DNA of 56,298 bases, filler included, from Squatina squatina (taxonomy: Eukaryota), in NCBI GenBank assembly GCA_031763465.1. It is 4 parts of 4 records of this genome, joined end to end, with 100 filler letters (N's around TTAATTAATTAA, not from the genome) between each part and the next. Parts side by side here need not be neighbours in the genome. Positions count along the whole stretch, not along the records: positions 26,201 to 42,943 come from JARFOE010000192.1; 3 more parts are not named here. One strand, written 5' to 3'. Position numbers and translations under genes: made by a program. Of the stretch, positions 1-56,298 are shown piece after piece (within the stretch, counting starts at the first letter, position 1; every line of letters starts with the position of its first letter). The notes beneath the pieces were generated by a model, which ran no database searches, was not told where the DNA came from, and was given only the letters and a program-made list of their open reading frames with translations.

Positions 1-309
1 CCACAGCTGTATTAATAAAATACAAATTTGTATTTCCAGTTAGTAAGGGAAGTGGAAATTTAATTCAGATAAAATCATTTCTGGAATTGTTCAATATGGC
101 CAAATAAACAAACAATTTCCCAGAATAGATAAAGCAGTATGGATGAGTAGAAGAGGAATGCTAATACAATGCCAATTCACTCAGCATTAAATGATCTTTC
201 TGTTAAACAAATTTTGCAATATTTCCAAATTACAAATATTTGTAGCGTTGTGGATTTGCATTGAATACATATAAGGCTGACAATTTTGAGCTTGGTTCAA
301 ATCTGAGAT

Positions 310-457
310 AAATAGGTTTTTGGGCACGATGGGAATCCAGGAATATGGGGAGTGGGCGGGAAAGTGGAGTTGATGTAGAAGTTCAGCCATGATCTAATTG
401 AATGGCGAAGCAGGCTCGAGGGGCCCTATTTGCTACTCTTTATTCTTATGTTCTTAC
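310..457 (+). mobile_element. CR1-type LINE 3' end fragment
   Basis: Typical CR1 3' tail (GGATATGGGG...TCAGCCATGATCTAATTGAATGGCGAAGCAGGCTCGAGGGGC...TTCTTATGTTCTTA); related tails at 13301-13349 and 34613-34670. Confidence 0.7.
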
Positions 458-1159
458 GAACTTGAAAATATTCACAAAATTAAAATGATATGACAAAATT
501 TAGAGCTGGAAATCTTGTGGATTTGTAGAATGTCTCCTCAAATGTGTAATGGTCCCAAGTTTCAATTGTCAGATTATAGCCTTCAAATTACATTCTGCGA
601 AGATTTGTGCACAACCTCTTAAAGCATTCATAATTAAATACCTGTTAGATCAACACCTCTTAAATTAGCGTACCAACAAACAGCAAAGGAATGCGTTAGG
701 CATCTCACCCCATAATTTCAAGGCTGGGATTGTATTTTAAAGTGTGACACTGCTTACGCAGGAGAGGGAGCAGAACTCAACTCTGTGTAAGGAGATGGTA
801 ATACCACTCTGACAGAACTAGTGAACAATCTGAAAGATTAAATATATTTATGGGCTAAATTCTTTTTTGAAAATATTGACAAGTAAAATAAATATGTTTA
901 ATAGTGGTTTCAGTGCAGCCGGAGGTAGTGTGAGGGCTTATTATTCTAATGTTGTTGGATATGTTTGAAAGTTGCTTCTTTCAAAGGCAAAGTTATCCCA
1001 CTTATACAGGCAGCAGTCAAATAATCTGCCTGTAACATGCAAAACATTTCATGGAAATGGTATCAGGGCATATACTATACAAAATGTTTACACAGCAATG
1101 CGACAGTGCCAACTGAAACACTCTTGTGACAAGGAGTGTGAAAGTGGCGGGTGTGGTAC

Positions 1160-1256
1160 CTTTCTGAATCTTCTGGTGAAAGTTGATGGCGTCCACAGAT
1201 GCAATGGCGAGCTGCCACAATGCCAGCCACCTCATCCATCAGCTTCATAGTGACAC
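1160..1256 (-). pseudogene. ACOT7: ACOT7-type acyl-CoA thioesterase internal exon with a 20-nt frameshifting deletion
   Basis: Acceptor TTTCCTTTCCTTTCAG| and donor AAAG|GTACCA. Encodes GVTMKLMDEVAGIVAARHC, then in another frame ASVDAINFHQKIQKG, matching ACOT7 GVTMKLMDEVAGIVAARHCKTNIVTASVDAINFHDKIRKG with KTNIVT missing. Exon is 97 nt against 117 expected. Family identity is strong; pseudogene versus assembly error is unresolved. Confidence 0.8.
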
Positions 1257-1764
1257 CTGAAAGGAAAGGAAAGATCCATTTAAATAACTGGCAAACAGAG
1301 TACAAACAAATGAAAAGGAAAACCTCTTCTAAATATACTGCTAATGCCTAAATACATTTTGGCTTTGCTGTTTTTTTTAATCAGTATTCAATAGGTAATG
1401 GTTTAGAAAAGGTAAGTCCAGTGCACTACTTCAAAGTCAACCTTGACTGTAGCACATATTTAAACCAGAGANNNNNNNNNNNNNNNNNNNNNNNNNNNNN
1501 NNNNNNNNNNNNNNNNNNNNNNNNNNNNNNNNNNNNNNNNNNNNNNNNNNNNNNNNNNNNNNNNNNNNNNNTTCTGGTTACTATGGTAATCTTAATCCCT
1601 TGCGAACTGGATTTAACTAAATTGTAGCATTATTAACATAAACTGAACCAAAGATCCTCGCATCATCAGAATGTGGCTAGGTGTGATATGGCATTCAGAT
1701 GCCAAATATTGGTATCTACACAACAAGAAATACATAAACATACCAAGAGCGCATCACTCAACAT

Positions 1765-2070
1765 ACATCTCTTTTCATTAGAACAAAGAAGATTATGAGG
1801 AGAGCTGATAGAGGTGCTCAGAAAGTGAGAGAGAAATGTAGCATCACCAGAAACAGAATGAAGAGGTTAGGAGAATGTTTTTAAAACAAAGATACAAAGA
1901 AACAAAGATACAGTAGAGTCCATAATAACTTTTAAAAGGGAACGGATTAAATATTTGAAAAGGAAAAATTTAAGAGGGTGTGGAGAAAAGGCAGGAAAAT
2001 TGGATAAAGTAGATCGCTCTTTCAGCATGATTGGCTAAATCGCCTCCTTCTGCAATGTAAAATTCTATAC
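1765..2070 (+). mobile_element. Decayed CR1 LINE 3' fragment
   Basis: TTTTCATTAGAACAAAGAAGATTATGAGGAGAGCTGATAGAGG resembles the CR1 'FSLEQRRLRGDLIEV' segment, followed by 3' UTR-like sequence. Confidence 0.55.
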
Positions 2071-2741
2071 TTCCAGATGGTAACCTGCCAAAAAAAAGTG
2101 CCAGTGTTGGGGGAAAGGGAGAGACAGGCGACTGCAAGCTCTACGAGGAAGAAGGGAGAGAGCAGGAAAGAAGAATTGAAACACAAAATCGCTACGGGAG
2201 ATTCTGGTACTATCACGAAACTTGAGGCCGCGACTTTCAGGCCTGCAATTACTGGTAACAAAAACATTCTAATTTTAGAACTGTAAATTAACTCACTCCT
2301 TCAGAGAATATTTTCTAATCACTGCCTGAAGCTGTATAATTAAAAAAAAGGNNNNNNNNNNNNNNNNNNNNNNNNNNNNNNNNNNNNNNNNNNNNNNNNN
2401 NNNNNNNNNNNNNNNNNNNNNNNNNNNNNNNNNNNNNNNNNNNNNNNNNNNNNNNNNNNNNNNNNNNNNNNNNNNNNNNNNNNNNNNNNNNNNNNNNNNN
2501 NNNNNNNNNNNNNNNNNNNNNNNNNNNNNNNNNNNNNNNNNNNNNNNNNNNNNNNNNNNNNNNNNNNNNNNNNNNNNNNNNNNNNNNNNNNNNNNNNNNN
2601 NNNNNNNNNNNNNNNNNNNNNNNNNNNNNNNNAATTTTCCCACAAGTACTGCCTAAAACTGTGCCTGTGAAATAACGACATACGTTAGTTATTTGTTGGA
2701 TGTTGGTGCTAAGGAATGGTAGACTTGCCTTTTCAGGCAAC

Positions 2742-3010
2742 CAGTGTTAGCATCAAGCACTCTCAAGTCAGATAAAGCACAGCTAGATGCTGAGTAAAGC
2801 TCTCTCTGCTTTGCCTCATCAACGTGCATAGCTCCAGTCTCCGAACAGTGCTAATTAGGGACTGTAAATCCAGTTGTTAGCATGGGCAGAGATTGCCCAA
2901 GCTCATTTCACTTAGGTCCCTTACAGTCAAGAGACAAGAAGAGTCTTTTGTTTCATTGTCTGGGCTGCAGTTGAACCCAGGTCGAAGAGATGAAAGGCCA
3001 GTTCCCCAAG
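2742..3010 (-). mobile_element. LF-SINE-like tRNA-derived SINE, decayed
   Basis: Minus strand reads GCCTTTCATCTCTTCGACCTGGGTTCAACTGCAGCCCAG...CCTAAGTGAAATGAGCTTGG...CTAATTAGCAC, close to LF-SINE consensus motifs as I recall them, with a B-box-like GGTTCAA. Confidence 0.55.
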
Positions 3011-3267
3011 CTATGACAGTATAAAGTTAATCAGTCCCATTCTCATGGTTTTGTCACATCACTCAGTGCAGTATCACTTATCAAATGTCAGGATATTATT
3101 ACAGGTGCCGCCTAGCCAGCATTATCCACTCGGATATCCTACCTGAAAAATAAATAAAATGAAAACAGCAAACAACAATCTGTGTATATTCTGAAGAATA
3201 ATATGCTTTATAGTGTTACTGCCTGCTTCATAACGCCATCTCAACTGCCCAATTTACTACTGACATA

Positions 3268-3437
3268 GCAACAGAAAATGTTTGACCTGCTGTGCATTTC
3301 CATCAGATTCTGAAAGAAAATAGGCAGGTCAACATTTTGGAAGGGACCTTTCGTCACAACCTGGCCAACCTGCTGTGCATTCCCAGCATTGCCTATTTTT
3401 ATTTTGACATTTCCAGCCATTTGTAGTTTCTCTTTTA
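3268..3437. mobile_element. Penelope-type short repeat, decayed
   Basis: GACCTGCTGTGCATTTCC and CCTGCTGTGCATTCCCAGCATT...ATTTCCAGC motifs are shared with copies at 28671-28770, 31407-31503 and 56188-56298. Confidence 0.5.
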
Positions 3438-6420
3438 TCTCGGTGTATGACTGTCTCGCAGTACTGCAGATTGTATTATTCTAAATTTACACTTTTAACT
3501 GCATCAGCAAAGGCTTTCACTGCTGTCAGTTCCTTCAGAAATAGCCATCACCAAGGCACCTGAAGCAATTCAAGCCAGCACTGGGCGCAAATCAAAAGAT
3601 AGAAATTACAACCGATAGAAATTACTGCTCTGACCCTTCCATAAAGAATAGTCTATTATTCACTCGGCGATTGAAAGTAATTTTCCTTCAGCCTTCAGCT
3701 TGTAGGTACTTGCTCCCAACAGTGCCACCAAGAGGCTCTTACTGCTTCAGTGTCGAAGTACAATTAATCAAAAATCATTTATCTTCATCAGTTAAATGCA
3801 AGAAGTATAACAGTGTGATTGAGTTTAACACATCAGCCTTGGTGTGCTACAGGCAATTTATATCCTTCCAGTTGTTGGTGCTCAAGGAAAGGTAACTCGG
3901 CCAACAGTTGCCTTCAACTGGACGCTAGAAAATTGCATCAAAGATTGATCTGGTCATGTTTATAAGGCACCCATGTCAATCTCCAAGCATCTAAGCCTTC
4001 ATTGGCTAAATGATCAACTTTGGAGCCAGTTATCAGCCATAAAGAGGCCAGTTTTATTTATTTATTTTAAGTACATCCCACTTTCAAAATAGACAGCGGG
4101 ATCCATAAGGCAAATAAAAACAGCTAAGTTTTTTTTAATTATCAGAAAATGAAAGTATATGATCAATAGAATCGGGAAGAATAGTGAAGGCAGGGCAAAC
4201 GATTTAAATAATTTATTACTTATCACTTTTGTACAACAGGGTTAATACTCAATCACTAAATCTACTGTCACGAGTGGCTTTTCCATCTTGCTGTAATATT
4301 AGCTAGACTTTCAGTATCACAATGAGTAAACTAAAAATAATCTGCCATGAAAGAGAACAGAATTCCCTAGAGTTGCCTTCAGTCTAAAGATTATTGACTA
4401 TTCAACCTGTTCAAAATAGATTGANNNNNNNNNNNNNNNNNNNNNNNNNNNNNNNNNNNNNNNNNNNNNNNNNNNNNNNNNNNNNNNNNNNNNNNNNNNN
4501 NNNNNNNNNNNNNNNNNNNNNNNNCCCCCGCATCTGTCGATGCTCAATTCACAGTCATTGTTTAAATAATTATTTTCACCCCTGTACTTGAAATGGTTTT
4601 GTTATTTTTCTTATTGAAAACCTAGATGACAAGCCAGGGACCACAGTGAAGGCCACCATTAAGGATAAAAAGAGTGGGTTAGAAGCCAACATAAATCACA
4701 GTAGTGATTTGGCACTGCCAAGCTTTAAAAGCTTGTTGACCGGAAAGGGAAAGGGAAAGGGCGGATGAGAAATATGTGGAGTTCCAGGGTTTTGAAGTCC
4801 TGGGAGTGTAGGAGATTTCCAAGCGTTAGTGGCATAGTGGCTAAGGTTTCAGCCTCTGATGGAGAGTGGAGGAAAAGTAGTGATGACAGAGGCAAAGGTT
4901 GTAGGCTTAGGTTGTACGCTGGAGATTATTTCATAGACAGGATAGAACAAGGCCATGGAGGGACTGGAAGGCGAGATCAAGGATCTTGAAATCAATTCAC
5001 TAAGACATGGGGCCAAGGCCATTTTACTGAAAAATCATTTAACTTTGTTAAAATAAATGTGCGTTTTCCATGTGTACGAATCATAGAAACAGTTGGAGTC
5101 AGTTCACTTCCTCTTTATTAATTTGCAATAAAATATTTAACATCATTACAGGCTCCACTAGGAAGAGATGCAAAATTTTCTAAAAATAAAATTACTGACA
5201 GAAATGTTAATGATTCATAGTAGATTTATGGGTATGGGACAAGAACTGAATCCAGAATAAGAACTTATTAAAACCAGTTACAACAGACCACAGTATACCT
5301 TTAGTGTGACAGATGCAAAACCTCCAACTGTAAATTACTGTTACACCAAGTGACACAAAAGCCCAGATTTTCTGATCGATGTTATTTTTAAAATAGGCAG
5401 TCTCCATTCATTTTAACTGGNNNNNNNNNNNNNNNNNNNNNNNNNNNNNNNNNNNNNNNNNNNNNNNNNNNNNNNNNNNNNNNNNNNNNNNNNNNNNNNN
5501 NNNNNNNNNNNNNNNNNNNNTGACATTGCCTACTGCAGCCTCATGGGGCGCTGTCCAATTTCTGCCACAAGGTGAAAAGGGGTCGCCGCGCATGGCGATG
5601 ATGCCATCGTCAGAGGCACAGCGCTACTGGTTTCGTGCCTCCGCTAATTTCCGCGCAATTTCACAGGAGCCAGTAGAGCCCAACCACCACCCCACCCGCC
5701 CCCCGCCCCGGGCCAAAACACGTTCACGGCCTGTTAGCGCACAGCAGGAGAATTTCACCCTCATTGTGTTTAATATAAACCCATATGTAGTGCATTAACA
5801 CTGCAAGGGTTATACTAGGAAGAGACTTTGCCATGCAGACACCTCCACAGGTCAGATCCTCACAGGCACTGACTTATGTGCACATTCCCAAAGTACTACT
5901 ACGATGAAGGACTGCAACAAATAAATACATGTGAAAATTTCCCCAAAGAGACAGACAAGAGTGACCTTGAATTGTAGAACAACACGTTGCAGGAAAACTA
6001 TTTGCAGCAGGTAATAGACATGCTTTTCCCCAATGGGACCTAATAAGCGAGGTTACTACGTTTAGAGAATGGATGCAAAGAAGATCTGGTGTCTGCCCTG
6101 CATATTTCTTTCACTGCAAATGAGGAACTATTCCTCTGGTAGCTATCCCTCATGGACAAACTAGAGAGAGTATGCTAAAGAAGTACACTCTACAACATGT
6201 TTGTGTTCTGCTGATGGTGAATGAGTGGCCTCATTTGTTCTTTGCCTTCGATAAAAGAAGCAAATGTGAAGGCCATTAGTACTCAGTATAGTTGACACAA
6301 AAGCAAGCTGCCTTGTAAATAAGCACTGAAGAAATGTATTTTAGGCTCAAGGTTAGGTATGTGTGGATGAGAATACAAATGCTGCAGTATCGTGAATTTG
6401 AGATGAAAGTTGGAGATGAT

Positions 6421-6865
6421 GAAAGAAAGAAAAGACTTGCATTTATATAGCACCTCTGGATGTCCCAAAGTGCTTTACAGCCAATGAAGTACTTTTGAAG
6501 TGTCGTCACTGCTGTAATGTAGGAAACACGGCAGCCAATTAGCGCACAGCAAGCTCCCACAAACAGCAATGTGATAATGACCAGGTAATCTGTCTTATTA
6601 GATGTTGACTGAGGGGTAAATATTGGCCAGGACACCGGGGATAGTTCCACTGCTCTTCTTCGAAATAGTGCCATGGGATCATTTAAGTCCACTGAGAGAG
6701 CAGACGGAGCCTCGGTTTAACGTCTCATCCGACACTGCAGCACTCCTTCAGTACTGCACTGACGTGTCAGCCTAGATTTTTGCGTTCAAGTCTCTGGAAT
6801 GGGACTTGAACCCACAATCTTCTGACCCAGAGGCGAGAGTGCTACCAAATGAGCCACAGCTGACA
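6421..6865 (-). mobile_element. Near full-length Deu-domain SINE (SacSINE1-like)
   Basis: tRNA-like head with A box TGGCTCATTTGG and B box GGTTCAAGTCC, Deu core GAGACGTTAAACCGAGG...GATCCCATGGCACTATTTCGAAGAAGAG...CCCCGGTGTCCTGGCCAA, tail GCTATATAAATGCAAGTC plus (CTTT)n; second copy at 12193-12576. Confidence 0.85.
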
Positions 6866-6901
6866 GACAATTAATGATGAGAGCTCAAAGCTTGCAAGTG
6901 T

Positions 6902-6938
6902 ATGTGTGCGTGTGCGTGTGCGTGTGCGTGTGCGTGCG
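6902..6938. repeat. (GTGCGT)n microsatellite
   Basis: Directly visible. Confidence 0.9.
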
Positions 6939-6944
6939 TTTATA

Positions 6945-7555
6945 CCATCTTGGGCCTCCTTGCCATTGGGTGGCTGGCTACCCCATGTTAAAAAAAAATT
7001 CATGCAGAGGCATCTTCCACCCTTCAAAATGAAGTTTGGGACCTGGAACGTTCAGACCCTCATGGACAACCCCAATAGCAACAGACCTGAACATCGCACC
7101 ACTATCATAGCCCAGGAACTCAGATGCTTCGACATCGCTGCCCTGAGTGAGACACGGCAGGCAGGAGAAGGCCTGCTCAAGGAACAAAGAGGCGGATACA
7201 TCTTCTGGAAAGGCAAATCAGAGGAAGAACACCATCTCCATGGAGTTGGCTTCCATCAAAAATGTCCTAGTTTGGCAATTTAGCGAGTCCCCTTGTGGGA
7301 TAATTGAATGCCACACGACCCTTCGGCTCATTCTAACCTGGAACTAGTACACTATGTCAGTGTGTACGCTCCAACCCTGGAAGCTACGGATGATGCCAAA
7401 GAGGAACACTACTCCAGCCTTGAACAATCCCTGTCCCGAGTCCCAATTGAAGACAAGCTGATTCTCCTTGGTGATTTCAATGCTAGAGTTGGGAAGGCCA
7501 CAAACCTCTGAAAAGATGTGATTGGCAGGGAATGAGTAGGGAAGACTAACTCCAA
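6945..7555 (+). mobile_element. RTE-clade LINE, APE endonuclease region, frameshifted
   Basis: FGTWNVQTL...DIAALSETR...GEG...GYIFWKG...HGVGF, then VSVYAPTL...LILLGDFNARVG in another frame; stops follow. Confidence 0.88.
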
Positions 7556-9123
7556 NNNNNNNNNNNNNNNNNNNNNNNNNNNNNNNNNNNNNNNNNNNNN
7601 NNNNNNNNNNNNNNNNNNNNNNNNNNNNNNNNNNNNNNNNNNNNNNNNNNNNNNNGGAGGAGGAGGGAGAGATGGCGGATGGGGGGAAGGTGGGAGGAGG
7701 AGAGATGTCGGATGGGAGTTCTGGAGCTCGGGACAAACCATGTCTGATTGGGATGCGCTTGGTGCTTCCTTCGGTTCCCCAGTGTGGCCATTCGCCCCTC
7801 GGGCTGTGAGGAAACAGAGGGGAGGAAGAGAGTTCAGATACAGTGGGGGGAAAGGAAGCGGAACTCGAGCATCGTATGAACGTGAACAAGGTTTACCCGG
7901 TCTCTGTGTGGTAATCCCTGAGCTGTGTTGGTGGTTTCCCGTGTTTCTTGGACGTTTTGTATGCACGCTCGCGCTATCTCTCCATTTCTTTTGGCACTGA
8001 TCAACATCTGAACACTGTGCGTCTGACCTGCAGCCTGAAGCTTACAAGCAGTTTCCATCTGCAGCGCTCCAACAGTGATCTGTTGTGCAGTCCATGGTGT
8101 TATGCTCCAGTCCCTCCCCCTTACTGGGGGCTCAGCTAGGATCGTCACTCTGTCCCCTGTCTATCTCGCTGCAGATGGCACGCACTGTTACACAGGCACA
8201 TCACCCGAAGAGACTGGAGAAGTTGGGATTGTTCTCCTTAGAGCAGAGAAGGCCAAGGGGAGATTGAAGGGAGGGGATGGAAGGAGGAGTGTCTCCGTGT
8301 ATCCCTGTACTGGGAGAGCAAGGCTGCTTCCTTCCCCCGATGGGGCAGAGACAGGTGCCCAACTCTGCCACTGTTGGTGATACCCTCCCGATCTAACCAT
8401 CTCTTGTATTTCTTTCTTTCAGATAATTTACTACCTTCCTCCTCTCAGTTTTTCTCATTGTACATTACACCTCCTCTTCCCTCATTATACCAATTACAAC
8501 CTCATTTGTCTACTTTATAAGTTCTAGTCATTTATTGTTTCACACCATGGGATTTACTGTCCCATATGTGCTACCTTAATCATCATCAAAATAGAGGTGG
8601 CCAAATTTTAACTTCAAGTCATTAACTAGTTTGCCAAAAATAGCACAGAGTAATTTAAACCCTTTTCTTTGATTACATCCTTATCTTTTCACTCTGCTCC
8701 ACATCTCAGATCTTTGTCATCTTCTTTGCCTGCAGGTTGCACCTGAAGACCCAACAGTTGAAATGTTCTTATCCCTTTTCTTTGTTCAGTGCATAACCCC
8801 AGAACCACCTGTCTTACCGTCTGCTGCCAACACAGTGAAACAGCTACCATGCCAATGCAACTCCTTCTTTGGACTTCTTGCCAACGTTTCACTTTAGATC
8901 AGTGTAATGTAACTCAACTCAGGGGAAACTTTCAGAAGAACATTCCATATAACGTATGGACATTGTAGCTTGAATTGGTCATTTCAGTGAAACAAGGTCA
9001 ATTCAATACATTTTGCAGGGGGANNNNNNNNNNNNNNNNNNNNNNNNNNNNNNNNNNNNNNNNNNNNNNNNNNNNNNNNNNNNNNNNNNNNNNNNNNNNN
9101 NNNNNNNNNNNNNNNNNNNNNNN

Positions 9124-9579
9124 AAAGTTTGAAAAGAATGTGGGAACTGAGAGCCGAGATTGGTTTGCTTTTGAAAATGAAAGAAAAAGATTTGCATTTT
9201 CCACAGTTGAACGAAGTGGATTGGCTCTCTGATTTTGCATTCGCTGATATCATGGGCCACATGAACGAACTGAATTTAAGACTGTAAGGGAAGGGGCTTT
9301 TTGCTCATGATTTGCATTTCAGTGTCAAGTCATTTATAATGAAGTTATTCCTTTTCTCCCGTCAGATAGAAAACAAGCAGTTCAGCCATTTTCCCACTTT
9401 GCGACAGACTACTGTTTGCGATCAAAAACTGAAAAGGTACACGTCATCACGACTTGACTTGCATGTTGAATTTTCTCGCCGATTTCAGGATTTTAGAATG
9501 ATACAAAATGGACTGACTTTGCTATCTTCACCATTCACATTTGATGTTGACCAACGCTCCATGGGACCATCAACTCGAA
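9124..9579 (+). mobile_element. hAT (SPIN/Buster/GTF2IRD2-like) transposase fragment
   Basis: One frame reads LKRMWELRAEI...FPQLNEVDWLSDFAFADIMGHMNELNLRL*GK...FSHFPTL...EFSRRFQDF...SPF, then APWDHQLE after a 1-nt shift; one in-frame stop replaces Q of LQGK. Confidence 0.85.
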
Positions 9580-10323
9580 TAATGACGGACAGGGAAAGAC
9601 CATCAGATCCATCGAGCCTGTCCCCCACAATTGCGATACCTTTTGTATCACAACATATACATGCCACCCACCCAGAACCACATGATCTCCCGGGAGAGGC
9701 AAAAAAAAATACACAACCCCAGCCAATTTGGGAAAAAAATCTGGGAAATTCCTCTCCAATCCATCTAAGTGATCAAAACTAGTCCAGAAGATCACTCTGG
9801 CCTTGAAATTCCCTGCAGTACCTACCTTCTGTAAGAGATGATCTCCGTCGCATCCAGAAATGAATCCGACTTCCTCTTTAAGGAATTTAGTGAGACTGCA
9901 TCCACCACACGAAAGAGCAGTTTGTTCCAGAGGTCTACTTTTCTCTGGGGAAAGAACCACCTCCTGACATCTAACCTAGGTCTTGCCCTATACAACTTAA
10001 ATTTGTGACCCCTGGTCCTGCCTAACCTATTTAATTGAAATAAACTGTTAGCTGTAACACCATCTGTTCCCTTCATTATCTTATAAACCTCAATCAGATC
10101 CCCCCAAGTCTACACTGCTCTGAAGTATACAGTCCCAACTCTTTTAATCTATCTTTATAACTAAGATGCTTCAGACTTGGAATTAGTCTAGTGACCCTCT
10201 TCTGCACCCTTTCCAGAACCGCAATATCACCTACCATGTGAGGAGACCAAAACTGGACACCGTATTCCATGTGCGGCCTGACTAAGGTCTTGTACAAGGC
10301 CAAAATAGTACGCCTCGTCTTAC
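9580..10323 (-). mobile_element. CR1 LINE ORF2 C-terminus and 3' UTR
   Basis: LYKTLVRPHMEYGVQFWSP...LERVQKR...SYKDRLKELGL and RTRGHKFKL...RRWFFPQRKVDLWNKL motifs. Confidence 0.9.
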
Positions 10324-11808
10324 NNNNNNNNNNNNNNNNNNNNNNNNNNNNNNNNNNNNNNNNNNNNNNNNNNNNNNNNNNNNNNNNNNNNNNNNNNNNN
10401 NNNNNNNNNNNNNNNNNNNNNNNCCCCCAATATCTTAAATGTAAAACTTGAACAATCGTGAGATTGTTCTGCAGCGGTAACATTTTTGCTTCAATTGCTG
10501 TGAGTAATTGGCATGGCTAAACTATCACAAGCGTGGAAGTAAGAGTTGTTGCAAGATTATTTGTGGGGTGGTCTTGTCAACACGCAACAGTTGAGTTCAT
10601 ATTAACATTCACAGTGGTCAATCTTTGGGACCAGATATTGTAGAAGTGTCTAAACCTTTTGCCTTCATGGACACTCAGATTGTGTGATGTCCCCCCCTGT
10701 CTGAAGTTTAAATGAATGCCCCCATTAATTTGCAAATACCACAAGTTGGCTGTTGGTGTTCTGATTCGTGATTTATCTACCAATCAGACAACAGTGCTCA
10801 GAAAAACCACCGGATCCATAAAATTCAAGAGGGACTAAGCAGAGAACAAGAAACACAAACAAAAGTAAGAGCTGGACTGCCCAGGATTGGTTTGAACCCT
10901 ATGATAAATTGCAAAAACAGATTTGTAATTAATTGGTGGGAAGTTGGGGGTGGGGGGTGGAATTAATNNNNNNNNNNATAAGAAATAAAATAGGGCTGCA
11001 AGCTAATAACGACAGGAGGTAGATAATCAATCTTAGGGTGGAGGTGCATGGCCTCTAGTCTTTTTTTTGGTGAAGTTTGGTTCCCTAACGTGTGGAGCCA
11101 TGAATTCGGCTGCCTAGGCGTGCGTTTGCGATGCAGGTGTTGTGACATCTGGCAGTTCCTCTCTATCCGGCGCGTGGGAAACTGCACCGAAACTGCTTAC
11201 TCAATGCAAATAAATGTCTGTGGGCGGTGAGCTGGCCAGGCTGCAGGCTCGGGNNNNNNNNNNNNNNNNNNNNNNNNNNNNNNNNNNNNNNNNNNNNNNN
11301 NNNNNNNNNNNNNNNNNNNNNNNNNNNNNNNNNNNNNNNNNNNNNNNNNNNNNTTACTAGGCCTGGAAACCTGAGCTGGGCGCCTCTCTCTTTGTCTTGT
11401 GTTTACCAATAGTTGTGCAAACAAGTGTGCAATCACATTGATGCACTTGGCACAATTTAAGTTTATGCGCCGAGCATGCTGGGAGTGGTGCTTAATTAAA
11501 ACATGTTAAAGTGCTCGAGCTGTATTTGGAGATCACTTGAGCGTATATCAAAATAAGAGCACCTTTAAGTTGCAGTTATTACTGAATAGGCCGATGTGGT
11601 AACTGAATCTTTCCTTGATTGTATAATGGTGGTATTTTGATTGTGTTGCATTCTAATTTAGAAGATTAAGATGGTTGAATCCAGTCTTCAGCCTTTTTAA
11701 GGCAGCAGGCAGAGTGCCACTGATGTCGACTCGTTAACAATTAATTAGCCTAGCTGGAGGTTTGAAGCTCTTGGTAGAAGCATTTTCCGTGTGGTATTGT
11801 TTGTTGAT

Positions 11809-11822
11809 GTTGCTATGGCAAC
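11809..11822. promoter_or_regulatory. RFX X-box motif GTTGCTATGGCAAC
   Basis: Near-palindromic 14-mer matching GTTRCYATRGYAAC; function untested. Confidence 0.5.
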
Positions 11823-12024
11823 CAGAAGGCCCTCACCTGGTGATTCTGTAAGCGTCTGTGCAAATTCAGGTTGTCCATCTATCACCAACCTTTTGTGTCC
11901 TGTATAGCACAGAGAAAAAAGAGAAAATTATGACATTAGAAACTATTTGTACCAACCGACTTCCTGTCTAAGAATAATTAAGGGCAAGAAATAGAAAACA
12001 TCTTTCCTTTGGCCTGTTAGTAAC

Positions 12025-12192
12025 TGTCAGTGCATACTGGAGGAGTGCTACATTGTCAGAGTTCCCATCCTTCAGATGAGACATTAAATTGGGGCACATT
12101 CTGCACGTTTAGGTGGACGTAAAAGATCCCATGGCACTACTCAAAGAGCAGTTCTCCTGGTATCTGGGCCAACATTGGTCCAACATTTATCC
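12025..12192 (+). mobile_element. Older partial Deu-domain SINE
   Basis: GATGAGACATTAAA...GGACGTAAAAGATCCCATGGCACT...GGCCAACATT core directly upstream of a younger copy. Confidence 0.7.
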
Positions 12193-26156: not shown

Positions 26157-26780
26157 NNNNNNNNNNNNNNNNNNNNNNNNNNNNNNNNNNNNNNNNNNNN
26201 CTACATTGAAGTTGCTCTGTAAATGCAACTCATTGTTGTTGTTATTATACATAGCCTTGACTATTCTTAGATATTAGAGCCCAATTCAGAATCATCAAGG
26301 ACTGTGAAGACACTCCTTTTACTCATCAAACATCTTTTTGGCATCTAGTAAAAGTTTCAACTGATGTCGACATGGTTAATATTGAATAGGCTCAGACATT
26401 TCTCTGCAGTCTGTCCCTCAAAACCTTTGACTCAGCCAGCCTCAAGAAAGATGTCCAATTTTATAGCCAACATCTACATCAGCATTTTAATATTAAGCAA
26501 TAAAAATGTGTGCCAGCTAACTTCCTAAAGGGTCCTCCTTTTTTATACTGAACAAAAGTTAGGAAGAAATTTTATATTAAAGGAGCTATATGTGGAGGTC
26601 AATGAGGCCAAAATGTAACCAGGTAACATCAACCACCAAGGCTTTCCACTCTGCATTCCAGATAACCCATCTAAGTGCAATATGGTGTTGCCTTTGAACT
26701 ATATGTACTGAAAGTTTCAACATTTTTAGGGCATATACACAGTATATGATTTGATGATTTGAGAATAAGTGCCGACTTAC

Positions 26781-26991
26781 CGAAGCTAAGCCCATTATTC
26801 TGGGAAATGTCAGTGATGAGGATCCATCTGGAGTCTGTCCAAAAGTCGTATAAGGAGTCTGAAACCATGCTTTCTCATTAGCCCACACCACATCGCAAAG
26901 AGGTAATATGGAAGCTCCAAGGCCAATTGCAGGGCCATTCACGGCTACTATGATTGGTTTCTTAAACTGAATAAACGTATTGACAAAACTC
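26781..26991 (-). CDS. CDYL: CDYL exon (211 nt), crotonase-like domain
   Basis: TTTTTAG|G acceptor, TCG|GTAAGT donor; SFVNTFIQFKKPIIVAVNGPAIGLGASILPLCDVVWANEKAWFQTPYTTFGQTPDG...FPRIMGLAS; phase matches the preceding exon. Confidence 0.95.
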
Positions 26992-28504
26992 CTAAAAACA
27001 AAAGAAACAAGCTTCAGTCTGTTGCGCTTTTAATGATTTGCACACATTTGCAATTATAAACCTACAGTTCAAATACCACTGGCACAAATGTAACGGTTAA
27101 CAGCATTTAACATAATATTATACAACACATGTCTCAGATCTGTGTATAATTATAACAAAACATTCAATTGTAGAGATAAACACCTTTAATGCCTTCTTGG
27201 TGACTTGTCTAATGGGACTGATCAATCCTGAGGTTAATCTTTTGTATAATTCTGTAATTCACACAAAGAATCTGGACTTTTACAAATCACAAATTTTCAT
27301 CAAAGAAAACTATTCCAAACAAAGCTATTAANNNNNNNNNNNNNNNNNNNNNNNNNNNNNNNNNNNNNNNNNNNNNNNNNNNNNNNNNNNNNNNNNNNNN
27401 NNNNNNNNNNNNNNNNNNNNNNNNNNNNNNNNNNNNNNNNNNNNNNNNNNNNNNNNNNNNNNNNNNNNNNNNNNNNNNNNNNNNNNNNNNNNNNNNNNNN
27501 NNNNNNNNNNNNNNNNNNNNNNNNNNNNNNNNNNNNNNNNNNNNNNNNNNNNNNNNNNNNNNNNNNNNNNNNNNNNNNNNNNNNNNNNNNNNNNNNNNNN
27601 NNNNNNNNNNNNNNNNNNNNNNNNNNNNNNNNNNNNNNNNNNNNNNNNNNNNNNNNNNNNNNNNNNNNNNNNNNNNNNNNNNNNNNNNNNNNNNNNNNNN
27701 NNNNNNNNNNNNNNNNNNNNNNNNNNNNNNNNNNNNNNNNNNNNNNNNNNNNNNNNNNNNNNNNNNNNNNNNNNNNNNNNNNNNNNNNNNNNNNNNNNNN
27801 NNNNNNNNNNNNNNNNNNNNNNNNNNNNNNNNNNNNNNNNNNNNNNNNNNNNNNNNNNNNNNNNNNNNNNNNNNNNNNNNNNNNNNNNNNNNNNNNNNNN
27901 NNNNNNNNNNNNNNNNNNNNNNNNNNNNNNNNNNNNNNNNNNNNNNNNNNNNNNNNNNNNNNNNNNNNNCGGTGTTTTCATTACAATGTGGAGCTAGACT
28001 GTAAGGGTTCAGCAAACTGGCCCTCAGACTGGACAGTGAGCTTGGCCTGAGGCAGACTGAGACAGGTGGCTGAGAGCTTGAACTATCACCTGCAGACTGT
28101 CCAAGTCTGAGCGGCCTGGAACAGCCAAACTGCCCAGTTTTGCTGTAACGTGTTTGTGTGCGAAGGTTTTCTGCACCTTCCTCTAGCTAAACCCTCATTT
28201 GTGTTGATGAAATATCAATGTTTTTCACTTTGTCAGAATCTTTTTACTATAACTGGTTGATTAAAAATGATCTTTTTCAGTTCCTATTTTTTGTTTCTGA
28301 ATAGAAAAGATTTAAAAAAGAGAAACTTGCATTTCTATAGTGCCTTTCACAACTTCAGGTTCAACCGTGACATTGTCATTAAGCCTGTTGTTCGTTGGTG
28401 AACAGACCTCTATGTAAAGGGGTAAAGGTTCATCAGCTGTGCAGGCAAATCAAGTGATAGAAATTGCCCAAATTGATTTTAGCAGTGACAAAGGTAATTT
28501 ACAG

Positions 28505-28770
28505 CTCGTCTGCACCCATCTTTTATTTCTGTACTTGTCTCATTGCCATCCCCCGTGGCCTCGCACCATCAGCCCTATTGTCATTTAATCTCTCCTGCCT
28601 CCTTCCCTTTTGTTTTTCCCCCTTTCCCTGCCCCTATACTTAAAAACATGTTAAATCTCTAACTTCTTCCAGTTCTCATGAAAGGCCATCGACCTGAAAA
28701 GTTAACTCTGTTTCTCTTTCCACAGATGTTGTTTGACGTGCTGAGCAGTTCCAGAATTTTCTGTTTTTAT
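28505..28770 (+). mobile_element. Penelope-type repeat with degenerate minimal hammerhead motif
   Basis: Pyrimidine-rich body, then AGTT-CTCATGA-AAGGCCATCGACCT-GAAAAGTT-AACT and CTGTTTCTCTTTCCACAGATG...CCAGAATTTTCTGTTTTTAT; reverse-complement relative of 56188-56298. Confidence 0.6.
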
Positions 28771-28786
28771 CCTAGAAGATGCATAC

Positions 28787-28959
28787 CTGATGGACTCAGT
28801 CATTTTAGTACTTTCCCTTTTTCGGTCATCTGTTAATCGGCGAATGAAATAAATAAAATCAAGACCACAACAAAAGACGCTTCCTACAGCACTCAGCAAA
28901 ACCAGTTTACTATCATCAGCTGCTGCAGTGTTCAGGGCACTTTGCATTTCCTTCATAAC
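28787..28959 (-). CDS. CDYL: CDYL exon (173 nt)
   Basis: TTTACAG|GTT acceptor, CAG|GTATGC donor; VMKEMQSALNTAAADDSKLVLLSAVGSVFCCGLDFIYFIRRLTDDRKRESTKMTESIR. Confidence 0.95.
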
Positions 28960-29267
28960 CTGTAAACAAAACAATTAAAAAAAAATAAAAAACCTTAACT
29001 GAATACAGCCATTGTAAAATTTTAATTCCAGAAACACTTGTATAGATTACATTTATTAAAAACTTCCTATTTATGCAGACTTGTAACATGCAATCTCAGA
29101 GCCAGTATCAAGTCAAGACTCATTTTCATCACCAAGGCAATACATTACTCAGCTTCAGATGCAGTATTCCTCAAACACAAGGGTCAGTAAATCAATGCAA
29201 AGAAAAAAATTCAAGGAAAACATTAAGATGTTTCCAAACAGAATTATGTCACAAATCGGCAGGTACA

Positions 29268-29467
29268 GCAGAGTAGAATGTTTCCACTTGTGTGGAAGAG
29301 TATAACTAGAGGCCATCAATATAAGATAGCCACCAAGAAATCCACTAGGGAATTCAGAAGAAACTTCAGTGCCCAAAGAGTGGTGAGAATGTGGAACTTG
29401 CGAACACAGGGAGTGGTTGAAGCAAATAGTATAGATGCATTTAAGGGGAGGCTAGACAAGCATATGA
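29268..29467 (+). mobile_element. CR1 LINE ORF2 C-terminal fragment
   Basis: MFPLV...TRGHQYKI...RRNFSAQRVVRMWN...VVEANSIDAFKGRLDKHM. Confidence 0.88.
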
Positions 29468-29716
29468 NNNNNNNNNNNNNNNNNNNNNNNNNNNNNNNNN
29501 NNNNNNNNNNNNNNNNNNNNNNNNNNNNNNNNNNNNNNNNNNNNNNNNNNNNNNNNNNNNNNNNNNNTTCATTACTTTGTAGCTCTATGGAGTGTTACCT
29601 CAAGCCTTTGAAATAATTGATAAACCACAAAGAGCTGCTGTAACAATTTTTCAATGGCCAATTATTCTGCTTTTATTAAAATGAATATACAATAATGCAA
29701 ACACATTCACACTTAC

Positions 29717-30383
29717 CTTTTCCATTAAATGATAATGCTGAAGCTGTGGCTCCTGTCACTGGCAGTTGCATCTGGGGTGATAATGGTTGTGTCCTTGGCC
29801 TGGTTCCCATTCTGGCTCTCTCTGTTCCAGGGACAAGCAAAGCCCCATACGGCTTTTCAATAGTCAGGTCTGGTGCTACAGAGTCTGGATTCTGTGCCAT
29901 TTGCTCTAATCTATCTGATGAGGTATCCTGAAAACCATCAACAACTATCCTATTCTTTAGAGGGCTTCTGGGAACTAGGATTTTGATGCCAGATTTAGTA
30001 AGGTCCATCGTCTTCCTACTGGAGAAAGTCTGTGAGCTGGCTTTTCGATATTTCTGGTGACTTGACAAGAACTGGCTGGAGTTTTTTGAGTCACAGTCTT
30101 TACCAACTCCTGGTGATCTGGGAGAAGACTTTGACAGAGAACTGTTGGTCGACCTGGAAATCTGTTTTCGAGCATTGTTTAGAGAGTGTTTGTTTGCTCT
30201 GGAAAAAGGTCCATCTTTCTGTTTATCACTGTGCTGCCTGTTAAACTCCAGAATATACTCCTCACAGTTCACCAGATGATGTTCTGGTTCCCATGTGTCA
30301 TCATCACTGTCATAACCTTTCCACCGGACCAAGTACTCTGTTCGCCCCTTTTTATTTTTCCTCTTGGCCACAATTCTCTCTAC
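29717..30383 (-). CDS. CDYL: CDYL chromodomain plus hinge exon (667 nt)
   Basis: TTTAATAG|GTA acceptor, AAAG|GTAAGT donor; VERIVAKRKNKKGRTEYLVRWKGYDSDDDTWEPEHHLVNCEEYI...NNARKQISRS...MDLTKSGIKILVP. ARKQ motif and ECI2 adjacency indicate CDYL rather than CDYL2. Confidence 0.96.
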
Positions 30384-30776
30384 CTATTAAATCAGGAAAC
30401 AAAGGAATCAGTGACACAGAACTTGCTGTGGGTTAGGCGCTAAATAATGAGGGTTAACTCTCCTTTGCTGGTCTTAAAGGAACTATTCTGGTAAATGACC
30501 AGGTCTAGAATTGTGCTCAACCTTTATTTAATATTTCCACAAAATATATTAGGATTATAGTCTGGTGAGGAAAAGTATTATTAGATCTGATGCAGTAACT
30601 TTACATAAAAACATGCATGGGAAATACAGCAGCTTACAGTTGCACAGTAGCTGTAGTACGATTGAGAATATATTGTGCAATAAGTAAAAATACAAAGAAT
30701 TTTAGCAGCAGGAAAAGATCATGAGGCTCGAAAAGCTCATCCCCTTTTTGATTGGTTCATACTTACCCACCTTACA

Positions 30777-31255
30777 TAGGAAAATAGAAATGTACAGACC
30801 CAGCAAAGACCACTCTATTCCACTTGGTCGCCCCCACTCTTCTTACCATACCCTCAGCCCAAAAAGTTAGCTAGTTGTTTCTTGAACATGGTTATATTAT
30901 TTGTGACAACGGCCGTCCCAATAACTTTTCCACCAAATTTAATTTCTTACTGCCTAATTTTCAACTTGCCCCCTGGTATTTGAACCCCGGGCCAAAGTGA
31001 TATATGGTATTTATCCCCTTTGCATGGACCACCTCTGCTATTCGCTTCCATAGTTTTCAAAATGTTAATTAGAGCCCTTGAAATTTCCTCTCTTCTAAAA
31101 AGGACGAAACCCAACATTCTTAATCTTTCCTCATTATCCAGATTATTCTTCATTACTGCTTATAAGGACAATGTCCTCCCAATGATTCGGTGATTGTAAA
31201 CAAAAATAGCATGGCCCTTTTGATTTATACTCTATTTCTCTGCAAATGCAACCCA
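30777..31255 (-). mobile_element. Decayed CR1-like LINE 3' part
   Basis: NLDNEERLRMLGFVLFRRE resembles the CR1 'SYEERLRELGLFSLEKRR' segment; tail ATAGGAAAATAGAAATGTACAG. Confidence 0.55.
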
Positions 31256-31406
31256 GTTAAAACAAAAATAGAGAATGCTGGAAACAATTAGCAGATCAGA
31301 TAGACTTGTTCCAGATTTCCAGTATCAGACTTTTATTTTTGCTTCCAGTAATTTACCTGCCTTTTTCCCAAATTGGTCTTCATAGACTTATCCACAGTAA
31401 CTTCTA

Positions 31407-31503
31407 GATACAAAAAGCAAAATACTGCGGATGCTGGAATCCAAAATAAAAACAGAAAAAGCTGGAAAAACTCAGCCGGTTGGTGGGCAGCATCTGTTGA
31501 GAT
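31407..31503 (-). mobile_element. Penelope-type repeat end
   Basis: ATACAAAAAGCAAAATACTGCGGATGCTGGAATCCAAAATAAAAACAGAAAAAGCTGG, near-identical to 56188-56250. Confidence 0.65.
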
Positions 31504-31935
31504 NNNNNNNNNNNNNNNNNNNNNNNNNNNNNNNNNNNNNNNNNNNNNNNNNNNNNNNNNNNNNNNNNNNNNNNNNNNNNNNNNNNNNNNNNNNNNNNNN
31601 NNNGAGTAACTAAAAATCAATGAAATAAATTTAAATACTGATCTTAGCCTGAATGATGGTCTGTCAGTGTAAACAGGAGTGCAGGGTGGATTGCTTGTGC
31701 AATTTCCAATGTGAAATATTTTGATTAGAAAGGTAATTGCTACTGCCATTCATGGCATACATAAGAGTATAAATTTTGGGTATTGAGCAATGTGGGTCTG
31801 CCAATAGAAATTGCACTTTGCAGTGAACACTAGGGTTAGGAGAGTGTCAATCATCAGATGTCATAAGGCTCAATTGCTGTTGAATTCTTTTTATTAAAAT
31901 GCCTTTTTTATGTTATATTTATATTCATATTCTTT

Positions 31936-32225
31936 TGAAGTGGGTGATGCTGGCTAGGCTGAATTTATTCCCAATCCACCATTTATATAAATGAGTGGCT
32001 TGCTGGGCCATTTTAGAGGATATAGTCATTCGCTTAATGTGAGACTGACCTTAGGGCTGACTAGGTAGGGCTGACAAGTTCTCATCTCTAAAAGACATTA
32101 TTAAACTAGTTAGGCTTTTACAAAGGCAATTTTCATGCTCATTTTTTCCCCCACTGCTTTCATGGTCATTTCTTTCCAGTGCTAGCTCACAAATTGCCTG
32201 TTGAAATGTTCAGTGTTACCAATAA
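31936..32225 (-). mobile_element. Decayed SINE-like repeat (family also at 33964-34270 and 47280-47389)
   Basis: Shared motifs GCTGG..AGGC...ATTTATTGCCCATCC, GAGTGGCTTGCTGGGCCATTT.AGAGG, TTCATGGTCAT. Confidence 0.5.
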
Positions 32226-32417
32226 TAACCTGAAATTCAAGTCTGTCGACCCAATACTAAATAAACATTGATTTGAGGTACTGTTGCTGATGTCGTTTAT
32301 CAGCACTCATGCTCAGAGGGCTGACTACATTGAAACCCTTTTTAAAATTGATGCTGTTCAACTATCCATTCTAATTTTTAAAAACTCAATTTCGGTTTGA
32401 TGTGTTTAATTTTGCAG

Positions 32418-32574
32418 ATTGGTCCGAAGTTTACCAGCAGTTAAACTGCATATAACTGGAGCTGCCATGGTTGCAACAGAAGCTGAATTTAATAAAGCAA
32501 AGGATGAGTTGAAGACTTTGAAGAACGACCCTGGAAATGAAATAAAATTGCAGATATATGCATTGTTTAAACAG
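32418..32574 (+). CDS. ECI2: ECI2 exon (157 nt): end of presequence and start of acyl-CoA-binding domain
   Basis: TTTGCAG|A acceptor, AAACAG|GTAATA donor; MVATEAEFNKAKDELKTLKNDPGNEIKLQIYALFKQ is an ACBP-domain sequence. Confidence 0.92.
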
Positions 32575-32689
32575 GTAATACATTTAAAATTGGAAAATAC
32601 AAGTAATGGTCAGGGGAAGAACCCATTGTTTGAGAAAGCTCACCAATTTCAATTGAAGTTAGATGAATGGCTTTCGCACCAACCATCTG

Positions 32690-33114
32690 AATACACCTTT
32701 TTTATATAATTTCCACCTCCGCCCTTGCCTCAGCTTATCCACTGCTGAAGCCCTCATCCATGCCTTTGTTGCCTCTAGACTTAACTATTCCAATGCACTC
32801 CTGGCTGGCCTCCCACTTTCTACCCTACGTAAACTAGAGGTGATCCAAAACTCTGCTACCTGTGTCCTAACTCGCACTAAGTCCCACTCACCCGTCACCC
32901 CTGTGCTCGCTGACCTACGTTGGTTCCCTGTTAAGCAACACTTCAATTTCAAAATTCTCATCCTTGTTTTCAAATCCCTCAATGTCTTTGCCCCTCCCTA
33001 TCACTGTAATCTCCTCCCCACAATCCCCCCAAGTTGTCTGCGCTCCTCCAATTCTGCCGTCTTGAGCATTCCTGATTATAATCGCTCAACCATTGGTGGC
33101 CGTGCCTTCTGTTG
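32690..33114 (+). mobile_element. L2 LINE ORF2 C-terminal fragment
   Basis: LRPCLS...AEALIHAFVASRLNYSNALLAGLP...LEVIQNSA...TPVLADLRWFPV...FKILILVFKSL. Confidence 0.9.
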
Positions 33115-33241
33115 NNNNNNNNNNNNNNNNNNNNNNNNNNNNNNNNNNNNNNNNNNNNNNNNNNNNNNNNNNNNNNNNNNNNNNNNNNNNNNNNNNNNNN
33201 NNNNNNNNNNNNNNTGATGTGGTTTAATTCCCCTCCAACAG

Positions 33242-33362
33242 GAGATATGTAAGCCATTACATTGATTTTCCAAAGCCACTGATTGCTGTAATTAATGGTC
33301 CTGCTGTTGGGGTTGCTGTCACTATTTTAGGATTATTTGATGTAGTCTACGCCACTGATAAA
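33242..33362 (+). CDS. ECI2: ECI2 exon (121 nt), enoyl-CoA isomerase domain
   Basis: CCAACAG|G acceptor, AAA|GTGAGT donor; [40 protein letters not shown]. Confidence 0.95.
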
Positions 33363-33522
33363 GTGAGTCTTCTCATGTGTTCTCATCTGGTTGGTCATTT
33401 TTATATTTGATAAAATATCTGCTGTTTTGCTGCAGCAAATTGTTTTAGATAATAAATAGCCTTTATGTTGGAGAAGAATGCTAATGTGTTGAGTCTGTGT
33501 TGTTTTTTCCCCCCCAATGCAG

Positions 33523-33612
33523 GCCACATTCCACACACCATTTAGTGCACTTGGTCAAAGTCCAGAAGGCTGCTCATCTTACACCTTCCCGAAGATGATG
33601 GGTACTGCCAAG
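33523..33612 (+). CDS. ECI2: ECI2 exon (90 nt) with catalytic Glu
   Basis: ATGCAG|GCC acceptor, AAG|GTATGG donor; [30 protein letters not shown]. Confidence 0.95.
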
Positions 33613-33963
33613 GTATGGGTAGCAAGTTTCACCCACTGAAATTTCTTAACAAATCATACCGAGCAAACATATTGATAAACTTTGCAGTATTTAGCCTAAT
33701 AGTTAATACGTTTACTGATGCAAAATGATATTTAGGTTTGGAAAAAATAAACCCCCAGAAATGCATACATCTACACACTGCTCATTTAATTAGTGCATTT
33801 TCACAAGGCATTTGATTAATTTTCTATGAAATTGATCTAGGAGGAAGTAGTCAGCATTGAAGTTACATCCAACTTTTTATGAACATTAGCAAGTGGAGGA
33901 AAATGTGCCCCAAAATAATAGCAATTAAAACACAGGTTTGCACAACTTTTATTATTTATTTTC

Positions 33964-34270
33964 AGGGTGCATTTACTGCCTACCCATACTTTCCCTGAGG
34001 CTTACTTGAAGTAATTGTGCTACAACTGTATGCTTTGCTAGGCCACTTCAGAGAGAGCTGCATAGTGTGAGACTGTAGACCAAAGTGGGAAGGGGTGGCA
34101 GGATTCCTTCCCTGAAAAAGATTAGTCAGTCACTTGGGTTCTTTCTCAGTCTGGCAGCTTTCATGGCCATTCTTTTTGATTTACTGAATTCAGTTTCATA
34201 ATTTGCCATGGTGAAATTTGAATCTGTGACCTTTGTGTTGCAAGTCTAGTACCATAACCACTGCACTATT
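33964..34270 (-). mobile_element. Decayed tRNA-derived SINE-like repeat
   Basis: Shares blocks with 31936-32225; plus-strand ATTTGAATC...CATAACCACTGCACTA is a reverse B/A-box-like head. Confidence 0.5.
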
Positions 34271-35205
34271 GTATCATTGTATATGAACACAATCTGAAAG
34301 GAATAGCTCAGAACTTTTGACACGTTCAGTGATTGTAGAGCTCTGAACACTAAACCTTCTGCTTTTTATTTGCAAGCAACTAGTTGGCCTACTGGTCTGA
34401 TTCTCACTTAGGGTTTCCGGTTTTCACACTTGAAGTTAACAACATTTCTGCAGTTTCAGCAAGTGCGCAGAATTGCTTAAGCATATTAACTTGAGACGTA
34501 GAAGTTAACTACNNNNNNNNNNNNNNNNNNNNNNNNNNNNNNNNNNNNNNNNNNNNNNNNNNNNNNNNNNNNNNNNNNNNNNNNNNNNNNNNNNNNNNNN
34601 NNNNNNNNNNNNGTGCAGGCTCGAAGGGCCGAATGGCCTACTCCTGCACCTATTTTTCTATGTTTCTATAACTCTGGAGATTAGGATTGTTTAATAACCA
34701 TTCAGCAATAAATAGATTTCTTTGTGTAAACATATTGATGGAAACCTTTATAGGGATTATTACTTAGCTGTCCAGTAACTACTTTATTTCAAAGATAGCC
34801 ATCCAAGGATTCAAAACACTGTTTAGCTTTACATTCTTTGTCAAATTGAAGTAAATTATGGCTGACTATGCCAATGAGCCAATCTATATGGTGAATAATG
34901 TAATCATTCTGTACCCCTTCTATGTGTTATAGGCAGTATCTGGTGTCATTTTATGCTTTGAATATAAATTGCAACATCCACATTGTTTACTTCAAACTTT
35001 TATATATTTTTGCTGCCTTTACTCATCATTTCGATGTTTTTTTGTTGCAAGATAATATTTTGATCATTGTAATTTAAAAAAAAATAAAAGGTGTAGACCA
35101 ACTTGGATGAAATGATGCTGATTTTAATTGATGTCTGACCTAATAGAACATGACTGACTCATTTTTAAGGATTTAATATTGTTATCAATGTTACTTTCAT
35201 TTCAG

Positions 35206-35361
35206 TCTCTGACCTTTTCAAAGCAGCTAATAAGAGGTGTTGAAAAGGAAAGGCTGCATGCTGTCAATGCCCAAGAATGTGACCAACTGGTGGAGAGATG
35301 GCTATCTGAAGAATGTATGAATGCCATAATGGGCTTTTTTGAAAATAAGTCAAAGTTATGA
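35206..35361 (+). CDS. ECI2: ECI2 terminal exon ending in peroxisomal signal SKL
   Basis: TTTCAG|TCT acceptor; [51 protein letters not shown]. Confidence 0.95.
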
Positions 35362-35701
35362 TTTTGTTTCTCCATTATTCAGTAATTGACACCCAGAAAT
35401 CTAAATGCTAGTTATGATTACATATAACATCATTATGCTATGTTTTGGATCAGATTACAATTTTCATTGTCAATACTACATTGCAATGTAATCATTAAAC
35501 GGTCAGCCAAGCTGTTGTGTGGTTTTCTTGTGCTAATTAGCCATAAATGTATATCTTTGAACATTAGTTTTATGTGTGATTACTATGTTTGAAAATTATG
35601 GATGGGGTTGGGGGCGGGGGAGGGGGAAGAGCTGAAATCAGAAACACTGTCCGAATGTGTGAAAGTAAAACCGATTGTAATGCTAAGTTGCTCTTGTCCG
35701 T

Positions 35702-35939
35702 TTAAAATCTGTAATTTTGCATCATAAATGGATAATACCAATAACAATAAAAAAGTTTTTCTGGAAGTGTGATTGAATGAGTATTAACTGCTTTGCATGC
35801 TGACAGTATATCATTGAACACAACTTGTGCGCTATGACTTCCAGAAAAGATCACTGAATCAATGGGCCCACATCTGCACAGCTCTTGGAGGATGAACCAT
35901 CTGTATAGTGTCTCAGGCATTTCTTTTATTACTGACCAC
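35702..35939 (-). CDS. TEX56: TEX56/C6orf201 (DUF4523, RRM-like) terminal coding exon
   Basis: TTTTCTCTTCAAG|G acceptor; CGPIDSVIFSGSHSAQVVFNDILSACKAV...FYCYW..PFM matches recalled C6orf201 [29 protein letters not shown]...FQCSWQQRFM; convergent with ECI2 as in mammals. Confidence 0.82.
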
Positions 35940-36055
35940 CTTGAAGAGAAAATATNNNNNNNNNNNNNNNNNNNNNNNNNNNNNNNNNNNNNNNNNNNNN
36001 NNNNNNNNNNNNNNNNNNNNNNNNNNNNNNNNNNNNNNNNNNNNNNNNNNNNNNN

Positions 36056-36758
36056 CCACCCTATCGGGCAATGCATTCCAAATCCTACCCACCCATTGCT
36101 TATTTTCTTGCCTTATGTTGCCTCTGGTTCTTTTGGCAATCACCCTAATTCTGCTTTCTGGTTATTGACCCTTCAGCCATTGGAAACAGTTTCTCTTTAT
36201 TGACTGTATCAAAACAGTTCCTAATGAACACCTCTATCAAATCTCCTCTTAGCCTTCTCTGCTCTAAGGAGAACAACCCCAGCTTCTCCAGTCTATCCAA
36301 ATAACTGTAATCCCTCATCTCTGTAACCATTCTAGTAAATCTCTTCTGTACTCTCCAAAGCCTTCACGTCCTTCCTAAAGTGTGGTGCCCAGCATTGGAC
36401 ACAATACTCCAGCTAGGGCTGAACCATGGTTTAGCTTAACTTCTGGCTTTTGTACTCCATGTCTCTCTTTATAAAGCCCACGATCCCATATGCTTCATTA
36501 ACTGCTTTATTAACCTGGCCTGCCACCTTCAAAGATTTATGTACAAACACCCCCAGGTCGCTCTGTTCTTGCACCCCCTTTAAAACTGTACCATTTAGAA
36601 TGTATTGTCTCACCTCCATTCTTCCTACCAAAATGTATTGCCTCACACTTCTCTGCGTCGTACTTTATCTGCCATGTGTCCACCCATTCACCAACCTATC
36701 TATGTCCCCTTATTACTGTCTTCATCAGTGTTTATTACACTTCCAAGTTTTGTATCAT
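36056..36758 (-). mobile_element. CR1 LINE ORF2 3' fragment
   Basis: YILNGTVLKGVQEQSDLGVFVHKSLKV...EYKS and SYLDRLEKLGLFSLEQRRLRGDLIEVF. Confidence 0.92.
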
Positions 36759-36969
36759 AGAATAGAATTATAGAAATCTACAACGCAGAAGGAGGCCATT
36801 TGGCCCATCGTGCCTGTGTCGGCCGAAAAAGAGCTATCCAGCCTAATCTAACAGTCCAGCTCTTGGTCTGTAGCCTTGTAGGTTACGGCACTTCAATTAC
36901 ATATCCAAGTACTTTTTAAATGCGATGAGGTTTCTACCTCTATCACCCTTTCAATTCCCCTCCAATCCT
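36759..36969 (-). mobile_element. Second CR1 3' end, nested in or abutting the previous copy
   Basis: ATAGA-repeat tail, then sequence matching 12577-12725. Confidence 0.75.
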
Positions 36970-37599
36970 NNNNNNNNNNNNNNNNNNNNNNNNNNNNNNN
37001 NNNNNNNNNNNNNNNNNNNNNNNNNNNNNNNNNNNNNNNNNNNNNNNNNNNNNNNNNNNNNNNNNNNNNCTACATGGCAAACCCACCTACCCCGTTAAAT
37101 AGCACCAGAAATCACAAGATGGAGTGTGTCACCGCCCGAAAAACTGGGCGCGGGCACCACTATTATTTAAGGTTCGCTGCGCTAGCCAATTGTATGTGGG
37201 GTGGACATTTTGGGCGCTGCGCCTCTTGATGATGTCATGGATGCCATCCAACACCCGAATCCAAGTTTCCAGCGCTCCTGTGCAATAGCCCATTTGGCGC
37301 TGGCACTGCTCCAATGCAAGTTCTGCATCGGAGTACCTTAGCGCCAGAAACTGGTGTTACACCCCTAGCACCTGTTTAGTGTTTATTCTGCGCCTGCGCT
37401 AACTAACCAATTGGCTCCCCCCCGAACGTTCTAAATGTTCTTCTGAGTGAATGAGACTCCACACTTTTAAAATTTGTTTTTTCAGGGTCAGAGAATCTGT
37501 TCAGCAGTAATTATGACTTAGTGCATCACTAAAAACTCAGTTACTCCTGATTGATCAAGAGTTAACTATGTGCACTGTTGTGCAGGCTCATTTTTAATA

Positions 37600-37932
37600 G
37601 CAGTTCCTCTCACTTTATTTTAAACCATTTTTACACTCCTCTTCTATAGCTCTATTTATTCCCTGGCCTTTTATGTCCTCCCTTAGTTCAGCATGACCTA
37701 TGTTCTTTCCTGTTTCATCTTTATTTAGACTTGTTTCATTTCTTGTAGATCCCTCCCAACATCTTACCAGTTTAAAGCCTTTGCCATCCTCCCTATTTAC
37801 CTCTTCTTCTCGGACACTTGTCCCATTCTGGTTCAGGTGGAGCCCATCCCATCGGTTCAGCTCCTTCCTATCCCACTGGTGCCAACGTCCCATGAAAAGA
37901 ACCCCTCTTTCCCACACCAGTCCTTTAGACAC
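37600..37932 (-). mobile_element. CR1 ORF1 SGNH-esterase fragment
   Basis: GVLFMGRWHQWDRKELNRWDGLHLNQNGT contains the DGLHLN esterase block typical of CR1 ORF1. Confidence 0.75.
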
Positions 37933-39787
37933 ATGTTGGACAGAATTTTCCCAGCCCCGCGAGTGTGGGTTTGGAGACCTGCTGTCAAAATAGCAGTGAT
38001 TGACAGCAGGGCGGAAGTCCGCTCTGAACCCGCCTCCGTGTCAGTTTCTCAAGTGCCGGATCTGCCTGCGGTCGCAGACCTGACATNNNNNNNNNNAAAT
38101 GTTGGGTCTGTCTGCGGATCGCAGAAGCGATACCAAGCGGCGGGCCAGTCAAGTAAGATACTTAAGAGGTAATATGAAGGCAGTTAAAAGGATTTTACCC
38201 GGGCACTTACCATTTTACAAAATTTTTGACGTGTTTGCCATTGCTCCGGTTTCATGCCAGGTGAGTGGAGTCGGGTTCTCAGTGACTCTCCATTGCTTTG
38301 GCTAGTTGACAGCTGCAGAAGTGGTATAAAAGCTAACATTTCACAGCTGTTTACNNNNNNNNNNNNNNNNNNNNNNNNNNNNNNNNNNNNNNNNNNNNNN
38401 NNNNNNNNNNNNNNNNNNNNNNNNNNNNNNNNNNNNNNNNNNNNNNNNNNNNNNGTTAAATTTACAATGTTGCAGCTAGACAGTACAAAATGTCAACAAA
38501 ATGCACACATTACTGTGGTTTCAACACTAAGAAAATGAGCATTCTAGTCCACTGTCAAGATGGCTTACTAAGTTGAAGATATTTTATTGAGTTTGTAGGG
38601 TTTCTTAGTGTTTCAGAGTGACCAGTACCCAAGATTAGTAAAACAGCCAAATTCTTGCATATATTATGTATATATATATATATCTGCAACTTAAAGCTGA
38701 AATATTTCAACAAACAGCAATACAATTATACTCTTAGTATAATCGTATTGAAAAATAAGTGTATGAAACCAGCGTCTTCACTTTCATTCAATACTGAAGA
38801 ACTCTTTGCTGTCAGTAACTGGTGTTGAAGCTAAGATAATGAATCATCATTCGCAGGTGTAGGCATTTTACATTGTGGTCCCTACCTATGAAATAAAACA
38901 CAGGATAAGAAAATAGTATAACATGATTCAAATATGAAACAAGCTTACTTATGAATTACCTATCAATTTAGAACATAGCCTGTTTTTTTAAACTAGGTTC
39001 TGTACAACAAAAATGCTATTACAGTGGAGTGCAATATTTAACTAGGCCAATGGGAAATAGGGGTCAAACATGGATATTGCCTGCTATAATGGCAGTTAGG
39101 TCATTCACATCTAGAATGATAATTGAGATATGCATTATCTGCTATATTAATTTTGCTGCATATTAAAGCTTCACATATAACCTAAATAGACCCTGCAAAA
39201 AGAATATCACTAATGAAAGTCAGTCATAAGAAAACAAAAATCTGAAGATAAACAAGATTTATCACCAGAGACTGTACTGCAGAGTTCAAGCTGGGCTTAT
39301 AGGATTATAGCTTTTTAAAAGCCTTACTACACTTTCACATCAAGGGCAATCAGGTTCAAGGCTTGTGATAAGGTTTAATACTCAGGTGATTCACAGTCTG
39401 ACACCGGGAGAAAGCAGTGTTATGTTCTTCAGATCACTTATGGATAGAATACTTTCAGCTTTCATCGTCAAATCTGGATATGTGAACTTGCTGTGAAAAC
39501 GTCAATTAAGTGAGAGACGGGTCTGATCAAATTCATGTTGGGTTGAAGTCTCTGATCATTTAAGTGGCCTCCACAGAGTGTCCATCAGTTCAGCACAGGG
39601 CCGTTATTAATGGGACAAATACCGCAGTCATCAAGAATGCAGCAGCAACAACTTGTCCTGGTGCAGCTGTCAACATCCTTTGAGAGANNNNNNNNNNNNN
39701 NNNNNNNNNNNNNNNNNNNNNNNNNNNNNNNNNNNNNNNNNNNNNNNNNNNNNNNNNNNNNNNNNNNNNNNNNNNNNNNNNNNNNNN

Positions 39788-40165
39788 CCACTCGCGGTTC
39801 TTGCAATGAGTCAGCTATTTATACCATGAAATAAGATGGCGTAACGCCACGGGAAGCCTGTGTACAGGCAGGTTTTTCTGGCGCTGTCTTCTGGAGGCCA
39901 GCAGAGGTGTTAAGACTAGTGAATTTTCTGTCGAGACGCTGCGGAGGCATTGCGCACTGTGATGATGTGACCGGCAGCTAGCGCCTCCAAGAATAGCACC
40001 TCGCCGGGCCGCGGAGGCATTAATTTTTAACACCTCCAAAAAACGGGTACCGAATTTCGCAGGTGGTGCTAATTGGCCCATTTGTGCCTAAAGTTTTTTT
40101 TAACGCCTCCATAACTCCTTCAGCTGGCGGCAAAGAGGCGTTAAAAAGTACCCAATTTCACCCCC
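39788..40165. mobile_element. CpG-rich non-autonomous DNA-transposon-like element (possible Harbinger MITE)
   Basis: Sharp GC-rich island ending CCCAATTTCACCCCC, with a 13-bp subterminal inverted repeat at 40097-40109/40135-40147. Confidence 0.45.
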
Positions 40166-40751
40166 TCGACGTTTTGTTAACGATTAATGATTTCAGGTGA
40201 TCTATTTGCTAATTTAGAGGCAATTCCACAATCTCAGCATCTACAAACTAGTAATCCTTGCACATACATACTTTTGTGAGTGATGCTGTATCTTTATTTT
40301 CTTAAAAGATAACAGTTGCAGCAAGAAATGCACTTTTCATCTGGTATGAAATGCTTATCTAGGCATGCCGTCAGAAATGACCTTGTGGAGAAGGTGAAGG
40401 AGAAGGTGTCTCATTCAAAGCAGGCCCATGGAATAGGCGACGTGGCCTGTTGCCTCCCGGCATAGCAACATAACGTGCTTTCCTTTCTCTCTCAGCACCA
40501 TCGAAGGGAAGTAAGAAAACAGTACAAAACATTAGTCATTTTACAGTACCGGGGTAACTGGATCAGACTTCCAAACAGCTTTGTGAATTGTGGTGACCTT
40601 TAACTTATTCTGAGACACTCATTTCCAATAAGTAACATCACCTTTTAAAAGGTACTTTCACAGTAAGTTAAAACATTAACTAAACTGATGTTGAAAAGAG
40701 ACACTAGGAAACTGATCAACTACTCCTGTGCATAAATCATTTTTACCAGTT

Positions 40752-40757
40752 TTTATT
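40752..40757 (-). terminator. Candidate PRPF4B polyadenylation signal AATAAA
   Basis: TTTATT on plus at the distal end of the AU-rich UTR-like region; another at 41815-41820. Confidence 0.5.
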
Positions 40758-41911
40758 TTTTTTGAAATAGTAAGTGAAAGGCTTACAGCAACTAAAGGCA
40801 ATTTACGTTGAGTGCATTGATTTGTGACTTGATAATCTTACTTTTTTTACTTTGTACAAAACGTTGGATAAAAATGTCACATTTACATAGAAAATGACGC
40901 TCGTTAAACATTCCATACCAAGACAATTGGGATAACAAAATAAAATTTAAAAAACAGATCAGATCAGCAAGTCACTACTGTAGTTTTATGGTTGTACAGA
41001 GACTTGACTGCACATAGGACCACTGTGAAACAGCTATAATGTCTGTTCAAAATGAATGCTTTATTCACCAATGTATTTATGATGCATACCAAAATCCTCC
41101 AGTATTCTGCAAGGGTAACTTTAGATGCAGGAAGAGTGTGCTGCTGTCTGACAAAATGCCCCAACTTACCTTTATATATAAGCAAAGGCATTGTGCAATT
41201 ATTTTAACTCCTTCACTGGCCAGTTGCAAGTCTGCAGGCCTTAGTGCATCGCTAAGTTCTGATCAGCTAGTCTTTGAATGTTACCTTTTCTTTGTTGGAT
41301 ATTTCAACAAGTCGGTATCAAAAAATTTATGCCCATTTTATGCATGGATTGCCCCACAGGTGCAACGGTTTACTGAATCCCAAAAAAAACCTACCGCGCA
41401 CACAAGAATTGGAGGGTTTAATATCCTTTTTCAGTCTGAAATCAAATGGTAGTTTATGCCAGTGAAGGGGCTAAGTACAGAACTACAATTCAAAGTCATC
41501 ACAACTCATCTTAAACAAAAGAAAAACTATAGACCAAATTAAATGTACAAAAGAAAAAAGGTAAAGAAGCAATTACCGCTTTAAAAAGCAGCTGCTTTGC
41601 TCAAGAGTGGAAGGTTATGTATGCCTGTATTGAGAGACAACATGATCACAAATAATGAAACCAATGCACATAACGTAGCAAAGGAAATTCTTACTGTAAA
41701 ACAATCTTAATTTTAATTTTTAAAAATTCAGAAAGTGTCATATTTTAGACATCTACAAAGAAATATAAAATCCCAATCTTTTTCCATTTTAATGACTAAA
41801 TGAAACTGTTTCTGTTTATTAATGGACTATAGGTACAGATTTACTAAGAAACAGAATTTTATGGCATTGACAAATTTCTACCACAATTCTATAACAACTT
41901 CAAATGGTAAA

Positions 41912-42148
41912 CAGTACACTGAAGGTGCTATACTCATCAAGCTTCCCCACACTGAAGTCTATAAATTGGCATAGTTTCAGCAGTACATTAGCAAATTCAC
42001 AAGCTAGTTAATATCTTATCACATTCGCCAGCATGCAAGGCATTCTGCCATGATGCCAATACTTCTCATTCATGAGCTGTGCCTATCTGTGACAATGAAT
42101 GCTAGTACACCAGTAATGTTGATGGTTTAGCTTACCTTCAGTGTACTG
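41912..42148 (-). promoter_or_regulatory. Long-range RNA stem structure masking a 5' splice site in the PRPF4B 3' UTR
   Basis: Perfect 15-bp inverted repeat 41912-41926/42134-42148, extended by 4+2+6 bp, plus nested inner helices; the 5' arm contains GAAG|GTAAGC. Confidence 0.7.
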
Positions 42149-42674
42149 AAAGTGGTACACAACCTGCTTTAAATGATGTGACCATCCCTGCGAGCAGGCA
42201 CAGGTAGGGACAGACCCCTTCGGCACTGAGTACACCAAGGGCATGCTGGCCTGCGCACACACANNNNNNNNNNNNNNNNNNNNNNNNNNNNNNNNNNNNN
42301 NNNNNNNNNNNNNNNNNNNNNNNNNNNNNNNNNNNNNNNNNNNNNNNNNNNNNNNNNNNNNNNNNNNNNGGGGAATGCAACAGCCATTAGAGGGAAACAA
42401 AAACCAAAAATAACTTTTTTTAAAATAAAGTTTGTGTGCAGTCTTAGCAGTTAAAACAATTCAACAAAACTACAGTGAAAGTATGAAGAAAACATTTGGA
42501 AAAAACAAATCAATATATTTACAGTGACTCATATTCCTACTAGAAGTAACATTTTTCTTTTAACTTAACTTCATGCATATTTCACGGTAAACATCGTGTT
42601 TCACATATACTAAAATACTTTTCTCTGACTTTTCCAGTCTTTGTTTAATTGCTCAAACCCGTTAAATCCTTCGA

Positions 42675-42878
<204 letters not shown>

Positions 42879-42987
42879 CTAAACCAAAAAAAAAAAATCG
42901 GCCTTTGTCAGGATGCATATTGTGCTTCAATATTTTAGATGTGNNNNNNNNNNNNNNNNNNNNNNNNNNNNNNNNNNNNNNNNNNNN

Positions 42988-42999
42988 TTAATTAATTAA
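42988..42999. other. Artificial assembly linker TTAATTAATTAA
   Basis: Same 44N-12mer-44N pattern. Confidence 0.95.
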
Positions 43000-44040
43000 N
43001 NNNNNNNNNNNNNNNNNNNNNNNNNNNNNNNNNNNNNNNNNNNTGCTAGTGTTTTTTGTATCACCCATTCATACTTCTACTGATCTCCGACGGAGATCAG
43101 CAAAAGTATGAATGGGAGATAACCCTATCTGATTGGTTGGGGCCTCCCACATGATCCCGCCAGTGTACACGCTGCTGAAAAAACTGAGCTGCTCCGCCTA
43201 CGTTCCTGTGGAGGCCCAGGAACTGGAAACTACAAAACCCCCGGACCACCAGGTACTTTTGTAGAAATCGTTCCGGTTGGAGGCCTCCGTACACAAGAAG
43301 CCTCCGACTGGAATTTTCGGACCCATGTTAGATGAAACTTCAAATGTAATGTGGTCATGGTCCATTTAAAGATCCCGGCCAAAAATGTGTCATGAATAAC
43401 GTCACCAGACCCATTGGGGTAACATCTCATTGGGCCGGGTAACACGCGGGGTGGACTTAACAAGCCCCATTAAGAAAAGTTCACTTTCAATAGCAGGATG
43501 GAGCCAGCAAAGGGGTCGGGACCGACATGGCTACTGCCTGCACCGGACCCACCAAAGTAAAGAAAGTTCCGGACAATGTTTATCTATAATACCCTATCAC
43601 CCATAACATATAAGAGCTTTGATGCCCAAGAGTTGAGCAATACTAGAAAAATACAGCAGATTGCATCAGGAAATGACTCAAACAAGTTGTAGCAATAAAT
43701 ATTAAAACTACTTGTTTTGTATAATAAGCAATATCTGCTGGAGATCTAAAACAGTAATTGAATTGGGGTGTGGATGACGTTAAAAACCTCTGAAGCTTTG
43801 ATTTTTTTTGTGGTTAATGACACCATCAGAATCCTTCAATTTTAATTTCAGCCTTAAATCTCACTGGCCATCTTATATATGTTTATACTCAAGCAAGCGA
43901 CTACTATTCTTGGGGCTGAGCAATTGATTTCCAAATGTAACTTGTTAGATGTCCCAGGTTAATAAATGGTAAATTGAAATAAAATGAAAAATGTACTTCA
44001 AAACTTAGCAAGACAGTTGGATTTCTACTTGTTCTTCCAG

Positions 44041-44156
44041 TACACAAGAAATGCATTGTTAAGGTTGAGAGCAAACTACACTCAGATGCGTTACAACATG
44101 TTAATGTTCAAAGAACATTCTTGCGTAAGGGAAGACTCTCATACTAGTTTGAACAG
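44041..44156 (+). other. Candidate exon (116 nt), product unknown
   Basis: Strong acceptor TTTCTACTTGTTCTTCCAG| and donor AACAG|GTAAGA; one frame is open (YTRNALLRLRANYTQMRYNMLMFKEHSCVREDSHTSLN); no recognised homology. Confidence 0.35.
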
Positions 44157-45394
44157 GTAAGAACAAATGTGCAAAATATTCCAGAAATCTTAACAATCAA
44201 CAATCTGGTGTTGCAACGGATGATCAAAACTTAAAAATAAGTTTACAGCCTACTCATTATTACTCTGATGTACTTGTAAAATACTGTTTCAAAGAAATAT
44301 ATCAAAATCAAAATTTCCATAACTCTCTTCTATTTCACATTTTTTTTATAATTGTACAATGAAGATAAACTCTTCACATCTTTTCCAATAGAATCTTTCA
44401 CACACAGAGCTGTTGGAAAATACTCCCTCTGGACAATACAATAATTATCTCATATAGAATGAAATACTTTGCCTCATGCTACCGACTCTCATTAATGGAT
44501 AACCCTTTTAAGTGACAGCAGAGCACTTACTGCTATACTTGTAACAGCCTCTTCACACTGTTTCACTGGACATTAACCTGCTAAATTATCAATTATTTCT
44601 CTATATATTAACAATGGTAACTGAAAAAGAAACATTAATGCAATTTCCTATCATAAATTACAATGCATAATATTAAGAGAATACAATACAAAGAAGTTAC
44701 AACATAGAAACAGGTATTTACCCTCCAGCAAGCAAGAAGTCCTAATCGCACTTGTCCAAATTGTAATTTTTCTTGAAGAACTCTTTGACAATTCACCGCT
44801 AAAGTTTGTGTTCTTGTAGTAAAGTTTGTGCAATGAGATCACAACCTGTTGGACAGGACGTCTAGAATCAAGGCCCACCATGGAAAATGTCCATATTCTG
44901 TGACTTGGTACAGAATTTGCCTTTGCGCATTTAGGAACTATGGCATNNNNNNNNNNNNNNNNNNNNNNNNNNNNNNNNNNNNNNNNNNNNNNNNNNNNNN
45001 NNNNNNNNNNNNNNNNNNNNNNNNNNNNNNNNNNNNNNNNNNNNNNCAACTCGCCACATTCCCCTGTATCCCATGGGCTTTTACTTTTCTGACCAGTCTG
45101 CCATGTGGAACCTTGTCAAATGCAAGAATTTAATATTGCTAGAGGATCTTCCATGGTATTTCTCCTAGTGAGTGAGGATAAGTTGTTTAATGCTATGTCA
45201 TAAAATGTTATCGGGGCACTGATTTATGGTGATTTAAAAAAAAAAATCACACTTTGACTTCAAAGAATACTGTGGGAATGTTGGTGATAATTTCAAGCTC
45301 AAAATCTTTGTACTTATTTGTATGTAAATGGAAAATAAGTGGCCTTGATCACTACTAAAGTTAGTATAGAGATACAATTCATTTGATCTTTTTC

Positions 45395-46300
45395 GAAGGT
45401 CAGGACAGAGGGGAAGGTGGTGAGGAAATGTTGTTGGTAAATAGGTAGATTTTAGGAACTGCATGTAGTAGTAATGGGGAACTGGGATAGTGTTGAGGAT
45501 GGTTTGAACGCTTGGAAGTGCAAGATTTGGAACATGGAAGTGGGGGGGGGAGCAGGTGTTAGTGACCGGGAGACCTGGGATTAGGTTCGCAGGATGTAAG
45601 ATTGGTCGGGGCAGTTGTGGTGTTTTGGAGCACTGGGAAGGAGGTATTGGGGTCAGTTAGAAGTGGTGGTGGAATATGGTAGAATTCGGGGAGCCCTTGG
45701 TGTGGGAGAAAGTATGCCTATTATGGCAGTGATGAGAGGATGGATTTGAGGCCGGGGAGCACTGCGAATGAAGATTAAGTGGGAATACTGAGAGAGGGGT
45801 TGATTGCTGTTGACAAATACATGGTAGCAGGGGTTTCTTCAGGGGTGGGTTGGCCATGAAGGATGGGAGCAGAAAGAAATGTCAGGAAAAAGCAGTAAGT
45901 GGGTAAAGAAGTGAATGTGATTTGGGTACTGGGAGAAGGAGTGGTGGTGATGGTTTTCCCAGTTTAAGAAATCCACCCCTGCCATTCTGATGGGCTCCTC
46001 GATCTGCATAACCACCATCCTCCCCCAAGCTGGTGTTGAGAGCTACAGAGCCTGGTTGTGCAAGAGAGCACAGATGCGCAACGTGTTTCTTGATACTGTT
46101 TTCCAAGCAGTGACTGAGGAAACTGGTATTATTTAAAATAAGTACTGTTAAATAATGCAGGTTTCTCCACTGCTGAGGAAAACCTGTCCACAAATCTTGC
46201 TGTCATTGGCCACCGCTCCCTCCACTGCTGCCTCCTCCGTGACTTCTTACTCTCCTCGTCCCAACTGAAACTTCATCCATTGGAGTCACATGTCAGTGCT
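45395..46300 (-). mobile_element. Heavily decayed LINE, probably L2
   Basis: G-rich plus strand / C,T-rich minus strand with L2-like phrases (GGAAGGTGGTGAGGAAATG, GATGAGAGGATGGATTTGAG); no intact ORF. Confidence 0.4.
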
Positions 46301-47525
46301 CAGGGTCTTGTTCTGCTTGGAGTGAGAGTGGTTCAGTTGCAACAGTGGAGGGGGGGACCTAACCACATGGATGTAGGGGACAACAGTTGAGTATTTTAAG
46401 TAACTCTGCATGGCTAAATGTTCAGTTAAGCTCAATGACCTGAGTCTTGGTCTACTTTAAGACCACAATGGCAAGATATAATCTTATCAGAATATTGCAT
46501 TCTGCATTACATCGTTGCCCTTTATAACAGCATATTATCCAGTTCAGCATGAGCAACGTCACGGGAGATGCATTAGTAAATGTGTGTGTAATTCCTTCTC
46601 TCAGTGCTTGAAGAGTTAGGGTTAAAGAGAACTGACTGGTTTAGGGCTGTTGTATAGCAGGCGATGATGTACTTCATGCAAGGCTACTGCAAGCAAAAGC
46701 TCTTTAAGGGCATTTACCTATGATTAACACTCTGTCTGGCCTGTTCTGGTGTATGTGTACGATAAACTACATTCAGACGAAGGCCATGTGGAAGGTAAGT
46801 AATTTAACTTGATATGTTTTGCTGTCCTGAATCACAACTGGGACTGACATTGACACTAATAGCAATTATAGAACCTCATAAACTGTTTTCTCTCTGAGTA
46901 ATGTGTCTTCTTGACACTGCAGAATTTAACTTGTTATTCAGCTATCAGCTTGTAACTGAATGATCTATGTAATCAGAGTTCTTTAAAGTGGAAAGGCCCA
47001 AAGTTCATTACTTGCTTTGTTGAAATTGCATCATCATTCTCTGAAATGGTTCAGAATACAAATTGTGTAATTTTCTTCTTTGCAAATTGAAAATGAGGTT
47101 TGCACTTTTTGCTTATAAGCAGAGTTTGTTGCCAAAGAGTTAAGATTATTTTACAGCTAAGTTTTTGACCAACACACAAATAAGAATCTGGGTTAAAGCA
47201 TATATTAAAATGTGTATTTGCTAATTATTGGCTAAAATGTATTTTAGTTGAAGTAAGTTTTTTTTTAAATATATTTGTTTTGGTGATATGTCGCTAGCAA
47301 GGCTGGTATTTATTGCCCATTCCTAATTGCCCTTGAAAAAGGTGGTGGTGAGCCGCCACCTTTAACCATTGCAGTCTTGTGTTAAAGGTNNNNNNNNNNN
47401 NNNNNNNNNNNNNNNNNNNNNNNNNNNNNNNNNNNNNNNNNNNNNNNNNNNNNNNNNNNNNNNNNNNNNNNNNNNNNNNNNNNNNNNNNNNNNNNNNNNN
47501 NNNNNNNNNNNNNNNNNNNNNNNNN

Positions 47526-47642
47526 CTGGAAAGTTGGAACAAATGGGAATTAGCCAGGAGAGTCATCGTCGATCATTGCTTCAGGAAATACAGCAACTGC
47601 GTATACAAGATGATGTGGAAAGTCTTACTGCCATCTTTGAAG
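47526..47642 (+). CDS. SAM-domain C-terminal exon (5' end in gap), SAMD12/SAMD10/Aveugle-like
   Basis: GKLEQMGISQESHRRSLLQEIQQLRIQDDVESLTAIFE aligns without gaps to recalled SAMD12 [38 protein letters not shown]; phase-1 donor GAAG|GTATAA at the equivalent position. Confidence 0.75.
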
Positions 47643-48419
47643 GTATAAATAAAGCAGGTTTTCGAGCACAATTCATTTCATTTTTCTTTATTGCAATAAA
47701 TTAAAGCACCACCAACAAACAATTTATGAATTTAGGAATGAGGCTAAATTAACATGTGTTGCTGATGTTTTGAATCAAACCTGTGGGAAAACTTTAAAAA
47801 CAACATTGCCAAAGATTTGACTTTATTATTTCCTTACAGAAAACAGTTTTGCTACTATAATTATTTTCAATGTTTCCATTTTCTATGTAATATATTTTTA
47901 TATACCAATACACCACCTGTGGCATTGCTCAAAGTAAGTTGGCATATGAGCAGGGTGGGATGGGGTGACCTGATGCATGAATTTTAATATTTGAGTGTTT
48001 TTTTTTAACCTAAATACACCTGGGCCCGGACGCTGTTGCCTTCTGAAAGGCCCAACGAGTTCTGGGTTTCCGCATACTCAAAAATCTGGAACTTACAATC
48101 TGCCTTGACAGATCTACTGAACTGAAAGTAAAACCACATTTGCTCAGCAAATGCCCACAAACCCTTACAGCTGGTTTTAAAAAAAAAAAAACAGGCATAG
48201 GGCCTGCTTTCACCAGTGTAGGGGTTAATATAAATCTTAAATTAAAAATTTTAAAATAAAAAATGATGCACAAACACTTGAAATTACGTCATGCAAATTT
48301 TGGCCCAGATTAAAATCTTTAAAATTATTTTTCAAAAAATAAATATTTTATTGTATTTGTGTATTGAAGGGACTTTTAATTAAATTTGAAAATGAGAACA
48401 TTTTTTTAGAATTGTGTAA

Positions 48420-48689
48420 ATTGTTTGGGGATTCCGTTGCTTGTCAGGGGTTTCTGTTTGGAAATGACAGCATTGGAATCCTCCTTTCTAATTGGACGAC
48501 CTGGCCCATGTGATCTCACGGACGTTTCCGGACTATCTGCATCCCTGGGATCAGTGGGCCTTTCCGCAGGCCCACGCCTGCAGGCCCGAGACCCGCACTC
48601 TCCGCAGCCTGGGAGCCTGAAGGTATGTGTGTACATTTTTAGCTCAGTCATACTCTGGAGGTCCATCTCTGACCACAAATTCCAGGCCA
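48420..48689. mobile_element. GC-rich non-autonomous DNA-transposon-like element end
   Basis: GC island ending CCACAAATTCCAGGCC; similar in architecture to 43130-43324. Confidence 0.4.
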
Positions 48690-51600
48690 TAGTGGCAGTC
48701 CAGTAATATACAAAGAGTTAACAAAAACAGTTAGGTATGTACCTCAGTTTTTCTAGCTATTCTTTACAGATTACCAAATGTCCAGACTAATGATTGTTTA
48801 ACATTTAGCTGTGAGTCATGTTGACACTAATTTTTTTATATATATACATATAAATTAATTTTGCATTTTCTTCTGTGAATGTAACTAATTGCTGGAACTG
48901 TAGCTATTGTATATCTTGAGGGGTTTTGCAACCCGATATTGAATTAAAGATTGTGATTAATAACTTGTTTCAGAAACACTTGGCACTTGATTTCCCATGA
49001 TGGTGCAATAGGCATCAAAGAACTGCTGACTTGCAGTAAAAGGAAATATACCTCAGGGTGAGTCACTTAATCAAAGCTGACAGAAAGAGGACTTAGAATG
49101 TGCTGCAGGTTATAAGTGCTTGCATTTAATTTTTTTAAATAAAAGAATTGCATTTTGTTGTAGGTAATGGAACAGTATTGAAAATGGAATGAAAGCACCT
49201 TTAAATTGGTGAATGTAATTTGCAACTTATCATGAGCACAGTAATCAACACCATTACCTTTGTAAATCTTAGTAATTTTAATCTGTTTTCCTTTTTAGTT
49301 TGGATCTGGCCCTCTTCATTTGTTCATATCTCACTAGACAAGGAAGAACAATATTCATCTGCTTTAAGAAATTAGTATGAATTTGAGCTACAAAACTACA
49401 GTGACATTATTCAAGCTGATGCATTTAGTCCAGAAATATTATTTGCCTTTATGAAATATAAAATCGGCATTTTTTTCTTTGTAAAATTACATAATTTTAC
49501 TACCACAAAAGTGGAGACAAATTCGGATCACAGACAATAGAATATAGATTGTCCCAGAATGTGAGATGAGTCGCCATTACAGCACCCTGCAAAACTTCTG
49601 TTCCTTCTCAAAAGACTGAGACTTGTTTCCTTCATGATCCTTATCATCTATAACTGCCCCTCCCCCCACCCTTGACCTTTTGTGTGCATTCTTCTCAGAA
49701 ATGTCATCCTTTTTACTTTTCTCTCTGTCTCTGCATTCAGCAACTTTTTTTTTGGAGACTAAACCAGCACTAGAATTCTACCTTAATCCATCTCCTCTAA
49801 TTGCTCCCCATACTTTACTTTCTCAATCTCGCCCTTCTCATTAANNNNNNNNNNNNNNNNNNNNNNNNNNNNNNNNNNNNNNNNNNNNNNNNNNNNNNNN
49901 NNNNNNNNNNNNNNNNNNNNNNNNNNNNNNNNNNNNNNNNNNNNGTTTCCACTAGTTATAGAAGTCCATTAAATAGATAAGATTCTCTGATCACAATTGT
50001 GTTACAAAATTTTAAATATGAATTCATCCATAGTCCGATGACTGAAACATGACATTGCCTAGGTATCAGAAAATGCTGAGGGCATGTGTTTACTCCCCTT
50101 CTGTAGACAGAAAAAAACAGAGCTCGAGCAACTCTTATTCAAGAAAGGATAAAAAGAAATGATACTTGTACATCTTCAGAAAATAACCTATTTTCTGAAA
50201 TTGCATTTTGTTCTTAAAATAGATTTGAGTAAACCTCCTTAAGAAGGAAAACTTGCAAAGGTTGTTGATCTTGCAGCTGTAAGCTGAAGGAGTTGTGTTG
50301 GTTACAGAGAGCTATGACCAACTTGCCATAAGAATTTCTACTGTAAGATGAAATGAATTGCATATAAAACCAGTTTCTTTCCTTCTCATTCATCAACCCG
50401 TGTAAGTTGTTTGTCACTGCCACATAATTTATTCATAGCTCTGGCTGAATGAAGAAATCAATAAAACTGTCTTGTAAATAAGGAACAGCAAAGGGTTTAG
50501 ATTTATCAGCTTTGTACCATAGTATGGAAATGTAGTCTGTGTCCCCTACTCCTGATGTACATATACATTTGTTAAAGGAGGTCGGCATGCTGCTNNNNNN
50601 NNNNNNNNNNNNNNNNNNNNNNNNNNNNNNNNNNNNNNNNNNNNNNNNNNNNNNNNNNNNNNNNNNNNNNNNNNNNNNNNNNNNNNNNNNNNNNTTAATG
50701 GCTTTGGAAAGCATGATTACTATTCGTCACTTTTAAGAAAAAAATCCTGAATAAGTAATTAGTAATTAAATTGGAGGCTTGAGTGAAGATTTGTGATAGA
50801 AGGTAGCAATTGAGCAAGCTATCAAGCTTCTATTAGAACACAAACCTTACTGTCAGACCTGGGGAACATCTCTAGGTTCAATATGGCTAATGCTGTTGGA
50901 TCAGCCGTTTGTCAAGATAAATGAGGTACATAGCCCTGGCTGTGATGGGCAGACTGCCAGAAAGGCCAGAGTGCTATGTAGTTTATTACCAGGGTATAGA
51001 AAATTAGTTTTCCTTGAATAGCACATGGTATGAGTAATATATTTTGTTGACATCAGCAGACCTTTGGAGGTTGATTTATCTTTGCTTTAAAAAAGAGTGA
51101 ATCGCACTGCAGCATTTACAAGTCAAGGCAAAGCATACTGGGTAGGCCTGTTTCAGGCTGATGTGATGTATCCTGCCTAATTTACTTCATGTTATTTATG
51201 ATCCGTGTGTACTGAAAGCTTTTTTTCCTGTTTTTTTTATAGAAGATCCAGTCTTGCAGTAATATAAATCATATGTTGCTTCTACCTTAATTTAATTTTG
51301 TAGTTCTGATTTTTATTTTTTGCTGAATAACTAGAGAATACAATGATGGATGAATCTTAGCAGTTGCAACTGTTTTTTTTTTCCCTGAGCCTTCTGCGGA
51401 GCTCCATACCAATCCATAAAAAATATATCCTTCATTGAATTTCTGTATTTAAACCTAATTATTTTTCTTTCAAGAGTAGTTGTAGTTTTATTGAATATTG
51501 GATGGTTTAACTCTTTGGCTTTTAATTCAGATCTATTTTTAGATAACCACAAGTTGGTAATGTAAAATTAAAAATTGATGTAAAATTCACAAGTGCAGTC

Positions 51601-51727
51601 ATTCATAGTCTTTCAGGACTTCACCATATCTGTTATTTCTGTTAATGTGTTCCTCACAGTATTTGGCAGATACCAGAAAAAACTTGTTGATAGACAGGGT
51701 GTAGCCTCCAACTCCATTGTCTCAATT

Positions 51728-51826
51728 GTACTTGTTTATGAGTATACTTGTTATGAGTGTACTTGGTTATGAGTGTACTTGGTTATGAGTGTACTTGGTT
51801 ATGAGTGTACTTGGTTATGAGTGTAC
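51728..51826. repeat. 16-bp minisatellite GTACTTGGTTATGAGT, at least 6 copies, running into a gap
   Basis: Directly visible; the first two copies are degenerate. Confidence 0.95.
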
Positions 51827-53574
51827 NNNNNNNNNNNNNNNNNNNNNNNNNNNNNNNNNNNNNNNNNNNNNNNNNNNNNNNNNNNNNNNNNNNNNNNNNN
51901 NNNNNNNNNNNNNNNNNNNNNNNNNNTCACTCCCAAACAGCTGTTGAGGCTGGATCAATTGAATACTTGAAAACTGGGAGTACAGGTTCAAAGAGCTACT
52001 GCTGTTCCTGTACCTGACCTGGGACTGCTCAATGCTGACACTTGGTGCCGATTTACACCCCATTGGCCAGGTATAAATGCGGTGAAAATCATCTCGCAGG
52101 ACTTCTCGTTGCTGCTTCAGCCTCTGTCAAACAGGTAGGGTCCGTGAGGTGGGTGACCTGAAGCAGGCAGAAGCTTCGTTGCAGGCTACAAATCGGGGTC
52201 CTGTGAGATAAGTCGGCACCCGTGCCATTTTTGGTTAAATTAGCAAGAGGAATGCCCAGTGCTGGATCTGCCCAGTAGCACTAGTGGTACAGGTTGCAAA
52301 TGTCCATTTCCTTATCTTGGAATTGAAAGCAGTCTGACACTGCACTCAAACTATTAACATTGCTTTCTTTCCAACTTCAGCAATGAGCTAATGAGACTCC
52401 CCATTGGGTTTTAAGCGTTTAATTTCCCCAAAATGGCCTACTGAAAAAGATGATGGTTGACAGATGATGGCCACATCTGGACCAGTGCTGCCATGAGGTG
52501 ATAGTGCTGGCTACCAGTTGGCTCTGCAATAAAGTTTGTCTCCACCTTCACTTTATAATTTTTAAATGCAGGAAGGACATATCACCATTTAACAGTGGCC
52601 ATAGATTAATCCTGATGGACTGCTTTTTTTTAAGGTCAGTTGAGGTCCATAAACCCAGCTGGCTTTCATATCGAGTTTTTAGTGGCCCCATATGGTTCAG
52701 CACAGTTCAATTCCGAGCACCAGTGTTCTGACACATATTCCTGAAATACGAGACCTTAGTGAGCATTTCTAAAGAGCAAGTCATGGGGGTGGGTGGGAAG
52801 GAGGGATTTGGGGTGCAATCTGGTTCCGTTGAGTCTCTGCCTCCTTTTGTAGCATTAAGAGATATTACAACAGATCAATTGATTGCTGTTAGGAAAATGG
52901 GTCCTTTTAAAATCGATTTTTTTTAAGGACAGGCTTTGAGACGGGGTTAAGACTAGGGCAGACTGGTAACTGGAGTCCTGCTCCACTGCTCTTCCAGAAG
53001 GAGAGTGGGCCTCAAGGAACCGAAGGTCCAGCATCTTTAGCCAAAAATACCGAGGCCCCAATTTTACCTCCATCTACCCTGCACAGCGGAAACCTGGCTG
53101 GTGGTGGGGGGGGGGGGCGCAGTTAAAATGAGGGCAGTCACTTACCCAGTCTGATCCCGCTACCTTCCCACCAGATCCCAATGTACTCTTTTGAGCGTGT
53201 GAGCGGGACACCCGCAAGAAGCTAGTGGTGTCCTTTAAATATGCAGATCGGGTCCCGATGGCTTTCATATCATATTCCTGTAAGGATGTCTTACTGCAAT
53301 TATGTCAGGCCTTGGGGAGACTGCACCTGGNNNNNNNNNNNNNNNNNNNNNNNNNNNNNNNNNNNNNNNNNNNNNNNNNNNNNNNNNNNNNNNNNNNNNN
53401 NNNNNNNNNNNNNNNNNNNNNNNNNNNNNNTCTTCCTTTTCGGTGACATCCTATTTTGGATTATCTAGAGGTAAAGAAAATGAAGATGTTAAGAAGCCAA
53501 ATGAGAGTCCACTGTAGCTTTTAAAAGTGCATGCTCATGTTGTTTGTTTGTGTGCTTGCTCTCCCAGATCCTTA

Positions 53575-53716
53575 CACAGACAGACTGCAGCTGCCACTGA
53601 CCTTTCTGCATCTCTGTTTCCAACAGGCTTGGTGTCATGGTTCCACAGGGTCTCCAAGACTTCTTCCTCCTGGGGTGATCTGAGTTCTATTATTGTGGGA
53701 CTGCCACCTGTTACCT
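53575..53716 (-). mobile_element. Possible Harbinger Myb/SANT-gene fragment
   Basis: VTGGSPTIIELRSPQEEEVLETL resembles the TGGG-P..L.P.EE.VL segment that follows the Myb/SANT domain in Harbinger accessory proteins. Confidence 0.35.
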
Positions 53717-56187
53717 GAAAGTCCTGGACACTATGGCCCACCATCCCCCGTTGGAGTGAAAAAAGGGAGGACATGAATAAAGCTGAGAAGGCTGGGCAGT
53801 TTTTTGTTAGAACAGATTGGCATGTTCGTTATAATAGGGTAAGAAAGCAAGGACAAACAGGTATTGTGAATTACGGAGGCTTGCACATGTGAGGAAAGAT
53901 GCATTTGTAGGTAGCAAGTGAAGCAGGATGGGAGAAGGAATCAGTGGTTCAGAGTTCAGTCCTGGAATACAGTGAGGTTAATAAATGAAGGAGTGCCACA
54001 CATACCAAAAGACTCCAAGCAAACATCAGGGGAAACAGGTAACTTATCATGGCTGCTCTGGTGAGGTTGTTACAATTTTCCTTGTCTTGCAAGGGGTCCA
54101 AGATAGTACATTTTAAGTGTGTCTATTTTTAAAACTTCTTCCTGTCCCTTCACTTTCATTTATATTTAGGCAGTTCATGCTTGGTTGTTTTCGAAGCCTA
54201 CTTCCAGCAGATATGTGGAGTCTGAGAAATGAATGCAACTACTGTATCCAATCTGTAAAAATAACATGCCTGTTGCCAATAAGTTTGCGGTCTTACTGGT
54301 AGTGTCTCTACTGAGCTAATTCAATAAATTCAAAGTTCCCTGTTAAACTTGGAATGCTGAGAGAAAAATAAATTTTACAACTCCTACATTTCCTACATAT
54401 TAAGGCATAGGGCCTGAAGCAGCAGCTGAATATTACTGTGGAGAAACCCATTACCTGAGTCCTATCAGTGACATGAATGCTGCTCCAAAACTAGCCAGGT
54501 TAGTGGAATGAAATCCTTTCTGTTAAGGTTTATTGATTCCAGTTGAATTCCAATGCCGCACATTGGATATGATGGGGGCCCAATTGGTCTGCCCTGCGGT
54601 TGAAATGCAAGGGGACCAAAAACTGTGATTTTCGGGCAAAAATCAGCGCTTATGCAACTTTACTTGTTTCAGCAGGCCAATTCAGCAACTGATCTAAGGA
54701 GCTGCAATCATGTGTCAGCCCTTAAAGGGAATCATTCTNNNNNNNNNNNNNNNNNNNNNNNNNNNNNNNNNNNNNNNNNNNNNNNNNNNNNNNNNNNNNN
54801 NNNNNNNNNNNNNNNNNNNNNNNNNNNNNNNNNNNNNNCTCTTCAATGCAGCCAAAACAACCAGCTATGTTAAAATGGAGCAGCAGACTAACAGTTGTTG
54901 CTCTCAGGATTCCACACCCTCTTCTATTTATTGCATTCCTTGTGCTTGTGAAAGATATGCAAGGAGAACATTCAAATTATTATAAAGACCTCGCTGAACC
55001 TGGCTCCATTTTGCTGGCATCACTGAATCGGACCTTCAGCCTTTTTCTGACAGTGGGTGCCATCCTAGTAAAAAAAAGACAGAAGTGCTGTGATACTACT
55101 CATTCTGTTTACAAAAGAACTGAATACTCTGCTTTGGGTCAGTTTTTGGTTTAGTTTGGTTTGTCAAGGCAGCACCTGTTAATACACATAGCAGTACAGA
55201 GGAGCACCTGTTAATACGCACAGCTGTTGTACGTTTTGTGTACTGGAGCTGGAGGTTTTGGCCTATTTCTTATGAAACTACATGTCCGCTTCAGAATAGG
55301 TGAAGGACAAGGTCAGGGATGCTGCATATTTTTCATCCACCAATGCTGAAATTCAAAGCTCCTGTAAATTTTGTCAACAATGATTCCTCCCTGGAGACTG
55401 CGATTTTGACACACCAATGCATTAACCTTGAGGGCTTTAAAAATGATCTTTACCAAGTGCCAGCAATTGAACTGAACCGGTTTGATTTTTTTAATTACTA
55501 TTCTTTTCTGTCTCAGTGTTCTGGCACAAATGCGCCTCTCATGGGATGATTGAGGCTCTCATTTCCGTCTGACATTTATGCCTCAGAGCAGCAGAATCTA
55601 GCTAATTGAAAGCTGGCTTGATGAATACATTTTCTGCAGCATTATTAAATTGCTTGAATAAAAATGATCTTATAAGACCTGATAAAAATGATTTTTCTTT
55701 CTAAGCACTTAAATTAAAAGCTATTAAAGGAAACAGAATTCTAAGTTAATTGCTAGTAATCTGAAAAACAGCTTAATTATTATCAGCATTTGTTTATATC
55801 CAACTATAGCAACCATATTCGGGCAGGCACTGAATCTAAGCTGTGACTTTATCACTTTTCTAGCTGTGATCATCCCTGCTTAGTGCAGAAGTTGGTTGCA
55901 TCAAAACATAATGTACCAACACATTGCTTCAGAATGCTGACTCTTCCCAATAATTCGCCCATTGGTCAGTTCCTAAACTCACCTGGTCATCTGCGTAAGG
56001 TTTCAAGACTTCCTCAGAAGGAGAGAGAGGATAAGTAATTGGCAAGTACTCTTGTGCACACTCTAAATCCAGCATGTCTTACACTCTGTTTTAGGAGCAG
56101 GCCCCCATCATAAAATGGTGGCATCTGGACTTTAAGAGGGGAAGAACAGCAAGATCAAGCACTGGAATGAAGATAGTTTGAATATAA

Positions 56188-56298
56188 TACAAAAGCAAAA
56201 TACTGCAAATGCTGGAAATCAGAAATAAAAACAGAAAATGCTGGAAACACTCAGCAGGTCAGGCAACAACTGTGGAGAAAGAAACAGAGTTAACGTTT
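56188..56298 (-). mobile_element. Penelope-type repeat end, cut by the window edge
   Basis: Minus strand begins AAACGTTAACTCTGTTTC, the 3' half of the hammerhead-like motif, then matches 28700-28770. Confidence 0.65.

What the first reader, a model, noticed from the sequence alone, without database searches (positions are those of the whole stretch)
41912..42148. Nested ~240-nt RNA structure in the PRPF4B 3' UTR that buries a 5' splice site
Seen: on the mRNA (minus) strand CAGUACACUGAAGGU (42148-42134) pairs perfectly with ACCUUCAGUGUACUG (41926-41912). After a 2-nt AA bulge the helix continues GCUA/UAGC, AC/GU and CAUCAA/UUGAUG, about 27 bp in all. Inside it, a contiguous 21-nt strand GUAC-UAGCA-UUCAU-UGUCACA (42108-42088) pairs in nested order with 41983-86, 41989-93, 41996-42000 and 42017-23, using two G-U pairs. 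The outer 5' arm is a near-consensus donor GAAG|GUAAGC (GU at 42135-42134) with only the +3/+4 AA bulged out. The region is not a recognisable transposon. Known: PRP4 kinase is a spliceosomal kinase, and splicing-factor genes often autoregulate through unproductive splicing and NMD. Inference: this is a structure-gated UTR splice site controlling PRPF4B mRNA level. I do not know whether it has been described.
Basis: partly seen in the sequence, partly recalled or inferred. Interest (0 to 1): 0.8.

Follow-up and report, generated by a model that had tools for sequence, protein, structure and literature searches.

The report
Helix masks PRPF4B UTR splice donor
In a shark's gene for the splicing kinase PRP4K, the 3' UTR carries two complementary arms predicted to fold over the splice donor of an intron that matches a known decay-triggering UTR intron of mammals, so the helix likely sets how much of the message is spliced and destroyed.

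Summary
Outer helix confirmed, inner helix not supported, and the splicing-to-decay part is already known in mammals. The record is a shark PRPF4B last exon and 3' UTR. The 15-bp perfect repeat extends to 27 bp (-38 kcal/mol). Once the 3' arm exists, opening the AAG|GUAAGC donor costs 12-17 kcal/mol instead of 5-7. The donor starts a 511-nt GT-AG intron between UTR exons of about 127 and 48 nt. Human PRPF4B has 133/507/46 nt over the same 686-nt span and is a published 3'-UTR-intron NMD target. Mouse primers for a retained Prpf4b intron map inside the element; one is the 3' arm (18 of 20) and still pairs. Not shown: shark junction reads, the mammalian 5' arm, two-sided covariation, any effect of the helix. 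One other vertebrate-like copy lacks the donor arm. Ten paper searches found no description of the helix. Verdict: a probably undescribed structural gate on a known AS-NMD intron.

The parts
42675..42878 (-). Coding part of the last PRPF4B exon (C-terminal 67 aa plus TAA)
   Evidence: matches human PRP4 kinase residues 941-1007, E 2.7e-34
42136..42262 (-). 3' UTR exon, about 127 nt; its acceptor is hidden in the N gap 42264-42369; human counterpart 133 nt
   Evidence: human exon starts GTGTG, found at 42262 or 42260; human exon hg19 chr6:4061249-4061381; boundary inferred
42119..42148 (-). 5' arm of the helix: 13 exon bases, the donor GU, bulged AA (+3/+4), then intron bases to +17
42130..42138 (-). 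5' splice site AAG|GUAAGC, GU at 42135-42134
   Evidence: 8 of 9 consensus positions, the only such site in 42230-42060; use in shark not shown
41625..42135 (-). Predicted 511-nt GT-AG 3' UTR intron (human 507 nt)
   Evidence: mouse intron-retention amplicon maps inside it
42031..42050 (-). Interior segment shared with mouse (17 of 20), not part of the outer helix
   Evidence: mouse primer Prpf4b-intron-F
41912..41940 (-). 3' arm of the helix, wholly intronic; its perfect part lies +210 to +224 from the donor
   Evidence: 41930-41911 matches the mouse primer Prpf4b-intron-R at 18 of 20
41815..41820 (-). AAUAAA inside the intron, about 90 nt after the helix; use unknown
   Evidence: read; not tested
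41625..41655 (-). Predicted 3' splice site: branch-point-like UGUGAUC (A at 41646), pyrimidine tract, AG at 41626-41625
   Evidence: sequence; position fits the human exon start hg19 4061889
41577..41624 (-). 48-nt 3' UTR exon (human 46 nt)
   Evidence: human exon hg19 4061889-4061934; lengths
41567..41576 (-). Next UTR donor, intron side GTAATTGCTT
   Evidence: 10 of 10 identical to the human site at hg38 chr6:4061701

Best explanation
A 27-bp long-range helix is predicted to bury the 5' splice site of a 511-nt intron in the PRPF4B 3' UTR, which likely keeps the intron in by default, so that only the fraction of transcripts spliced there would be sent to nonsense-mediated decay. Shown in the sequence: the two arms, the near-consensus donor, an acceptor, and exon/intron lengths that match the human UTR. 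From papers: human PRPF4B makes NMD isoforms through 3' UTR introns, and the matching mouse segment is scored as a retained intron that responds to U6 loss. Inferred: the 3' arm is made about 220 nt after the donor and about 270-290 nt before the branch point and AG. U1 therefore has a few seconds (recalled Pol II speed 1-4 kb/min) to bind before the helix closes; after that the helix outcompetes it. A junction here lies over 500 nt past the stop codon, so an exon junction complex would trigger NMD. High spliceosome activity would lower PRP4K mRNA and low activity would spare it, a homeostatic loop.
For: Helix -38.0 kcal/mol; donor opening cost 4.6-6.8 in 7 of 7 transcripts ending before the arm is complete, 16.4-16.9 in 3 of 3 ending after it, and 12.4 with the whole intron, against -9.5 for a U1 duplex. 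Human 133/507/46 nt versus shark 127/511/48 nt, both 686. Human PRPF4B named as a 3'-UTR-intron NMD example; human and mouse transcripts in a 3' UTR intron table. Both mouse primers map in order inside the intron, 17 and 18 of 20, where 300 shuffles of each reach at most 16. The mouse arm pairs with the shark 5' arm at -29.0 versus -29.7, and its change opposite the donor U gives U-G. Conserved complementary regions are reported to be enriched over inactive splice sites.
Against: No junction or expression evidence for shark was obtained. No call showed the mammalian 5' arm; the human donor is placed by coordinates only. The exon ends may come from annotation, and the junction between those two exons is not a row of its own. 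No two-sided compensatory change can be counted: of 2 mouse differences, one keeps a pair and one breaks the last pair with the shark arm. An interior segment outside the helix is about as conserved (17 of 20), so conservation alone does not prove pairing. The mouse amplicon could also lie in a longer intron that skips this donor, and the qPCR values were not readable. The one other vertebrate-like copy (L002) has no such donor or repeat, and the 3' UTR intron table gave 0 zebrafish rows among 5 hits.
Confidence: 0.6

Rival explanations
1. The helix works in the finished, intron-retaining mRNA as a double-stranded platform (Staufen, ADAR or another dsRNA binder) for export, stability or editing; covering the donor is secondary.
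For: A 27-bp helix with 15 perfect pairs persists in any message that keeps the intron. Staufen1 binds 3' UTR duplexes (abstract in the listing). Conserved complementary regions are enriched in A-to-I sites.
Against: The helix covers the whole donor from -13 to +8 apart from the AA bulge, and AG|GURAG sites are rare here (5 on the minus strand of the window). Loss of the 3' arm on splicing fits a splicing role.
Confidence: 0.17
2. The helix switches 3' end formation: masking the donor removes U1 protection and frees the AAUAAA at 41820-41815, giving a short mRNA that ends before the acceptor and escapes NMD.
For: An AAUAAA lies in the intron about 90 nt after the helix. PRPF4B is listed among genes with alternative polyadenylation, site not given. 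U1 suppression of nearby poly(A) sites is recalled knowledge.
Against: AAUAAA is common in an AT-rich UTR; conservation and use of this one were not tested; mammalian UTRs with further exons downstream exist.
Confidence: 0.08
3. The intron is regulated by linear protein-binding motifs; the complementarity is incidental or a relic, for example of an old miniature transposon whose ends begin CAGT.
For: Interior sequence outside the helix is conserved too; no covariation is shown; L002 keeps a 12-nt piece of the 3' arm without the 5' arm.
Against: Chance rate about 1% per window; a perfect 15-bp match would decay without selection, yet the mouse arm still pairs; the flanks are TTT/TTT, not TA or an 8-bp duplication.
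Confidence: 0.12

Closest known systems
Human PRPF4B 3' UTR intron AS-NMD (Kovalak et al., bioRxiv 10.1101/847004; PMC8091538)
   Same: Same gene, same UTR exon layout (686-nt span, one donor identical over 10 intron bases), NMD isoforms from 3' UTR introns.
   Different: The passages and table rows I saw mention no RNA structure or mechanism; the figure itself was not seen.
SRSF2/SC35 3' UTR unproductive splicing (PMC2831310)
   Same: Splicing-factor gene, retained 3' UTR intron plus UTR cassette exon, conserved structured control region, NMD outcome.
   Different: There a local stem-loop in the downstream exon holds binding sites for SC35, hnRNP H and TDP-43; here a helix spanning 237 nt covers the donor itself.
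BRD2/BRD3 structures controlling unproductive splicing (PMC10789245) and PCCRs (PMC8052449)
   Same: Conserved long-range complementarity tied to an NMD splicing event; PCCRs tend to obstruct inactive splice sites.
   Different: BRD2's pair controls inclusion of a poison exon in the coding region (abstract start only). The PCCR catalogue leaves out exons except 10 nt at intron ends, so a UTR helix like this may be missed.
Donor-masking hairpins: SMN2 exon 7 TSL2, MAPT exon 10 stem (recalled, no call)
   Same: Base pairing competes with U1 for a 5' splice site.
   Different: Those are short local hairpins that form at once and change the protein; here the partner arrives about 220 nt later and the outcome is mRNA amount.

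Membership tests
AS-NMD 3' UTR intron of a splicing-factor gene (SRSF2 type) | Host gene encodes a splicing factor | tested here: met
   PRP4 kinase C-terminus
AS-NMD 3' UTR intron of a splicing-factor gene (SRSF2 type) | GT-AG intron more than 50-55 nt past the stop codon | tested here: met
   donor 540 nt past the stop, counting the 106-N gap; acceptor at 41625
AS-NMD 3' UTR intron of a splicing-factor gene (SRSF2 type) | The intron is spliced in some transcripts | tested here: inconclusive
   human exon ends fit; mouse segment scored as a retained intron; nothing shown for shark
AS-NMD 3' UTR intron of a splicing-factor gene (SRSF2 type) | Spliced form is an NMD target | not testable with these tools
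   stated for human PRPF4B in a figure legend; which of the UTR introns is not stated there
AS-NMD 3' UTR intron of a splicing-factor gene (SRSF2 type) | Conserved across vertebrates | tested here: inconclusive
   met for shark versus human spacing and mouse primers; not met in L002
AS-NMD 3' UTR intron of a splicing-factor gene (SRSF2 type) | The gene's own product promotes the unproductive event | not testable with these tools
   no data found
Splice-site-masking conserved complementary pair (PCCR type) | Long, stable complementarity overlapping a splice site | tested here: met
   27 bp, -38.0 kcal/mol, covers the donor
Splice-site-masking conserved complementary pair (PCCR type) | Both arms conserved | tested here: inconclusive
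   3' arm 18 of 20 in mouse; mammalian 5' arm not seen in any call
Splice-site-masking conserved complementary pair (PCCR type) | Compensatory substitutions | tested here: inconclusive
   one one-sided U-A to U-G change; no alignment of both arms was available
Splice-site-masking conserved complementary pair (PCCR type) | Disruption and rescue change splicing | not testable with these tools
   needs a minigene or antisense test
Rfam RNA family | Match to a covariance model | tested here: not met
   0 of 4227 families on the element; the only hit up to E 5 is elsewhere, E 3.1
Miniature inverted-repeat transposon (Tc1/mariner or hAT type) | TA or 8-bp target-site duplication | tested here: not met
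   flanks are TTT and TTT; the 8-nt flanks differ
Miniature inverted-repeat transposon (Tc1/mariner or hAT type) | Many genomic copies | not testable with these tools
   no genome held; no second copy of the arm in the window apart from its partner

The most novel reading that the evidence does not exclude
The helix turns this intron into a sensor of the step PRP4K itself serves. When the donor is handed from U1 to U6 during tri-snRNP integration, the waiting 3' arm recaptures it unless the hand-over is fast. Active PRP4K thus splices its own mRNA into decay without binding RNA: a kinase feedback loop kept from sharks to mammals. The mouse intron's response to U6 loss and its rescue by U6 fits.
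Probability: 0.25. Interest if true: 0.78.

Novelty: new variant of a known kind. Interest (0 to 1): 0.5.

Why it matters
PRP4K is essential and dosage-sensitive: its reduction is linked to aggressive tumours (abstract start of PMC9298446). Its UTR splicing to NMD is known, but I found no account of what sets the rate. A short intronic arm gives one cheap handle: an antisense oligo or a few point changes would test the gate and might tune PRP4K level. It also extends this UTR layout from mammals to sharks.

Tried and rejected
Sequencing runs: no RNA holder listed (23 of 24 rows hold part of the stretch, 0 on record as RNA). Laying 4 runs on 41660-42112 gave 0 contigs, which the tool says can be false, so it is no evidence either way. 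Junction use and variation among close relatives stay open. No genome is held. Rfam: nothing on the element. Metagenome loci: 25 PRP4K relatives; 23 are 70-75% identical, L001 has only 60 nt after the stop, L002 is usable. None of the 25 has AG|GURAG in up to 1500 nt after the stop; blastn of the shark UTR gave 1 unrelated 19-nt hit; the global alignment with L002 is noise. A small hairpin at 42052-42032 that fits the mouse primer is not the preferred shark fold (-2.7 versus -4.6). The retained-intron row for PRPF4B in PMC6203201 is a different intron. IRBIS, the RIC-seq paper and the PCCR paper do not name PRPF4B in their main text; PMC9298446 has no UTR or NMD passage. Pervouchine 2012 (RNA 18:1) is not held and the Staufen hiCLIP supplement is unreadable; either could hold this helix. 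Earlier scan notes: none.

Full report
Setting. The window is four pieces joined by N44-TTAATTAATTAA-N44 spacers at 12770, 26145 and 42988. The finding lies in the piece 26201-42943. That piece also holds a chromodomain exon and an acyl-CoA-binding exon. The chromodomain exon is 94-97% identical to shark CDYL, 89-94% to rays, 91-92% to chimaera and at most 67% to the bony vertebrates among the 120 of 305 hits listed, so the animal is a shark. On the minus strand, 42878-42675 encodes the last 67 residues of PRP4 kinase, matching human residues 941-1007. A 106-N gap (42264-42369) lies between the stop codon and the element.

Observation. The 15-bp perfect repeat is real and extends to 27 bp, with pair probabilities near 1 and -38.0 kcal/mol. 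The fold z-score is -3.06, and 2 of 200 shuffled windows hold a perfect repeat this long within 300 nt. The donor AAG|GUAAGC matches 8 of 9 consensus positions, against 3-5 for the 13 other GTs nearby. The inner helix fails: probabilities at most 0.03, +5.0 kcal/mol when forced, interior z = +0.7, and 6 of 200 shuffles match it under a rule made for it.

What the donor is. The legend of Supplemental Figure 1D of Kovalak et al. names PRPF4B as a gene that uses 3' UTR introns to make NMD isoforms (passages seen, figure not). Their junction table (PMC8091538, supplement 1, 5 of 5 PRPF4B rows seen) gives a human UTR acceptor at hg38 4061014, with the exon starting GTGTG, and a donor at 4061701. 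I read both as annotated sites because those rows are classed as new only at their other end. The donor's ten intron bases are identical at 41576-41567. The span from GTGTG (42262) to that GT is 686 nt in both species, or 684 if the second GTGTG register is used. An rMATS table (PMC8980049, supplement 6, hg19, offset 234; 8 event rows seen) splits the human span into a 133-nt exon, a 507-nt gap and a 46-nt exon. The shark gives 127, 511 and 48 with the donor at 42135 and an acceptor at 41625 that has a branch-point-like motif and a pyrimidine tract. The table shows reads splicing into the first exon and out of the second, but the junction between them is not its own row and the exon ends may come from annotation. 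More UTR exons follow in human, and human donors lie 28 and 70 nt past the stop codon. A 3' UTR intron table lists 3 human and 2 mouse PRPF4B rows and none for zebrafish (PMC7310861 supplement 3).

Mouse. PMC13219678 (methods passage and section 11 part 1 read) measured a Prpf4b intron-retention event after Tut1 loss, which lowers U6, and reports that U6 mitigates the defect; the values were not readable. Its two intron primers map in order at 42050-42031 (17 of 20) and 41930-41911 (18 of 20); 300 shuffles of each reach at most 16. The second is the 3' arm. It pairs with the shark 5' arm at -29.0 versus -29.7 kcal/mol: one change turns U-A into U-G at the donor's +2 base, the other breaks the end pair. 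No call showed the mammalian 5' arm, so two-sided covariation is untested.

Against wide conservation. Of 25 metagenome loci only L002 is both close (90%) and long enough. I take it for a bony fish, possibly a paralogue, by impression only. It keeps two collinear 12-nt matches, one just upstream of the 5' arm and one in the 3' arm (two or more such matches arise in 6 of 1000 shuffles), but it has no donor and no inverted repeat. The gate was either lost in that copy or is not universal.

Mechanism. Opening donor positions -3..+6 costs 4.6-6.8 kcal/mol while the transcript ends before the arm is complete, 16.4-16.9 after, and 12.4 with the whole intron; a U1 duplex (recalled 11-mer) gives -9.5. 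The arm appears about 220 nt after the donor and before the branch point, so the race is decided before the intron can be spliced. I infer that retention is the default and gives the productive mRNA, and that transcripts on which the spliceosome wins gain a junction over 500 nt past the stop and are degraded. That PRP4K is needed for stable tri-snRNP association is from a title in a reference list; the U1-to-U6 hand-over is recalled knowledge. Together with the U6 sensitivity in mouse they give the bolder reading in the section on the most novel reading. Rivals are a dsRNA platform in the mature mRNA, a poly(A) switch and incidental complementarity.

Novelty. The NMD splicing is known. For the helix, ten searches found no description; the search for arm and donor motifs hit only the mouse primer paper. 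The library lacks most subscription papers. Pervouchine 2012 is not held, and the hiCLIP supplement and two Kovalak files could not be read. Genome-wide structure catalogues may well list the pair. Other papers seen: PMC8052449, PMC10573301, PMC4174434, PMC9298446, PMC6203201, PMC8150589 and PMC2831310 as passages, supplement rows of PMC6203201, and PMC10789245 and PMC10164587 as listings with abstract starts.

Verdict. Real feature, partly known. Observation partly confirmed; best explanation 0.6; new variant of a known kind; interest 0.5.

Noticed in passing
window 12770, 26145, 42988: Three N44-TTAATTAATTAA-N44 spacers split the window into four pieces; sequence above 43043 is not upstream PRPF4B and its neighbourhood should not be read across the spacers.
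   Followed up: yes
window 26586-32709: CDYL exons (minus strand) and an acyl-CoA-binding exon (plus strand, likely ECI2) sit beside PRPF4B in a heavily gapped piece; the order matches human 6p25 as I recall it.
   Followed up: partly
L002 2020-2342: This copy keeps 12-nt remnants beside the 5' arm and inside the 3' arm but not the donor arm: a possible natural loss of the gate.
   Followed up: partly
L002 2326-2350 with 2441-2470: The leftover 3' arm can pair with a downstream segment (-19.8 kcal/mol), perhaps a new partner, perhaps chance.
   Followed up: no
window 42032-42052 (-): The mouse-conserved interior segment could form a small hairpin whose G-U in shark is G-C in mouse; it is not the preferred shark fold.
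   Followed up: partly
window 41164-41172 (-): A second strong AAG|GUAAG donor further down the UTR; human has more UTR exons downstream, but I did not match it to one.
   Followed up: no
window 42604-42658 (-): Only weak donors (4-6 of 9) lie where human has UTR donors 28 and 70 nt past the stop; the first UTR intron's shark donor is unassigned.
   Followed up: partly
window 13130-13144 and 13325-13339: Another perfect 15-bp inverted repeat, 180 nt apart, overlapping an ORF piece that looks like a LINE remnant, in a different piece of the window.
   Followed up: no
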